64,000 nucleotides of DNA from the NCBI GenBank assembly GCA_963836755.1, contig CAWIKF010000002.1:1344001-1408000 (forward strand), in the 5' to 3' direction. This DNA is from an uncultured Verrucomicrobiae bacterium (GTDB taxonomy: Bacteria; Verrucomicrobiota; Verrucomicrobiia; Chthoniobacterales; Chthoniobacteraceae). A model generated the notes under the pieces. It was not told the DNA's origin and searched no databases. It saw only the letters and a list, made by a program, of their open reading frames with translations. A program made the position numbers and the translations under genes. Positions 1 to 64,000 of the stretch are shown here, piece by piece; the stretch's first letter is position 1; every line of letters begins with the position of its first letter.

Positions 1-2
1 TC

Positions 3-161
3 GGCTCAGCAGTGCTCGTTTACTACGACCCGACTCAGCCATCGTCATCCGTGCTGGAACCTGGCATCTCCAAGCGCGCCTTTATGCCCATCGCATTTGG
101 GCTTGGATTTGCTATTTTCGGCGGGTGGTTTGCCTTACTTTTCTGGCTCTTTCAGCCATGA
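3..161 (+). CDS. C-terminal part of a cassette membrane protein, DUF3592-like (5' end outside window)
   Basis: Frame reads GSAVLVYYDPTQPSSSVLEPG followed by a hydrophobic helix; stop at 159-161 just before an attC. Confidence 0.6.
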   Translation, partial: GSAVLVYYDPTQPSSSVLEPGISKRAFMPIAFGLGFAIFGGWFALLFWLFQP

Positions 162-168
162 CCAAGTG

Positions 169-292
169 GCCTGACCATGCGCTGCAGCGAACCGCTCCGT
201 GCGTCACGGCACCTGCTTCCGCCGCCGCCGTGCGGACCACCATGCAGGTGCCGCGCCGCACTTCGCGGTCGCTGAGCTTGGGATCGTTAGAC
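169..292 (+). mobile_element. attC site (integron cassette recombination site)
   Basis: GCCTGAC (R'' variant) CATGCGCTGCAGCGAAC ... GTCGCTGAGCTTGGGATC GTTAGAC (R'); imperfect palindrome, near copy of 767-891. Confidence 0.85.
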
Positions 293-306
293 TCAGAGCG
301 TTTGCA

Positions 307-747
307 ATGAACATCAGCGTTTCTATTTTGATCTGTGGCTTCATGGCATCGGCAGCTTTTGCGGGTGATTCCTCGCAGTCATCCGCCGAGATGAATGAAA
401 ACCACCATTGCGACCGCCATAATTGTTACTTCTTTTTTCGCTGCATCTATCTGGCAACTGACGCTGAGGAGAAGGCGGCGAATGCTCCCGCAAACGAACC
501 GGAGACCCCCGCTTCGCCCAAGGATAACTCCCTTGAGTTTCTGGCTGATGTTCCGTCGCTCAGCGCCGTCTCGGTGCGAATGACTGAAGCGGCATTTTTC
601 GACATCGTAAAGCAGCAGAAACTCAGCTTCGAAAGGAAAGCTACCGATGATGAAACCGCCTACTACGTTCACCCAAAGGAGGGCGTTCTCGTGTATTTCG
701 GTTTTCGACAATCTCGATGCACCGGCATCCAACGACTACGTGATTGA
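307..747 (+). CDS. hypothetical exported cassette protein
   Basis: ATG 15 nt after attC; signal-like N-terminus; stop just before the next attC. Confidence 0.6.
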   Translation: MNISVSILICGFMASAAFAGDSSQSSAEMNENHHCDRHNCYFFFRCIYLATDAEEKAANAPANEPETPASPKDNSLEFLADVPSLSAVSVRMTEAAFFDIVKQQKLSFERKATDDETAYYVHPKEGVLVYFGFRQSRCTGIQRLRD

Positions 748-766
748 AAACCCCAAATGCCAAGTC

Positions 767-891
767 GCCTAACCAAGCGCTGCAGCGAACTGCTCCGCGC
801 GTCACGGCACCTGCTTCCGGCCTCCCCCCTTTCCCCCACCGCACAGGTGCCGCGCCAGCCTCCGCAGTCGCTGAGCTTCGGGTCGTTAGGC
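767..891 (+). mobile_element. attC site, intact
   Basis: GCCTAAC (767-773) and GTTAGGC (885-891) are exact complements; inner GCAGCGA/TCGCTGAGC boxes; GGCACCTG/CAGGTGCC stem. Confidence 0.92.
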
Positions 892-912
892 GTCATTCCA
901 CTTTCCCCCAAC

Positions 913-1335
913 ATGAAGCTACCAATACAGATACTCACTTCAATTTTGATGCTCGCAAGCATCGCCACTGCCGCAACTCCAGAAGAAGAAGCTCGGTTCT
1001 TGAACGCTATTCGTGATGCCTACAGCAAAAAGGACAAAGAGGCGATTATCGCTTCTACCTGCTGGGATCGCGTCACGGAGCAGCACAAGAAACTGGCTCC
1101 GAAGGCTATTGATTATGCCATGAGCAACCCAATCAAGTCGGTTCAATATCGGGCACTTGATCCTTCCGAAGTCTACACTTACACCAAAGATGGAATTACC
1201 TACGGCCCCAATTTGCCGATCGTCAAGCAAATCGAGATCGAATACGCCGTTGCCCCAGGCAAGCTGACGTCAGAGTTGTTCCTCGGCGAGAAGGAAGGGA
1301 AGCTCATGATCGTCAATCTCGCTCCTCAACCGTGA
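913..1335 (+). CDS. hypothetical secreted cassette protein
   Basis: MKLPIQILTSILMLASIATA signal peptide; starts directly after attC. Confidence 0.75.
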   Translation: MKLPIQILTSILMLASIATAATPEEEARFLNAIRDAYSKKDKEAIIASTCWDRVTEQHKKLAPKAIDYAMSNPIKSVQYRALDPSEVYTYTKDGITYGPNLPIVKQIEIEYAVAPGKLTSELFLGEKEGKLMIVNLAPQP

Positions 1336-1364
1336 CGCCGGCGACTCCTACGCCCGTCACTTAA

Positions 1365-1568
1365 CCATGCGAAGCCGCTACCGCTTCTCGGCTGTCTGTT
1401 GGAGTTCCTAGAGGAGATCGATTATACCGCCTCGGAGACGAGGAGTTTGCAGCAGTCCTCTCCGGCGAGTCATCGCGCACACAGAGCGCAGTCACCGGTT
1501 TTGTCTATCCTCGCTCATGGGCACCGTATCCCAAGACCCGAATGGTCGAAGAGCGGGATGGCAAGTGA
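1365..1568 (+). pseudogene. start-less cassette gene remnant
   Basis: Open frame (..DRLYRLGDEEFAAVLSGESSRTQSAV..YPKT..) with no start codon for its N-terminal part, beginning at a truncated attC left end ACTTAACCATGCG (1359-1371). Confidence 0.4.
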
Positions 1569-1735
1569 CCGCGTGGCGTATTGTCGATCCCTCATCGCCG
1601 AATGAGAATCGCAATTACACCTCGACTCGCTATGAGGCTGGCAGGTAGTCTCGGTAACGCTCGACATGCACTGCAAGATTATCTGCTACTTACCATGCGT
1701 TTTATGATTCCGTCCTTCTTGAGCAAGACCGCAAC

Positions 1736-1812
1736 GCCTAACTATGCGCTGCAGGCAAATCGATGAGTAACTCGCAAATAAGCGGCTCCGCCGGTAGCTG
1801 AGCTTGTTCTCG
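1736..1812 (+). mobile_element. degenerate attC (R' box lost)
   Basis: GCCTAACTATGCGCTGCAG ... GTAGCTGAGCTTGTTCTCG with no following TTAGGC. Confidence 0.7.
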
Positions 1813-1819
1813 AAATCAC

Positions 1820-2267
1820 ATGAAATCCTCCATTCAACCTCCTCGGATTGAAACGCCGTGTCCGAAGCGATGGGAGGCGATGTGTGGCGACTCGAAGCAG
1901 CGGTTTTGCGACCACTGCAAGCTTCACGTTCACAACCTTTCGGCGATGTCGGATACAGAGCGTGAAGGATTTTTACGCTAGGTCCGGTGGCCATGCTTGC
2001 ATTGTCTATGCGGTTCGTCCCGATGGCTCGATGGTTACTCCGTCTTACTGGTCCTGGCTGGTGCTACCGTTTCAGCGGCTTCATTGGTCTGTTGCCGCGC
2101 TGCTGGCCGCATTTCTCCCGTTCTTATTTTCATCTTGCGCCACACGCCGCACGATAGGAAGGGCATCTCCCACATGCGACGCGCCCGCGCCGCACATGAA
2201 CAACAGCAAGCAGTTCGCGCTTCCTGGCAGAGCATTAATTCCTCCTACGACCAAGCCGCAACAATGA
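1820..2267 (+). pseudogene. frameshifted Cys-motif cassette protein
   Basis: MKSSIQPPRIETPCPKRWEAMCGDSKQRFCDHCKLHVHNLSAMS stops near 1981; continuation DFYARSGGHACIVYAVRPDGSMVT lies in the +1 frame. Confidence 0.65.
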
Positions 2268-2276
2268 ATTCGGGTG

Positions 2277-2312
2277 GCGTAACAAGCTTCGCCTGTAGTT
2301 GAGCTTGTTTTC
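2277..2312 (+). mobile_element. collapsed attC remnant
   Basis: GCGTAACAAGC joined to CCTGTAGTTGAGCTTGTTTTC; both outer ends of the attC consensus with the centre deleted. Confidence 0.5.
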
Positions 2313-2332
2313 CCTAAATCCTCTCAGTCCGC

Positions 2333-2821
2333 ATGACGTCGCGCCCAATCTCACATCAACTGCTTGGCCTGCTAGGCTGGCTTTTGGTCGTGTTCGCGGC
2401 TGCAGCAGTCGGAGCTGTGGCGTCTATACACGCGCCATCTTTCTATGCGCAGCTCATCAAGCCATCATGGGCTCCGCCTGCCAGCGTTTTCGGCCCAGTG
2501 TGGTCGGTGCTGTATGTGCTAATGGGCGCTTCTGCCTGGCTGGTGTGGCGGTCTTTACCGCCGCGGTGGGATGCGCTTGCTCTGTTTCTCGCCCAGCTCG
2601 CGGCGAACGCACTTTGGTCGTGGCTCTTTTTTGCGTGGCATCAAGGGGGACTTGCTACGGCGGAGGTGTTGCTGTTGTTAATGCTCATCGCGCTGACGAT
2701 GCGATCATTCTGGTCAGGTAGTCGGCTCGCCGTTCTATTGCTGTTACCCTATTTGTTTTGGGTAGGCTTCGCATCAATGCTGACCTGGTCGATTTGGCAG
2801 CGCAATCGGGGTCTCGTCTGA
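2333..2821 (+). CDS. tspO: TspO/MBR tryptophan-rich sensory protein
   Basis: LIKPSWAPPASVFGPVWSVLY, NALWSWLFF and LLLPYLFWVGFA motifs; 5 TM helices. Confidence 0.92.
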   Translation: MTSRPISHQLLGLLGWLLVVFAAAAVGAVASIHAPSFYAQLIKPSWAPPASVFGPVWSVLYVLMGASAWLVWRSLPPRWDALALFLAQLAANALWSWLFFAWHQGGLATAEVLLLLMLIALTMRSFWSGSRLAVLLLLPYLFWVGFASMLTWSIWQRNRGLV

Positions 2822-2832
2822 TGAGCGCCGAA

Positions 2833-2896
2833 TTTCATCATGCGATGCAGCGAACTGCTCCGGGCGTTACGGGAGCTGAGCTTGTTCTCATTAGGC
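2833..2896 (+). mobile_element. degenerate attC
   Basis: CATGCGATGCAGCGAACTGCTCC ... GGAGCTGAGCTTGTTCTC ATTAGGC; both R boxes mutated. Confidence 0.7.
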
Positions 2897-2933
2897 GTCG
2901 CGCCGGCTTTTTACAAACGAAGTTAACACACCT

Positions 2934-3322
2934 ATGAACCAAAATCGCAATCCTGTAGGATGGGTCGAGCTCTACTTTCAAGACATGGAGCGAGCCAAGA
3001 CGTTTGTAAGATCTTATTCAGGTCACACTCGAACCTCTCGACAGTCTGGGTATGGAGTTGTTTGGGTTCCCGATGCAGCACGAGAGTCCCGGGATGCGCC
3101 GGAGCGCTGGTCAGGATGCCAGGCAAGGATTCCGGCGGAGGCGGAACCATTGTTTACCTTTCTTGCCGTGATTGTGCCGATGAGGCAGCCGGCGCCGTTC
3201 AGAATGGTGGCCGAATCCACAAAGAGAAGACTTCAATCGGCCAGTATGGCTTCATCGCGCTCATCTTCGATACTGAAGGCAACATGATCGGCCTTCATTC
3301 AATGCAACGACCGCAATGTTAA
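2934..3322 (+). pseudogene. VOC/glyoxalase family protein with two frameshifts
   Basis: NPVGWVELYFQDMERAKTF, QVTLEPLDSLGMELFGFPMQHESPG and GALVRM..GFIALIFDTEGNMIGLHS are in three different frames. Confidence 0.85.
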
Positions 3323-3367
3323 CAACGCAGCCCGGGGAACGGAGGCTTTCACTTTGACTCCAGTCCT

Positions 3368-4408
3368 ATGAAAAGCGTTCGACTCTCATGCTTCCTGATT
3401 CTGGCGCTGCTCCTCGCTTTCACGCCGTGCCGGCGAGCCACAGCGGACGCTGACCCACGCAAGCAACTCCCGCCGCAGATCAAACAGCTCACATGGTTTG
3501 GTGAGCGAGCCGACTTTCGGCACGACGGCCGGCGCTTTGTCTTTCTCAACCATGTCTACGGAGACGTGTATGAATACGATCTCGAGTCTGGGCGCATCAC
3601 TTGCTGCACCGGCCATTTCCTGCACTTCGGATTTGTGCGGGCGCTCTACCTCGCCAATGGCGACCTGCTTCTGAGCGGACCGAATGCTAACTTTGATCCG
3701 ACGAGCAAGAAGGATCGCCGACGCGCGCGCGATAGCAGCTATCTCTACGTGCTCGACAAAAGTATCACGAAGCCGCCGGTGCCGCTCGGCGTGCAGTGCA
3801 ATGAAGGGCCGGCCGTCTCGCGCACGCGCTTGCACATCGCGTGGACGCACGGCGAACAGGATAAGATGTCTACCGGCGACATCGTTTATGAAAACGGCAC
3901 GCCGAAGCTCGTGAACCAGCAACTCATCCTCCAAACGAGTGACTTCCCCGCTGGCGAGAGGCCGCGGAAATGGATCGAGACGCAGAATTTCATTCCACCC
4001 GATGAGACAAAGCTGACCGTCACGGCCTACGAGATCAACAACACCGATAACACGGAGACTTTCGTCTTCGACCTGAAAACCAAAACGCTCACGAACATGT
4101 CGCGCACGCCGGATCGTTACGAGGAATGCGAGGGTGTTTTCCCCGAAGGTAAATCGACGCTCGTAGAGAGCGCGGAAGTCAAGGGCCGCTGGCCGCTCGT
4201 GGACTTGTATCGACTGTGGCTCGACGGCAGCGGGCGCAAGGAGCGGCTGACGCATTTTACTGACTTCAAAAACTGGAAGGCCGCCGACGGTGTCATCAGT
4301 GACGACGGGAAGTTCATGCTCTTTCAGGAAGGACGCGGCGGCACGGAGGCCGGCCAAGGTTTCGGGATTTACCTTTACGATTTTTCCAAGGTCCGCAATC
4401 CGCAATGA
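3368..4408 (+). CDS. secreted TolB/PD40-like beta-propeller protein
   Basis: Signal peptide; repeats such as QLTWFGERADFRHDGRRFVF and RLTHF..ISDDGKFMLF. Confidence 0.75.
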   Translation: MKSVRLSCFLILALLLAFTPCRRATADADPRKQLPPQIKQLTWFGERADFRHDGRRFVFLNHVYGDVYEYDLESGRITCCTGHFLHFGFVRALYLANGDLLLSGPNANFDPTSKKDRRRARDSSYLYVLDKSITKPPVPLGVQCNEGPAVSRTRLHIAWTHGEQDKMSTGDIVYENGTPKLVNQQLILQTSDFPAGERPRKWIETQNFIPPDETKLTVTAYEINNTDNTETFVFDLKTKTLTNMSRTPDRYEECEGVFPEGKSTLVESAEVKGRWPLVDLYRLWLDGSGRKERLTHFTDFKNWKAADGVISDDGKFMLFQEGRGGTEAGQGFGIYLYDFSKVRNPQ

Positions 4409-4415
4409 ACCGAGT

Positions 4416-4451
4416 GCCGAACCATCGCGGCTGAGCTTGTTTCTGTTAGTG
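4416..4451 (+). mobile_element. collapsed 36-bp attC remnant
   Basis: GCCGAACCATCGC fused to GGCTGAGCTTGTTTCT GTTAGTG; next ATG 3 nt later. Confidence 0.6.
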
Positions 4452-4453
4452 AT

Positions 4454-4636
4454 ATGCGTGCTCGGACGAAAGCCAGACTCATTACTCTGCTGATAGTGAG
4501 CATCTTGTTCGCTGTGATGCTCTACCGGGCGAACCACCCTTACACGGTTTCGCGTAATGCGATGGGGAAAGAAGCTTACCTCCCATCCGAGGCGGGGGCT
4601 TCGACAGAATATTTGCGCAGCCTGAAAGGCACTTGA
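4454..4636 (+). CDS. small single-TM cassette protein (possibly truncated)
   Basis: ATG immediately after attC remnant; N-terminal hydrophobic helix. Confidence 0.45.
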   Translation: MRARTKARLITLLIVSILFAVMLYRANHPYTVSRNAMGKEAYLPSEAGASTEYLRSLKGT

Positions 4637-4790
4637 CCTCTCCGCGGTTAGTCTTTGCCTGCGCTAGGATGGGTCTTGGGTGCGCAGCTTTTTCTATTGG
4701 CTTTTATGAGTTGCTCACTTTCACTATTTACAACGCAATCGGTCCCGGCAAAACTGAGGTGCATACACCATCTCAAAACACTCAAGTATC

Positions 4791-5126
4791 ATGAAGATCA
4801 CGCGGATATTCCTTCTTTTACTACTTTGTTCGTTTGTCACTGTTACTGCTGCACCTCCCGCGGTGCATTGGTATCAGGTTTTCATCAATGGTTCCTCATC
4901 GAAGACACTCACCGGCTCGTCGCATTTTGATCCTGAGCAACTGGCGGTGAAGCTTAACGGCGCCGACCCGATCGTGCTTGAAAACCTGCGAGATATTTTC
5001 GCGCGATCCAGTGACGAACCGATGAGATGGCATCCGGATGACTCGACGGTCAAGGCGGTCATCCCAACTAAGAGCATCCTTTACTTCACGGAGTTGCCCG
5101 GCGATCCGGCAGCGCCGAAGAAGTAG
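4791..5126 (+). CDS. hypothetical secreted protein
   Basis: MKITRIFLLLLLCSFVTVTA signal peptide. Confidence 0.7.
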   Translation: MKITRIFLLLLLCSFVTVTAAPPAVHWYQVFINGSSSKTLTGSSHFDPEQLAVKLNGADPIVLENLRDIFARSSDEPMRWHPDDSTVKAVIPTKSILYFTELPGDPAAPKK

Positions 5127-5137
5127 CTTCAGCCGTC

Positions 5138-5749
5138 ATGAGCCACCGTGCTAAACTTTACTGCGCGGCTGGCATCGTCGTGGTGATCGCCTTTGCGGTT
5201 TGGCGCGATTATCGAGATGGATGCGGTCCTTTCCCGGACTGGCAGACTTCGGCTTATGTGCTGCCTTATCCAGTAGGTTCCTCGTATTTCGTGAGCCAGG
5301 CGAACTGCTCGACTGGCGGCCATCACGGCGCCTATCAGTATGCGTATGATTTCGCCATGCCTATCGGAACGACGGTGACTGCCGCTCGGGCGGGAGTGGT
5401 CGCCGAGATTCGCATGAGGTTTCGCGACGGCCAGCCGGGAGAAGGTGAGTCCAACTGGGTGAAGATTCGTCACGCGGACAATACCATCGCCGCTTACTCG
5501 CACCTGACGGCGAATGGTGCGCTCGTGAAGATTGGCGATCGGGTTGTGGCCGGGCAAGCGATTGGACGGAGCGGCAATAGCGGCAACACGGGAGGATTGC
5601 CGCACTTGCACTTTCACCTTTGTCCTTGTTCGGAGCCAGTCGATTGCGGCACTCTGCCAGTGACGTTTCGCAACACCGATGCGAATCCACATGGGCTACA
5701 GTCCAAACGCTATTACGTCGCGCTTCCCTATGCCAGGAACGGCTCCTGA
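5138..5749 (+). CDS. M23 family metallopeptidase
   Basis: H..AYDF, AARAGVV, YSHL, GNSGNTGGLPHLHF motifs. Confidence 0.9.
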   Translation: MSHRAKLYCAAGIVVVIAFAVWRDYRDGCGPFPDWQTSAYVLPYPVGSSYFVSQANCSTGGHHGAYQYAYDFAMPIGTTVTAARAGVVAEIRMRFRDGQPGEGESNWVKIRHADNTIAAYSHLTANGALVKIGDRVVAGQAIGRSGNSGNTGGLPHLHFHLCPCSEPVDCGTLPVTFRNTDANPHGLQSKRYYVALPYARNGS

Positions 5750-5802
5750 TAATGCGATGCAAGTAACGCGCGGCGCGGCGCCTGTAGCTGACCTTGTTCT
5801 CG
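5744..5802 (+). mobile_element. degenerate attC
   Basis: TCCTGATAATGCGATGCAAGTAAC ... CCTGTAGCTGACCTTGTTCTCG; upstream gene stop lies in the R'' position. Confidence 0.6.
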
Positions 5803-5818
5803 CCATGTAGCATCGAAT

Positions 5819-6067
5819 ATGTCGCGTATTTTGATAGCACTTTTTTCAGTCGGCTGGATTTTTCCGATGTGGCTGGCAGCGCACACCTATCTCGAGTTTA
5901 TGCAGATCGAGGTATGGCCGCGATTGTCAGGGCAGCAGCCGATGAACAGTTTCCCGTTTATCCGGCTTAGCGAGCAGACACTTGCGATAGGCTGCATGTG
6001 GCTTGCCGCCGTTATTTTATTTTGGTCTTGGAGATCGACTGGCAAGAGAAAGGTTGACGATGCCTAA
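5819..6067 (+). CDS. small 2-TM membrane protein
   Basis: Hydrophobic ORF; stop inside GCCTAAGACATCGCTGTAGGGAAC, an attC left-half relic. Confidence 0.6.
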   Translation: MSRILIALFSVGWIFPMWLAAHTYLEFMQIEVWPRLSGQQPMNSFPFIRLSEQTLAIGCMWLAAVILFWSWRSTGKRKVDDA

Positions 6068-6090
6068 GACATCGCTGTAGGGAACGGTTC

Positions 6091-6372
6091 ATGACAATGA
6101 ACGCGATTACCGATATGGTTCATCACCTTACTTTCACTGCACGTCTTCTCGGCGGCATTGTTCTTATTTTCATCGGAGGAGTATGGATGGCTTTCGCGGC
6201 TTATAGCGAAGACACGACTTTGGGGCGCTTGCTTACGTTCGTTCCCGGTCTTGCGCTATTTTTTTGCGCGGAGCATCCGAAGAAGGGGTTGCCTCCACTG
6301 ATCCTTCAACTGATCGGCATGGCGCTGTTTGCTTCGGCTGTTTTTTCTCGTTTTCCCGGAGGTAATCAGTAA
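6091..6372 (+). CDS. small membrane protein
   Basis: 3 hydrophobic segments; co-oriented with the array. Confidence 0.6.
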   Translation: MTMNAITDMVHHLTFTARLLGGIVLIFIGGVWMAFAAYSEDTTLGRLLTFVPGLALFFCAEHPKKGLPPLILQLIGMALFASAVFSRFPGGNQ

Positions 6373-6445
6373 GTAATTGCCAACGGTGCAACGACACGCG
6401 CTTAGACCTTGAAGCTTTAAGTCAATCCCGCTACCGCTCAATGCC

Positions 6446-6811
6446 ATGAACACTTTCCCCTCGGCCATTAATTCGCAGTCCCGCCGTCAAACTTACATCG
6501 GCGCTGTTCTTCTTTCGCTGCCAGCCTTGTTCTTCTGGATCGCGGCGCGGGTGTTTCTCCTGCCGAGGCTGGAGTATGACTGGCAGCGTTCCGCCGTCGC
6601 GACTTCCCACGCGCAATGGGTCATGAGCATCGTGCAGGCGATCCTGCATCACGGCCCGATCCTTCTCCTCGCGCTTGCCGGCGCTTTGTTGGTGATGGAA
6701 TTGCGCTTCGCAATTAACCGGCGCATCACGATCGGAGCGACCGTTTTTGCCGTCAACTCCGCGGTGTTCCTCGGGCTGACTGCGATGTGTGTGGCGGCGC
6801 TCATCAAGTGA
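6446..6811 (+). CDS. membrane protein
   Basis: 3 hydrophobic segments. Confidence 0.6.
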   Translation: MNTFPSAINSQSRRQTYIGAVLLSLPALFFWIAARVFLLPRLEYDWQRSAVATSHAQWVMSIVQAILHHGPILLLALAGALLVMELRFAINRRITIGATVFAVNSAVFLGLTAMCVAALIK

Positions 6812-6844
6812 ATTGAGCAAAAAGCCCTGACGAGGGAACAAAGT

Positions 6845-7081
6845 ATGACCCATCACAGCGCGAAGACCATTTGCACCACGGCGATCTGGATTGCGACGGC
6901 CGTGATTTTTACCTTTGGCGTTTTTCGCTTTACCTGGTCCGGCGCTCTTCCCGGCTTTCTCTGGTCAGCCGTCGCTTTGGCACTGGCCCTCGCTGCGCAA
7001 AAAGCGACGCAGTCAGTGTGGAAGGATCCCGCGCCCGACAAGAACAGCACGATTTCGCCAATCGAGCCGCCCACGGCGTGA
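6845..7081 (+). CDS. small 2-TM membrane protein
   Basis: Two hydrophobic helices; purine-rich sequence upstream of ATG. Confidence 0.55.
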   Translation: MTHHSAKTICTTAIWIATAVIFTFGVFRFTWSGALPGFLWSAVALALALAAQKATQSVWKDPAPDKNSTISPIEPPTA

Positions 7082-7162
7082 GCCTGATGCTAAAAGCTGG
7101 GAAGCTTAAAGGAAGTTCCCAAAGCTTCACTGCGCAAAGTGGTCGATAGCTCGCGTCCGACG

Positions 7163-7582
7163 ATGAAAGCACGAACGGCATCTCTCGCGGATTGCGCGCA
7201 GCTCGCAGAGATGAACCATCAACTCATTCGCGATGAGGGACACCACAACCCGATGACGCTCGCGGAGCTTGAGCAGCGAATGCACGGCTGGTTGACGAGC
7301 GGAGAATATCGCGCGGTCATCTTCGAGCGCGACTCCCAGTCGCTGGCTTACGCGCTCTATCGCATCGAGGCTGATGACAGCATTTTCCTTCGGCAGTTCT
7401 TTGTTTCGCGCGAGCATCGGAGACAAGGCCTTGGCAGAGCGGCCATTGATCTGCTTCTTCTCGACGTTCTGCCGTTGGGCTCCAGGATCAAAGTCGAGGT
7501 TCTCACGACGAACGAGGCTGCCCGGCGCTTTTGGTCAGCAGTCGGCTTTCGTGATTACTCGCTGACGCTGGAACGTTCATGA
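7163..7582 (+). CDS. GNAT family N-acetyltransferase
   Basis: FFVSREHRRQGLG acetyl-CoA motif; NEAARRFWSAVGF. Confidence 0.9.
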   Translation: MKARTASLADCAQLAEMNHQLIRDEGHHNPMTLAELEQRMHGWLTSGEYRAVIFERDSQSLAYALYRIEADDSIFLRQFFVSREHRRQGLGRAAIDLLLLDVLPLGSRIKVEVLTTNEAARRFWSAVGFRDYSLTLERS

Positions 7583-7823
7583 CGAGAAAGGTTTCGCCCG
7601 CGGTCCATTCGCGTGGCTTCGAGCGTTTCGGGCTCGAGCGCGATGCTTTGTCCATTGACCGCAAAATTTCGATGAGGAGCATCTTGTTCTTTGCTTCAAC
7701 CATGACGCCTGATACTGCGATGCAGTTGTTTGCTCGGTGCGTCATCCCAGCTCTCGCGAGCGACGACGTCTTGAAACATGAGACCTACTTTCTTGCGGTC
7801 GGGCAAATGAAGCGCGCGATTTC

Positions 7824-8939
7824 ATGACTACGACTTTTTCTTTTCCTACGCCGACAATCTTCGGCGCGGGTGCGCGGGAAGAATTGCATGCGAGGCTCGT
7901 CACGCTCGGCTCCGCGCGGCCGCTGGCGGTGACCGATGCGGGGCTGACGCGGACGAATGCGTTCGCGCTGCTCTCAGCGTCGCTCGATGGATTGAACGCC
8001 GCGGTTTTCTCCGGCGTGAATGCGAATCCCGGAGTGGAGGATGTGGAAGGTGCGTTAGACGCTTTTCGCGAAAACGGCTGCGATGCGGTGGTGGCGTTTG
8101 GCGGCGGCAGCGCGCTCGATGTTGGAAAGGCGGTGCGGCTTCTCATCCGGCGGCCGGAAACCTCGCTGGCAAACTTTGACGCCAATGCGGATTGGAGCGG
8201 CCTCGCGCCGCTGGTCGCGATACCGACGACGGCAGGGACGGGGAGCGAGGTGGGACGCAGCGCGGTGATCGTGATGGAGCAGCGGAAGCGCGTCATTTTT
8301 CATCCCGCGCTGCTCGCGAATCTCGTGGTGCTCGATCCCGAATTCACGCGCGAATTGCCGCCGAAGCTGACGGCCGCGACTGGCGCGGATGCGCTCACGC
8401 ATTGCATTGAGGCGTTCACATCGCCGGTTTTTCATCCGCTGTGCGATGGCATCGCGCTGGAGGGAATTCATCTGATCGCAAAGGCGCTGCCGCGCGCCGT
8501 GCGGGATGGTGGCGATCTCGAGGCGCGTGGCCTGATGCAGATCGCGGCGGCGATGGGCGGCATCGCTTTTCAAAAAGATCTCGGCGCGGTGCATTCGCTC
8601 GCGCATCCGCTCTCCGCCTTGTGCGGGCTGCATCACGGGCTTGCGAATGCGCTCTGCCTGCCGGTCGTGATGGAATTTAACGCGCGGCGAAAACCGGGGA
8701 TTTACCGTCGCATCGGCATTGCGCTCGAATTGCGTGAGCCGACTGATGCGCAGATCATCGCGGCAGTGCGTGGAATTTTTTCGGAGATTGGAATCGCGGC
8801 CGGTCTGCGCGCGCACGGCGTGGATGAGTCGAAGCTCGACGCGCTGTCCGAGCAGGCGTTCTCGGACAGTTGCCACGCGACGAATCCGGTGCCGGTCACG
8901 CGCGAGGATTTGCGCGAACTTTACAAACAGGCGTTGTGA
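7824..8939 (+). CDS. iron-containing alcohol dehydrogenase
   Basis: GGGSALD, IPTTAGTGSE, DALTHCIE, HGLANA motifs. Confidence 0.95.
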   Translation: MTTTFSFPTPTIFGAGAREELHARLVTLGSARPLAVTDAGLTRTNAFALLSASLDGLNAAVFSGVNANPGVEDVEGALDAFRENGCDAVVAFGGGSALDVGKAVRLLIRRPETSLANFDANADWSGLAPLVAIPTTAGTGSEVGRSAVIVMEQRKRVIFHPALLANLVVLDPEFTRELPPKLTAATGADALTHCIEAFTSPVFHPLCDGIALEGIHLIAKALPRAVRDGGDLEARGLMQIAAAMGGIAFQKDLGAVHSLAHPLSALCGLHHGLANALCLPVVMEFNARRKPGIYRRIGIALELREPTDAQIIAAVRGIFSEIGIAAGLRAHGVDESKLDALSEQAFSDSCHATNPVPVTREDLRELYKQAL

Positions 8940-10361
8940 ATTTTCCACGTGATCCATTCATCGGCGGCAAATCGCGCGCGCCTCGCGAAGAGCGCCGGAT
9001 GGAGCTGGTCGACCCGGCGAACGGGGAACCGTTCGCGGAAGTTTTTGCCGCCGGCGCGGGCGAAATCGACGACGCCGTCAATGGCGCGCAAGCCGCTCTT
9101 CAAAACGGCTGGCGCGATCTTGCGCCCGGAAAGCGCACGGAAATTCTTTTCGCGGTCGCGTCAAAATTACGCGAGCACGCGGAGCAAATTGCGATGCTCG
9201 ATGTGCGAAATGTCGGCAAGCCGATCAGCGACGCGCGCGATGAAGCGGCTCTCGGCGCGCGCGTTTTTGAATACTACGCCGGAGCGATTTCCAAGTTTTT
9301 CGGCGAAACAATTCCAGTCGCGCGCGGCGGTTTCGATTTCACGCTGCGTCAGCCGATGGGCGTCGTCGCGGCGATCGTGCCGTGGAATTTCCCGTTTCCC
9401 ATCGCCTGCTGGAAAGTCGCGCCCGCGCTCGCGGCGGGAAATTGCGTGGTGCTGAAACCGGCGTCGCTTTCGCCGTTGAGCGCGCTGCGCCTCGGCGAGC
9501 TCGCGCATGAGGCGGGACTGCCCGCGGGTGTTTTGCAAGTGCTTCCGGGCAGCGGCGGCGCGATCGGCGACGCGCTGGTGACCCATCCGCTCGTGCGCAA
9601 AATTTCTTTCACCGGCTCGACGGAAATCGGCGCGCGGATCATGGCGCTCGCGGCGCGCGGCATCAAACGCGTCTCGCTCGAGCTCGGCGGCAAATCGCCG
9701 AACATCGTTTTCGCCGATGCCGATGTCGAAAAAGCCGCGCGCACTTCGCCGATGAGTGTGTTCGGAAATGCGGGGCAGGACTGCTGCGCGCGCAGCCGCG
9801 TCTTTGTCGAGCGCGCGGCGTTCGAGCAGTTCGTGGAAACTTTTACCGCGGCGACGCGCGCGCTCAAGGTCGGCGATCCGGCAAAAACCGAGACCGAGAT
9901 CGGGCCGCTCGTTTCGCGAGCGCAGCGCGAGTCGGTGGAAAATTTTCTCGCGACGGCAAAACAGTGCGAAATCATCGGCGGCGATCGCATCGGCGAACGC
10001 GGATTTTTTTTGCAGCCCGCGATCGTGCTCGGCTGCGAGCCGCACGATCAAATTTGGCGCGAGGAAATTTTTGGCCCGGTGGTTTGCATTCGCCCATTCG
10101 ACAATGAAGCGGCGATGCTGCGCGAAGTGAACGACTCGCCCTACGGACTCAGCGGCTCGATCTGGACGAGCGACCTCAAGCGCGCGCTGCGCGCTGGTGC
10201 GGCGGGTCGAGAGCGGCGTGCTGAGCGTGAACTCGCACGCGAGCGTGCACGTCGAGGCGCCGTTCGGCGGATTCAAGCAAAGCGGGCTCGGCCGCGACCT
10301 CGGCATGAACGCACTCGAGGGTTACACTGAGTTAAAGAATGTTTATATTTCCGAGGAATGA
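8936..10361 (+). pseudogene. aldehyde dehydrogenase with a +1 frameshift near 10190-10195 (real or assembly error)
   Basis: PWNFP, FTGSTEIG, LELGGKSP, GQDCCA, EEIFGPV; the C-terminus VESGVLSVN..PFGGFKQSGLGR..ELKNVYISEE* is in another frame and ends overlapping the next ATG. Confidence 0.85.
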
Positions 10362-11710
10362 CGGTGAAGCTCGAAGAACTGACGGCTCAAATTAAAAGCG
10401 GCGCGATCGACACGGTCATCGTCGCGTTTCCCGACGTGTTTGGGCGGCTCGCCGGCAAGCGTTTCACGGCCGATTTCTTTTTGAAAAGCGTGGCGGAGCA
10501 TGGGACGCACGGCTGCAATTATCTGCTCACGGTGAACATCGAGATGGAGCCGCTCGACGGATTCAAGCTGGCGAATTGGGATGCCGGTTTCGGCGATTTC
10601 GAATGGCGTCCGGATTTTTCCACGCTGCGTCCGGTGCCGTGGCTGCCGGCTTCCGCGCTGATTTTGTGCGGGCTGCATCATCACGACGGCCGCATCGTGG
10701 AGGAAGCGCCGCGCTCGGTTTTGCAAAAGCAGATCGAGCGGCTCGCGGCAAAAAGTTTGACCTGCAACGTCGCGAGCGAACTCGAATTTTTTCTTTTCAA
10801 CACGAGTTATCACGACGCATTCGTCGCCGATTACAAGGACCTCGCGGCGTCGAGCGATTACCGGATCGACTATCAGACGATGCAGCCGGCGCGCGACGAG
10901 GAAATGTTCCGGCGCGTGCGCAATCAAATGTGCGCGGCCGGCGTCGCGGTGGAATCGAGCAAAGGCGAGTGGGGACGCGGTCAGCACGAGATTAATTTCT
11001 CCTACGGCGAGGCGATGCCGATGGCTGACATGCACGTGGTGTTTAAACAAGGGTTGAAAGAAATTGTCGCGCAGGAAGGGCGCGCCGTTTCATTCATGCC
11101 CAAGGTTTCGATGACGGAGCCGGGGAACAGCTGCCATATCCACGCGAGCATCTGGCGCGATAGCGGGAATCTTTTTTGGGACGCGGAGCGCAAGGTCGGC
11201 TCCAGTTTTTTCCGGCAGTTTCTCGGCGGACTTCTGAAATATTCGCGCGAGCTTTGCTACTTTTTCGCGCCGACGATCAACGCCTACAAACGTTTCCAGG
11301 CCGCGAGCTGGGCGCCGACGAAGATCGCGTGGTCGACCGACAATCGGACGACAGGATTCCGCGTCGTCGGCCACGGAAGCTCATTGCGAATCGAGAATCG
11401 GATGCCCGGCGGCGATGCGAATCCGTATCTTGCTTTTGCCGCAACGATCGCGGCGGGGATGGCCGGCGTGGAGGAAAAGTTGGATTGCGGCGACTCGTAT
11501 GCGGGCAACGCTTACACCGATGCGAAGCTGCTCGCGCTGCCGCGGACTTTGCATGAAGCGGCCGATCTGCTCGCAGCGAGCGAGCTGGCGCGCACGGCGT
11601 TCGGCGACGCGGTCGTGGAGTTTTACCTCCACACGGCGCGACTGGAAATCGACGCCTTCGACAATGCCGTCACCGACTGGGAACGGCAGCGTTATTTTGA
11701 GCGAATTTGA
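10358..11710 (+). CDS. glutamine synthetase-like gamma-glutamylase (GlnA4-type)
   Basis: GRLAGKR, GCNYLLTVNIEM..WDAGFGDF, ELEFFLF, GQHEIN, CHIHASI, RIENRMPGGDANPYLA. Confidence 0.88.
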   Translation: MTVKLEELTAQIKSGAIDTVIVAFPDVFGRLAGKRFTADFFLKSVAEHGTHGCNYLLTVNIEMEPLDGFKLANWDAGFGDFEWRPDFSTLRPVPWLPASALILCGLHHHDGRIVEEAPRSVLQKQIERLAAKSLTCNVASELEFFLFNTSYHDAFVADYKDLAASSDYRIDYQTMQPARDEEMFRRVRNQMCAAGVAVESSKGEWGRGQHEINFSYGEAMPMADMHVVFKQGLKEIVAQEGRAVSFMPKVSMTEPGNSCHIHASIWRDSGNLFWDAERKVGSSFFRQFLGGLLKYSRELCYFFAPTINAYKRFQAASWAPTKIAWSTDNRTTGFRVVGHGSSLRIENRMPGGDANPYLAFAATIAAGMAGVEEKLDCGDSYAGNAYTDAKLLALPRTLHEAADLLAASELARTAFGDAVVEFYLHTARLEIDAFDNAVTDWERQRYFERI

Positions 11711-11806
11711 GCGGTTGTTGGCGCTCGACATTTTCGCGTTCCAGTGCAGTTTGCATCTCGGCTTTTCGTTGAAACTCATCGTCGGCCGCCGCCTCCGCCT
11801 TCGATC

Positions 11807-12715
11807 ATGAAAAATCTTCCTGCTTCCATTTTCATTTGGTTCGCGATGCTCGCGGGTGCGCGTGCGTGGGATTACACGGGGCACATGCTGGTGACGCAGA
11901 TCGCTTATGAAAATGTGTCGCCGAAGGTGCGCGAGCGCGTGGCCAAGCTGACGGCGATGCTCGAGAACAAATACAACGATCACAAGCCCTACAACTTCAT
12001 CACGGCCGGCGCGTGGATGGATGACATGCGCTCGCAGCCAAACAATCCATGGGGGCCGCTGCATTACGTTGATATTCCTTACACGGCGACGGGCACGCCT
12101 TTCGTCCCGCCGCCAGCGCCGAATCTCCTAACGGCGATTGCCGCAGACACGGCGACGTTGCAAAACAAAGCCGCTAGCGAAGCGCAAATCGCCGATGCGA
12201 CGGGCCAGCTTCTGCACTTTGTCGGCGACGTGCATCAGCCTTTGCATTGCGTGGATTGGAACGACAAAGGCGGCAACGGCTACTTCATCTATGGCGTAAC
12301 TTTTACCGACATCGGCAAAAGGTCGGTGCCAAACCTGCACACGTTTTGGGACAAGGCTTTTCGGTTCGATGCGGACAATGGCCACATCGTCGAGCTGTAT
12401 CACGCGCCGTTTACGAGTGATCGGCCCACTTCCGCAGCGAGCGGTATCGTGCATGACGAGGCGCTGAAGATCATTGCAAAATATCCGAAGTCATCGGTGG
12501 GACTTTTGAAAGAAAACGAACCGGTGGAATGGGCGCGCGAAAGTCATCTCATCGCGTGTCTTTTTTCCTATCCGGTGCGGCCTCATCCGACCGACGCGGA
12601 AGTGGTGACCTTGTCGCCGGACTACGCGCATCAAGCGCACGAAATCGCGTGCGAGCGAATCGCGCTCGCGGGGTATCGTCTCGCGGCGATGCTCGAAAGT
12701 TTTTTCGGCAAATAG
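11807..12715 (+). CDS. secreted S1/P1 nuclease
   Basis: Signal peptide then WDYTGH, WMDD, LHYVD, HFVGDVHQPLH, NLHTFWD. Confidence 0.92.
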   Translation: MKNLPASIFIWFAMLAGARAWDYTGHMLVTQIAYENVSPKVRERVAKLTAMLENKYNDHKPYNFITAGAWMDDMRSQPNNPWGPLHYVDIPYTATGTPFVPPPAPNLLTAIAADTATLQNKAASEAQIADATGQLLHFVGDVHQPLHCVDWNDKGGNGYFIYGVTFTDIGKRSVPNLHTFWDKAFRFDADNGHIVELYHAPFTSDRPTSAASGIVHDEALKIIAKYPKSSVGLLKENEPVEWARESHLIACLFSYPVRPHPTDAEVVTLSPDYAHQAHEIACERIALAGYRLAAMLESFFGK

Positions 12716-12817
12716 AGCATTGACGCGGTGTCGCGCGCGCGTCTTTTCGCGAGACGCGCTGACACTTTTGTTTTCGAAGAAGACACACGCGCGCCTCTTC
12801 TTCGCCTGATGCAGCGT

Positions 12818-12833
12818 TGGCACATTCGATGCT
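12818..12833 (+). promoter_or_regulatory. sigma54-type -24/-12 element
   Basis: TGGCACATTCGATGCT versus consensus TGGCAC-N5-TTGCW. Confidence 0.55.
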
Positions 12834-13009
12834 ATTTCATCAGTTGCGAGTTATGAAGAAAGCCCATAGATGCCTGCTCCACGCGCGCTGCATCGTCGCA
12901 AAGGCAGCCCAAGGGCGCGACTTCGGCTGGCATTGGCAGCACATCCTGCGCGAGGTCGGTCGCGGACAATACTCCATGCAACGCCACACCGGCAGCGCCT
13001 TTCAAGCAC

Positions 13010-13507
13010 ATGCTCTACCTGAATAACTCCGCCGAGCAGCACGACATGGAATTGCACCGATCCTTGTCGGCGGCGGACGGTTACTTGTTTCTCGGATTGC
13101 CGGAGCTCGCGCTGGAAGAGCTCGACGAAATCCGCGATGCGCATAGCGACGACTCGTCGGTCTTGCGCGCGCGCATCCGCGCTCTTTTGCACATGAAGCG
13201 CTGGCGCGATGCGAATCACCTATCGGAAAAAGGGAACGAGTTTTACCCCGACGAAAATGAATTTGTCGTGCAGCGCGCGTTTGCTTTGCACCAGATGAAA
13301 AAGGGCGGCGAGGCCGTGCAGGTTTTGTTGAGCGCGCCGGAATGGCTGCGCCGCACGGGAATTTTGCATTACAATCTCGCGTGCTACGAAGCACAGCTCG
13401 GCGACGTCAATACCGCGCGGCAGTGCATTCACGCTGCGATCGAGATCAACTCCGCGTTCAAGAAAAACGCGCGCACCGATCCCGACTTGCAGCGGCTCTG
13501 GAACTGA
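13010..13507 (+). CDS. tetratricopeptide repeat protein
   Basis: GYLFLGLPELALEEL; HYNLACYEAQLG..ARTDPDL terminal TPR pattern. Confidence 0.85.
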   Translation: MLYLNNSAEQHDMELHRSLSAADGYLFLGLPELALEELDEIRDAHSDDSSVLRARIRALLHMKRWRDANHLSEKGNEFYPDENEFVVQRAFALHQMKKGGEAVQVLLSAPEWLRRTGILHYNLACYEAQLGDVNTARQCIHAAIEINSAFKKNARTDPDLQRLWN

Positions 13508-13510
13508 CGG

Positions 13511-13894
13511 CTACGAAGCCTCGTCAATATTCTTCCGATGCGCGGCGACCATCTCGTCGTGCAGCGCTTCATCCATCCCGTTCTCCACGAGTTCGCTTGC
13601 GACATTTGCCTCATCTTGCGGACCGTAACTTTTCTTCTTGCTGCCCGCCATGCCCGGAACGTCGTCCCATTGCGTAACTTTCGCGGCGGCTGTGTTTGCA
13701 TCGGTCGCGGGCGTTTGGATGCCGAGCAATTCCGCACGGGCCTGTTCCAAATCGGTTTCGTTGTAATCGCTCGCGGCGCGTCCCGCGATCAGCGCCAATT
13801 CCTGAGCGCGTTTTTCGACATCGAGGGGCGATGGCACGCCGGCGCCGCGCGCGTGCTCGTTGATTTTTCCGGGAGCTTTGGATGATTCGTTCAT
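13511..13894 (-). CDS. acidic hypothetical protein
   Basis: ATG at 13894; VEKRAQELALIAGR..LVENGMDEALHDEM. Confidence 0.7.
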   Translation of the reverse strand: MNESSKAPGKINEHARGAGVPSPLDVEKRAQELALIAGRAASDYNETDLEQARAELLGIQTPATDANTAAAKVTQWDDVPGMAGSKKKSYGPQDEANVASELVENGMDEALHDEMVAAHRKNIDEAS

Positions 13895-14015
13895 ACAGAA
13901 AACAAATCGTGGTTCACTTCGCGCGTGTCCGTTTCTTTCGCGCCAGTTTTTGGTTTGCGGCAGTTGACGCTGCGGCGCGCCCCGCGTAATTTTCGGCGCA
14001 GTTTTCTTCAGCCCC

Positions 14016-14441
14016 ATGCAAAAAATCGGATTCGCGGAAGCTCTCGACGCCATTCTCACTCAAGACCCCCGCTACGATCGCGAGGCATACGGTTTCCTGC
14101 GCGACGCGCTTGATTTCACGATCAAGCAGCAGAAAAAAAATAAGGAGGAACCTTCGCGTCACGTGACGCCCGCGCAGTTGCTCGAAGGCGTGCGGCTCTT
14201 CGCGCTCAAGGAATTTGGACCAATGGTGACAACCGTTTTTGATTACTGGGGCGTGCGCAGTTGCAAGGACATTGGCGAGATTGTTTTCAATCTCATCAGC
14301 AGCGGCGTGTTCGGAAAAACCGAGAGCGATTCGATCGAGGAATTCAAAAACGGCTACAGTTTTCGCGAGGCTTTCATTGAACCTTTTCTGCCGGCGCCGG
14401 TCAAAACGCAGACCGATTTGTCCGCGCAGAAAACTCCATGA
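14016..14441 (+). CDS. PVC conserved protein, Minf_1886-like
   Basis: DPRYDREAYGFLRDALDFT, RHVTPAQLLEG, FGPM..WGVRSCKDIGEIVFNL. Confidence 0.8.
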   Translation: MQKIGFAEALDAILTQDPRYDREAYGFLRDALDFTIKQQKKNKEEPSRHVTPAQLLEGVRLFALKEFGPMVTTVFDYWGVRSCKDIGEIVFNLISSGVFGKTESDSIEEFKNGYSFREAFIEPFLPAPVKTQTDLSAQKTP

Positions 14442-17140
14442 AGTCCGCTTTCGCCTCGCTCCTTGTTTTATCTCTCATGCTGAGTCCCACCTTTGCCAAG
14501 ACTGGCAAAAACCTGGCTGAGTCGGCGTCCGGTTTGACGGTCACCATCGTCCCGCCGCCAAAGGAACACGCGCCGCCGCCTGAGATCAAAGTTCCGCCGG
14601 TGACGGCAAAAGTTTGGACGCTGCACGATGGGTTGACGGTGATCGTGCAGGAGGATCATTCCGCGCCCGTCGCCAGCGTGCAGGCATGGTGCGAGACCGG
14701 CAGCATCGATGAAGACAAGCATCTCGGCGCGGGCCTTTCGCACATCTTGGAGCACATGCTTTTCAAAGGAACGGCGACACGGACAACGAGCGAGTTCGCG
14801 CAAAAAATCCAGGATCAAGGCGGATACATCAACGCCTACACGTCGTATGACCGCACGGTTTTCTGGATCGACATTCCATCGAAAGGCGCGTCGGCCGCGG
14901 TCGATTTGCTGTCGGACGCGATGATGAATTCCACCCTGCCGCCGGCGGAATACACGAAGGAGCAGGAGGTCATCCGCCGCGAATTTGCGATGGGCTACGA
15001 CAATCCCGATCGGATGTCGGGGCTGAAGCTTTTCGAAACTGCGTATCGCGAGCATCCGTATCGCATCCCGGTCATCGGCCACATCGAAATTTACAACCAG
15101 CTCACGCGCGACGACGTGATGACTTATTACAAGGCGCGCTACGTGCCGAACAACATGTTCTTTGTCATCGTCGGCGACGTGGATGCGGAAAAAATCCACG
15201 AACAGCTCGAGACATTTTTCGCGAACTATCCGCGTAAAAGTTTGCCGCCGGTTTACATCCCGCAGGAGCCGCCGCAGATCGGGATGCGCGAATCAAACAC
15301 GGAATTCCCGACCGAGCTCACGCGCCTGAATCTCGCGTGGCACACGCCATCGATCACCGATCCCGACGTGCCCGCGCTCGATTTGCTGAGCACGATTCTC
15401 GGCGCCGGACGCAGCTCGCGTTTGAATCAAAAATTGCGCGAGCAACTCGGGCTCGTGCATTCGATTTCCGCCTATTCCTACACGCCCGGCGATCCCGGAT
15501 TGTTTGGCATCGAAGCGATTCTCGATCCCGACAAACGCGAAGCCGCGGTGAAGGCAGCGCTCGCGACGATCGACGAAGTGAAAGCGCAAGGCGTCTCCGG
15601 TGCCGAGCTCGAAAAGGCAAAACGCCAGACGCTCGACAGTCATCTCAACACGCTCACGACGATGCGCGGCAAAGCCTCGGATCTCGGCTCGAACTGGCTG
15701 CTCACCCGCAACCTGAATTTTTCCAACGAGTATCTCACCGCGATCCAGAAGGTCACGGTCGAGGACATTAAGCGCGTGCTCCACACCTACTTTGACGACA
15801 AAGATCTCAGCATCGTTTCGTTGAATCCCGAGGGCTCGCTCAAAACGACGAGCGAAAAAACGGCCGCGATTTCCGCGGGCGAAATCCAAAAATTCACGCT
15901 GCCGAATGGTCTGCGCCTGCTCGTCCGCGAAGATCCGCGATTGCCGCTCGTCTCGATGGTTGCTTGCTTCAAGGCCGGTTTGCTCGCTGAAACCAAAGCA
16001 GATAATGGCATCACGAAGCTGCTCTCGCGCGTGATTTTGAAAGGAACAAAAACGCGTTCGGCCGAGCAAATCGCGAACACGATCGAGAGCGTCGGCGGCG
16101 ACATCAGCAGCGACGCGGGCAACAATTCTTTCAGCGTCGCCGTCAAAGTCATGCAGCCGGACACGAAGCTCGGGCTCGAGATTTTGTCGGACGTCTTGCT
16201 GCACCCGACTTTTCCGCAGAACGAAATTGATCGCGAAAAAGAAGCGCAGCTCGCCGCGATCAAAGCCGAAGGCGAGGAAGTGACGACGGTCGCGCGCAAT
16301 CTTCTGCGCGAAAATCTTTTTCCCGATCATCCTTACGGTTTGCGCGGCTCTGGGACGCCGGAAAGCGTGAGCCAGCTCGACCAGAAAAAGCTCGTCGATT
16401 TTTACGAAAAATACGCGGTGGCGCAGAACGGCGTGCTCGCCATTTTCGGCGACGTGAAAGCTGCGGATGTGAAGGCGATGGTGGAAAAAAGTTTCGCTGA
16501 AATGCCCGCGGGAAAACCGGGTTTAACGGAAGCGCGGCCGGCGGAGCCGCTCACGCAGTCGAAGACCGTCGAGGCGCATGAACAGAAGGCTCAGGCGATT
16601 TTGATGGTCGGCTTTCGCGGCGTGGACATCTACAGCGAAGACCGCGAGGAGTTGAGCCTGATCGATGAAGCGTGCAGCGATCTCGGCTCGCGATTTTTCG
16701 TGCGCATCCGCGAAAAAATGGGGCTCGCGTATTTCGTCGGCACAAGCCAGGTGCCCGGTCTCGTGCCCGGCCCGTTCGTCTTCTATCTCGGCACTTCTCC
16801 CGCAAAAGTCGACAGCGTCGAGCCGGAGCTGCTCGATGAAATCAACAAGCTCGCGCACGACGGTTTGACCGCCGATGAATTGGCGCGCGCAAAGGAAAAA
16901 GTGATCGGACAGCAGGACATCCGCAATCAAAGCAACGACGCGTTTGCCTACAGCGCGGCACTTGATGAACTCTACGGGCTCGGCTTTGATTACTACAAAA
17001 TGCTGAAGCAGAAAGTAGCCGCGGTGACGCTTGACGATGTCAAACGTGTGGCAAACAAATACTTTCTCGACAAACCCGATGTGATCGCGATCGTCCGGCC
17101 CGCGCCGAAGCCGGTCGCGAGTCCGGCACCGGCAAAGTGA
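14438..17140 (+). CDS. M16 (insulinase/pitrilysin) zinc protease
   Basis: GLSHILEHMLFKGT HXXEH; second inactive M16 half; signal peptide. Confidence 0.95.
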   Translation: MKSAFASLLVLSLMLSPTFAKTGKNLAESASGLTVTIVPPPKEHAPPPEIKVPPVTAKVWTLHDGLTVIVQEDHSAPVASVQAWCETGSIDEDKHLGAGLSHILEHMLFKGTATRTTSEFAQKIQDQGGYINAYTSYDRTVFWIDIPSKGASAAVDLLSDAMMNSTLPPAEYTKEQEVIRREFAMGYDNPDRMSGLKLFETAYREHPYRIPVIGHIEIYNQLTRDDVMTYYKARYVPNNMFFVIVGDVDAEKIHEQLETFFANYPRKSLPPVYIPQEPPQIGMRESNTEFPTELTRLNLAWHTPSITDPDVPALDLLSTILGAGRSSRLNQKLREQLGLVHSISAYSYTPGDPGLFGIEAILDPDKREAAVKAALATIDEVKAQGVSGAELEKAKRQTLDSHLNTLTTMRGKASDLGSNWLLTRNLNFSNEYLTAIQKVTVEDIKRVLHTYFDDKDLSIVSLNPEGSLKTTSEKTAAISAGEIQKFTLPNGLRLLVREDPRLPLVSMVACFKAGLLAETKADNGITKLLSRVILKGTKTRSAEQIANTIESVGGDISSDAGNNSFSVAVKVMQPDTKLGLEILSDVLLHPTFPQNEIDREKEAQLAAIKAEGEEVTTVARNLLRENLFPDHPYGLRGSGTPESVSQLDQKKLVDFYEKYAVAQNGVLAIFGDVKAADVKAMVEKSFAEMPAGKPGLTEARPAEPLTQSKTVEAHEQKAQAILMVGFRGVDIYSEDREELSLIDEACSDLGSRFFVRIREKMGLAYFVGTSQVPGLVPGPFVFYLGTSPAKVDSVEPELLDEINKLAHDGLTADELARAKEKVIGQQDIRNQSNDAFAYSAALDELYGLGFDYYKMLKQKVAAVTLDDVKRVANKYFLDKPDVIAIVRPAPKPVASPAPAK

Positions 17141-17198
17141 GCCTGGCATTTTCGTAAGGCGACTTGCGCGGCGTGCGACGCAGACACTAGGTTCCGGC

Positions 17199-17633
17199 AT
17201 GGCAGAAGTTCAAAACACTGAGCAATCGGGCGAAACCGTCCAGCAGTTCATCGAGTTCGTGATGATGCAGGCGCAGCAGGCCGCGTTTTACCTTGGGCAA
17301 ATTCCCAATCCGCAAACTGGGCAGGCGGAGGTGCATCTCGATGCGGCGAAAATTTTCATCGATCAACTCACAATGATCCGCTCGAAAACGCGTGGGAACT
17401 TGACGAGCGAAGAGATGGGCGTGCTCAACAACGCGATTTCGAACTTGCAGATGGTCTTCGTGGAAACTTCGCAAGCAGGCAAGACTTCTGCGTCGGCTTC
17501 GGAAAAACTTGAGGAAAAATCTGCGGACGAAGCGCCGAAAATTGCGACGTCCGACGCGCCCGCGGCGGAAAAAAGTGCCGGCGAAGTCGAAGGCGAGTCG
17601 AAGAAAAAGTTTTCGAAAAGTTACGGCGCGTAA
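17199..17633 (+). CDS. DUF1844 domain protein
   Basis: LGQIPNP..AKIFIDQL..KTRGNLTSEE..L..LQMVFV. Confidence 0.85.
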   Translation: MAEVQNTEQSGETVQQFIEFVMMQAQQAAFYLGQIPNPQTGQAEVHLDAAKIFIDQLTMIRSKTRGNLTSEEMGVLNNAISNLQMVFVETSQAGKTSASASEKLEEKSADEAPKIATSDAPAAEKSAGEVEGESKKKFSKSYGA

Positions 17634-17636
17634 CTT

Positions 17637-19283
17637 TTATTCGCATTCGCAGACGAGGCGGAAGCCGACGTCATTTGCAAGATATTCCGGCACGTTCACG
17701 TTGCGCGTGCTCGCGCGCAGGCTCGTCGCGCGTGACTTCCAGCTTCCGCCGCGATACACGCGCCGACCGGTTTTCGCGATGCTGTGCGGGTTCGTCCGCT
17801 CGTGTCCTTTGTAGGGCTCGTAAAAATCGTGGCACCATTCCCAAACATTGCCGGCCATGTCCTCGATGCCGAAAGGGCTTGCGCCGCGCGGATAAGTTCC
17901 GACCGGCGCGGTTTCCGCATAGCCATCGTTGATCTCGACGTCGCGCCACGCGAACGTTGTGTTCGCATCCGCGAAATTTGCGAGCTCCCCGCAGTTCAAC
18001 TTTTCGCCCCACGGAAACGTGCGCCCTTCCATTCCGCGCGCCGCATATTCCCATTCGGCCTCGGTCGGCAGCCGATATTTTCGACGCTCGCGCGCACTCA
18101 GCCATGCGCAGAAATTCTGCGCATCGAGACTGCTGACATAAACCACCGGATGCGTCTCGTCGGCGCGCGGTGCACGTTTGGCGCGATGCGCTGGATCGAA
18201 AAATTCGTATTCGCGATTTGTGACCGTGAAGCGCGACATGTAAAAGCAGCTCACGTTTGTGCGAGCGGCGGGCTTCTCATTCGGCGGCGCATCCGGGTCA
18301 TCGCTGCCCATGATGAAAGTGCCGGACGGCACGAATAGCATTTCGCCGCCAAGCGCGTTTTTAAAATTCTGATGTTTTTGCCGCTCCTGGTCGCGGGCGA
18401 GGGGAGAAAAATGGATGGCACTCTCGACCGCGGGCGCAGCTACTTTTACAGCCTCGGTTTTCGGCGCAGCCGCGGGACGCGGGGGCGTCATCACACGCGC
18501 GGCCGGCGTGACCGGAGTCGGCGGCAGTCCGCTCACTTCATCGAGATATTGATCGATTAAATCTTCCGCCTGCCCGCCAGTGAGTCCGAGATTTTCGCCC
18601 ATGTTGCACAACGCATCGCGCTGGTCGTCAGTCAACTCGTCATCGCCGCCCAAGCCTGTCAAACGCAGCATCCGCGAGAATTCGGCAGCGGGATCGCTTG
18701 ACGCCGCGCCGGGTGCAATTTTCGGCGGCGCGCTGGCATTCGGATTGGCCGAAACAGGCTCTGCGATGGGCTGCGCGACAACTTTGACCCGCCTCTTCAC
18801 GCCACGTTTCTGCACCTCGGCTTCCACCATGATTTTCATCTCCTCGATGTTGAGGCCGGTGTTCGAGCCGAGGTTGTAGAGGTTTGTTTCGTCATCCTCC
18901 GCGAGCACTCCGCCCGCGAGCGCGAAGTCGAGAAATTTGTAAAATTCCGTCGCGGCATTTTCCTTCATCCGCGCGCGGATTTTTTCGTCGGCTTTCGCGC
19001 GGCTCGGCGGATGAAGCAGCAGCGTGCGCGCTTCGGCCAGATACTTCGGCGCTTCATCGAGACCGGATCGCAGCATCTGCGTCATCGGATTGCTTGGCTG
19101 ACTTTTCAGCGGCAATTTTTTTTGCCACCAAACAAGCAGCTGCCGGCAGTTATCCTCGATCTTCTGGTTGCTCGGATTGGTGTCAAAGGAAAGACAGAGC
19201 CGCTCGTAAAGATCCTCGGAGGAATAAGCCTTCCAGCCGGTCCATTTCGTCGGATTGTCCGGGAGAGGGTCGGGCAGCGACAT
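17637..19283 (-). CDS. multidomain protein: J-like N-terminus, two helical repeats, C-terminal FGE-sulfatase (SUMF1-like) domain
   Basis: FIMGS, RLPTEAEWEYAARG, DMAGNVWEW, RGGSW, GFRL; N-terminal DLYERL and LAEARTLLLHPPSRAKAD. Confidence 0.85.
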   Translation of the reverse strand: MSLPDPLPDNPTKWTGWKAYSSEDLYERLCLSFDTNPSNQKIEDNCRQLLVWWQKKLPLKSQPSNPMTQMLRSGLDEAPKYLAEARTLLLHPPSRAKADEKIRARMKENAATEFYKFLDFALAGGVLAEDDETNLYNLGSNTGLNIEEMKIMVEAEVQKRGVKRRVKVVAQPIAEPVSANPNASAPPKIAPGAASSDPAAEFSRMLRLTGLGGDDELTDDQRDALCNMGENLGLTGGQAEDLIDQYLDEVSGLPPTPVTPAARVMTPPRPAAAPKTEAVKVAAPAVESAIHFSPLARDQERQKHQNFKNALGGEMLFVPSGTFIMGSDDPDAPPNEKPAARTNVSCFYMSRFTVTNREYEFFDPAHRAKRAPRADETHPVVYVSSLDAQNFCAWLSARERRKYRLPTEAEWEYAARGMEGRTFPWGEKLNCGELANFADANTTFAWRDVEINDGYAETAPVGTYPRGASPFGIEDMAGNVWEWCHDFYEPYKGHERTNPHSIAKTGRRVYRGGSWKSRATSLRASTRNVNVPEYLANDVGFRLVCECE

Positions 19284-19303
19284 TGCGTTCCGTTAACGCT
19301 GCG

Positions 19304-20884
19304 TTACATCACTGCAACTTGCGACAAATCCGCTGTCGCCTCGGCGAGCTCGAGATCATTCAAGCCGACGTTGCGTGCAATCGAAACGCGGTTCTGCTTT
19401 CCAAAGGCGTCGACCGTCACTTCCAGCACTTGGTTCGCGTCGTAGCGATACGTCAACTCAACCGGAGAGCCTTTCGGCAAAAATGGCGGGAGCTCAATGT
19501 CGCACACGCCAAGCGGGGTGCACTCGCCCGGAACAGTGCTTTCGCCCTCGACCACGCGCACGATCGCGTTTTTCATATTCGCCTTTGCGGTGCCGAAGGA
19601 ATTTTTCATCTCGACCGGAATCGCGGTCATTTTCTTGATCATCGGGAAAACATATTCCTCAACTTTCGCGTCATCCCAAAGGACGACACCAAGCGTGTGC
19701 GTGGTGATATTCGTCACCTTCATCAATGCGCCGGATTTGTCGGAAAATTGCTCGCGCACCTCGATCGGCAGCACGCGCTCGCCGAGTTTCTCTTCCTCGT
19801 TGAGCAGCGCGAGAATGCCTTGCGCCGCCGCACCGATCGACACTGCTTCGTCCGGGCTGAGGTCCTCAGCGACCTCCGTGTTCGACAAATTTTTAATCAT
19901 CTCGCGCACGGATGGCATGCGTGACATGCCGCCCGTGAGCAGCACGCGATCGATTTTCGACCAGTCGAGCTTCGCTTCCTGCATCACGATCTCGCAGATC
20001 ATTTTGCATTTCTCGAGCAGATGGCTCGCGCGCTTTTCAAACTCGTCGCGCGTCAATTCCAGCTTGATGCTGTGGCCGTTGTAATTGTGCACGATCGTCG
20101 TGCTTGAGCGCGTGGAAAGCTGCACTTTCGCGGCGAGCGCGCGGTTGTAGAGATCTTGGTAGCTTTGCAAATCGAGCAGCGGATTTTCGCCATGCTGCCG
20201 GTCAAATTCGTCCGCGACCCAGTTCACGATGATGTCGTCCCAATCCTTGCCGCCAAGCCGATGATCGCCATTGCTCGCGAGCATCCGGATGTGGTGGCTC
20301 TCGATTCTCATGATCGTGACGTCGAACGTGCCGCCGCCGAGATCGAATACGAACGCGGTCTGCTGCGTATCGCGCTTGTTCAGCCCATACGCGAGCGCCG
20401 CGGCCGTCGGCTCGTTGATGATCTGTAAAACATTCAGCCCTGCGAGCTGGCCTGCATGCAAGGTCGCCGTGCGCTCGGCGTCGTTGAAATAAGCGGGCAC
20501 GGTGATCACTGCGTCGGTCACTCGAGTGGCGAGATATTTTTCCGCGTCGTTTTTGAGTTTCTTGATGATGAGCGCGGAGAGCTCTTCGGCTGTGTATAAC
20601 TTTCCGTTAAACTCGCGGTTAAACTCCGCGCGGCTCTTTCCCATTTCGCGTTTCACAAAATCAACGATCTTTTCCGGCTCCGCCACCGCGTTTTGTTTCG
20701 CCATCGTGCCTACGATCGCCTGACTGCCATCAAACAAAATCACTGACGGCGTGATACGCTCGTTTTCCGCATTCGGGATGATTTGCGGTTTGCCGTATTG
20801 GTCGATGTGCGCGATCGCCGAGAAAGTGGTGCCGAGGTCGATGCCGACTGCTTTGCGTGGAGGAGGTGTTCGATTATCGCTCAT
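19304..20884 (-). CDS. Hsp70 family protein lacking the C-terminal lid
   Basis: GIDLGTT, ITVPAYF, INEPTAAALAYG, FDLGGGTFD, LLTGGMSRMP, PDEAV; ends shortly after the beta substrate-binding domain. Confidence 0.95.
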   Translation of the reverse strand: MSDNRTPPPRKAVGIDLGTTFSAIAHIDQYGKPQIIPNAENERITPSVILFDGSQAIVGTMAKQNAVAEPEKIVDFVKREMGKSRAEFNREFNGKLYTAEELSALIIKKLKNDAEKYLATRVTDAVITVPAYFNDAERTATLHAGQLAGLNVLQIINEPTAAALAYGLNKRDTQQTAFVFDLGGGTFDVTIMRIESHHIRMLASNGDHRLGGKDWDDIIVNWVADEFDRQHGENPLLDLQSYQDLYNRALAAKVQLSTRSSTTIVHNYNGHSIKLELTRDEFEKRASHLLEKCKMICEIVMQEAKLDWSKIDRVLLTGGMSRMPSVREMIKNLSNTEVAEDLSPDEAVSIGAAAQGILALLNEEEKLGERVLPIEVREQFSDKSGALMKVTNITTHTLGVVLWDDAKVEEYVFPMIKKMTAIPVEMKNSFGTAKANMKNAIVRVVEGESTVPGECTPLGVCDIELPPFLPKGSPVELTYRYDANQVLEVTVDAFGKQNRVSIARNVGLNDLELAEATADLSQVAVM

Positions 20885-20948
20885 GTGGTGTGGTTCCAAA
20901 AAATCCTTGTTTTGAGAAAGCGAATTGCATGCCACGGGCAGGCAATCC

Positions 20949-21707
20949 TCATTTTTGCGCCGGCGCCAGCTCGACCAGGCAACCTTCCTTCCATTTCCGA
21001 ATCACGACTTCCTCGGGGCGCAAAAGCCGCTCGCGCCACAAAAATCCGGGCTTCAAACTTGCCACGATCATTTGATCGTCCTCCTGCGTCTCAGCCATTT
21101 CCACGGACACCGCACGCTGATTTTGTTTGTCCAGCCGGCCCGTCGATGCCTCCACGCGATGCACTTCCATGCGCGCCAAAATTTCTAGCACCGAATGCAC
21201 CGCGTGATCGAGATTCGTGCTGAGCAGCCGCGTTTTTTGCAGAGCAGGAGAAAAATTTCCCGCCTGCTCCACGAGAAAGGCTGCGGTCTGCCGATGGAGC
21301 GCCGACAGGTCGTCGAAAAGCGTGATCAAATCGCGCACGATCGGCTTGTGAAAAACATCGAGCAGGAAATCGTCTTTGTAGCTGCGCAATTCATCGTGCA
21401 GCGCGTCAAACTGCTTCTGATTCAGCACCTCTTTTTGCTCCAGACTTGTCCGCAGCGCCGCGAGCACCTCCGGCAGCCCCGCCTGCGCAGCCACACTCGC
21501 TTCCAGCCGCTCCAGCGTCCGCGTGTTCTCCGACGTCACGCGCCCGAGCGCATCAATTCCCTGCACCAGCGGCTTCAAAATTTTCGCGAGATTCTCCATC
21601 TTCGGCGCCGCTTGCTCTTCGTGTGAAAGGTGGTCCGCTTCCTGCGAAAGCGACTTCATCTGCAACTCAAAATCGGCTGCGTCGTCAATGACATGCATGT
21701 CTGGCAT
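20949..21707 (-). CDS. GrpE-like nucleotide exchange factor
   Basis: Coiled-coil N-terminus; C-terminal QRAVSV..IVASLKPGFLWRERLLRPEEVVI GrpE head pattern. Confidence 0.85.
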   Translation of the reverse strand: MPDMHVIDDAADFELQMKSLSQEADHLSHEEQAAPKMENLAKILKPLVQGIDALGRVTSENTRTLERLEASVAAQAGLPEVLAALRTSLEQKEVLNQKQFDALHDELRSYKDDFLLDVFHKPIVRDLITLFDDLSALHRQTAAFLVEQAGNFSPALQKTRLLSTNLDHAVHSVLEILARMEVHRVEASTGRLDKQNQRAVSVEMAETQEDDQMIVASLKPGFLWRERLLRPEEVVIRKWKEGCLVELAPAQK

Positions 21708-21719
21708 GCACAAAACCAA

Positions 21720-21735
21720 AGCGAAATTCGCGCCA
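21720..21735 (-). promoter_or_regulatory. sigma54-type -24/-12 element
   Basis: Minus strand TGGCGCGAATTTCGCT directly upstream of the GrpE-like gene. Confidence 0.55.
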
Positions 21736-21781
21736 CGCCCCGCGCCTGATTTTTACGCCCCGAAAATTTTTTCGTGACGAA

Positions 21782-22201
21782 CTATCCGCCGAGCACGCTC
21801 ACGATCAGCCGCCGGCGATGCGATGCACGCCGATGCTCGAAAACAAAAATTCCCTGCCACGTCCCGAGCTGCATCTGCGCGTGAGCGATCGGAATTGTCT
21901 CGCTCGTCCGCGTCAAAACCATGCGAATGTGCGACGTCGAATCGTCGGAACCCTCCGCCGTGTGCGTGAAATACTTCGAATTCTCCGGCACCAACTTTTC
22001 AAAATACGCCTCGAGATCCGTCCGCGCCGAGCGATCCGCATTTTCAAAAATAATCAGGCTCGCACTCGTGTGCTGCAGGAAAACCGTCACCGCGCCCGTC
22101 GTCACTCCGCTCTCGCGCACCGCGCGCTCGACGTCCTCCGTGATTTCGTAAGTCCCTTTCCCGCGCGTTACGATTTCGAATGTAGCGGTGTGCGCTTTCA
22201 A
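21782..22201 (-). CDS. yjbQ: YjbQ/UPF0047 family protein
   Basis: HTSASLIIFENAD, HTAEGSDD, LGTWQGIFVFEHR. Confidence 0.92.
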   Translation of the reverse strand: MKAHTATFEIVTRGKGTYEITEDVERAVRESGVTTGAVTVFLQHTSASLIIFENADRSARTDLEAYFEKLVPENSKYFTHTAEGSDDSTSHIRMVLTRTSETIPIAHAQMQLGTWQGIFVFEHRRASHRRRLIVSVLGG

Positions 22202-22204
22202 AGT

Positions 22205-23713
22205 TCAGGCAAAGTGCTGTCGGATCGCAGCGATCAAGCCCGGCACATCATGACGCTTCGCCTCGAGGTCAACTGAGAGCCCGAGCTCGCGCATCGCGTG
22301 CGAAGTGACCGGCCCGATGCTCGCCGTCCTCATCTCAGTTGAGCGCGGCAAATTTAACGCCATGAAATTCTGCGCAGTCGACGCGCTTGTGAAGGTAATC
22401 AAATCGGCGCCCTCATCTTTGAAGCGCTCCAGCGCGCCGCTCGCATCGTCCGTTTCCGGCACCGTGCGATACGCGATCGCTTCGTCCACGATCGCTCCCG
22501 CCTTTGTCAGAGCCGGCGCCAGCAATTTGCGCGTGACCTCGGCGCGCACCAAAAGAATGCGCTCATTTTCCAGCGAGCCCTGCGCTTGCAACGCGCGCAG
22601 CAACGATTCCGCGACAAATTCGTCGGGTTGAAGATCGACTTTCAAATGAAAATCTTTCACGCGCTGCGCCGTGGCCGGGCCGATCGCCGCGATACGCGCG
22701 CCGCCGATTTCGCGCGCGTCGTCGTAAAGCTTGAAGAACATTTCAAAGAACGCACTCGCGCCATTCGGGCTCGTGAAAATGATCCAATCGTAGCCGTGGG
22801 AATCCTGCACGAGCTGCCCAAACTCCATCCGATCGCGCGGCGGCTCGATGCGAATCGTCGGCAGTTCAAACACCTCCGCGCCGAGCGTGCGAAGCCCGGC
22901 CGAAAGCGCGCCTGCCTGTTTGCGCGTGCGCGTGACGACAATTCGTTTTCCGAAAAGCGGCCGCGATTCGAACCAGTTCAATGTGTCGCGCAAATTCACA
23001 ACTTCGCCAAAAATCGCGACAGCCGGCGCAGAAAATTCCGCCTCCGCGACAAGCGCCGCAATATTTTCCAATCGCCCGCGAATCGTTTGCTGGCGGGCAG
23101 TCGTGGCCCATCGCACCAGCGCGACCGGCAACTTTGGATCAGCTCCATTTGCAAGAAAAGCGTCCGCGATTTTCTCGATTCGCTCCACGCCCATCAGCAT
23201 CACTTTCGTTCCCGGCTGCCGCGCGAGTTGCGCATAGTCGAGAGCAGTTTCCGATTTTGCCGGATCCTCGTGACCGGTGAAAATCGTGAGCTGCGAATTG
23301 TGTCCGCGATGCGTGACCGGAATCCCCGCATAAGCCGGCCCAGCCAGCGCCGAGGAAACGCCCGGCACGATTTCAAACGCTAGCCCGGCGCGCGCGAGCG
23401 CTTCAGCCTCCTCGCCGCCGCGGCCAAACAGAAACGGATCGCCGCCTTTCAACCGCACCACTTTCTTTCCAGCCGCCGTTTTTTCCACGAGCAGCGCATT
23501 GATTTCATCCTGCGTGAGCGTGTGCGCGCCCGCTTTTTTCCCCGCGTAAATAATTTCCGCGACAGCTGGCGCCCATTGCAAAATCTCAGGATTGCAAAGG
23601 TAGTCGTAAACGATCACGTCGGCTTGCTCGACGCATTCCCGCGTCCGCAAAGTCACGAGTCCAAGAGCGCCGGGCCCAGCGCCGGCGAGATAACAGATTC
23701 CGTCGTTTTTCAT
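22205..23713 (-). CDS. cobA-hemD: uroporphyrinogen-III C-methyltransferase / uroporphyrinogen-III synthase fusion
   Basis: GAGPG, VRLKGGDPFLFGRGGEE; HemD half FTSPNG, AIGPATA. Confidence 0.93.
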   Translation of the reverse strand: MKNDGICYLAGAGPGALGLVTLRTRECVEQADVIVYDYLCNPEILQWAPAVAEIIYAGKKAGAHTLTQDEINALLVEKTAAGKKVVRLKGGDPFLFGRGGEEAEALARAGLAFEIVPGVSSALAGPAYAGIPVTHRGHNSQLTIFTGHEDPAKSETALDYAQLARQPGTKVMLMGVERIEKIADAFLANGADPKLPVALVRWATTARQQTIRGRLENIAALVAEAEFSAPAVAIFGEVVNLRDTLNWFESRPLFGKRIVVTRTRKQAGALSAGLRTLGAEVFELPTIRIEPPRDRMEFGQLVQDSHGYDWIIFTSPNGASAFFEMFFKLYDDAREIGGARIAAIGPATAQRVKDFHLKVDLQPDEFVAESLLRALQAQGSLENERILLVRAEVTRKLLAPALTKAGAIVDEAIAYRTVPETDDASGALERFKDEGADLITFTSASTAQNFMALNLPRSTEMRTASIGPVTSHAMRELGLSVDLEAKRHDVPGLIAAIRQHFA

Positions 23714-24636
23714 CGCGAAAAGTTTTCGAGTTGGGCGAAGACTTCTTGAGCAATCAGCTCCGGCGCATCCGTGTCGCCTTCCGCTTCTCCGGTGCGTGGC
23801 GCGTGATCTTCTTCGCCGAAAACAATTGTTTCCATGTGGAGTCGAGTGCCTGAAATTTTCGTTTTTGCACCGACCGGCAAAGTGCAATCACCGTTGAGCA
23901 GGCGCAGCAATTCGCGTTCGGCCCGCACGCATTGGAACGTTGGGAGATGGTTGATTTTCTCAAGCATTGAAACAGTGGATTCGTCGCTCGCGCGCGCTTC
24001 GAGCGCAATCGCTCCTTGCCCGATCGCCGGCAGCGTCGGCAGAATTTCGACGGCAAAGTTTATGCCGTCAAAGTTGAGCAATCCCTCGGCAACGCTGTAG
24101 CCAAGCCGCTCCAGGCCCGCCCGCGCGAGCACAATGGCATCGAGCGATGCGCTCTCGCGCAGCTTCCGCAAACGAGTCGGAACATTTCCGCGCATTTCCT
24201 CCACGCACAAATCGTCGCGCAAAAATTGCAGTTGCCGGCGTCGTCGAACGCTGTTCGTCGCGACTCGCGCGCCTTGCTTGAGCGCGACAAAAGACACGGA
24301 CGTTTTTGAAATCATAACGTCATCCGTCGCGCCGCGTTCGAGCACGGCTGCGACTGCACAATCGCGCGCGAGCTGGCCGGGCAAATCCTTGCAACTGTGC
24401 ACCGCCACATCGATTTCACGCGCAAGCAGCGACTCCTCGATTTCCTTGGTGAACATTCCCTTCAAGCCCGCGCCACTTTCAATCCACGCCCTTTCATTTT
24501 GCCGGCGATCGCCGGATGTCGTGATCTTTTTTACCTCGATTACCAGCGCAGGTTCGGCTTTCGCGAACGCTTGTTTTACAAGCTCCACTTGCGCAAGGGC
24601 GAGGGCGCTGCCACGCGATCCGAGCACGAGCCTCAC
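23710..24636 (-). CDS. hemC: hydroxymethylbilane synthase
   Basis: GSRGSALALAQ, KGMFTKEIE, AVHSCKDLP, RGNVPTRL. Confidence 0.96.
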   Translation of the reverse strand: MRLVLGSRGSALALAQVELVKQAFAKAEPALVIEVKKITTSGDRRQNERAWIESGAGLKGMFTKEIEESLLAREIDVAVHSCKDLPGQLARDCAVAAVLERGATDDVMISKTSVSFVALKQGARVATNSVRRRRQLQFLRDDLCVEEMRGNVPTRLRKLRESASLDAIVLARAGLERLGYSVAEGLLNFDGINFAVEILPTLPAIGQGAIALEARASDESTVSMLEKINHLPTFQCVRAERELLRLLNGDCTLPVGAKTKISGTRLHMETIVFGEEDHAPRTGEAEGDTDAPELIAQEVFAQLENFSR

Positions 24637-25709
24637 GATTCTGAAACGCGCGCGCCGGCCGGCAGTTCGTGCGTCTCCACCGGCTCAGCCGCGAGCGGAT
24701 GACCGAGCCATGCGGAAAATTCCGCGACGTGGCGCTCGATCATTTTTTCGCAAATCGCAAGATCTTGTCGACGGATCGCGAGCGATTGCTCGGAGAGCTG
24801 CCGCAGCGAATCGATGTCGTAAAGATAAACGCCGTCGAGTTCGTTGATGGCGGGATCAATGTCGCGCGGCACGGCGAGGTCGATGACGAAAAGCGGCCGC
24901 GCGCGACGCGTGTGCATGATCGGCGTAAGTTTTTCACGCGTGACGATGGCGTGCGGCGCGGCGGTCGAACTGATGAGGATATCGATTTCATCGAAGTGTT
25001 TGTCCCAATGGTCAAAATGAATTGCCGCGCCGCCCATTTCCGCCGCGAGCTGTGCGGCGCGTTCGTAGCTGCGGTTGGAGACGATGATGCTTTTCGCGCC
25101 GCGCGCGAGCAGGGCGCGCGCAGTTTGTTCGCTTGTTTCGCCTGCGCCGAGAATCATTACTTTACACGTGTTCAAACGTCCGAAAATCTTTTCCGAAAGA
25201 TCGACTGCGACGGAGCCGACGGAAACGGAGCCGCGCGTGATGTTCGTCCGGCTGCGGACTTCCTTCGCGACGTTGAACGCGCGTTGAAAAAGTTTGTTGA
25301 GATGCCGCGACGTCGAGCGATGCGTCGAGGCCTCAAGGTATGCTTTTTTGACCTGGCCCAAAATTTCCGTTTCGCCAAGAACCATGGATTCAAGCCCGCT
25401 CACGACGCGGAACAGATGGCGAATGCTGTGCGGCGCATCTATTTTATAAAACTCCGACAGCGCGGAAATGTCGGCCGCTGCGCGCTCGCTGACAAATTGC
25501 CGCAACGCTGCAAACCCGCGCGCCGGCTCGCTCGCGACGCCGTAAAATTCGACGCGATTGCACGTGGAGACGATGACGGCTTCGGCGAGGCCATCCATCG
25601 CACAAAGCCGACGAGCGGCTTCCCCGAGCTCATGCCCTGCCACGGCGAAACGCTCGCGCAGTGCGACGTCGGCGGTTTGATGGCTGAGGCCGAGGCAGAG
25701 AACGTTCAT
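24633..25709 (-). CDS. hemA: glutamyl-tRNA reductase
   Basis: STCNRVE, GLESMVLGETEILGQ, DLAVPRDI. Confidence 0.96.
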   Translation of the reverse strand: MNVLCLGLSHQTADVALRERFAVAGHELGEAARRLCAMDGLAEAVIVSTCNRVEFYGVASEPARGFAALRQFVSERAAADISALSEFYKIDAPHSIRHLFRVVSGLESMVLGETEILGQVKKAYLEASTHRSTSRHLNKLFQRAFNVAKEVRSRTNITRGSVSVGSVAVDLSEKIFGRLNTCKVMILGAGETSEQTARALLARGAKSIIVSNRSYERAAQLAAEMGGAAIHFDHWDKHFDEIDILISSTAAPHAIVTREKLTPIMHTRRARPLFVIDLAVPRDIDPAINELDGVYLYDIDSLRQLSEQSLAIRRQDLAICEKMIERHVAEFSAWLGHPLAAEPVETHELPAGARVSES

Positions 25710-26494
25710 TTAAAAGGATGCGGCGGCGTGATGAAATTGAGTCCCCACAAAGTCGAGAGCGTGACTGCAAATGCGCCGACGGCCAACTGTGCGACGCGCC
25801 TCGGACTCACACGTTTCCATTTTTCCGCCTGCAAAATCGCGGCGTAAATCAGCCAGACGCCGAAGCCCCACGAAACTTTCAACCAATCGAGCCGCACCGC
25901 GAAACCGGCGAGAAGGCCGATGGTTAAAAGAACGAAGCCGGTCAGCAGCAGGCGATTGATCGCGGCGGCGAGATCGTGGAGCGGCGGCAGATGAAAAAAA
26001 ATCGAGCGCAGATGATGCGTCTTCAATTGACGCTCCTGCACGAGCAGCATCGCTCCCGCAACGCCCGCCAAAGCAAACGCGCCGTAAGCGACGATCGAAA
26101 TCGCCGCGTGCAATTCCAGCCACGGACTCGGCCGCGCGGTGATGATCGCGGGCAGATCGGGCAGCGCGAGCAATGCGAAAATTTGAAAAAGAAAAACCAG
26201 CGGCGACGTGAATGCGCCGAGCAGCGACAAGCGATAGACCGGGCCGACGAGCAGATAGAGCAGCACCATCGACCAGCTCAGAAAAATGAAGACCTCGAAA
26301 AGATTCGTGAGCGGGCAGCGACCGATCGCGTGGCCGCGCGAAAAAAGAAACCCGGTTTGCAGCGCGAAGCCGAGGGAGATCGCGGAAAAATTAAAACGCG
26401 ATGGGCGATAATGCCCCGCGCCCAGCGCAAACATCGTGTAGGCGAAGCCGAGCAAAAAACAAAATGTGGAAGCGACGAGCAAGGCGCGATCCAT
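25706..26494 (-). CDS. cytochrome c assembly protein (CcsA/HemX-like)
   Basis: Multi-TM; WLELHAAIS and QERQLK motifs; first gene of the hem operon. Confidence 0.8.
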   Translation of the reverse strand: MDRALLVASTFCFLLGFAYTMFALGAGHYRPSRFNFSAISLGFALQTGFLFSRGHAIGRCPLTNLFEVFIFLSWSMVLLYLLVGPVYRLSLLGAFTSPLVFLFQIFALLALPDLPAIITARPSPWLELHAAISIVAYGAFALAGVAGAMLLVQERQLKTHHLRSIFFHLPPLHDLAAAINRLLLTGFVLLTIGLLAGFAVRLDWLKVSWGFGVWLIYAAILQAEKWKRVSPRRVAQLAVGAFAVTLSTLWGLNFITPPHPFK

Positions 26495-26581
26495 GGCGGA
26501 TGGCCACTTTACCGGCCGCGCGTGGCTTTTGCAACCGGCGCACACAGCGCGCGAAGCTTCGGCCACATGTGGCACTTATGT

Positions 26582-28255
26582 TTACAAAGCGGAAAGCTCG
26601 CGAACGACTTCGCGCGGCGATTTGTCCTCGCGCAGGCCCAGGAACGCCGGATGGCGCAGGCCGGCATCGCGCGTCCATTCCGTGAAGCGCACCTGGCAGA
26701 CGAGCGCAGGCTCGATCCAGGTGCAGCGCTTCATCTCGGCGCGCGTAATTCCCTGTCCCCATCGGCCTTTGCGCTGAGTCGGCAGATTCGCAAAGGGGCA
26801 ATCGTCGCGCTGCAACTTTTTCATCTTCGCGTGCAATTCGCGCAAAAGTTTTTCGCTGAAACCGGTGCCAACTTTTGCCGCAAAGATCAGTTTTTCCTTT
26901 TCGTAAAAACCGACGAGCAGCGCGCCGAAATGGCTGCGCGCGCCTTGCGGATCGGTGAAGCCGCCGATGACAAATTCCTGTTCGTTCGTCACTTTTAATT
27001 TCACCCACGCACCGCTTCGCCGGCCGGTTTCGTAAACGGAATCGCCGCGTTTGCCGACGATACCCTCGAGCCCGAGTTTTTTTACATTGTTTAAAAGTTC
27101 AGCGACGTCGCCTTCGAGATTTGCGGAAAAGCGGATTTCGTCCGGCGCATCTTCGAGCAACTTTTCCAAAACTTTTTTCCGTTCGGTCAAAGGCAATCCG
27201 CGCAAATCGCGGCCTTCGAGATTCAATAAATCGAACGCGTAATAACAGATCGGCGGATGCTCCTCGTTCATGTCGTGCGCCTGCAGGAGCTGAAAAGATG
27301 GGCGACCTTTTTCGTCGAGCGCGACAACTTCGCCATCGATCACCGCGCTTTTGCACGGAAGTTTTTTCAGCGCCGGAACCAGCTCCGGAAATTTTTGCGT
27401 CAAGGTTTTTTGGTTGCGCGAAATAAGTTCCGCATCCTTTTCGCGCTTGATGACGAGCGCGCGGAAGCCGTCGAATTTCAACTCGTAAATCCAGCCGGTT
27501 CCCGACGGTTTTTTTTCCACGGACTTTGCTTTCATCGGCTCGATGAATGCCGGTTTCGCCTCTGGAAGTTTTTTCAGTTCGGCGAGATCGAATGACGCGT
27601 TCTTTGCCGCGACTTCTTTTTCAACGACGGATTTTTCGCGAACTTTGGTCGCGAAACTTTTGCTTTTGTCGTCGCGGTTCGATTGCCATTCGGCGTCTTT
27701 GTCGGCAGCGATGCGCGCCATTGTCCGCTGCGTCAGGATCGATTCGTCGTCGTGCTTTTTGGAAATCGCGCGCATCGACTCGTCGCTTTTCAAAAGCAGC
27801 CACGCATTTTTTTCGTCAGAATTTTTGAGCGCGATCAGCGTCCATTCGCCGTCGAGTTTTTTTCCGTGGAGCGCAAAGTGCAGCTTCCCCTCGTCGAGGT
27901 CGCGCGCGGGCTCGTCGCTGCCGAGCGGCTCCCACGTGCCGATGTCCCACACCATCACGGTGCCGCCGCCGTATTGGCCTTTCGGGATGATGCCCTCGAA
28001 GCGCGCGTAATCGAGCGGATGATCCTCGACGTGCATCGCGAGACGCCTGTCGCCTTTTTTAAATGGGACGCCTTTCGGCACGGCCCACGATTTCAGGACG
28101 CCGTCGAGCTCGAGGCGGAAGTCGTAGTGCAGCCGCGAGGCGTCGTGTTTTTGAATGACGAAAAGCAGGCCTTTTTTGCGCCGCGCTTTTGTTTTTGGCG
28201 CAGGCTCCGCGGTTTTTTTGAAATCGCGTTTCGCCTTGTATTCGCGCAGTCCCAT
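26582..28255 (-). CDS. ligD: NHEJ DNA ligase D (phosphoesterase + ligase domains only)
   Basis: FVIQKHDASRLHYDFRLE; YELKFDGFR; EGIVGKR..WVKLK; LRHPAFLGLREDK. Confidence 0.93.
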   Translation of the reverse strand: MGLREYKAKRDFKKTAEPAPKTKARRKKGLLFVIQKHDASRLHYDFRLELDGVLKSWAVPKGVPFKKGDRRLAMHVEDHPLDYARFEGIIPKGQYGGGTVMVWDIGTWEPLGSDEPARDLDEGKLHFALHGKKLDGEWTLIALKNSDEKNAWLLLKSDESMRAISKKHDDESILTQRTMARIAADKDAEWQSNRDDKSKSFATKVREKSVVEKEVAAKNASFDLAELKKLPEAKPAFIEPMKAKSVEKKPSGTGWIYELKFDGFRALVIKREKDAELISRNQKTLTQKFPELVPALKKLPCKSAVIDGEVVALDEKGRPSFQLLQAHDMNEEHPPICYYAFDLLNLEGRDLRGLPLTERKKVLEKLLEDAPDEIRFSANLEGDVAELLNNVKKLGLEGIVGKRGDSVYETGRRSGAWVKLKVTNEQEFVIGGFTDPQGARSHFGALLVGFYEKEKLIFAAKVGTGFSEKLLRELHAKMKKLQRDDCPFANLPTQRKGRWGQGITRAEMKRCTWIEPALVCQVRFTEWTRDAGLRHPAFLGLREDKSPREVVRELSAL

Positions 28256-28267
28256 TGGAACCGCGGC

Positions 28268-29086
28268 TCAGGCCGCTTTTTTGCGCTTCGCGGGCGCAGA
28301 AGTTTTCTTCGATTTTTTGCCGGAGTTTTGAAGGCTTTGCTGCAAGACGGAGACGAGATCGATGACGTTCGTGGCCTTGCGTTTCGGCGCGGGTTTGCCG
28401 GGCGCGGCTTCGGGATGCTCGATTTTTTCCTCGATGACTTTTTCCAATTTCGCGCGGTAGTCGTCCTTGTATTTTTCGGGCTCCCACTCGCCGCTCATGC
28501 TGTCAACGAGCGCCGTCGCCATATCGAGTTCCTTTTTGCCGACCTCATGTTTCGTGATTTTTAATTCGCTGGCGTTCACGAGTTCTTCGGCGAAATGCAT
28601 CAGCTCGAGCACGAGGCCGCGCTGGCTCGGTTTTACGCCTGCGAGATATTGGCGCGTTTTGATGACGACTTTTGCGATGCCAATCTTGCCGGTTTTTTCC
28701 AGCGCCTCGCGGAGCAGCGCGTAGGCTTTGTCGCCGCCTTTTTCCGGCTCCATATAATAAGGCTTGTAGAAAAACATCGGGTCCACTTCCTCGAGATCGA
28801 CGAAATCCGTGATATCCACCGTCTGCGTCGCCTCGACATCCACGCGGGCAAAATCTTCATCCTTTAGCACGATGAATTTTCCTTTTTCGTGCTCGTAGCC
28901 TTTCACGATCTGATCCCACGGAACCTCCTTGCCATCGGCCTCAGCGACGCGTTTGTAATTGACTGGGCTCAAATCGCTCGCGCGCAAAAGGCGGAATTTC
29001 AGCTCCTCTTTTCGCGTCGCCGGATAAAGCGCGATCGGAATGTTGACGAGGCCGAACGAAATGGCTCCCTTCCAAATGGCACGCAT
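28268..29086 (-). CDS. ku: Ku protein
   Basis: MRAIWKGAISFGLVNIP, IVKGYE, basic C-terminal tail. Confidence 0.97.
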   Translation of the reverse strand: MRAIWKGAISFGLVNIPIALYPATRKEELKFRLLRASDLSPVNYKRVAEADGKEVPWDQIVKGYEHEKGKFIVLKDEDFARVDVEATQTVDITDFVDLEEVDPMFFYKPYYMEPEKGGDKAYALLREALEKTGKIGIAKVVIKTRQYLAGVKPSQRGLVLELMHFAEELVNASELKITKHEVGKKELDMATALVDSMSGEWEPEKYKDDYRAKLEKVIEEKIEHPEAAPGKPAPKRKATNVIDLVSVLQQSLQNSGKKSKKTSAPAKRKKAA

Positions 29087-29183
29087 ACATTTGTAAAACG
29101 GAGGACGGCGCCGCGGCGGACTTACACGCCGCGTTTGACGTGGTGCGGCATTGGCCTAGACTCTTCGGCATCCCAAATCGGGC

Positions 29184-29729
29184 ATGAACAGGGAAATCCG
29201 CAGCTTGTTTGGAAAAATTCTTTTTGCCGCCGCGCTTTTGCTCTGCGTCACACGCCACTCTTCCGCGCAAGGGGTGGAGATCCAGCCGCCGTTTGGGCTT
29301 TCGTGGGGTGAGTCTTCCGATCGAATCGAGAAGCTGCTGAAAGGCGCAAAGGCGACGATCGTCGATCGGCACGACGTCGAGGGACGGCAGGCGTGGACGG
29401 TTGAGGGCCTCGTGCAGGCGGGGCTTCGGCGGACGGTTTTTTATTTCAAAGACGGGATGCTGATGGAGGTCGAGCTGCAATATGAAGACCCGACGTGGGA
29501 CACCGCGAAATACAGCGATTTCATGTCGCAGGTGCGGCGGCGAATCGAACAAAAGTTTGGCGCCGGCCAGCTCATCGCGCGCTCAAAAGGTCCCGAGGGC
29601 AACGTGATACAGACGGTCGTCGGCTACAAATGGAATGAGAACAACACCGCGATCCAGTTGTTCTACTTTGCCGCCGAGACGGCGAAGAACGCATACCGGA
29701 CGGTGAGCGTTCATTACAAAACACTTTGA
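29184..29729 (+). CDS. hypothetical exported protein
   Basis: Signal peptide; PFGLSWGES; host-like coding style. Confidence 0.7.
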   Translation: MNREIRSLFGKILFAAALLLCVTRHSSAQGVEIQPPFGLSWGESSDRIEKLLKGAKATIVDRHDVEGRQAWTVEGLVQAGLRRTVFYFKDGMLMEVELQYEDPTWDTAKYSDFMSQVRRRIEQKFGAGQLIARSKGPEGNVIQTVVGYKWNENNTAIQLFYFAAETAKNAYRTVSVHYKTL

Positions 29730-29804
29730 CGCCGCGCGGTCTGCGGCGGTTGACAAGCGCGGCGCGGGATCACTAAACATGACTCCCTTTTTTCTCCCGC
29801 GCGC

Positions 29805-31022
29805 ATGAGCCTCATCGTCCAAAAATATGGCGGAACTTCCGTAGGCGATCCCGCCCGCATCGCAAACGTCGCGCGCCGCGTGATCGCGACACAGGAGCAG
29901 GGGAACCAAGTCGTAGTCGTCGTCTCCGCGATGTCCGGCGTCACCGACAATTTGATTAAACTCGCGCGTGAAATTTCCCAAAATCCGACCGAGCGCGAGA
30001 TGGATGTTTTGCTCGCGACCGGCGAGCAGACCACCATTGCGCTCACAGCAATCGCCATCAACGCGCTCGGAAAAAAAGCCGTCTCGCTGACCGGCGCGCA
30101 GGCCGGCATCATCACGGACGGCGTCCACACGAAAGCGAAAATCGCGAACATCACTCCGCGGCAAATTCACGATTTTCTCAACGACGACTGCATCGTGATC
30201 GTCGCCGGATTCCAAGGCCAGACGATGAGTGGTCAGATCACCACGCTCGGCCGCGGCGGCTCGGATTTGACGGCAATCGCGATCGCTGCGGCGGTGAAAG
30301 CGGATATTTGCCAGATTTACACCGACGTCGAAGGCGTCTTCACGTGTGACCCGCGCGTCGTGCCCGGCGCGCGCAAAATCCCGGAAATTTCCTACGATGA
30401 AATGCTCGAGATGGCGAGCAGCGGGGCGAAGGTGATGCAGTCGCGCTCGGTGGAATTTGCAAAAAAGTTCAAGGTGCCGTTTGAAGTGCGCAGCAGTTTC
30501 AACCAAAACCCCGGCACGATCGTGAAAGAAGAATCTATGAGCATGGAAAACGTTGTCATACGTGGCGTAAGCATCGAGCGGAACCAGGCGAAGGTCACTG
30601 TCACCAATGTCCCCGACAAACCGGGCACGGCCGCGAAGATTTTCAATGCCATCGCCGGCGCCGGCCTGATCATCGACATGATCGTCCAAAACATTTCCCT
30701 CAGCGGCACGACGGACATTTCCTTTACGCTCAACAAAGATGAACTGCCGAAGGCGAAGAGCGCGCTCGAGCCGCTCGTGCGCGAGATTGGCGCGAAGGAA
30801 TTGATCGCGCAGGATGGCATCGCGAAACTCAGCGTCGTCGGCATTGGGATGCGCTCGCACTCCGGTGTCGCGGCGAAACTTTTCGACGCATTGAGCGCCG
30901 GTGGAATCAATATCCAGATGATCTCGACGTCAGAGATCAAAATTGCCGTCATTTTAAATGAAGCGAAAATCGCCGAGGCCGCGCAGCTCGCGCACGACGC
31001 CTTCGGTCTCGGCGAAGGTTGA
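29805..31022 (+). CDS. lysC: aspartate kinase
   Basis: VQKYGGTSV, TLGRGGSDLTA, two ACT domains. Confidence 0.97.
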   Translation: MSLIVQKYGGTSVGDPARIANVARRVIATQEQGNQVVVVVSAMSGVTDNLIKLAREISQNPTEREMDVLLATGEQTTIALTAIAINALGKKAVSLTGAQAGIITDGVHTKAKIANITPRQIHDFLNDDCIVIVAGFQGQTMSGQITTLGRGGSDLTAIAIAAAVKADICQIYTDVEGVFTCDPRVVPGARKIPEISYDEMLEMASSGAKVMQSRSVEFAKKFKVPFEVRSSFNQNPGTIVKEESMSMENVVIRGVSIERNQAKVTVTNVPDKPGTAAKIFNAIAGAGLIIDMIVQNISLSGTTDISFTLNKDELPKAKSALEPLVREIGAKELIAQDGIAKLSVVGIGMRSHSGVAAKLFDALSAGGINIQMISTSEIKIAVILNEAKIAEAAQLAHDAFGLGEG

Positions 31023-31051
31023 GCGCGCCGAGGTGCGATGGCGCTGAAGCA

Positions 31052-31079
31052 TTGACAATCGAGGTGCCGCCGCTAAAGT
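31052..31079 (+). promoter_or_regulatory. sigma70-type promoter of the rpmH operon
   Basis: TTGACA-16 bp-TAAAGT. Confidence 0.55.
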
Positions 31080-31116
31080 TGCGCCTCTTTTTGACCGGCC
31101 AACTTTTTAAAGCTTT

Positions 31117-31290
31117 ATGAAACGCACCTATCAGCCATCGAAGCGCACGCGCAAGCAGCAGTTTGGTTTCCGCGCGCGCATGAAGACCAAAAGCGGGCGC
31201 GCAATCCTCTCGCGCCGCCGTCAGCGCGGCCGCAAGCGCCTGCTGCCGAAGGGTGTCGAAATTCATTTCGCGCGGCACACCCAGGCCTAG
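31117..31290 (+). CDS. rpmH: 50S ribosomal protein L34 (missing from the ORF track)
   Basis: [42 protein letters not shown]. Confidence 0.97.
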
Positions 31291-31700
31291 TGGCGCGAGG
31301 CGAGGGCAGTGAGAACTGCGGGCCGTCCGGCGGTTCGCGCCCAGCTCATCCGCTCCGTTTTCCAAAGTCCGCGCGGTTGACGCGGACGACCGAGTTTCAA
31401 AAAATCAAACTTGAGGGCCGCACGTTTCACGGAAAACTTATGGTGCTTGGCGTCCTGAAAATTTCTGAAATCGAACCTGTGCGCGCAGGTTTCGTCACAT
31501 CCCGCCGCGTCGGCCAGGCCGTGCAGCGCAACCGCGTCCGCCGCCGATTGCGCGAGCTCGTGCGCCACGCGCGGCCGAATTTGCGGCACGGATTCTGGCT
31601 CGTGCTCATCGCGCGCGCCGCCGCCACGCGCGCGAGCTGGAGCGAGCTGTGTGACGAATGGGTTTTGCTCGCGCGCCGCGCGTCAATTTTAAACGCATGA
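31290..31700 (+). CDS. rnpA: RNase P protein component
   Basis: [23 protein letters not shown] (RNR motif). Confidence 0.95.
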
Positions 31701-31939
31701 TCCGGATTTTGATTCGCGGCTATCAGGTTTTTCTTTCGCCGCTGCTCTCGGTTTTTTTCGGCCCGAATTCCGGCTGCCGTTATGAGCCGACCTGCTCGCA
31801 GTATTTTCTCGAGGCCGTGGAAATGCACGGCGCACTGCGCGGAAGCTGGCTCGGCGTCAAACGAATCGCGCGCTGCCATCCGTGGGGCGGCCAGGGCGCT
31901 GATCCCGTGCCGATGAAAAACGGAGGCTGCAAAGCGTAA
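31697..31939 (+). CDS. yidD: membrane protein insertion efficiency factor
   Basis: [27 protein letters not shown]. Confidence 0.95.
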
Positions 31940-31943
31940 TTTC

Positions 31944-33623
31944 ATGGACAAAAAAGGAGCCATCGCCATTGCGCTCGCCATCATCGTGATGGTCGTGTGG
32001 CAATTTAAGTTTGCCCCGAAATACGTGCCGCCGCCGGCACCTGCGGCTTCCCCTGCACCGAGCGCGAGCGCTGTCGCTGCGGCGAGCGCGGCGCCTGCGG
32101 TCGCGAATCCCGCGCAGCCCGTTTCGGCGACTCCGTCCGTTCCGGAATCGCTGGAAAAAATCGCGAGCCCGACGGCGGAGTATTCCTTCACCAATCTCGG
32201 CGGCGGCATCGCGCACGCTGAACTTTTAAAATATCCCGCGGAAAACGGGAACGTCTCAATGAACGAGTTTGGCAAAATTCCGATCGGCGCGTTGAGCGAG
32301 CAGCCCGGAGAAGGAGCGACGGATGCGTGGCAAATCACGAGCCATCCTGGCGAAGTCGATTGCACGCGCACCGATAACAACGGCATTCAAATTGTTAAAC
32401 GGTTCACGCTGCCTGCATCGGAGCCATATGCGCTCCATCTCGAGGTCACATTCATCAATCAAGGCTCAAAGCCGTGGCAATCGAATGGCTACTTTGTCTA
32501 CACCGGATCTGCCGCGCCGATCCACCAGCGCGATCTGCCGACCTACACGGCGTTCGATTTTTCACGCAACGGAAAGCCGACCTTTATCGACGTGAATTGG
32601 TTTTCCGCGGCGAAGATTCCTCTCGTCGGAATTGAGCGGCGACCGGAGCGGCCGACGTATCTCGAAAAGCTCGACGACATCGCGTGGGCGGGCGTTGCGA
32701 GTCAATATTTCGCGACTATTGTCGCGCCGGAAATCACACGCGGCACACAAGTCTGGGCGCATCGTTTTTCAGTCGAGACCGAAACGCGCAATGTGCTCGG
32801 CGTGGAAGGCGCCATCGGCCTTCCCGGCTTTTCGCTGCCGCCGGGCGGCACGCACAGCGAGCAGTTCCATCTCTACGCCGGACCGAAAATTTATAACGCG
32901 CTCAAGAAGCTCGGGCACGGCGAGCAGGAGATCGTAAAATTCGGCACGTTCAAATGGGTGTCGCAGTTTTTGCTCAACTCGATGAACTGGCTGCACAGCG
33001 TTCTCGGCAGCTATGCGGCGGCCATCATTGTGTTAACGCTTTGCATCAAGACAACGCTCTGGCCTTTGCAGAATAAAGCGACGGCCTCGATGAAAAAAAT
33101 GCAGGCGCTGCAGCCGAAAATGACCGAGCTGCGCGAGAAGTATAAGGACGATCCGACGCGGATGAATGAGGAGCTGATGAAGCTCTACAAACAATATGGC
33201 GTCAACCCGTTCGGCGGCTGTCTGCCGATGTTTGTGCAAATCCCGATTTTCTTCGGCTTTTACGCGATGCTCGGGCAGGCGATCGAGCTGCGGAACAGCC
33301 ATTTCCTCTGGGTGCACGATCTTTCGCAGCCTGACACCGTCTTTCACTTCAACGGTTTCCCGGTGAACATTTTGCCGATGTGCATGGCGCTGACGATGCT
33401 GTGGCAAATGTCGCTCTCGCCGAAATCGGGCGACCAGATGCAGCAGCGGGTCTTCATGTTTGTGCCGTTGATCTTCATCGTCTTTTGCTATAATTACGCC
33501 TCAGCGCTGGCGCTTTACTGGACGGTGCAAAATTTGTTTTCGGTTGTGCAACTTTATGTCACCAGATCGAAAACCGCGCCGGCCTTGCAGAAAATCGCCG
33601 CGCCGCGCAAGAAAAAGCCATGA
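31944..33623 (+). CDS. yidC: membrane protein insertase
   Basis: YAGPK, GVNPFGGCLPMFVQIPIF, LYWTVQN; synteny. Confidence 0.96.
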   Translation: MDKKGAIAIALAIIVMVVWQFKFAPKYVPPPAPAASPAPSASAVAAASAAPAVANPAQPVSATPSVPESLEKIASPTAEYSFTNLGGGIAHAELLKYPAENGNVSMNEFGKIPIGALSEQPGEGATDAWQITSHPGEVDCTRTDNNGIQIVKRFTLPASEPYALHLEVTFINQGSKPWQSNGYFVYTGSAAPIHQRDLPTYTAFDFSRNGKPTFIDVNWFSAAKIPLVGIERRPERPTYLEKLDDIAWAGVASQYFATIVAPEITRGTQVWAHRFSVETETRNVLGVEGAIGLPGFSLPPGGTHSEQFHLYAGPKIYNALKKLGHGEQEIVKFGTFKWVSQFLLNSMNWLHSVLGSYAAAIIVLTLCIKTTLWPLQNKATASMKKMQALQPKMTELREKYKDDPTRMNEELMKLYKQYGVNPFGGCLPMFVQIPIFFGFYAMLGQAIELRNSHFLWVHDLSQPDTVFHFNGFPVNILPMCMALTMLWQMSLSPKSGDQMQQRVFMFVPLIFIVFCYNYASALALYWTVQNLFSVVQLYVTRSKTAPALQKIAAPRKKKP

Positions 33624-34078
33624 GCCAGAATGCCAAAGAAATTCTCGACACAATGCTCGGCTATCTCGGCTTCATCTGCGAGATCAAGGAGTTCGAGCAC
33701 GACGGCCTTTTGACGCTGCAAGTTTACACGCCGGAGCGCGACCGATTGATCGGCCATCACGGCGAGACGATGGAGGACATCCAATTTTTGCTGAATCGCG
33801 TGCTGCAATCGCAGGACAAAAATGCCGCGCGCGTGCAGGTGGACGTCGAACATTATCGCGAGATGCGCGAAGACGGCCTCGTGCAAAAGGCGAAGCAGCT
33901 CGCGGAAATCGTCCGCAAAACCGGCCGCTCGTTTCACCTCGACCCGATGAACGCGTATGACCGGCGCATCATCCACAACGCGTTCAAGGACGACCCCGAG
34001 GTGATGACGTGGAGCCCGCCGGACGATGCGCGCGTGAAGCGCATCACGCTCAAGCGACGCGCGGCGCAAGCCAGTTGA
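33620..34078 (+). CDS. Jag/KhpB-like KH + R3H RNA-binding protein
   Basis: LIGHHGETMEDIQFL; PMNAYDRRIIH; follows yidC. Confidence 0.88.
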   Translation: MSQNAKEILDTMLGYLGFICEIKEFEHDGLLTLQVYTPERDRLIGHHGETMEDIQFLLNRVLQSQDKNAARVQVDVEHYREMREDGLVQKAKQLAEIVRKTGRSFHLDPMNAYDRRIIHNAFKDDPEVMTWSPPDDARVKRITLKRRAAQAS

Positions 34079-34111
34079 TCTAAAAGTCAACGCGGTTTTT
34101 AAAAAAGCTGT

Positions 34112-34140
34112 TTGACAGGCAGCAAAGTCCATTCCACTAT
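34112..34140 (+). promoter_or_regulatory. sigma70-type promoter upstream of rpoZ
   Basis: TTGACA-17 bp-CACTAT. Confidence 0.5.
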
Positions 34141-34179
34141 CCCCCTCCATTTTTCCCAAGCCGTTTTTCCGACTCCATT

Positions 34180-34401
34180 ATGACCAGCCAACTCCTCGAT
34201 GATGCCGCCAAAGTGATCACCAGTCCGCAAGTGCTGATCAATGTAGTCTCCCGCCGCGTCCGCCAGCTCAGTCAGGGACATCGTCCGTTGATCCAGCCCG
34301 AGCCGCGTATGGGCTTGTCCGACATCGCGCTGCAGGAAATCATCGATGGCAAGCTGACATTCGAGGCCGCGCCTGCCGCCGAGACTGTCAACGGCAGCTA
34401 G
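34180..34401 (+). CDS. rpoZ: RNA polymerase omega subunit
   Basis: LINVVSRRVRQL..IALQEIIDGKL. Confidence 0.85.
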   Translation: MTSQLLDDAAKVITSPQVLINVVSRRVRQLSQGHRPLIQPEPRMGLSDIALQEIIDGKLTFEAAPAAETVNGS

Positions 34402-34410
34402 CCAGTCGCC

Positions 34411-34869
34411 GTGGCCGAGATTGCCACCAATCGCAAGGCGTTTCACGATTACGAGATCCTCGAGCGATTCGAGGCCGGCGTGGAATTAAAAGGCACCGAG
34501 GTCAAATCGATCCGCGCCGGTTTTGCGAGCCTCACCAACGCATTTGCCCGCATCGAAAACGCGCAGGCATTTCTCTACGGCTGCGACATCCAGCCCTACG
34601 AGCGCGCGAGCTTCGAGCAGCACGAACCGAAGCGCAGCAGGCGACTTTTGCTGCACAAAAGCGAAATCGAAAAACTCTTCGGACTGTCGTCCGTCAAAGG
34701 CCACACCATCGTCGCACTGCGGATGTATTGGAAAAGTGGGCGCGTCAAAGTTGAGCTCGGCGTCGGCAAGGGCAAGGAAGCGCGCGACAAGCGCGACGAC
34801 CTGAAATTGCGCGCCGAAAAGCGCGAAGCGGACCGCGAGGTATCTCGCTTCAACCGCAAGCACCTCTGA
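34411..34869 (+). CDS. smpB: SsrA-binding protein
   Basis: NRKAFHDY, EAGVELKGTEVKSIR, RRLLLHKSEI. Confidence 0.97.
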   Translation: MAEIATNRKAFHDYEILERFEAGVELKGTEVKSIRAGFASLTNAFARIENAQAFLYGCDIQPYERASFEQHEPKRSRRLLLHKSEIEKLFGLSSVKGHTIVALRMYWKSGRVKVELGVGKGKEARDKRDDLKLRAEKREADREVSRFNRKHL

Positions 34870-34884
34870 AAAAAGTGCGCGATT

Positions 34885-35070
34885 CTACGGGTTCGTCGGC
34901 GGCGGCGTCGGGTCCGGTTTCTTTTCACGGCGCGTGGCGGGATCGTTGATCTTCCGCGCGTTCCGGAAATCCTCGTAAAACTCCGGCTGCGTATCCGCAA
35001 ACTGGCGCATCAATTTATCGAGGATCAAATCGAGCACGCTATCGCCCAGAGCGAACTGCGCCGCGATCAT
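34885..35070 (-). pseudogene. probable 3' gene remnant
   Basis: Protein-like LDKLMRQFADTQPEFYEDFRNARKINDP plus Pro-rich tail; only 61 codons. Confidence 0.4.
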
Positions 35071-35152
35071 AGATGGGCTGCTAGGCGGTGCGAACGGGGG
35101 GGCTGGCCTCTGCAGAGGGTCGGCGCGGGGCGGGGATGGACGACGCGGGACG

Positions 35153-36202
35153 TCAGAGTAACGGCTCGGTGGTGGCGAGGGCGTTGAGGTAGACGAGGTG
35201 CTTTCCGCCGCGCATCAGCTCTTCGTCGAGCAGGGTGATGAGGTCATTCTTTCCCGCAGGGACGAGGTGTTGATGACTCCGCCCGCCGGCGTTGACTTCC
35301 GCGTGGAAGAATTCCGAGGTGCCGTCGTGCTCGATGCGAAAGGTGGCGGTGTCGGCCTCCATGAGGCATTGGCCGATGGGCGCTCCCTCGGCTTCACGGA
35401 CGTCGATTTCGATGTTGCGGTGATCGTGCTGGAGTAAAAATCCGGTGTCGCGTTTTTCCACGAGCGTCCAGCGCAACTGCGACATGAGCCAGCCGATGAG
35501 CAGCAGGGCGGTGGTGCGATGGCGCGGCGCATGGCTGATCTGCACGCGGGTGATTTTTTGCAGCGCGGCGAGGTTTGCCGGCGGGTCGAAGAGTTGCGCG
35601 AGCACCCAGCGCAGATGCAGGAGGCGCGTCCAGTTGAGATCGCAGAGGGTGAGGCGCGGCTTGATCTCGGCGAGGGAGCGGCGGAGTCGCGAGAATTGCG
35701 CCTGCGGGTCTTTCCATTTTTGACTGTCGAAGATGAGGCGGTCGGCCCACGTCCAGAGCTGCGCGTCGAGTTTTTGTGAAAAATCTCCGCGCCACCACAA
35801 GTAGAGCGGTAGGTCGGAATCGAGATGCGAGAAGACGATGTTCGGGATCATGCCGGCGAGGTTTCCCTCGAGCAGAAAGGTGATTTGCTCGCAGCAAACT
35901 TGTTTCGCGCCGGCGCCGCTGATGTGGCAGTGCGCGCTGATCCAGGCTTGCACGCGGTTCACGGGCGCGGCGGCCTCGATGGCGATGAGGATGGCGCGGC
36001 AGGCGTGGTCGCGGGTGAACTCGGCGATGAGATCGGTATTCTCGGCGAGGTGCTTCGCCTTTTCGCAATAGATGGCGAAGTTGATGAGCGAGGCGCGCGT
36101 GGCGGCGCCGCCATCGGCTTCCCAAAGTTTTTTTAGCTCGCGATCAATTTTGCCGACTTCCACCGGCATGCCCGGGCCGAGGTTGGCGATGGTTTCAGGC
36201 AT
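35153..36202 (-). CDS. opcA: glucose-6-phosphate dehydrogenase assembly protein
   Basis: DLPLYLWW, DRLIFDS, DLNWTRL; directly downstream of zwf. Confidence 0.88.
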   Translation of the reverse strand: MPETIANLGPGMPVEVGKIDRELKKLWEADGGAATRASLINFAIYCEKAKHLAENTDLIAEFTRDHACRAILIAIEAAAPVNRVQAWISAHCHISGAGAKQVCCEQITFLLEGNLAGMIPNIVFSHLDSDLPLYLWWRGDFSQKLDAQLWTWADRLIFDSQKWKDPQAQFSRLRRSLAEIKPRLTLCDLNWTRLLHLRWVLAQLFDPPANLAALQKITRVQISHAPRHRTTALLLIGWLMSQLRWTLVEKRDTGFLLQHDHRNIEIDVREAEGAPIGQCLMEADTATFRIEHDGTSEFFHAEVNAGGRSHQHLVPAGKNDLITLLDEELMRGGKHLVYLNALATTEPLL

Positions 36203-36204
36203 GG

Positions 36205-37755
36205 CTAGAGGCGCCGCCATTTGCGGTCATCGCGCTCGAGCAGCTCGTCCGCTTCCTTCGGTCCCCACGAGCCGGCGGGATATTCGCAGAGCTGCGGCGG
36301 CGGCTCGCTTTTGTGCCACGCATCCTCGATGGCATCGATGAACTTCCACGCCTGCTCGACTTCATCGCGCCGCGCGAAGAGCGTGGCGTCGCCGCTCATC
36401 GCGTCCAAAAGCAGGCGCTCGTAGGCTTCGGGGCTGGCTTTGCCGAAGCTGGTGCCGTAATGGAAATCCATCTTCACCGGCTCTACGCGCAAGGCCGCGC
36501 CGGGAATTTTTGCCTGCATGCGCAGCGAGATTCCTTCGTCGGGTTGGATGCGGATGACCAAAACATTGTTGCCACGGTCCGTGGACGCTTTGTTAAACAA
36601 GACGGGAGGCGCGCTGGTGAATGTCACGGCGATTTCGGTGCCGCTCTTCGGCAGCCGCTTGCCGACTCGCACGTAAAATGGAATGCCGGCCCAGCGCCAG
36701 TTATCAACGTTCACTTTTAACGCGACGTAAGTCTCGGTCATCGATTCCGGATTCACCCGATCCTCCTCGCGATACGATTTCGCGGCGACGCCGTTGACGG
36801 TGCCGGCGGCGTATTGGCCGCGGACGACATTTTGTGCGACATCCTCCGGCGATAGCGGGCGCAGCGAACGAAGCACTTTTACTTTTTCATCGCGCACGCT
36901 GTCGGGCGAAAGATCGGTCGGCGGCTCCATCGCCACGAGGCAAAGCAATTGGAGCAAATGATTTTGCACCATGTCGCGCAGCGCGCCGGAGCTGTCGTAG
37001 TAAGGCCCGCGGCCTTCCACGCCGAGCGTCTCGCTCGCGGTGATCTGCACGGAATCGATGTAGCGATGGTTCCAAAGCGGCTCGAAAATCGCGTTCGCGA
37101 AACGGAGCACCATGATGTTTTGCGCAGTTTCCTTGCCGAGGAAATGGTCGATGCGAAACGTGTCGCGCTCGGAAAAAGTTTCGCTGACGATGCGGTTCAG
37201 CTCCTGCGCGCTCGGCAGATCGGTGCCGAAAGGTTTCTCAACGATCACGCGCGTCCAGCCGCCTTCGATCGTCTGGTTCAGGTTGAACTTTTTCAGCTTT
37301 TCCAGAATGCCCTCGAACTCCGAGGGCGCGACGGAAAGGTAAAACAAACGATTGCCGCGCGTGCCGCGCTCGGTGTCGATTTGCTGAAGCCGCTGGGCCA
37401 GCCGCTCGTAGCCGTCGTCGTCGCCGAACTCGCTGCGATGGTAAAAAATACGCTCGGCAAAACTTTTCCAAAGCTCGTCCTGAACGGTTTGGCGCGAAAA
37501 CTTTTTCGTCGCTTCCTTGAGCTCGTCGCGAAATTGCTCGTCGGTTTTGTCGCGCCGCGCGAAGCCCACGACGCTGAGCGCGGAGGGCAAATCGCCATCG
37601 GCCGCGATGTTGTAAAGCGCCGGGATGAGCTTCCGATGCGTGAGGTCGCCGGTGGCGCCGAAGATGACGACGGTGCATGGCTGCGGCATCGGCCGGCTCG
37701 CGAGACCCTCGCGCAGCGGATTGTTCAGCGGTTTTTCGGTTTGTGGCGAGGTCAC
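36205..37755 (-). CDS. zwf: glucose-6-phosphate 1-dehydrogenase
   Basis: FGATGDL, EKPFG, RIDHFLGKE, RDMVQNHLLQ; GTG start inferred. Confidence 0.97.
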   Translation of the reverse strand: MTSPQTEKPLNNPLREGLASRPMPQPCTVVIFGATGDLTHRKLIPALYNIAADGDLPSALSVVGFARRDKTDEQFRDELKEATKKFSRQTVQDELWKSFAERIFYHRSEFGDDDGYERLAQRLQQIDTERGTRGNRLFYLSVAPSEFEGILEKLKKFNLNQTIEGGWTRVIVEKPFGTDLPSAQELNRIVSETFSERDTFRIDHFLGKETAQNIMVLRFANAIFEPLWNHRYIDSVQITASETLGVEGRGPYYDSSGALRDMVQNHLLQLLCLVAMEPPTDLSPDSVRDEKVKVLRSLRPLSPEDVAQNVVRGQYAAGTVNGVAAKSYREEDRVNPESMTETYVALKVNVDNWRWAGIPFYVRVGKRLPKSGTEIAVTFTSAPPVLFNKASTDRGNNVLVIRIQPDEGISLRMQAKIPGAALRVEPVKMDFHYGTSFGKASPEAYERLLLDAMSGDATLFARRDEVEQAWKFIDAIEDAWHKSEPPPQLCEYPAGSWGPKEADELLERDDRKWRRL

Positions 37756-37818
37756 GGCGAGGCGGTGAACGTGGGAAAAATCGGGCCCGATTTCAATCAA
37801 CAAATTTCAATGCGGCAC

Positions 37819-37834
37819 TGGCGTCAAATCTGCT
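37819..37834 (+). promoter_or_regulatory. sigma54-type -24/-12 element
   Basis: TGGCGTCAAATCTGCT immediately upstream of the kinase ATG. Confidence 0.45.
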
Positions 37835-37847
37835 CCCTTTCATCGCG

Positions 37848-38897
37848 ATGCATTCTGCTTTTCGACTTCCCCAGCTCCCGCCGCGCCTCGCGTTTCTCAT
37901 TTCCATGCTGCTGATGTGCACGATCGGATGGATCGATTACCGCACCGGTTACGGGATAAGCATGTTTCTCTTTTACGGCGGCCCGATCATGCTGACGGTC
38001 TGGTATTGCGACCGGAGTTCAGCAGTGCTGATGGCCTTGCTGAGCGCGATCGTCTGGTGGTGGGCGGACTGGCAGACGGGGCATCCTTACATTTCCGACT
38101 GGCTGCAAGCTTATGAAACCTGCATGCGGCTCTGTTTCTTTCTGTCCGTCGTCATGGGCGGCTCGGCGATGAAAACGAAGAATGACGCCGTCGAGGCGCA
38201 GTTGGAAACGGTGAACAGGCTGCGCCAGCTCGAGCGTGAAATCGTGGCGGCGAGTGAGGTCGAGCAGCAGCGGATTGGCTGCGATTTGCATGACGGGCTT
38301 TGCCAATTTCTCGCCGGCATCGGCTGCGCGGCGACTTCGCTCAAGGATGATTTGCAAAGTCACTTTGCCTCCGAAGCCGAAGCGGCGGCCGAGATCGAGG
38401 AACTGCTTCGCGATGCCGTCATGCAGGCGCGCAACGTCGCACGCGGTCTCGCGCCCGTGCATGTGGATGAGGCGGGGCTTGTGGCGGCGATCGAGGAATT
38501 GGCCGCAAATACTTCGCGGATGATGAGCATCGATTGTGAATTTCACGGAGATGACGCTTTTCCCGAGCCGACGCGGGAAGTCGCGACGCACCTGTATCGC
38601 ATCGCGCAGGAAGCGTTGAACAATGCTGTGAAACACGCGCACGCGACGGAGATCAATATTTCGCTCAAGTTTGCGGAAAATCTTGAGCTGTCGATCGAAG
38701 ACAATGGCGTCGGGCTGCCGGCCGATGCCGAGCATTCCGGCGGCATGGGTTTGAAAACGATGAACTATCGCGCTCGCTCTATCGGCGGCGAACTTCACGT
38801 GCAAAGCGAGCTGGAAAAAGGAACCGCCGTGACTTGCATCGTGCCGGCTGACGCGGTTATCAATCCTTCAGAAACGCATGTCCTCTTCGGCTCATAA
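37848..38897 (+). CDS. membrane sensor histidine kinase (HisKA_3/NarX class)
   Basis: EQQRIGCDLHDGLCQ, YRIAQEALNNAVKHA, DNGVG, GMGL. Confidence 0.93.
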   Translation: MHSAFRLPQLPPRLAFLISMLLMCTIGWIDYRTGYGISMFLFYGGPIMLTVWYCDRSSAVLMALLSAIVWWWADWQTGHPYISDWLQAYETCMRLCFFLSVVMGGSAMKTKNDAVEAQLETVNRLRQLEREIVAASEVEQQRIGCDLHDGLCQFLAGIGCAATSLKDDLQSHFASEAEAAAEIEELLRDAVMQARNVARGLAPVHVDEAGLVAAIEELAANTSRMMSIDCEFHGDDAFPEPTREVATHLYRIAQEALNNAVKHAHATEINISLKFAENLELSIEDNGVGLPADAEHSGGMGLKTMNYRARSIGGELHVQSELEKGTAVTCIVPADAVINPSETHVLFGS

Positions 38898-39552
38898 AAA
38901 GACGCGCGTCCTGCTCGTGGAGGATCATCCGATGTTCCGCGAGCGTCTCGCGCATTTGATCAACAAGGACGCCTTTCTCGAAGTCTGCGGCGAAGCGGAC
39001 AACATCCGCCAGGCGCACGCGCTCATCTTGGAAAAAACGCCTGACATCGCGGTGGTTGACATCACTTTACGCGGCTCGAGCGGACTCGAGCTGATCAAGG
39101 ATTTGAAAGCACAGGGGAGTGAATTGCCCGTGCTCGTCCTCTCAATGCACGACGAAACTCTCTACGCCGAACGCGTGCTGCGGGCCGGCGCGCGCGGCTA
39201 CATCACGAAGCATGAAGCCTCTGCGGAAGTGATGGCGGCGATCCATCAGGTGATGAGCGGCGAGGTTTATCTCAGCCAGCAGATGACGGCGAAAATGTTG
39301 AAAAAACTTTCCGGCGGCGCATCGGCGTCGAAAGAAAAAGGCGGCATGAGTTTGCTGACCGATCGCGAGCTGGAAGTTTTTCAACTGATCGGCGCCGGCC
39401 GCACCGCGCGCGAAATTTCCGAGGCACTCAATGTCGGCGCGACCACGGTCGATACCTACCGAGCTCGCATCAAGGATAAGCTGGGCCTGCACAGCGGTGC
39501 GGAATTGCACACGCGCGCGGCGCAATGGGTCGTGCAGCAGGCCGCCGCGTAA
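38878..39552 (+). CDS. NarL/LuxR family response regulator
   Basis: LLVEDHP, VDITL, LSMH, LTDRELEVF..HTH. Confidence 0.95.
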   Translation: MSSSAHKKTRVLLVEDHPMFRERLAHLINKDAFLEVCGEADNIRQAHALILEKTPDIAVVDITLRGSSGLELIKDLKAQGSELPVLVLSMHDETLYAERVLRAGARGYITKHEASAEVMAAIHQVMSGEVYLSQQMTAKMLKKLSGGASASKEKGGMSLLTDRELEVFQLIGAGRTAREISEALNVGATTVDTYRARIKDKLGLHSGAELHTRAAQWVVQQAAA

Positions 39553-39562
39553 GTTCGGTTTT

Positions 39563-39624
39563 GTAGTGGTTTCCGCTACGCGTCAAAACTGCCCGCGTTT
39601 GATGGCATGGGCGCGGTGCCTGCT
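39563..39624 (+). promoter_or_regulatory. GTAG-N9-CTAC palindrome plus sigma54-like box upstream of pilin 1
   Basis: GTAGtggtttccgCTAC (39563-39579); GGGCGCGGTGCCTGCT (39609-39624); same layout at 45416-45477. Confidence 0.45.
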
Positions 39625-39641
39625 AAATAGAGAAGCCGAAT

Positions 39642-40037
39642 ATGAAAAACCTTCTTACTTCAAAACGGGGCTTCACGCTCGTGGAAATCATGATTGTCGT
39701 GGCCATCATTGCACTCCTTGCATCCATCGCCGTGCCAAATTTCCTGCGCGCCCGAAAGCGATCCCAAGCCACGCGCGTGCTCGAAGATTTGCGCCTGCTC
39801 GACAGCTCCATCGATCAATATGCCATCGAGACCAACAAGCTCTCCGGCATGCATCCGGTCTTTGCTGATCTCAAAAACTACATTAAGGCAGGCACGGCGC
39901 TTTACACCACCGGCACCGACATGTTCGGCAACAGCTATGGAACCTTCACGGTGGACAGCCAACCGAAAGTGCCGACCAGCACCTTCAACAATCTTTCCGA
40001 CGTCGCGCCAGCTGCTTTCTGGTCGCCCTACAATTAA
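39642..40037 (+). CDS. type IV pilin-like protein (copy 1)
   Basis: KRG|FTLVEIMIVVAII class III signal peptide. Confidence 0.92.
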   Translation: MKNLLTSKRGFTLVEIMIVVAIIALLASIAVPNFLRARKRSQATRVLEDLRLLDSSIDQYAIETNKLSGMHPVFADLKNYIKAGTALYTTGTDMFGNSYGTFTVDSQPKVPTSTFNNLSDVAPAAFWSPYN

Positions 40038-40058
40038 ACAAAGCCGAGGTTGCCACAC

Positions 40059-40097
40059 GCCGCCGGTCGTCATCGACGCACCGGCGGCTTTTTTTTT
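40059..40097 (+). terminator. intrinsic terminator
   Basis: GCCGCCGGT/ACCGGCGGC stem followed by T9. Confidence 0.8.
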
Positions 40098-41058
40098 ACG
40101 CTGAAAACGCGTGGAGAAATGCGACCTCGATCGCGAGGTCTTCCTTGATATTGCGACCGAGATTTTCGCGCAGCGTTTCGAGGTGCGCGATCCGCTCCAG
40201 CACTTGCTGCGTCGAAAGTTGCGACGCGAGCCTCGCCGTCTCCGCAGCATTCCCGGGAAGATCCAGCGCGTCAAAGTTCTGCTGCTGCCGGAGCACATCC
40301 GCCCACCATTGCAGCAAAATATCGATGAGCCGCAGCCGCTGATGCACGTAGCGAGATTCCGTCAGCGCCTTGTAAAAATCTTCGCGGTCGTCCAGCCAAT
40401 CGCTTTCTGTCGTCTGCCGATAAGCCGATTCCTCTTTTTTTAAGTCGGCCGCGCTGTCATCGGAAATCTGTTTGCGGATTTGCTGCAGCAGCACCGTAAA
40501 CTTTCGCACCAGCCCATAAACTGCGGCGACGCCGCGATGCTCGCCGCGAAAAAATTCGCACAGCGTTTCAAGCAACTGCGCCTGTTCGGGTGAAAGTTCC
40601 GCTTTGCCCGCGCGGCGCAACTGCACACCGATGCAGCGTGAAAGAATTGTGTCCGGCAGCGCCTCGGGCTGATCGCTCGTCAGCAAAAGCAGCGAATTGT
40701 CTGGCGGCTCCTCCAGCGTCTTTAGAAACGCGTTTGACGCGTGCGGTTGCAGTCGGTCTGCATCGAAAATCACCGCAACTTTTTTCCCCCGGCTGGCCGC
40801 GCGCATGCGCAGCGCTCGCTCGAGCGCGCGCATCTGGTCGACCACGATCCGGCGCGACTTTGATTCCGGTTCCGCCACGTGCACATCCGGATGGGTGAGC
40901 GGATTTCCCTCCGCGCCAGTCACGAGGCCCGAAAGCGCAGATGCTAGCGCGCGCTTTCCGCTGCCGGCCGCGCCGCTGATCAAGTAAGCATGTCCGAGCC
41001 GTTGCTGGAGATGCGCGCGACGCAGGAAATCGAATGCTGTTTGCTGGTCGAAAGGCAT
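40096..41058 (-). CDS. holB: DNA polymerase III delta-prime subunit
   Basis: HAYLISG, HPDVH, NAFLKTLEEPP, TILSRC; follows tmk; no Cys zinc motif visible. Confidence 0.9.
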   Translation of the reverse strand: MPFDQQTAFDFLRRAHLQQRLGHAYLISGAAGSGKRALASALSGLVTGAEGNPLTHPDVHVAEPESKSRRIVVDQMRALERALRMRAASRGKKVAVIFDADRLQPHASNAFLKTLEEPPDNSLLLLTSDQPEALPDTILSRCIGVQLRRAGKAELSPEQAQLLETLCEFFRGEHRGVAAVYGLVRKFTVLLQQIRKQISDDSAADLKKEESAYRQTTESDWLDDREDFYKALTESRYVHQRLRLIDILLQWWADVLRQQQNFDALDLPGNAAETARLASQLSTQQVLERIAHLETLRENLGRNIKEDLAIEVAFLHAFSA

Positions 41059-41061
41059 TGT

Positions 41062-41709
41062 TTAAACGCCAAGACGTGTGAATAATTCCCGCCAAATCGC
41101 TTCCTCGATCTCGTCCGCTCGCAGCGCCCCGTCGAGCACGCGGACGCGCGCAGAGTCGCGTTGCGCCAACTCGAGATAGCCTCGGCGAACGGCTTCGTAA
41201 AACTCGATCGGCTGCTGCTCCATCCGATCTTCCGACTCTCCGGCTGCGTGATAGCGGCAAAGCATTCGTTCGCGCGCGAGTTTTGAATCGAGGTCGAGGA
41301 GAAAAGTAACGTCCGGCCGGCAATCGCCGACGGCAAAATCATTGATGAATTTCACGGCCTTCGCATTGATGCGGCGCGCAACACCTTGATAAACGGTCGT
41401 TGAATCCCAGAAACGATCGGCAATCACCACCGAACCTTGCTCCAAAGCCGGCGCGATGACTTCGCGGACGAGCTGCGCGCGGCTCGCGGTGAAAAGGAGC
41501 AGCTCGGCCTCGGGCGTCATCGCGCGACCGATTTTTGAGAACTGCAAAAGATGACGGATCTCCTCGCCGATGGCCGTGCCGCCTGGCTCGCGGGTCAAAA
41601 CGCAGGCGCGTGAGCTTTTTTCCAACCGCGCGGCGAGACGGCGGATTTGTGTCGATTTTCCGCATCCCTCGGAACCTTCAAACGTGATGAAAAAGCCGCG
41701 CGACTGCAT
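41062..41709 (-). CDS. tmk: thymidylate kinase
   Basis: FEGSEGCGKST, TREPGGT, DRFWDSTTVYQG. Confidence 0.96.
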   Translation of the reverse strand: MQSRGFFITFEGSEGCGKSTQIRRLAARLEKSSRACVLTREPGGTAIGEEIRHLLQFSKIGRAMTPEAELLLFTASRAQLVREVIAPALEQGSVVIADRFWDSTTVYQGVARRINAKAVKFINDFAVGDCRPDVTFLLDLDSKLARERMLCRYHAAGESEDRMEQQPIEFYEAVRRGYLELAQRDSARVRVLDGALRADEIEEAIWRELFTRLGV

Positions 41710-41757
41710 GCAAGTGCGCGATGAAAAACCAGCACGCACGCGATGTCGAGGCCGCGC

Positions 41758-42615
41758 TTAATGCGTGATTACCGTCGGGCCGACGGAAGATTTCGTGCTC
41801 ACGACGCGCTCGGTGCCGCGCCGTGCGTTGATCACGAAATCATTGTTGTCGCCGTAGCGCGCCCACGGGCCGGGCGGGACCTCGCTGAACTCGACAAACT
41901 TCCAATCGCAAACATCGTGCATCGTCGACGCATTCAAGCCGAGATAGTCGCGCACCGCGGGCGAGACATCGAGTCCGGCGCCGTGGTTCAAGTTCCATTT
42001 CGGCCGATCGGTGCCGAAGACATACTCCCAATGGTCGGTGCGAAAAGGTCCGCAGTCCGACCATTGCGCATAGGCGACGCGGGTGCCCTTGCGGATCGCG
42101 ATCCAGCGATTGCGGCAAACAGACTGACCGAATTTCACATACGTCGCCTTGAACCATGGAATGACTTGCGGCGCCTCGGGCTTCGTCGTGCTGTGGGTCA
42201 CGTCGTTGTAAGGCAGCGCGCAGTAAAAGGGATTTTGACGCGGTATGAAATTCGCAGGGATGAAATCACGCCGCGCACTCGGATCGGGGTTATCGAAGCC
42301 GCCGAAATTGCGCTCCCAATCAGGATCCCACGCGCTGGTGCGGTTCGGCACCGGATTGTTAGCAGTCGGCAGTTCGCCGACCCAGAAAATTGTGGTCACG
42401 ATGTTCGATTTCCACGGGTAACGCCCGGCCGAGATCATTGGTCGTCCGGTGGTTGGGATGAAAACCTGCGGCTCGATTTTCAAGAGCGCGCTCTCGCGCA
42501 ATTTCATCGCGTATTTGGCAAAGTCCGAGCCGCTGGAATACGGCGATTGCGCACGCGCGGCGACGCCGCACGCGAGCAAAAAAGCTGCTGTAATGAAGAT
42601 GAGGGCCGCTTTCAT
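41758..42615 (-). CDS. exported protein with RlpA/double-psi-barrel-like motifs
   Basis: Signal peptide; FYCALP, WSDCGPF, GLDVSPAVRDYLGL. Confidence 0.6.
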   Translation of the reverse strand: MKAALIFITAAFLLACGVAARAQSPYSSGSDFAKYAMKLRESALLKIEPQVFIPTTGRPMISAGRYPWKSNIVTTIFWVGELPTANNPVPNRTSAWDPDWERNFGGFDNPDPSARRDFIPANFIPRQNPFYCALPYNDVTHSTTKPEAPQVIPWFKATYVKFGQSVCRNRWIAIRKGTRVAYAQWSDCGPFRTDHWEYVFGTDRPKWNLNHGAGLDVSPAVRDYLGLNASTMHDVCDWKFVEFSEVPPGPWARYGDNNDFVINARRGTERVVSTKSSVGPTVITH

Positions 42616-42702
42616 TCCGGGAAGTCGCTTTGCCCTATAAGGCAGACCGCGCGATTCGTCCAGCCTTTTGGCCGCGCGCGGAACACAGTCGCGCGTCAAA
42701 CT

Positions 42703-44307
42703 TCAGAGCCGACGCAGCACCGTGTTTTTCGAAAAATGCGCGTCGTCGGTTTCCGCGTGATCGAGCGTAAAATGCAGGCCGCGGCTTTCCTTCCGCAGCG
42801 TCGCGCTGTCCACGATGAGCGCGGCGACTGTCGCGAGATTGCGCAGCTCGAGGAGGTCAGTTGTGATTTTGAAATTCCAGTAAAACTCCTGGATTTCGCG
42901 CTGCAAATTCCGCAGCCGATGCGCGGCTCGCTGCAGCCGTTTATCGGTGCGCACGATGCCGACGTAATCCCACATCAAGCGCCGGATTTCATCCCAGTTG
43001 TGGTAAATCACTACGAGCTCATCGACATCGCTGGCGACGCCGCTTTTCCATTCCGGCAGCTCGATTTCCGGCTCGCGAACCGCGCCAACCGGCTCATGCT
43101 TTTGCAAATGCCGGCACGCGCGCGCGGCCATTACGACTGCCTCGAGCAGCGAATTGCTTGCGAGCCGGTTCGCGCCGTGCAGACCGGTGCAGGCGACTTC
43201 GCCGATCGCGTAAAGCCCGCGCAGACTCGACGCTCCGTTCATGTCTGTTAAAACACCGCCGCACTGGTAATGCGCGGCCGGGACGACCGGGATTGGCTGC
43301 CGCGTGATGTCGATGCCGAGCCGCAGACAGGTGTCGTGGATATTTGGAAAACGCTCGCGCACGAACTCCGCCGGCTTGCTGCTGATGTCGAGATAAACGC
43401 AGCGCTCGCCAGTGCGTTTCATCTCCGCATCGATCGCGCGCGCCACCACATCGCGCGGCGCGAGCGCCTTTAGCGGATGATATTTTTGCATGAACTCCCG
43501 GCCTTTCGCGTCAATCAAAATCGCCCCTTCGCCGCGCACGGCTTCGCTGATCAAAAACGAGCGCGCCTCGGGATGAAAAAGACACGTCGGATGAAACTGG
43601 ATGAACTCCATGTTCGCGATCGATGCGCCGGCGCGCCACGCCATTGCCACGCCGTCGCCCGTCGCGACGGATGGATTCGTCGTGTAAAGATAAACCTTGC
43701 CGCAGCCGCCGGTCGCGAGGATCAGCCGGTCGCTGCGCAGCGTGAGGACGCTGCCTGTTTTTTCATCGAGCACGTAAACGCCAAGCGCGCGATCCTCAGT
43801 CGCGTAGCCGAGTTTGCCGGCGGTGATCAAATTCACGGCCATGTGATTTTCGAGCACGTCAATGTTTGCGTGCGCCTGCACCGCAGCCAAAAGCGCGCGC
43901 TCGATTTCGCGGCCGGTCACGTCGCGCGAATGCAGCACGCGCCGTTTCGAGTGGCCGCCCTCGCGGCCGAGATCGAGCTCCTTTTCGCCGCCGTCGAGCT
44001 CGCGTTCATCGAATTGCACACCGAGCTCCATCAGCTCGCGAACCCGCTCCGGCCCTTCCGTGACGATCGTGCGCACGGCGCTTTCGTCGCACAAACCGGC
44101 ACCAGCGGTGAGCGTGTCGTGCACGTGCAGGTCGAACGAATCTTCGACGCTGGTCACACAAGCGACACCACCTTGCGCATACGCCGTATTTGATTCAGAG
44201 GAAGCGCGCTTGGTGACAATCGCAACGGTTCCGAGCTCTGCGGCGCGTCTCGCGAAGCTCAACCCGGCGATCCCGCTGCCGATGACGATAAAGTCGCAGC
44301 GTTTCAT
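42703..44307 (-). CDS. nadB: L-aspartate oxidase
   Basis: GSGIAG, AQGGVA, REGGHSKRRVLH, QFHPT, GLHGANRLASNSLLE. Confidence 0.96.
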   Translation of the reverse strand: MKRCDFIVIGSGIAGLSFARRAAELGTVAIVTKRASSESNTAYAQGGVACVTSVEDSFDLHVHDTLTAGAGLCDESAVRTIVTEGPERVRELMELGVQFDERELDGGEKELDLGREGGHSKRRVLHSRDVTGREIERALLAAVQAHANIDVLENHMAVNLITAGKLGYATEDRALGVYVLDEKTGSVLTLRSDRLILATGGCGKVYLYTTNPSVATGDGVAMAWRAGASIANMEFIQFHPTCLFHPEARSFLISEAVRGEGAILIDAKGREFMQKYHPLKALAPRDVVARAIDAEMKRTGERCVYLDISSKPAEFVRERFPNIHDTCLRLGIDITRQPIPVVPAAHYQCGGVLTDMNGASSLRGLYAIGEVACTGLHGANRLASNSLLEAVVMAARACRHLQKHEPVGAVREPEIELPEWKSGVASDVDELVVIYHNWDEIRRLMWDYVGIVRTDKRLQRAAHRLRNLQREIQEFYWNFKITTDLLELRNLATVAALIVDSATLRKESRGLHFTLDHAETDDAHFSKNTVLRRL

Positions 44308-45218
44308 TTTGCGGGAACGGCGATGTTGTCGATCAGTCGCGTGCGTCCGAAAAAAACTGCGGACATGATCCGTTTATTGTTTGTCTGCCGCGTCGCGGGC
44401 TGCAGCGTTTCCGCATCGACGACCTCGACGTAGTCAATTTTCGCCGCCGCCGATTCAGAGATGATTTTCACGACCTGCGCCTTCAGCGATTTCGGATCGA
44501 GCGTCTTCGCGCTGGCTGCCGCGCTCAACGCCCGCCAAATCACTGCTGCGTCCTTTCGCTGCGCGTCGCTGAGATATTCATTGCGCGAGCTGAGCGCGAG
44601 TCCGTCGGCTTCGCGCACGGTTGGCGCGCCGATGATTTTGATCGGGAAATTCAAGTCGCGCACCATGCGGCGGATGATCGCGAGCTGCTGGAAATCTTTT
44701 TCCCCAAACACTGCCGCGTCGGGCGCGACGATGTTAAACAACTTTGCGACAACCGTGCAAACGCCGCTGAAATGCCCGGATCGGGAAATGCCGCAGAAGC
44801 CAGCGCAGAGTTGCGACTCGACAACGCTTGTCGAAACGTCCGCTGCATACATCGCTTCGGCCGTCGGATGAAAAAGCATGTCGACGCCGCACTCTCGGCA
44901 GAGCGCCGCATCGCGCGCGAACGGCCGCGGATACGCGGAAAAATCCTCGTTCGGGCCAAACTGCGAGGGATTCACAAAGACGCTCGCGACGACCGAGCCG
45001 CGCGGTCCCGCAAGCCGGCGCGCGCGTTTCAAAAGTGCAGCGTGACCGGCATGCAGCGCGCCCATCGTCGGCACAAAAAACAGCGGGCGCACAGCGGCGC
45101 GGCACCATTTCGCCGCCGCCTTTGGCGAGCTGACGATGTTCAGCGGCGTCGACTTTGGCCGGGTCGCGGCACCACTGCGCGCGGACTTTTTTGCGCGAGA
45201 ACTCGGCCAGCTTTTCAT
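44304..45218 (-). CDS. panC: pantoate--beta-alanine ligase (start uncertain)
   Basis: VPTMGALHAGH, FVNPSQF, FGEKDFQQ, GLALSSRN, TRLIDN. Confidence 0.95.
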   Translation of the reverse strand: MKSWPSSRAKKSARSGAATRPKSTPLNIVSSPKAAAKWCRAAVRPLFFVPTMGALHAGHAALLKRARRLAGPRGSVVASVFVNPSQFGPNEDFSAYPRPFARDAALCRECGVDMLFHPTAEAMYAADVSTSVVESQLCAGFCGISRSGHFSGVCTVVAKLFNIVAPDAAVFGEKDFQQLAIIRRMVRDLNFPIKIIGAPTVREADGLALSSRNEYLSDAQRKDAAVIWRALSAAASAKTLDPKSLKAQVVKIISESAAAKIDYVEVVDAETLQPATRQTNNKRIMSAVFFGRTRLIDNIAVPAK

Positions 45219-45296
45219 GAAATGGTGTTCTGCGCGAGACGCGAAAAAGACGATTGTCGGCGCGCAGTTTGCGCTTTAGTTTCTCCCTCCGCCGCC

Positions 45297-45370
45297 TGCC
45301 CCGTGGTGTAATGGTAGCACAGCAGATTTTGATTCTGCTTGTCTAGGTTCGAGTCCTGGCGGGGCAGCCA
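45297..45370 (+). tRNA. tRNA-Gln(TTG)
   Basis: TGCCCCG/CGGGGCA acceptor stem, GCAGA-TTTTGAT-TCTGC anticodon arm, GGTTCGAGTCC T arm, CCA end. Confidence 0.96.
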
Positions 45371-45415
45371 TCGGCGCCGGCGCGCGCCGTTTCTCTCGCC
45401 ACACTGCCGGAAAAT

Positions 45416-45477
45416 GTAGCGTTTTCTGCGACTCGAATAGACTGGCGCGCGGTGCGGCATGAGGCTTGTGGTCTGCT
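45416..45477 (+). promoter_or_regulatory. GTAG-N9-CGAC site plus sigma54-like box upstream of pilin 2
   Basis: GTAGcgttttctgCGAC (45416-45432); AGGCTTGTGGTCTGCT (45462-45477). Confidence 0.4.
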
Positions 45478-45490
45478 TTTACACCACTGC

Positions 45491-45886
45491 ATGAAAATGA
45501 ACATCTCTTTGCGGCGGGGTTTTACCCTCGTTGAAATCATGATCGTTGTCGCCATCATCACGCTGCTCGCGTCGATTGCGGTGCCGAACTATATGCGGGC
45601 GCGGAAACGGGCGCAGGCGACGCGAATCCTCCAAGACCTGCGCGTTCTCGATGAAGCGCTCGATCAATATGCGATCGAGACTAACAAGATGTCCGGCGCA
45701 CATCCCGTCTTCGCCGATCTGAAGGCTTACATCAAAGCCGGCACGTCGCTTTACGCCACCGGCGCGGATCTTTTCGGCAACGCCTATCGCCCCTTCTCCG
45801 TCGATGCCGATCCGAAAGTTCCCGCGGCCACTTTCAGAGTTCTGTCCGACGTCGCGCCAGCCTCGTTCTGGTCGCCTTATAATTAG
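45491..45886 (+). CDS. type IV pilin-like protein (copy 2)
   Basis: RRG|FTLVEIMIVVAII; colinear with 39642-40037. Confidence 0.92.
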   Translation: MKMNISLRRGFTLVEIMIVVAIITLLASIAVPNYMRARKRAQATRILQDLRVLDEALDQYAIETNKMSGAHPVFADLKAYIKAGTSLYATGADLFGNAYRPFSVDADPKVPAATFRVLSDVAPASFWSPYN

Positions 45887-45895
45887 GAGCAAAGT

Positions 45896-46507
45896 TCACC
45901 GCGCAGCCGCAGCGGCGTTCGGAAAAGTTTCGCTCCGCGCGCGCGTGGCGGCGAGACAAGCGCAGAAAAGCGCGGTAAAGAGCAGATCGCTCGCGAGCGT
46001 GTTTCGGAAAAACATCCACGCCGGCGGATAGCCGGGCTGGCCCACGGTCAGCGCTCGCCCGAGACCCGCGGCGGTTTGCGAATAAGCAGGATTACCGAGC
46101 CACGAAGCGGCATTTGTCACGATGTAAAAAATCGCCGAGCCCGCCAAACTTCCGAGCAGGATCAACACGAAGCGCGGCCGCGCGCGCAGCAGCAACCCTA
46201 GTCCGCCGATGAGCGCCAGCGCCGCATAGCGCGCGAGCATTTCCACGCTCAAAAGCGCCACGCCGTAATGCGCATTCAAAATCAAATCCGAAACGAACAT
46301 TGCCGCCAGCGGCAGCGCCAGCGCGAGTTTGCGCGGAAAATAAATCGCGCCGCAAAGCGCGATCGCTGCGAGCGGAGCAAAGTTCGGCAGCCAGTGCGTT
46401 TCGCCGCTGAAGCCGGTGATCAGCCGCCACGCAATCGCGACGACAAAAAGAAGGAGCACCGCGATTTTTTCCGCGCGGCTGGATGAAACGTGGCTCATGC
46501 GGCGCAT
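45896..46507 (-). CDS. DUF6580-like putative transporter membrane protein
   Basis: PNFAPLAAIALCGAIYF, SDLIL, FYIVTN, FFRNTLASDL. Confidence 0.75.
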   Translation of the reverse strand: MRRMSHVSSSRAEKIAVLLLFVVAIAWRLITGFSGETHWLPNFAPLAAIALCGAIYFPRKLALALPLAAMFVSDLILNAHYGVALLSVEMLARYAALALIGGLGLLLRARPRFVLILLGSLAGSAIFYIVTNAASWLGNPAYSQTAAGLGRALTVGQPGYPPAWMFFRNTLASDLLFTALFCACLAATRARSETFPNAAAAAR

Positions 46508-46508
46508 C

Positions 46509-47309
46509 CTACTGCAAATATTGCATGCTGCCTACCGGAGAAATGCGGCCGATGTTCACGCCGCTCAGCCGCGTGTCCGCCGTGCCCGGCCAGAGCGGCA
46601 TCGACTCGACGTGCCCATCGAGGAACAGCAGATTTGCCATCGAGCCGTGGCGGAAGTGAACGCTCTTCGAGCTGTTGTCGATGATGTAAAATTCCTCGAT
46701 CATCGGATTTTTCCCCGAAGCCGGCGCCTGGAAAGTATTCACCTGCGCGCAGTCGCCGAAAAGAATCACCTGCGAGGGCCGCGCGAGCGCGAGCACATTT
46801 GCCTGCGAGAGAAAAGTATTGAAGCCGTAGCCCCAGCTCGCGCCTTTATACTTCGGCTTCCACGACGCGAGCGCATACGGAAACGCCGGGCAAACTTCCA
46901 CGCCGCCCACGTCCTGGACGTAGCGATAAAGCGGCCCCTGCGTCTCGTCGATCACGCGCTGGCCTTCCGCTGAACTCAGGCTCGCGCTCGTCTCGTAGCC
47001 AAAATACCAAAGCCGGCCTCCCGGCGCGGCGAGCGAATAGGAAAAAAGTCGGTTGTCGTGGTCGTTGAGATAAAGCCGAGTCGCGACGGAAAGCTGCCGC
47101 AGACTGTTCGCGCAATGCGCCGACTGCGCCACCGAACGCATCCGCCCGAGCGACGGCATCAGCAAGCCCGCCATCACCGCAATGATCGAGACGACGACAA
47201 GCAGCTCGATCAAAGTAAATGCGCAAGCAGCGTCCAATCGATGGCGTAAAACTTTTACCGAAAACGCCTCGAGCCGCGCAATTCTTGAGGTCCGTTTTTG
47301 CTCGAGCAT
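46509..47309 (-). CDS. prepilin-type N-terminal / H-X9-DG domain protein (start uncertain)
   Basis: AFTLIELLVVVSIIAVMAGLLMP; CANSLRQ; FRHGSMANLLFLDGHV. Confidence 0.88.
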   Translation of the reverse strand: MLEQKRTSRIARLEAFSVKVLRHRLDAACAFTLIELLVVVSIIAVMAGLLMPSLGRMRSVAQSAHCANSLRQLSVATRLYLNDHDNRLFSYSLAAPGGRLWYFGYETSASLSSAEGQRVIDETQGPLYRYVQDVGGVEVCPAFPYALASWKPKYKGASWGYGFNTFLSQANVLALARPSQVILFGDCAQVNTFQAPASGKNPMIEEFYIIDNSSKSVHFRHGSMANLLFLDGHVESMPLWPGTADTRLSGVNIGRISPVGSMQYLQ

Positions 47310-47422
47310 CGGGCGAGGCTAGCGCGCCTCAGCCGAGCTCGCAAAGCGCGAACTTCCGCGAGAAAAATCTGAAAATTTCTCGCGCCGGCGCGACGGGCAA
47401 TTAAGCTGCGTCCGTTTTTCAC

Positions 47423-48697
47423 ATGCGCATCCTCCGCCACACCGATCCCGATTTTGCCCGCGCACTGAAGACCTTGCAACGGCGCGCGGAGCCGGCCGCG
47501 GACGTCGAGGCCGTGGTGCGCGAAATCATCGCGGCGGTGCGGACGCGCGGCGATGCGGCGGTGCGGGAGTTCACGGAAAAATTTGGCGGGCCGCGGCTGC
47601 GGGAATTGCGCGTGAGCACGGAGGAGTTGCGCGCGGCGCAAACCGGCGTCGATGCGAAGGCGAAGGCCGCGATTGCGCTGGCGCACGCGAACGTCCTCGA
47701 TTTCGCGCGGCGGAGTTTGCGGAAAAACTGGAGCGCGAAAAACAAACAGGGCGTGCAAGTCGGCGAGCGTTTCGATCCGTTTCAGCGCGTCGGGATTTAC
47801 GTGCCGGGCGGAACGGCGCCGCTGGTTTCGAGCGCGATTATGACGTGCACATTGGCTGCGGCGGCGGGCGTGCCGGAGATCGTGGTGACGACGCCCGCCG
47901 ACAAAAAAGGCGCGGTCAACGCGGCGTTGCTTTACGCGCTGCAATTCGCCGGCGCGACCGAGATTTACAAAATCGGCGGCGCTCAAGCGGTCGCCGCGCT
48001 CGCGTTTGGCACGGCGGCGATTGCGCCGGTGCTGAAAATTTTCGGGCCGGGGAATGCGTATGTCGTCGAGGCGAAGCGGCAGACTTTTGGCCGCGTCGCC
48101 ATCGATTTGTTGCCGGGGCCAAGCGAAATTTTGATCATCGCCGACCGCACCGCGCAACCGGCGTGGATCGCCGCCGACATGCTCGCTCAGGCGGAGCACG
48201 GCCACGGCAGCGTCGTGGTATTCGCGACCGACTCCGCCACGCTGTTAAAAAGTGTGCAACGCGAGTTTGACGCGCAGTTTCGCGCACTCACGCGCCAGAC
48301 GCACCTCGCGGAGGCGTCCACTTTTTTTGTGCTCGTGAAAACGATGGCCGATGCCGTGCGGCTCGCGAACGACTTTGCGCCCGAGCATCTGTCGATCGTG
48401 GCGAAGAACGACGAAAAGCTCGCGGCGCAAATCCGGACGAGCGGCGCCATTTTTCTCGGCGCGCTGTCGCCGGTGGTCGGCGGGGATTTCGTCGCGGGGC
48501 CGAGTCACGAACTGCCGACAGGCGGCGCGGGCAAATCTTTCGCCGGTTTAACAGTGGATCAATTCCAGCGCCGCACGAGCATCGTCCGCTTTGACGAAAA
48601 ATCTCTGCGGAAATCTTTGCCGGCGATTGGAACTTTTAGCGCGATCGAAGGCCTCGACGCGCACGGGCGCTCGGCTGCGATCCGGCTCGAAAGTTGA
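47423..48697 (+). CDS. hisD: histidinol dehydrogenase
   Basis: GIYVPGG, GGAQAVAALAFGT, GPGNAYV, AQAEH, APEHL. Confidence 0.96.
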   Translation: MRILRHTDPDFARALKTLQRRAEPAADVEAVVREIIAAVRTRGDAAVREFTEKFGGPRLRELRVSTEELRAAQTGVDAKAKAAIALAHANVLDFARRSLRKNWSAKNKQGVQVGERFDPFQRVGIYVPGGTAPLVSSAIMTCTLAAAAGVPEIVVTTPADKKGAVNAALLYALQFAGATEIYKIGGAQAVAALAFGTAAIAPVLKIFGPGNAYVVEAKRQTFGRVAIDLLPGPSEILIIADRTAQPAWIAADMLAQAEHGHGSVVVFATDSATLLKSVQREFDAQFRALTRQTHLAEASTFFVLVKTMADAVRLANDFAPEHLSIVAKNDEKLAAQIRTSGAIFLGALSPVVGGDFVAGPSHELPTGGAGKSFAGLTVDQFQRRTSIVRFDEKSLRKSLPAIGTFSAIEGLDAHGRSAAIRLES

Positions 48698-48718
48698 TGC
48701 GTCGCCCGCGAACCAGCT

Positions 48719-50101
48719 TCAGAGCAAGCTTCCGCGCAAGATGATCAGCGCGATGTTGAAATAAATCAGCAGCCCCGTCACGTCGACGAGCGTCGCGACG
48801 AGCGGCGCGGACGAGGTCGCCGGGTCGAGCCCGCAGCGGCGCAAAATGAACGGCAGCATCCCGCCGACGAGCGAGCCCCAGAGCACCACGCCGACGAGCG
48901 CGCAGCCGACGACGCTGGCGATATACCAGTGATACGGCCCGAAGTTATGAAAGTGGAGCGCTTGCCAAAGCGAGATACGCAGAAAACCGACGCAGCCCAA
49001 AATCACACCCAGGAAAAATCCGGACAGCAGCTCCTTTCGCATCACGCGAAACCAATCGCGCAACCGCACTTCGCCGACGGCCATTGCGCGGATGATGAGC
49101 GTTGTTGCCTGCGAGCCGGAGTTGCCGCCGCTGGAGATGATTAGCGGCAAAAAAAGCGAAAGCACCGTGGCTTTTGCAACCAAACCTTCGTAGTTTGTCA
49201 TCGCAGTCGTGGTTAACGTTTCGCCGACGAAAAGCAGCACGAGCCACGTCGCCCGTTTTTTCACCATGCGCCAAAGCGAGATTGTGGTGTAGGGCTCGTC
49301 AAGTGCTTCGAGACCGCCCAATTTCTGGATTTCCTCGGTCGCTTTTTCTTCTGCGATGTCGAGCACGTCGTCGATGGTGACGATCCCGACGAGCCGTCCG
49401 TCCGAGTCGACGACCGGCAAAGTCGTGCGGTCGTATTTCTTAAAAATGGCGACCGCGTCACGCTCGAGATCGGTGACTTTTAACGCGATGAATTCCTCGT
49501 CTCGAAGGTCGCGCACTCTCGCCTTGAGCGGCTTCAGCAGGAACTCGCGGATGCGCACGTCGTCGATCAAATTCCCGCGGTCGTCCACGACATAAATCAC
49601 GTTGAGCGTCTCGCTGTCGTTGCCGAATTCGCGGATGTGCGCGAGCACTTCCTGCACCGTCCAGTCGTCATGCACCGCGACGAAATCGGGCGTCATCAAG
49701 CGGCCGATGCTTCCCTCCGGATAGTTCAGCAGCGACTGCGCGATGGCGCGTTCGCCGGGCGAAAGGTCGCGCAGCAGTTGTGTGACTACATTTGACGGAA
49801 GTTCCTCAAGCAGCGCAGTCCGATCATCCGCGGACATCTGGTTGAGGATTTTCGCCGTCTCCTCGAGGCCCATCGCGTGCAGCAGGTTCTTTTGCTGGTC
49901 GATGCGCAGATATTCAAACGTGTCCGTCGCCGTTTGATGCGGCAGCAGGCGAAAGACGATGACCTGCTCGTTTTCCGGCAGCTCTGAAATCAGCTCGGCG
50001 AGATCGGCCGGCGGCCAGTCGGCGAAAACTTCGCGCAAGGCGACAAAGTTCTTGGTCTCGATGAGTTCCTTGATTTCAGGTTCGAAGAGATTGCCGAACA
50101 T
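48719..50101 (-). CDS. mgtE: magnesium transporter
   Basis: CBS pair, SSGGNSGSQ, DPATSSAPLVATLVDVTG. Confidence 0.96.
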   Translation of the reverse strand: MFGNLFEPEIKELIETKNFVALREVFADWPPADLAELISELPENEQVIVFRLLPHQTATDTFEYLRIDQQKNLLHAMGLEETAKILNQMSADDRTALLEELPSNVVTQLLRDLSPGERAIAQSLLNYPEGSIGRLMTPDFVAVHDDWTVQEVLAHIREFGNDSETLNVIYVVDDRGNLIDDVRIREFLLKPLKARVRDLRDEEFIALKVTDLERDAVAIFKKYDRTTLPVVDSDGRLVGIVTIDDVLDIAEEKATEEIQKLGGLEALDEPYTTISLWRMVKKRATWLVLLFVGETLTTTAMTNYEGLVAKATVLSLFLPLIISSGGNSGSQATTLIIRAMAVGEVRLRDWFRVMRKELLSGFFLGVILGCVGFLRISLWQALHFHNFGPYHWYIASVVGCALVGVVLWGSLVGGMLPFILRRCGLDPATSSAPLVATLVDVTGLLIYFNIALIILRGSLL

Positions 50102-50184
50102 GTTGGGTTTCTTGCCGGGGCGGGCGGTAGAAAGCCACACAAAAATTTCGCGGCGGGAAGCACTTCCGCTGCGAGTCGCGCGGA

Positions 50185-51075
50185 TTAGTTTGCGCCGGCC
50201 GCGTGCAGTTCGTCGGCGCTGAAAAAGTTGCACTTTTTCACCAGCTCCTGCCCGCGCTGGCTGAGCATGAAATCGATCACAACTTTCACGTTGAGAGTCG
50301 GCCGGTCATTGACCACGAGATAGAGCGGCTGCGTCATCGCGTATTTTTTCGTGGCAACATTTTTCACCGACGCGTCGATCGCCGCGCCATTCTCGGATAG
50401 CGCGAGTGCGAAACTTTTTTTGCCATCGACCGCGCGCGCGTCGATCAGCGTGATCGCGCCCGGCTGCGAGCTCAAAATTTGCAGCGCCTCGGCGTCGTCG
50501 GCCACGGTCGGGAAATGCGCGGCCGGCAGGCGGCTGGTGTCCGTGGAAATCCATGCGGTGAAAATTTTCCACGCGCTTTGTTCTTCGACCGGATCGTAAA
50601 ACGCGATTTTCTCGTCGGGCCCGCCGAGTTGGCGCCAGTTTTTTGTGGTGGCAAAATAGATCCCGCGCGCATCGGTCCTGGTGATTTGATGCACGCCGTG
50701 TTCCCAGACGTCGGCCGAGACGCCGAACGCGACGACCTGCTCGCCGAGGTAATATTCCGTGAAAGCGACATCGGGATAATCCGAGCGCTCGGTGCCGGAG
50801 ATCGCGTGGGTCGTCATGGCGATTTGAGCGACGCCGTTGCCGAGCGCCGCGATGCCGGCCGCGCCGCCACCCTCGGTGGTGATATCGATTTTCAGACTTT
50901 TTTCCTTTTGAAGGATTTCCGCGGCTTCGCTCATCACGGTGTTGACGACGGGCGAGCCTGCGATTTTCACCTGCGCTTGCGCGGCCGATGCCAGCAGCGC
51001 GAGAAACGCGGCGCCGATTGCGAGCCCACGTGCCGTGCGTGATTTGGGGAGAACGGCGGGCGCTGATTTGTTCAT
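50185..51075 (-). CDS. PstS-family substrate-binding protein
   Basis: IAGSPV, GGGAAGIAAL, KNWRQLGGPD, YAMTQPLY; no permease adjacent. Confidence 0.75.
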   Translation of the reverse strand: MNKSAPAVLPKSRTARGLAIGAAFLALLASAAQAQVKIAGSPVVNTVMSEAAEILQKEKSLKIDITTEGGGAAGIAALGNGVAQIAMTTHAISGTERSDYPDVAFTEYYLGEQVVAFGVSADVWEHGVHQITRTDARGIYFATTKNWRQLGGPDEKIAFYDPVEEQSAWKIFTAWISTDTSRLPAAHFPTVADDAEALQILSSQPGAITLIDARAVDGKKSFALALSENGAAIDASVKNVATKKYAMTQPLYLVVNDRPTLNVKVVIDFMLSQRGQELVKKCNFFSADELHAAGAN

Positions 51076-51154
51076 TCGGCGCGAAAGCTAAAGAGCGCGG
51101 TCGCAAAAGCAAGGCCGGCGCGGCGGATTCGCCGTGCCGGGGGGCGGGTTCGCC

Positions 51155-51322
51155 GAACGGCTGAAAGGAGTAGCCGAATCGCTGGAGGGATTAGGCGGAT
51201 TACTGGAAGGAGCGATCGAATGGCTGGAGGGAGCGATCGAATGGCTGGAAGGAGCCATCGAATGGCTGGAGGGAGTGATTGAATGGCTGGAGGGAGCAAG
51301 CGAATGGCTGGAGGGAGTAGCC
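51155..51322. repeat. 21-bp tandem repeat, 8 units
   Basis: Consensus GAATGGCTGGAGGGAGCGATC; units start at 51155, 51176, 51197, 51218, 51239, 51260, 51281, 51302. Confidence 0.92.
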
Positions 51323-51395
51323 GCACGACCGGAACAGCTTGCGGACACTACTTTACGCAGCAATTCCGGCGCAGGCGCCCCTTTTGTTCTCCTAT

Positions 51396-52025
51396 TTAAA
51401 GGAGACCTGGCGCCGCCAGCCACGTCCGCGCGATCAACATGTGGCCGCTGCTCGACGGATGCACCCCATCGGGCGCCCAATCGATGTCCGCCCGCTCGCG
51501 CCGCGCATCTTCAAAGGCCGCGTGCAGCGGGACGACGAGGATGCCGGGATGTTTCACGGCGATGGCGCGGACGGCGAAAATGTAGGGCTGGAGCTTTTCC
51601 GTGCCCTCGAACGGTTGCGGCGGCCAGATGACGCTCGGCTCGCACAGGATGATCTGGCAGGCGGGCAGCAGCACGCGCGTTTGCGTGACGAGGTCGTCAT
51701 AGACGCGTGTGAAACGCTCGAGATCGACGCCCTCGTTTTTGCCGCCGAGGTTGTGCCAGACGTCGTTGATGCCGATTTTGATGGAAAGAATGTCGGGCGA
51801 ATGGTCGAGCACGTCGCGCTGCCAGCGGTCGGCGAGGTTGGTGACGCGATCGCCGCTGATGCCGGTGTTGACGACGTCGGGCGCGGAGGCGGGATTTTTT
51901 GCGCGCAAATAGTCGCGCACGATCCGCACAAAGCCGTGGCCGACTTTTTCGGGATCTTCGCGACGGCCGCAGTCGGTGATGCTGTCGCCGATGAAGAGAA
52001 GCTTGGTGGTGGCAGTGAGGTTCAC
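51396..52025 (-). CDS. SGNH/GDSL hydrolase
   Basis: FIGDSIT, NTGISG, IGINDV, DGVHP. Confidence 0.93.
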   Translation of the reverse strand: MNLTATTKLLFIGDSITDCGRREDPEKVGHGFVRIVRDYLRAKNPASAPDVVNTGISGDRVTNLADRWQRDVLDHSPDILSIKIGINDVWHNLGGKNEGVDLERFTRVYDDLVTQTRVLLPACQIILCEPSVIWPPQPFEGTEKLQPYIFAVRAIAVKHPGILVVPLHAAFEDARRERADIDWAPDGVHPSSSGHMLIARTWLAAPGLL

Positions 52026-52172
52026 GATTTTTCTGTAAAAACTTTAACGCGCGGAGCGTGACGGTTGCGCCTCTTTTTTGCCAACTCCAATCCTCAGGAT
52101 TCCCCCTAAATGGCGTAAAAGTTACTGCCACTCGCGACCGCCTTGCCTGCCAACCGCGTTCCTTTTTTGCAT

Positions 52173-52541
52173 ATGAAAACCAAAACAATCCTCAGCGCAC
52201 TGGCCGCACTCTCTCTCGGAGCGGGCGTGGCAGTCGCACAGACAAATACACAGACAGACGGAGGCGCGGCCTCCACGACGGGAACGACCGGAGCTGGAAT
52301 TGACACTCCGAGCGGCTCGCCGTCGCCCGGCGGTTCCTCCGGTTCCTCCGGCTCGAGCCACAAAGGCCACGGGAAACATCATCATAAATCGGAGGCGAGT
52401 CCGAGCGCCTCGATGAGCGGCGGCGGCACGGCGGGAGCCGGCGCGACTGACTCCGGCGCGAGTGGCTCCAATGCCACGAGCACTGGCACCAGCGACACGG
52501 GCACTGGCACCGGCACAAACGCCGGCGCAGGCGCGAAGTAA
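52173..52541 (+). CDS. secreted low-complexity G/S/T-rich protein
   Basis: MKTKTILSALAALSLGAGVAVA signal; HKGHGKHHHK patch; own terminator. Confidence 0.75.
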   Translation: MKTKTILSALAALSLGAGVAVAQTNTQTDGGAASTTGTTGAGIDTPSGSPSPGGSSGSSGSSHKGHGKHHHKSEASPSASMSGGGTAGAGATDSGASGSNATSTGTSDTGTGTGTNAGAGAK

Positions 52542-52578
52542 CCGCATTTAATCCAGTCGAATCACCGGCTGTCGAAAC

Positions 52579-52614
52579 AGCGCCCGCGTCGAAAGGCTCG
52601 GGCGCTTTTCTTTT
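52579..52614 (+). terminator. intrinsic terminator
   Basis: AGCGCCCG..GAAA..CGGGCGCT followed by T-rich tail. Confidence 0.75.
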
Positions 52615-52721
52615 CCTCCACGAGCGCGCGGAGCTCTTCGCGATGCGCGAACTAATGTGTGGCAGACCCGCGCATTTTGCGCTTCATTGCGCGTTCCCCG
52701 ACGAAAGCCGGGGCAGCTTTT

Positions 52722-55694
52722 ATGGTCAACTGGCTCTTAAAGAAAATCGTCGGCTCGAAAAACACGAGCGAGATCAAGCGCATGCGCCCGCTCGTGGAGC
52801 AGATCAACGCGCTCGAGGTGAAATTGCAGGGCGTGAGCGACGACGAACTCCGCGCGAAGACGGCGGCGTGGAAAGCCGAGATTTCTGCAATCGAAAACCC
52901 GGACGAGCAGCAGCGGCGGCTCGATGAACTTTTGCCCGAGGCGTTCGCGGTTGTTAAAAATACCGCGCGCAGATTGTGCGGCCGGACGATCAGCATCGTC
53001 GATCATCCGATGACCTGGAATATGGTGCACTTTGACGTGCAGCTCATCGGCGGGATGGTTTTGCACAAAGGCCGAATCGCGGAGATGGCGACGGGCGAAG
53101 GCAAAACCCTCGTGGCGACTTTGCCGCTCTATTTAAATGCGCTCGCCGGCCGCGGTGCGCATCTCGTGACGGTGAATGATTACCTCGCGCGCCGCGATGC
53201 GGAGTGGATGGGGACGCTGTTCAATTTTCTCGGGCTGACCGTCGGCATCATCCAGCACGATCAGCCGCCGGATGTGCGGCGGGCGCAGTATTATTGCGAC
53301 ATCACCTACGGCACGAACTCGGAGTTCGGCTTCGATTACCTGCGCGACAACGGAATGGCGACGACGAAGGAACAGCAGGTGCAGCGCGGCTACTATTTCG
53401 CCATCGTCGATGAAGTCGATTCGATCCTGATCGACGAGGCGCGCACGCCTTTGATCATCAGCGGCCCGGCGACGGTCTCAACGCATCAATACGACAAATT
53501 CAAGCCGCTGGTCGAACAACTCGTCCGCAAACAGACGATGCTTTGCAACCGGCTCGCGAGCGAGGCCGACGAGTTATTTAAACAAGGGAAAAGTCAGGAA
53601 GCGGGCGTGCTGATGTTCAAGGTCAAGCTTGGCCAGCCGCGCAACAAACAATTTTTGCGCTCGATGGAAGATGCGGAAAAGCGGCGCGCAATCGACAAAG
53701 CGGAGCTCTCGTTTTATTCCGACGCGCAAAAAGAGGAGCTTTTCAAACTGAAGGAAGAGCTCTTTTTCACCATCGACGAGCGCGCGCACGAAGCCGATCT
53801 CAGCGAGCAGGGACGCGAGTTTTTAAACCCGGACGAACCGGATGCGTTCGTGCTGCCGGACTTGATGACGCAGTTCGCGGACATCGACAACGCGCCGCTG
53901 ACCGACGCGCAAAAGGCCGAGGAAAAAGCGAAGCGGCAGGCTTACATGGATCACCAGAGCGAGCGCATTCACAACATCTCGCAACTGCTGCGCGCGTATT
54001 GCCTTTTCGAAAAAGATGTCCAATACGTCGTCGAGGAAAACAAGGTGATGATCGTGGACGAATACACCGGTCGCAAAATGCCGGGACGCCGCTGGAGCGA
54101 CGGATTACACCAGGCGGTCGAGGCGAAGGAAGGCGTGCAGATCGACCGCGAAACGCAGACGCTGGCGACGATCACGATCCAGAATTATTTTCGGCTCTAT
54201 TATAAATTGGCGGGCATGACCGGCACCGCGGAGACCGAGGCGAACGAGTTTCACGACATTTACAAACTCGATGTGAACGTGATCCCGACGAACCGGCCGG
54301 TCGCGCGCAAAGACGCGAACGATTTGATTTTCAAAACGCGGCGCGAAAAGTTCAACGCGGTCGTCAACGAGTTGAAAGTCGCGCACGCGAAAGGACAGCC
54401 GGTGCTCGTCGGCACGGTCAGCGTCGAGTCGAGCGAACTGGTTTCGCGGATGCTCAAGCGCGAAAAAATTCCGCACAACGTCCTCAACGCGAAATACCAC
54501 ATGCAGGAGGCCGACATCGTCGCGCGCGCCGGCCAGCCGGGCACGGTGACGATTTCGACGAACATGGCGGGACGCGGCACCGACATCAAACTCGGGCAAG
54601 GCGTCTCGGAAGTCGGCGGACTTTACGTCATCGGCACGGAGCGGCACGAGTCGCGCCGCATCGACCGGCAGTTGCGCGGACGCTGCGCGCGGCAGGGCGA
54701 TCCGGGCACGTCAAAATTTTACGTCTCGTTTGAAGATGATCTCATGCGCAACTTCGGCGCTGCCGATCGCATGACGAAAATCATGGAGCGCTTTGGCATG
54801 AAGGAAGGCGAGGAGCTCGAGCATCCGTGGCTGAACAAAAGTGTCGAGACCGCGCAGAAGCGCGTCGAGCAGCGGAATTATTTGATGCGCAAACGGACGC
54901 TCGAGTTTGACGACGTGATGAACAAGCAGCGCGAAGTCGTTTACGGGTATCGCAACGAAGCGATCGAGAGCGACGATCCGCGGAAGATGATTTTTGAGGT
55001 CATCGATGAAGCGGTTCCAAACAAAGTGCAGGAATATCTCGCTGCCGATGAAGAGGCCGGCCCGAACTACAGCGGTTTGCTGAATTGGGTGAACATGACT
55101 TTCCCGCTCGGCCTCACCGCGGAAAAGGCCGAGTTTGAAAAAAAGACGGTCGAGGAAACGACGGAGTTTCTGGTGAACCGGATCAAAAAATCTTACGAGC
55201 TGAAGTGCCAGCACGAGATGAGCGATGCGGTCAAAAGTCTGGAGCGCTACATTATTTTAAACGCGATCGACCGGCTCTGGCAGGAGCATCTTTACGCGAT
55301 GGATTCGCTGCGCGAGGCAGTTTATTTGCGTGCCTACGGCCAACAGGATCCGCTGGTGGAATACAAGAACGAGGCTTACGAAATGTTCGTCGAGCTGATG
55401 TTGAACATCAAAAATGAAGTGTTAAACAACCTTTTCCGAAGCACTTCCAATCTGTTGGCTTTCGAACAATTCCTGCTCAAGCTACCGCAGCATTTGCTCA
55501 GCGCGGACAACCCCGCCCCGGCAGGCCAGAACATGGGATTAAAAGTCCAAGGTTCGCCGGGCTCGGAAGAGCAGGGCGCCGCGAGCGTCGAGCTGTCGCA
55601 GATCCGCCGCGAGCTGCCGAAGATCGGGCGCAACGATCCGTGTCCGTGCGGGAGCGGGAGAAAGTTCAAGAGCTGCTGCGGCCGCACCGCGTAG
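52722..55694 (+). CDS. secA: preprotein translocase SecA
   Basis: EMATGEGKT, DEVDSILIDEAR, TNMAGRGTDI, GRNDPCPCGSGRKFKSCC. Confidence 0.98.
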   Translation: MVNWLLKKIVGSKNTSEIKRMRPLVEQINALEVKLQGVSDDELRAKTAAWKAEISAIENPDEQQRRLDELLPEAFAVVKNTARRLCGRTISIVDHPMTWNMVHFDVQLIGGMVLHKGRIAEMATGEGKTLVATLPLYLNALAGRGAHLVTVNDYLARRDAEWMGTLFNFLGLTVGIIQHDQPPDVRRAQYYCDITYGTNSEFGFDYLRDNGMATTKEQQVQRGYYFAIVDEVDSILIDEARTPLIISGPATVSTHQYDKFKPLVEQLVRKQTMLCNRLASEADELFKQGKSQEAGVLMFKVKLGQPRNKQFLRSMEDAEKRRAIDKAELSFYSDAQKEELFKLKEELFFTIDERAHEADLSEQGREFLNPDEPDAFVLPDLMTQFADIDNAPLTDAQKAEEKAKRQAYMDHQSERIHNISQLLRAYCLFEKDVQYVVEENKVMIVDEYTGRKMPGRRWSDGLHQAVEAKEGVQIDRETQTLATITIQNYFRLYYKLAGMTGTAETEANEFHDIYKLDVNVIPTNRPVARKDANDLIFKTRREKFNAVVNELKVAHAKGQPVLVGTVSVESSELVSRMLKREKIPHNVLNAKYHMQEADIVARAGQPGTVTISTNMAGRGTDIKLGQGVSEVGGLYVIGTERHESRRIDRQLRGRCARQGDPGTSKFYVSFEDDLMRNFGAADRMTKIMERFGMKEGEELEHPWLNKSVETAQKRVEQRNYLMRKRTLEFDDVMNKQREVVYGYRNEAIESDDPRKMIFEVIDEAVPNKVQEYLAADEEAGPNYSGLLNWVNMTFPLGLTAEKAEFEKKTVEETTEFLVNRIKKSYELKCQHEMSDAVKSLERYIILNAIDRLWQEHLYAMDSLREAVYLRAYGQQDPLVEYKNEAYEMFVELMLNIKNEVLNNLFRSTSNLLAFEQFLLKLPQHLLSADNPAPAGQNMGLKVQGSPGSEEQGAASVELSQIRRELPKIGRNDPCPCGSGRKFKSCCGRTA

Positions 55695-55758
55695 CGCGCG
55701 TTTGATTTTTTAACGCGCCCTAGCAAAGACGCATTGCACCTGCGTCAAACACTTTTGC

Positions 55759-55786
55759 TTGCCGTGGAACAATTTCCGCCTAGATT
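55759..55786 (+). promoter_or_regulatory. sigma70-type promoter of the candidate ncRNA
   Basis: TTGCCG-16 bp-TAGATT ending 7 nt before the first paired base. Confidence 0.45.
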
Positions 55787-55793
55787 CTGCGGC

Positions 55794-55953
55794 GTTGGAC
55801 GCGGGTGCCCTCACTCGGTTTTCCTCGGTTTCTCATGAAGATGTTGATGTTGTCGATCATGTGTCCAGTGCGGAACGTGTTGCTGGCCATGCGGCGAATC
55901 TTCGCGACCATGGCACAGCTGAAAAATCGGATCGAACTGCGGCTGCGTCCAAC
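55794..55953 (+). ncRNA. candidate rod-shaped ncRNA (6S RNA-like)
   Basis: GTTGGACGCGG pairs with CTGCGTCCAAC; nested stems CGGTTTT/AAAATCG, GAAGAT/ATCTTC, CATG/CATG, CCAGT/GCTGG. Confidence 0.5.
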
Positions 55954-56069
55954 TTTCACCGGCGAAGTTTTCCATGCCCGGTCGGGGCCGCGATTCGCGA
56001 TCCCGATTCCGCGATGGAGCTGTGCAAACGCACGCTACGCCATTCACGCAACTCTACTTGGAACCAATC

Positions 56070-56618
56070 ATGAGAACTCAAGACCGACGATCGGGCCACC
56101 ACCACTCTTCGCGTGGCGGCTCGCGTCAACGCAGCAGCAGCGGCGGCCGCTCCAGCAGGCCAGCGCCGCGTCCCGTTAAGTTAACTTTCTGGCAAAAGGT
56201 CGCAGCCTTTTTCACTGGAAAAAAATCCGGAACAGCTCCAGCCGAGAACAGCAACCGGAGCGAGCGCCGGCCGCGTGGAGATCGCTTCGAGCGCGACCAA
56301 TCGCGTCAAAGTCGCAAGCCGGAATTGATCGAGGTGAGCTCACCGAAACTCTACGTCGGCAACCTTTCGTTCGACGCGACGGAGAGCGACCTGTTCGACC
56401 TCTTCAACGGGGTCGGCAGTGTGCAAAACGCGGAAGTCGTGAGCCATAAATACACGCAAAAATCGAAAGGCTTTGCCTTTGTCATCATGGCGAGCATCGA
56501 TGAAGCGAAGCGCGCGGTCGTGGAATTGCACGACAAAGAATTCATGGGCCGCAAGCTCGTGGTGAGCGGCGCGAAGACCAGCGACGCGCGCGGCAGCTCG
56601 AACGGACACGACGAGTAA
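56070..56618 (+). CDS. RRM RNA-binding protein with R/S-rich N-terminal extension
   Basis: LYVGNL (RNP2) and KGFAFV (RNP1). Confidence 0.92.
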   Translation: MRTQDRRSGHHHSSRGGSRQRSSSGGRSSRPAPRPVKLTFWQKVAAFFTGKKSGTAPAENSNRSERRPRGDRFERDQSRQSRKPELIEVSSPKLYVGNLSFDATESDLFDLFNGVGSVQNAEVVSHKYTQKSKGFAFVIMASIDEAKRAVVELHDKEFMGRKLVVSGAKTSDARGSSNGHDE

Positions 56619-56640
56619 AACGCGTTTTCGTCTGCTTTAG

Positions 56641-56677
56641 AAAAGACTCACCGTTTGCGCGGTGAGTCTTTTTTTTT
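56641..56677 (+). terminator. intrinsic terminator
   Basis: AAAAGACTCACCG/CGGTGAGTCTTTT perfect stem plus T run. Confidence 0.85.
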
Positions 56678-56823
56678 CGCGTCGGAATCAATTTTTCAAA
56701 CGCGCCCGCGCAGCAAATTATTTGAGGATAAATACCGCCTTGACGTTTTAGCGGCAATTCCCCATCTATGTCGCCGATTTTCCGCCGAGCTAGCATTCAA
56801 GCGGGTTCGCGATTTTTTTGCAT

Positions 56824-59148
56824 ATGAAAAACACCCTTCATTTTATTGCGCGGAGATGCCCCGTCTCCTGCCTGCTGGCTTTGATTTGGCTGCTGCTGCC
56901 GACGTTTGCGATGCATGCGCAAGTTCCCGCGCCCGACCTGATCGTGAAACAAATCACGATTCAATACGCCGGGCCGGAAACGATCAGCCGTGAGCGGATT
57001 TTGGCAAACATGCGGACGAAAGTCGGCAAGCCGTATTCCGAGCAGGCCGTCGAAGAAGATGTGCGAAATCTTTACGCGACGGGGCAGGTGACGAACGTCC
57101 GCATTTTTGGCGAACCGCAGACCGACGGCGTCAAAGTCGTGGTCGTCGTGCAATCAAAAGCAACGGTCGGAAGCGTGCACATCGAAGGCGCGACGCAGAT
57201 CAAACCGAGCACTCTAGTCAAATCGCTCGCGACAAAGGCGGGCACAACGTTGAGCGAAGCAACGGTGGAAGCCGATCGGCAAAAAATTCTCGACACCTAC
57301 TCGAGCCACAATTTTACGGAGACGCAGGTCACGGAAAAAACGAACATGGATGAGGCGACGGGCAAAGCGGATGTTTTCTTCACCGTGATCGAAGGCGGCA
57401 AAACGGACATCCGCGCGATTCATTTCGAGGGGAATACGAAATTCACGGCAAAGCAGCTGCGCAAGGTCATCAAAACGAAGACCAAAAATTTGCTCTCATT
57501 CGTCACGAAGGCTGGTCGTTACAATACGGAGCAGATTGAATCAGACCAGCAGGCGCTGCGCGAATTTTACCAAAATCACGGCTACGTCGACGTTAAAATC
57601 GGCGACGTCCGCGTCGATCGCACAGGCAAAAACGTGACGCTCACGATTCCGATTACGGAAGGAATTCAATATCATGTCGGCAGCGTCGCAGTGACGGGCG
57701 CGCAGGTTTTCCCGACCGACGAAGTGATGCAGCACGTCAAGACGAAGACTGGAAATGTATTTTCGCCCGCGGATTTGCGCGCGGATTCCAAGGCGATTGG
57801 CGACCTTTACGGCGCACGCGGTTACATTGATCTGCAGGTGAATGCGGATACGTCGACCGGCGGGCCGGCCGTGATCAACGTCGATTACAAAATCGATGAG
57901 GGAAATCAGTCTTACGTCGAGCGCATCAACATTTCCGGCAACACACGCACGAAGGACAAGGTCATTCGCCGCGAGCTCGCTGTCTCGCCGGGCGATGTGT
58001 ATGACAGCGTGCGCGTCGACGCGAGCAAGCAGCGCCTGCAAAACCTGAATTACTTTTCGCGCATCGACACGTATCCGTCGGACACGCTCGTGCCCGGTCG
58101 GAAAGATCTAAACGTGCTCGTGGAGGAAAAGCGCACCGGCTCTTTCAACTTTGGCGCCGGCTTTTCAACCATCGACAGCTTGCTCGGTTTCGTCGAAGTG
58201 CAGCAGTCGAATTTCGACCTTTTCAAATGGCCCGACTTTACCGGCGGCGGCCAGCGTTTCCGCGCGCGCGTTCAATACGGCACGCAGCGCAAAGACTTTT
58301 TGCTTTCGCTCACCGAGCCATGGTTTCTCGACTATCAAGTCGCAGTCGGCGGCGAACTTTTCTACAACGAAGCGCAGTTCATTTCGACTGTTTACAACCA
58401 AAAAAATTACGGCTTTGACCTGAATGCACGCAAGGCGCTGACGCCGGACATCTCGGTGCGGCTCGATTATCGGCTCGAGGAGATCGATATCTTTGACGTC
58501 TCCAGTGATGTCTCGGATACCATCCGCCAAGATGAGGGCAACCATTTGAAAAGTTCGATCACGACCGGGATCACCTATGACACGCGCGACAGCGTGTTCC
58601 TCACGCGGCGCGGCCGGAAGATCGATCTTTCCGCATACGTCGCCGGCGGTCCGCTCGGCGGGAATGACGATATTTACGGCTTTGATTTGAGCGGAAGCCA
58701 ATATTTTCCGCTGCCGTGGGACACGATCTTTCTCATCAATGGCGAAGTCGCGACGGTCTCATCATGGGCTGGCGGCGACCACGTGCCGATTTTTGACCGG
58801 CTTTATCTCGGCGGTGCGAATAATTTGCGCGGCTTCAAATATCGCTATGCGGGTCCGAAGGATGAAAACGGCCAGCCGATCGGCGGAAACACGCTCGCAC
58901 GGCTGACGTTTGAATACACGTTCCCGATCGTCGACCGCGTGCGCGGCGCTGTTTTCAATGACACCGGCTTCGTAAACCGCGGCACCTATCAGCCGACCCT
59001 CAACAACCTTGACTCCGACGTCGGCATCGGCCTGCGGCTTGATTTGCCGATCGGCCCGGTGCGTCTCGACTATGGCATTCCCGTGACTTCAAGCCACGGG
59101 GGCAGTCACGGCGGCAAATTCAACTTCACGATTGGCTACCAATTTTGA
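56824..59148 (+). CDS. bamA: outer membrane protein assembly factor BamA
   Basis: POTRA repeats, GNTRTKDKVIRRE, LRGF motif, C-terminal YQF. Confidence 0.96.
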   Translation: MKNTLHFIARRCPVSCLLALIWLLLPTFAMHAQVPAPDLIVKQITIQYAGPETISRERILANMRTKVGKPYSEQAVEEDVRNLYATGQVTNVRIFGEPQTDGVKVVVVVQSKATVGSVHIEGATQIKPSTLVKSLATKAGTTLSEATVEADRQKILDTYSSHNFTETQVTEKTNMDEATGKADVFFTVIEGGKTDIRAIHFEGNTKFTAKQLRKVIKTKTKNLLSFVTKAGRYNTEQIESDQQALREFYQNHGYVDVKIGDVRVDRTGKNVTLTIPITEGIQYHVGSVAVTGAQVFPTDEVMQHVKTKTGNVFSPADLRADSKAIGDLYGARGYIDLQVNADTSTGGPAVINVDYKIDEGNQSYVERINISGNTRTKDKVIRRELAVSPGDVYDSVRVDASKQRLQNLNYFSRIDTYPSDTLVPGRKDLNVLVEEKRTGSFNFGAGFSTIDSLLGFVEVQQSNFDLFKWPDFTGGGQRFRARVQYGTQRKDFLLSLTEPWFLDYQVAVGGELFYNEAQFISTVYNQKNYGFDLNARKALTPDISVRLDYRLEEIDIFDVSSDVSDTIRQDEGNHLKSSITTGITYDTRDSVFLTRRGRKIDLSAYVAGGPLGGNDDIYGFDLSGSQYFPLPWDTIFLINGEVATVSSWAGGDHVPIFDRLYLGGANNLRGFKYRYAGPKDENGQPIGGNTLARLTFEYTFPIVDRVRGAVFNDTGFVNRGTYQPTLNNLDSDVGIGLRLDLPIGPVRLDYGIPVTSSHGGSHGGKFNFTIGYQF

Positions 59149-59201
59149 ACGAAAATTTCTGGACGCAGTCTCACCGTCTCCTAGAATCACCAATCCAATT
59201 T

Positions 59202-59804
59202 ATGAAAAAATTCACTATTCCGGTTCTTGTGACCGTTGCCTTTCTCACCAGCGCTCTCTCTGCTCATGCGCAATCGAAAATCGGCACCGTGGACATGAAC
59301 AAAATCTTCTCGTCCTATTATAAAACCAAGGACGCCGAGTCTCGCATCAATGAAGCGCGCGCCGCTGCGAAGAAAGAGCTCGACGACCGGATGGAGAATT
59401 ACAAAAAAAATCTCGACGCCATCAATAAGCTCAATGACGACATCAACAACGCGGCGTTGAGCAAGGACAAGAAAGAGGAGAGCTCGAAAAAACGCGACGA
59501 CATGATCGCGGAAACGAAAAACCTCGAGCGCGAGATCGGTGAGTTCCGCACCACGCGCGAGAAGCAGCTTCAAGAACAAGCTGTCCGGATGCGCAATGGC
59601 ATCGTCGATGAAATCACGAAGCTGGTCCAGGCCGAGGTCAAGAGCAACAACTACGAGCTTGTGCTCGACAAATCAGGCTCCAGCCTGAACGGCGTTCCGA
59701 TCGTGCTTTTCTCGCGAGAAGAAGATGACTTCAGCGACAAAATCATCACGCAACTCAACAAGACGAAACCGAAAGATACGGGCGCTCCGGCTCCGAAATC
59801 CTAA
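59202..59804 (+). CDS. skp: OmpH/Skp chaperone
   Basis: KIGTVDM, coiled coil, YELVLDKS; synteny bamA-skp-lpxD. Confidence 0.92.
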   Translation: MKKFTIPVLVTVAFLTSALSAHAQSKIGTVDMNKIFSSYYKTKDAESRINEARAAAKKELDDRMENYKKNLDAINKLNDDINNAALSKDKKEESSKKRDDMIAETKNLEREIGEFRTTREKQLQEQAVRMRNGIVDEITKLVQAEVKSNNYELVLDKSGSSLNGVPIVLFSREEDDFSDKIITQLNKTKPKDTGAPAPKS

Positions 59805-59826
59805 ACCGCCAGAAACCGATTTAGCC

Positions 59827-59860
59827 AAGTCCGTTGCTCCAAAAGGGGCAGCGGACTTTT
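59827..59860 (+). terminator. hairpin/terminator between skp and lpxD
   Basis: AAGTCCGTTGCTCC/GGGGCAGCGGACTT stem with short T tail. Confidence 0.55.
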
Positions 59861-59928
59861 GCTTTTCCGGAACTGTTGCCACGCACTTTCAAATCCGTCA
59901 TTGTTCGTGCCGAATTTTCAGCAGCCCT

Positions 59929-60960
59929 ATGAAAGCGACCATCGATGAAATTGCGAAGCTCGTGCGCGGACAGGTAAGTGGCGGCCCCGGCGAGAGCCTC
60001 ATTACTGGCGCCGCTTCGATCGCCGACGCCGTGGAAGGCCAGCTCACTTTTTTTGGGAACTCGCGGTATTTGCCGGCGCTGAAAAGTTGCCGCGCGACTG
60101 CTGTGCTCGTGCCTCTCGATTTTTCCGAGGAAATTCCTCCCACGCAGATTCGCGTTGAAAATCCTTCGCTCGCCTTCGCGCAAATTTTGGAAAAGTTCGC
60201 GGCCGCTCCTGCTGTTTACGAGCCGGGCGTCCATGCAACGGCAGTGCTCGGCGAAAATGTGGTGATCGAGGAAGGCGTCTCAATCCAGCCCTACGCGGTC
60301 ATCGAAAGCGGCGTCCGAATCGGCGCGCGAACGGTCATCGGCGCGCACTGTTTCATCGGCCAGCACGCTTCCATCGGAGCGGATTGCAAAATCTTTCCGC
60401 ACGTCACGATCCGCGAGCGATCGCTGCTCGGCGATCGCGTCGCGATTCATAGCGGCACCGTCATCGGAAGCGACGGATTCGGCTACGAGTTTTCGCAAGG
60501 TCGTCACGTTAAAATCCCCCAAATCGGGATTGTTCAGATCGATGAAGACGTAGAAATCGGAGCAAATGTCACCATTGATCGAGCGCGTTTCGGGCGCACC
60601 TGGATTCAAACCGGCACCAAAATCGACAATCTCGTGCAGATCGCGCACAACGTCACCATCGGGAAACATAGCATCATCGTCTCGCAAGTCGGCATCTCCG
60701 GCAGCTCGCGTCTGGGCGATTATGTCACACTAGCAGGTCAAGTCGGATTGGTTGGACACATCCAGGTGGGGGACCGAGCAATCGTTGGTGCCAAGAGTGG
60801 AGTGAGTAAGAATGTCCCAGCCGGCGAGCATTGGTTTGGGATTCCGGCGCTGGAGCACGGAGAGTTCAAGCAGCGGTTTGCCTATGTGAATCGCCTGGAG
60901 AAATTGGTCGCGCGCGTGAAAAAACTCGAGGAGCTTTTGGAAGCACAGTCAAAACTTTGA
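59929..60960 (+). CDS. lpxD: UDP-3-O-acylglucosamine N-acyltransferase
   Basis: Hexapeptide repeats, IGSDGFGY, KIDNLVQIAHN. Confidence 0.96.
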   Translation: MKATIDEIAKLVRGQVSGGPGESLITGAASIADAVEGQLTFFGNSRYLPALKSCRATAVLVPLDFSEEIPPTQIRVENPSLAFAQILEKFAAAPAVYEPGVHATAVLGENVVIEEGVSIQPYAVIESGVRIGARTVIGAHCFIGQHASIGADCKIFPHVTIRERSLLGDRVAIHSGTVIGSDGFGYEFSQGRHVKIPQIGIVQIDEDVEIGANVTIDRARFGRTWIQTGTKIDNLVQIAHNVTIGKHSIIVSQVGISGSSRLGDYVTLAGQVGLVGHIQVGDRAIVGAKSGVSKNVPAGEHWFGIPALEHGEFKQRFAYVNRLEKLVARVKKLEELLEAQSKL

Positions 60961-61016
60961 CTCGAGAAACTTAGGCTTGTCCGGAGCCGGCCCGCGATTA
61001 AATTCATGAAATCGCG

Positions 61017-61511
61017 ATGCGTAGCAAGGAAAAGCCCACTCGCAAGAAAGCCACGTCGGCGAAAAGCCGCAAACGGTTGATGGCGCATCCGCGTCTGCCG
61101 ATGCAGCGTCAGCTTCCGTTTGCGCATGAGGGCCGCTATTTCGACCTCAAGGAAATTTTCGCGAAGCTGAATGCGAAATATTTCCGGAAATCTCTTCGCG
61201 GTTACACGATCACCTGGGGGCGCAAACGCAAGGAGCGGCCGCGCGAATATTTCATCTTTGGTTCGATCCAGGAGCAGGACAAAGTTATTCGCATCCATCC
61301 GCTGCTCGACGCGCGTTTCGTGCCGCGCTGGTTTTTGGAATACGTGATTTACCACGAGATGCTGCATTCCGTGGTGCCGGACGAATATGACCGGAAGCGC
61401 CGCCGACGGATTGTGCACACGGAAAAGTTTCGGGATCGCGAGCAGCGTTATCCGTGGTATCGCCGCGCTCGGAAGTGGGAAGAGGAAAATCTCGCGCGCT
61501 TTTTGCAATAG
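61017..61511 (+). CDS. SprT-like zinc metalloprotease domain protein
   Basis: IRIHPLLD..LEYVIYHEMLH (HEXXH). Confidence 0.75.
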   Translation: MRSKEKPTRKKATSAKSRKRLMAHPRLPMQRQLPFAHEGRYFDLKEIFAKLNAKYFRKSLRGYTITWGRKRKERPREYFIFGSIQEQDKVIRIHPLLDARFVPRWFLEYVIYHEMLHSVVPDEYDRKRRRRIVHTEKFRDREQRYPWYRRARKWEEENLARFLQ

Positions 61512-61523
61512 CTCCGCAAAGTT

Positions 61524-62009
61524 TTACGGTGCCGGTTTGCAGTTTCGCTTTGCCAAAAAGAAATTCCGCAGCAGATATCGGCATTCATCCATTCGCACAC
61601 CGGACGTGATTTCGCAGCGGTGGTTCAGCGACGGATGTTGCAGGATGTTTAACAATCCGCCGGCACCACCGCCGCGTTCATCAGGCGCGCCAAAAATGAC
61701 ACGCCGCACGCGTGCATGCACGAGAGCTCCGGCGCACATCGGGCACGGTTCTTTTGTAACATAGAGATCGCAATCATTCAGCCGCCAGTCGCCGATGACG
61801 CTGGCCGCTTGCGTGATTGCAAGGATCTCCGCGTGCGCCGTCGCATCTTTGAGCGTCTCGACCTGATTGCACGAGCGCGCGATGATTTCGCCTTGAAAGA
61901 TGACGACCGCGCCAACTGGAACCTCATCCTGGCGTGCGGCTTTGTGCGCCTGCCGCAGCGCTTCGCCCATGAAATATTGGTCGCTGCCGAGGTCAATTAT
62001 TTCGTCCAT
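61524..62009 (-). CDS. tadA: tRNA adenosine(34) deaminase
   Basis: [23 protein letters not shown]. Confidence 0.93.
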
Positions 62010-62085
62010 CGCGGAAAAAGTTTGCGTCGGGCGCGGTTTGAGTTATGAAACAGGGCTCTCAATTTTTTACCCGAAGCCGCAGACC

Positions 62086-62424
62086 ATGAACATCATCGAC
62101 ACCATCGAAAAGGAACAATTTAAAAAAGAAGTCGCGACCTTCAAAGTCGGCGACAGCGTCCGCGTTCACACCCGCGTGGTCGAAGGCGACAAGGAGCGCA
62201 TCCAGATTTTCACCGGCATCGTCATCGGTCGCAAAGGCATCGGCATCAATGCGAGCTTCACGGTGCGCCGCATTTCCTACGGCGAAGGCGTCGAGCGCGT
62301 ATTCCCGCTGCACTCGCCGCGCGTGGCGAAGATCGAGGTGGAAACGGCGGGCACAGCTCGCCGAGCAAAGTTGAATTACCTGCGCGGCCGCAAGGGCAAA
62401 CAGGCGATGGCCGTTCGCGAGTAG
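62086..62424 (+). CDS. rplS: 50S ribosomal protein L19
   Basis: [33 protein letters not shown]. Confidence 0.97.
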
Positions 62425-62458
62425 TTGCCGCTTTTTTTAACCGCGCGATTTTCCCGCC

Positions 62459-63079
62459 ATGCGCTGCACTCTCAAGCACGAGCGCGCGCTGCGCAAAACG
62501 GGAGTCGAAATCATCGCGGGCATTGACGAAGCGGGACGCGGACCGCTGGCTGGCCCGGTCGTCGCGGCGGCGGTGATCCTGCCGGAAAAGTTTCGGCACA
62601 AAACGCTGAACGATTCCAAAAAACTTCGCGCGGAAGTTCGCGCAGAAATTTACGCAGAACTGACGGAGCGTCCGGATATTGTCTGGGCCGTCTGCGTGAT
62701 CGAATGCGAGGAAATCGACCGCTGTAATATTTTGCGCGCGACGCATCGCGCGATGCGTGAGGCCGTGACGGCATTGCAGGCTGCGCCTCATCACGTGCTC
62801 ATCGACGGTCTGCCCGTGCGGCCTTTTCCATATCCGCACACCGCGATTGTCGACGGCGATGCGAAAAGTTTGTCGATCGCCGCCGCGAGCGTCATCGCGA
62901 AAGTGACGCGCGACCGAATCATGGTGAGGATGGAAGCGCTGTATCCCGACTATGGTTTTGCGCGGCACAAAGGCTACGCGACCGAGATGCATCTCGAACG
63001 ACTGCAAACCCATGGCCCTTGCCCGATCCATCGCAAAACTTTTCTCCCGGTCGCTCAGCGCCTTGACGGTCTCAGCTGA
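62459..63079 (+). CDS. rnhB: ribonuclease HII
   Basis: GIDEAGRGPLAGPV, DSKKL, AAASVIAKVTRD. Confidence 0.97.
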   Translation: MRCTLKHERALRKTGVEIIAGIDEAGRGPLAGPVVAAAVILPEKFRHKTLNDSKKLRAEVRAEIYAELTERPDIVWAVCVIECEEIDRCNILRATHRAMREAVTALQAAPHHVLIDGLPVRPFPYPHTAIVDGDAKSLSIAAASVIAKVTRDRIMVRMEALYPDYGFARHKGYATEMHLERLQTHGPCPIHRKTFLPVAQRLDGLS

Positions 63080-63458
63080 AGACCCGCGGCACGCGCTCGG
63101 CAGATTTGGCGAAAAGATTGCCGCGCGTTTCTTGCGACGGCAGCGCTATAAAATTCTCTTCCGAAACTTCCGCGCGAACCGCGGCGGCGAAGTCGATCTC
63201 GTCTGCCGCGAGGGTGACGTGCTCGTGTTCGTGGAAGTAAAAACGCGAAGCAGTGAATTGTTCGGACGTCCGGCCGAGGCCGTGAATCGCGAGAAACAGG
63301 AGCTAATCTCGCGCGGTGCGCTGGCGTGGCTGCGGATGCTGGATCGCCCGGACGTCCTGTTCCGTTTCGACATCGTCGAGATCGTGATGACGAAAAATAA
63401 GCCGGCCTTCACTTTGATCCGCGACGCGTTTCAGCTCAGCGATCGCCATCTTTATTGA
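63063..63458 (+). CDS. yraN: YraN family protein (start uncertain)
   Basis: GRFGEKIA, GEVDLV, FVEVKTR, RFDIV. Confidence 0.9.
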   Translation: MTVSAEDPRHALGRFGEKIAARFLRRQRYKILFRNFRANRGGEVDLVCREGDVLVFVEVKTRSSELFGRPAEAVNREKQELISRGALAWLRMLDRPDVLFRFDIVEIVMTKNKPAFTLIRDAFQLSDRHLY

Positions 63459-63509
63459 GCGGCTTTTGCGTTGGCAGCGCGCGCAGTTGCGCGGTAGCCT
63501 CGAGACGTC

Positions 63510-64000
63510 ATGCCGAAGAACGCGTTGCTGGTCTGGGGCGGATGGGAAGGCCACGAGCCGAAAAAATGCGCGGAACTTTTCGCCGGGTTTTTGCGCGACA
63601 GCGGTTTTGAAGTCGAGCTTTCCGATACGCTCGACGTTTATCTTGATGAAGAAAAAATGCGCGCCCTCAGCTTGATCGTGCCGATCTGGACGATGGGCTC
63701 AATCAGCACCGAACAACTACACGGGCTGATCAATGCGGTGCAAAGCGGCGTCGGCCTCGCTGGCTGGCACGGCGGCATGTGTGACTCCTTTCGCAGCGCA
63801 ACCGAATATCATTTTTTGACCGGCGGCCAATGGGTCGCGCATCCTGGCGACATCATCGACTACGGCGTGAACATCACCAATCACGCCGATCCGATCACGG
63901 CTGGAGTCAGCGATTTTACGGTCCACTCCGAGCAATATTACATGCACGTCGATCCGGCGAACGAAGTGCTCGCAACGACAACTTTTACCGGCGCGGGAGG
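63510..64000 (+). CDS. ThuA-like domain protein (runs off window end)
   Basis: [44 protein letters not shown]. Confidence 0.85.

Follow-up and report, generated by a model that had tools for sequence, protein, structure and literature searches.

Three genes in a 64,000-nucleotide stretch of DNA from an uncultured Verrucomicrobiae bacterium (the window) very probably form a dedicated chaperone set: a GrpE-like protein, an Hsp70 that lacks its lid, and a multidomain protein, here called the adaptor, that joins a J fold to an FGE-sulfatase fold. From comparative analysis we judge the chances to be about even that this triad is a dedicated Hsp70 machine, transcribed by sigma54 in many lineages, that would serve one type IV pilus system. 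No published description of the triad was found in the literature. As a sequence-only reading had described, the genes are tightly spaced on the minus strand, transcribed in the order GrpE-like, Hsp70, adaptor, with intergenic gaps of 64 and 20 nt (Table 1).

Table 1. Features of the triad locus, with positions numbered from the first nucleotide of the window.
Feature	Position	Strand	Basis
GrpE-like protein, 252 aa	20949..21707	-	Pfam GrpE E=4.8e-10; start ATG 21707
Lidless Hsp70, 526 aa	19304..20884	-	Pfam HSP70 positions 1-513 of 599
Adaptor, whole ORF, 548 aa	17637..19283	-	J-fold, two half-TerB-like repeats and FGE fold
J-fold domain without HPD, adaptor residues 1-105	18969..19283	-	AF2, fold searches, hhalign
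Two three-helix half-TerB-like repeats, adaptor residues 108-251	18531..18962	-	hhalign, fold search
FGE-sulfatase (C-type lectin-like) fold, adaptor C-terminus	17637..18371	-	Pfam
Sigma54-type -24/-12 box TGGCGC-N5-TCGCT	21720..21735	-	sequence; ATG 21707 12 nt downstream
Second sigma54-like box	20919..20934	-	34 nt before Hsp70 ATG

The sequence-only reading had staked itself on the three genes travelling together in other genomes, and they do: the gene order is held, GrpE-like gene included, in 45 of the 51 loci that carry both the Hsp70 and the adaptor. The proposed sigma54-type box is present 5' of the GrpE-like gene. Of the 45 loci with a GrpE-like gene, 24 have the same box followed 11-17 nt later by an ATG, where the expectation was 0.008 per locus. 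Because the box lies 12 nt from the GrpE-like ATG, the mRNA would be leaderless or have a very short leader. The second box has a similar counterpart at only 4 of the 51 loci, and is therefore probably minor or a chance match. The source genome encodes RpoN and four strong sigma54-activator matches; it has no match to PspA. In most Chthoniobacterales families the triad lies 3' of a haem operon (ccsA-hemA-hemC-cobA in many of them), a neighbourhood missing in families f5, f13 and f21. No pilus genes adjoin it.

The GrpE-like protein is a putative dedicated nucleotide exchange factor, encoded in addition to a separate canonical GrpE elsewhere in the source genome. Its gene is missing at 6 of the 51 loci and was found nowhere in four of the five genomes searched whose locus has no copy; by these counts it is dispensable in some genera.

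The Hsp70 retains the allosteric core and the catalytic machinery of its canonical relatives. At all ten ATP/catalytic positions checked, each of the 21 triad Hsp70s compared has the residue of E. coli DnaK, which bears out the claim of intact ATPase motifs; most allosteric residues are kept, and the residues that relay between substrate and ATPase domains (equivalents of P143, D148, R151, K414 and L484) are conserved in 21/21, together with the pocket Phe. Unlike canonical DnaK, however, the protein has an altered J-binding surface (see below), and its chain stops near DnaK residue 525, so that lid helices B-E are missing. The linker reads MKVTN here and [IMV]xVTN in most triad Hsp70s, versus DVLLLD in DnaK, and carries an insertion of ~22 residues; the nucleotide-cleft salt bridges are absent. 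NCBIfam equivalog scores fall below the cut-offs for DnaK (411-415 bits versus 648 and 823) and HscA (328 versus 709), and identity is 36-37% to canonical DnaK, 34% to HscC and 35% to the source genome's own HscA. The triad Hsp70s form their own clade (support 100/99) in a tree whose four outgroup sequences are drawn only from DnaK, HscA and HscC, the last a long branch. DnaK and HscA systems are encoded separately in the source genome, the HscA-like gene (C2:1540753-1543033) neighbouring an HscB-like, HPD-bearing gene; the triad was thus correctly described as distinct from housekeeping dnaK.

A short specialised Hsp70 encoded beside a cognate J protein, with cleft salt bridges and GrpE-signature loop lost or shortened, is also a feature of E. 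coli HscC-DjlB/DjlC and HscA-HscB, which work without GrpE according to the part of PMC8215388 available to us. The triad Hsp70 differs in being encoded with a GrpE-like gene, in its separate clade and in the complete loss of the lid. We rejected its assignment to HscC, given the tree and the GrpE-like gene at 45/51 loci, and to HscA, given its score and the genome's own HscA/HscB pair elsewhere.

The adaptor is cytoplasmic: its 19-residue hydropathy peaks at 1.02 and none of its segments is hydrophobic, in keeping with the reported lack of a signal peptide. Pfam, NCBIfam and PADLOC assigned no family to its N-terminal 250 residues, and the ESM Atlas returned for this region unnamed clusters only, plus a weak TerB/DjlA lead at 0.77. 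The J-domain outline that had been proposed for the N-terminus stands as a fold. AF2 places helices at residues 25-28, 39-55, 66-90 and 92 onward; a VIA search named a J domain or J protein in 11 of the top 17 rows, with Z-scores of 6.3-8.0 overall, modest for helical folds; and the top six Foldseek rows were J-containing, none at E 0.001. Against five canonical J domains, hhalign gave 96% for the broad adaptor family and only 8% for the verrucomicrobial set alone. The outline fails as a canonical J domain: Pfam DnaJ does not match the adaptor, and HPD occurs in the first 110 residues of 0/57 adaptors. Its place is occupied by a near-invariant WWQKKLPLKxQPxNP segment (residues 52-66; 99% consensus over 60 homologues).

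Two repeats joined by a Pro/Ala linker follow the J fold (repeat 1 versus repeat 2, hhalign probability 92%). They match the TerB-family chain 2ou3 weakly (Z 5.4, rmsd 1.4 over 55 residues), and profile matches of the module include a TerB-repeat protein. The C-terminal FGE-sulfatase fold is as had been claimed (Pfam, residues 314-544, E=2e-52); it dominated a whole-adaptor fold search, with PvdO and ToxD among the structural neighbours. We rejected the adaptor as a formylglycine-generating enzyme because the catalytic cysteine pair, which follows the RGGS motif in human FGE, is replaced: of 52 matched motifs, 46 hold no Cys in that stretch, five hold one and one holds two. The domain, which scores far under every NCBIfam enzyme cut-off, is instead a putative client-binding domain. 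The adaptor was likewise rejected as a DGR target, since consensus at residues 508-545 is 82% across 60 homologues (FGE-domain mean 76%) and no C-terminal region is hypervariable.

Bacterial DnaK derivatives have been termed largely unexplored, and Hsp70 stimulation was lost in every system tested once either the His or the Asp of HPD had been replaced (both from the portions of PMC8215388 and PMC13580251 at hand); DnaK R167 contacts that Asp (PMC8215388, same portion). At the R167 position, 12 of 15 verrucomicrobial Hsp70s have Q and 6/6 distant Hsp70s have G, and the acidic positions E206, E217 and D477 of DnaK are all R in the source-genome protein. By these alignments, the J-binding residues of the Hsp70 have changed in parallel with the loss of HPD in the adaptor. 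With HPD missing on one side and the matching contact residues on the other, recruitment cannot be canonical. The predicted adaptor-Hsp70 complex scored 0.63, versus 0.00 for the best of three controls, with partner pLDDT of at least 86. In calibration, 116 of 157 solved pairs passed the same mark, as did 2 of 215 mismatched ones; this calibration does not extend to the custom alignments and ligand used here, and canonical DnaK was left out as a rival partner. Since a solved DnaK-J complex exists, the pass may come from likeness; the pose was also unstable, with contact agreement among three runs down to 0%. The best pose set the adaptor loop on Hsp70 subdomains IB/IIB near the nucleotide cleft, off the linker. 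The idea that the J-like domain recruits the dedicated Hsp70 is thus consistent with the passing prediction, while the canonical HPD route for doing so is excluded.

The N-terminal module of the adaptor recurs in distant bacteria, 3' of GrpE-like and lidless Hsp70 genes, in a neighbourhood view that leaves out groups such as P0187, P0191 and P0257. These distant members are membrane-anchored and their outer domains vary (e.g., LamG, YARHG, PEGA, PDZ, TonB-C); HPD is missing from their 12 second J domains too. The variable C-termini for which a survey of the triad had been proposed are found only in these distant members (PEGA, PDZ, NTF2-like, TPR, FGE, Ig-like); in Verrucomicrobia the FGE C-terminus is fixed.

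Within the order Chthoniobacterales, the adaptor is present in 138 of 301 genomes, mostly as a single copy. Whole families either have it or lack it, its site is constant and the Hsp70 tree groups by family, a pattern of vertical inheritance in the order that is unlike a defence island. One PilT orthologue is concordant with the adaptor in 294 of the 301 genomes (133 with both, 161 with neither) and discordant in seven (five adaptor only, two PilT only). Joint absences also occur within families: all ten genomes of genus g115, g123, G248 and ten f3 genomes. A PilC orthologue is present in 20/20 triad-positive and 2/18 triad-negative genomes of a 38-genome panel chosen after the PilT counts were known. 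The PilT lead was itself taken up after inspection of the sigma54 promoter list, and co-occurrence was gauged against four control genes rather than a genome-wide null; the genomes counted are kin and non-independent, so that perhaps a handful of joint losses underlies the pattern.

Other candidates followed the triad poorly. The PilT family as a whole is present in 269/301 genomes, and a single orthologue alone tracks; in the panel, presence in triad-positive and triad-negative genomes was 9/20 and 2/18 for another PilT paralogue, 13/20 and 7/18 for LigD, 20/20 and 18/18 for RpoN, and 12/20 and 11/18 for a sigma54-boxed polysaccharide exporter. The failure of the last two argues against mere loss of a sigma54 regulon as the cause of the pattern. 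The pilT and pilC orthologues of the source genome each lie 3' of a similar sigma54-like box, under a loose pattern that gave 40 hits, many inside genes, in this one genome. In both PilT-only genomes cobA runs into unrelated DNA at the usual triad site, which excludes an assembly gap there; the triad could sit on unassembled DNA elsewhere.

No full adaptor module was found outside the order in a 401-genome sample of the phylum (11 weak partial matches). A plasmid search found neither the module nor a triad-type Hsp70 (best matches about 36-42% identity), and neither was found in viral contigs with two queries. An RNA search listed no holder, a result without bearing on expression. In a 201-genome class sample, all 12 triad-positive genomes had the PilT orthologue, whereas 24 of the 36 genomes with that orthologue had no triad, as was also true of G434 and G206. 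The distribution therefore indicates that the pilus system does not need the triad and occurs without it outside the order.

That the triad is kept or lost jointly with one type IV pilus system suggests service to that pilus motor. The adaptor would recognise one particular cytoplasmic client, by way of either the non-catalytic FGE fold or the TerB-like repeats, and its HPD-less J fold would tether the cognate Hsp70, the conserved loop matching the co-diverged Hsp70 surface. Without lid or cleft salt bridges, the Hsp70 may bind and release its client quickly, the GrpE-like protein assisting as an accessory exchange factor. As client, a pilus-motor subunit or regulator (PilB/PilT/PilC layer) would be likeliest. 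The anatomy, the conservation, the residue changes and the co-occurrence are observed; adaptor binding, ATPase stimulation, client identity and a direct pilus role of the triad we infer. In cyanobacteria, DnaK1, DnaJ and GrpE act at T4P motors (PMC9239167; PMC13710413, each in the part available). The triad resembles that DnaK1-DnaJ3(J1)-GrpE system in several ways: its Hsp70 is not the housekeeping one and is paired with a J protein of its own, an alternative sigma factor is involved, and its occurrence follows that of pili or motility. It differs in that the three genes share a single operon, the GrpE-like protein being private to the set, and in its lidless Hsp70 and HPD-less J fold; its link to the motor, drawn from the phyletic pattern, is a putative one.

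It is possible, though we think it improbable, that the set serves another client of the same surface lifestyle (an envelope, adhesion or signalling complex) and shares regulation and losses with the pilus but makes no contact with it. Such a client would fit the physical separation of triad and pilus genes and the pilus-bearing genomes of other orders that have no triad, and the membrane anchors and outer domains of distant members point to the envelope. However, neither RpoN nor the sigma54-boxed exporter tracks the triad, and no alternative candidate client is in view.

The sequence-only reading had suggested a stress, conflict or defence role. In its most developed form, the adaptor would sense an invader and the Hsp70 would set a threshold, in the grammar of the GAP1-N2 systems, whose HSP70 + GrpE + FNIII-DnaJ theme (PMC7159879, section 29, as far as available) likewise has a multidomain protein with a J region alongside Hsp70 and GrpE; such a system could persist only where the pilus is a phage entry route. 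The Ig-like, TM, PEGA, PDZ, NTF2-like, TPR or FGE domains of distant members match that repertoire, one locus (L038) adjoins mobile-looking helicase, DUF932 and DUF6094 genes, and orphan second adaptor copies occur at 5 loci. The verrucomicrobial locus, by contrast, is fixed and vertical, and because of this inheritance we consider defence or conflict unlikely in the order, where distribution follows one pilus system. The FGE C-terminus is conserved, not hypervariable, and an effector domain is absent. The FNIII/Ig-repeat region is absent from the source-genome adaptor, its Ig-like form being present in distant members. GAP1-N2/DO-GTPase2 (PF20013, PF19993) had no match in the source genome (G000, 96% complete; control genomes matched 1/14), and no GTPase or GAP1 genes lay among the scanned ORFs around L033 and L038. 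PADLOC gave no meaningful match, and plasmids and viral contigs gave none.

We give little credence to a third alternative, in which the lidless Hsp70 regulates canonical DnaK as an Hsp110-like exchange factor, or is a switch whose nucleotide state the adaptor reads. Such a role has been put forward generally for bacterial DnaK derivatives (PMC13580251, in the part at hand); the missing lid, the altered linker and a predicted pose near the nucleotide cleft would suit it, as would one relative, P0277, in which a degenerate NBD is fused directly to a J-like module without a substrate domain. The conserved relay residues and pocket Phe nevertheless argue for a working substrate domain, and the triad Hsp70 has its own GrpE-like partner. 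Very improbable is a set that matures an enzymatic FGE fold (as in PvdO, ToxD or the EgtB C-terminus) or a haem-pathway neighbour: the domain is conserved and the haem operon often adjacent, but the catalytic cysteines are gone, the operon link fails in three families, cobA is kept in 5/5 triad-less genomes, and unrelated domains replace FGE in distant members.

Returning to the dedicated chaperone set, we suggest only tentatively that it represents an undescribed Hsp70 class, in which HPD-triggered activation would be replaced by another docking code: a J fold without HPD would bind clade-specific IB/IIB residues of a lidless Hsp70, next to its nucleotide cleft. This module might then act as a plug-in adaptor whose target domains can be swapped. 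In acidobacteria-like and other lineages it would be anchored in the membrane and variable; in Chthoniobacterales it would be fixed as a soluble FGE version serving a single type IV pilus motor.

The triad offers a natural, widely conserved pair in which J fold and Hsp70 have both dropped the HPD contact, and with it a ready test of whether the Hsp70 cycle can have another driver and of the function of an Hsp70 without a lid. Its tight phyletic tie to one pilus system provides a concrete client to seek, in an order of common, poorly studied soil and freshwater bacteria. If the pilus assignment is true, Hsp70 systems devoted to pili would have had more than one origin.

The three genes of the triad, encoding a GrpE-like protein, a lidless 526-aa Hsp70 and a 548-aa adaptor, lie on the minus strand exactly where the sequence-only reading placed them, and the sigma54-type box that it proposed upstream is present. 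Intergenic gaps are 64 and 20 nt, and the nearest named loci belong to Chthoniobacterales. The source genome (96% complete) also encodes a canonical DnaK, a GrpE-DnaJ pair and an HscA-like gene adjoining an HscB-like gene; with DnaK and the HscA-like protein encoded elsewhere, the triad constitutes a third Hsp70 system. We scored the box as TGGC-N9-GC(T/A) with the start ATG of a long ORF 9-18 nt downstream. This pattern occurred at 24 of 57 loci examined, against 0.008 expected per locus from the genome-wide rate; all 24 were among the 45 loci with a GrpE-like gene, and none of the loci from families f3, f13 or f21 within the 57 carried it. From the short spacing between box and ATG we infer a nearly leaderless triad mRNA, starting at the ATG at 21707. 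The UPF0047 gene next to the triad was not detected in 18 related loci compared. Further along the window are two adjacent genes that we take, by sequence likeness, to encode Ku-like and LigD-like proteins; LigD served as one of the control genes below.

Locations of the triad genes and of other features discussed (window positions unless a locus or contig is named; L, locus; G, genome; C, contig; f, family)
Feature	Location	Strand	Remark
GrpE-like gene	20949-21707	minus	
Hsp70 gene	19304-20884	minus	
Adaptor gene	17637-19283	minus	
Sigma54-type box	21735-21720	minus	
UPF0047 (YjbQ-like) gene	21782-22201	minus	between cobA and triad
Presumed Ku-like and LigD-like genes	26582-29086	minus	
PilT/PilU pair	L095 (G000:C2:501624-503774)		source genome
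Lone PilC-like gene	L096 (C2:2029688)		source genome
Second, more divergent adaptor copies	L063, L078-L081		five genomes of f3 and f8; no Hsp70 or GrpE-like gene upstream
Broken Hsp70 and adaptor frames	L045 (G446:C62:392500-397600)		
Zinc-ribbon protein genes	L033:1780-4076; L038:1908-4188		upstream of distant triad
Domain of ~150 residues	L038:4867-5352; L033:7596-8030 and 12885-13310; L031:940-1386		
DUF932, SNF2-like helicase and DUF6094 methyltransferase genes	L038:10735-15711	minus	after distant triad

Triad-type Hsp70s (21 sequences) were mapped onto E. coli DnaK as reference. All 21 keep ten catalytic positions along with the relay residues P143, D148, R151, K414 and L484, and the chain ends near DnaK residue 525. 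The surface that would receive a J domain is altered at several of the contact residues named in the available text of PMC8215388. The R167 position holds Q in 12/15 verrucomicrobial Hsp70s (37 of 42 matched in a larger set) and G in all six from distant relatives outside Verrucomicrobia; E206, E217 and D477 are all R in the source-genome protein, L391 is V in all 21, and Q378 and P419 are retained. The cleft salt-bridge residues are gone and the subdomain IIB loop is shorter, features that the same source, in the part available, ties to the GrpE independence of HscA and HscC. Absence of the GrpE-like gene from 6/51 loci is in keeping with these features; when five genomes lacking it at the locus were searched, four gave no match and one had the gene elsewhere. 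In a 27-sequence tree with few outgroups and long branches, the triad Hsp70s form a clade of their own, separate from DnaK, HscA and HscC (support 100/99).

AlphaFold models of the adaptor (the full 548 aa, from 60 sequences; residues 1-250, from 18 sequences, at a mean pLDDT of 86) predict a domain of four helices followed by two three-helix repeats and an FGE fold. A fold search of the N-terminus against 48,161 solved chains named a J domain or J protein in 11 of the top 17 rows, at Z 6.3-8.0, which is modest for helical folds. The six best Foldseek rows were all J-containing, none reaching E 0.001. When profiles were compared with five canonical J domains, the broad family reached 96% and the verrucomicrobial set by itself only 8%. 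HPD was absent from all 57 adaptors examined; in its place stand residues 52-66, with 99% consensus. Profile comparison shows the two repeats to be homologous (92%), and fold searches give them a weak likeness to half a TerB domain. The adaptor has no hydrophobic segment.

We modeled the Hsp70 with adaptor residues 1-165, ATP and Mg, supplying alignments of our own and the ligand, a set-up outside the calibration of the score. The best of three controls scored 0.00 and the complex 0.63, a mark reached by 116/157 solved pairs and 2/215 mismatched pairs, though a DnaK-J complex has already been solved and the pass may stem from likeness to it. Partner pLDDT was at least 86, yet contact agreement among runs fell as low as 0%. 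In the best run, adaptor residues 9-12 and 56-67 contact Hsp70 residues 70-90 and 213-246, a predicted site adjoining the nucleotide cleft, unlike the canonical linker site. Clade-specific residues make up 7/23 positions at this interface and 30/503 elsewhere, a comparison not independent of the alignment fed to the model. We hypothesize that the adaptor may dock on the cleft side.

When 1.84 billion representatives were searched by profile, 255 matched, and 43 among the matches listed were scanned. In many of these the J-like-plus-repeat module is joined to other domains: a second J domain (in 12 proteins, always without HPD), Ig-like, PEGA, PDZ, LamG, TPR, YARHG, NTF2-like or FGE. The expectation of variable C-termini thus holds across lineages and fails within Verrucomicrobia, where the FGE domain is conserved, not hypervariable. 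Membrane helices are predicted in 26/28 distant proteins checked. In one 558-aa homolog, P0277, the J-like module is joined directly to a degenerate Hsp70 nucleotide-binding domain, and there is no substrate-binding domain. Nine metagenome loci were obtained for one distant subgroup, one member of which a source labels Acidobacteriaceae. A related ~532-aa lidless Hsp70 lies directly upstream in seven, six of them with a GrpE-like gene; of the other two, one lacks upstream room and the other shows no Hsp70 gene within 0.9 kb. It follows that the triad is an older cassette. Two genes recur upstream of the distant version, one for a 253-aa membrane protein with a zinc ribbon and one for a TPR protein of ~500 aa with a double zinc ribbon; both may be further parts of it. 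An unannotated domain of ~150 residues, without a Pfam match, occurs by itself close to the distant triad or is attached to the adaptor N-terminus. The genes following one distant triad (L038) suggest a mobile element.

The adaptor profile matches 138/301 genomes of the order (one, G326, unpublished) and four genomes in two families of another order. Presence goes largely by whole families (f1 52/65, f3 54/64, f8 19/19, f58 5/5), as does absence (f7 0/61, f6 0/28, f59 0/16). The adaptor is usually single-copy, and in most families the operon lies downstream of ccsA-hemA-hemC-cobA. At one locus both the Hsp70 and adaptor frames are broken, by sequencing error or decay.

Genome-wide, the promoter pattern has 40 matches in the source genome, many intragenic, including a PilT-family ATPase and a PilC/GspF-like gene. 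A sigma54-like box precedes both the PilT/PilU pair and the lone PilC-like gene, which represent a second type IV pilus system, retained by only some members of the order. The PilT family at large is almost ubiquitous (269/301 genomes; at least six matches in the source genome), and the tracked orthologue (E<1e-155) is found in 135/301. Adaptor and orthologue occur together in 133 genomes and are both missing from 161, with five adaptor-only and two PilT-only genomes, kin not being independent; they are jointly absent inside families as well (genera g115 and g123 and genome G248 in f1; ten f3 genomes). In a 38-genome panel selected for contrasts, the PilT lead having been picked post hoc, the PilC orthologue (E<1e-150) was present in 20/20 triad-positive and 2/18 triad-negative genomes. 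Specificity was judged against four control genes, none of which tracked the triad in this panel: another PilT (9/20 and 2/18), LigD (13/20 and 7/18), RpoN (20/20 and 18/18) and a polysaccharide exporter (12/20 and 11/18). A second PilM-like match was found in 2/2 triad-positive and 0/3 triad-negative genomes.

The most likely reading, to which we give about an even chance, is that the adaptor would recruit the lidless, presumably fast-cycling Hsp70 and deliver it to a component or regulator of the tracked pilus motor. Available text of PMC9239167 and PMC13710413 offers a model in cyanobacteria, where DnaK1 acts with DnaJ and GrpE at the pilus motor. In a class sample all 12 triad genomes had the PilT orthologue, as did 24 genomes without the triad, and the relation is nested; a different client within the same lifestyle is a real, if clearly less probable, explanation. 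A conflict system is unlikely: the triad's distribution is one of vertical inheritance, unlike a defence-island pattern. We think it quite improbable that the Hsp70 is an Hsp110-like regulator or switch. Least probable is an FGE enzyme, the FGE domain lacking the cysteine motif of human FGE (no Cys in 46/52 matched motifs).

The triad fell outside DnaK, HscA, HscC, canonical J proteins, FGE and the GAP1-N2 systems when assignment to each was tried, and in its working it resembles a specialised Hsp70/J pair. Our literature search found no description of it. Nearest to it, in the portion of PMC7159879 available, come the GAP1-N2 conflict systems of section 29; the paper's figure source data, outside the files searched, could list such loci. 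The triad is real and conserved, a variant among specialised Hsp70 systems that appears to be undescribed, and it offers a testable client in the tracked pilus system.
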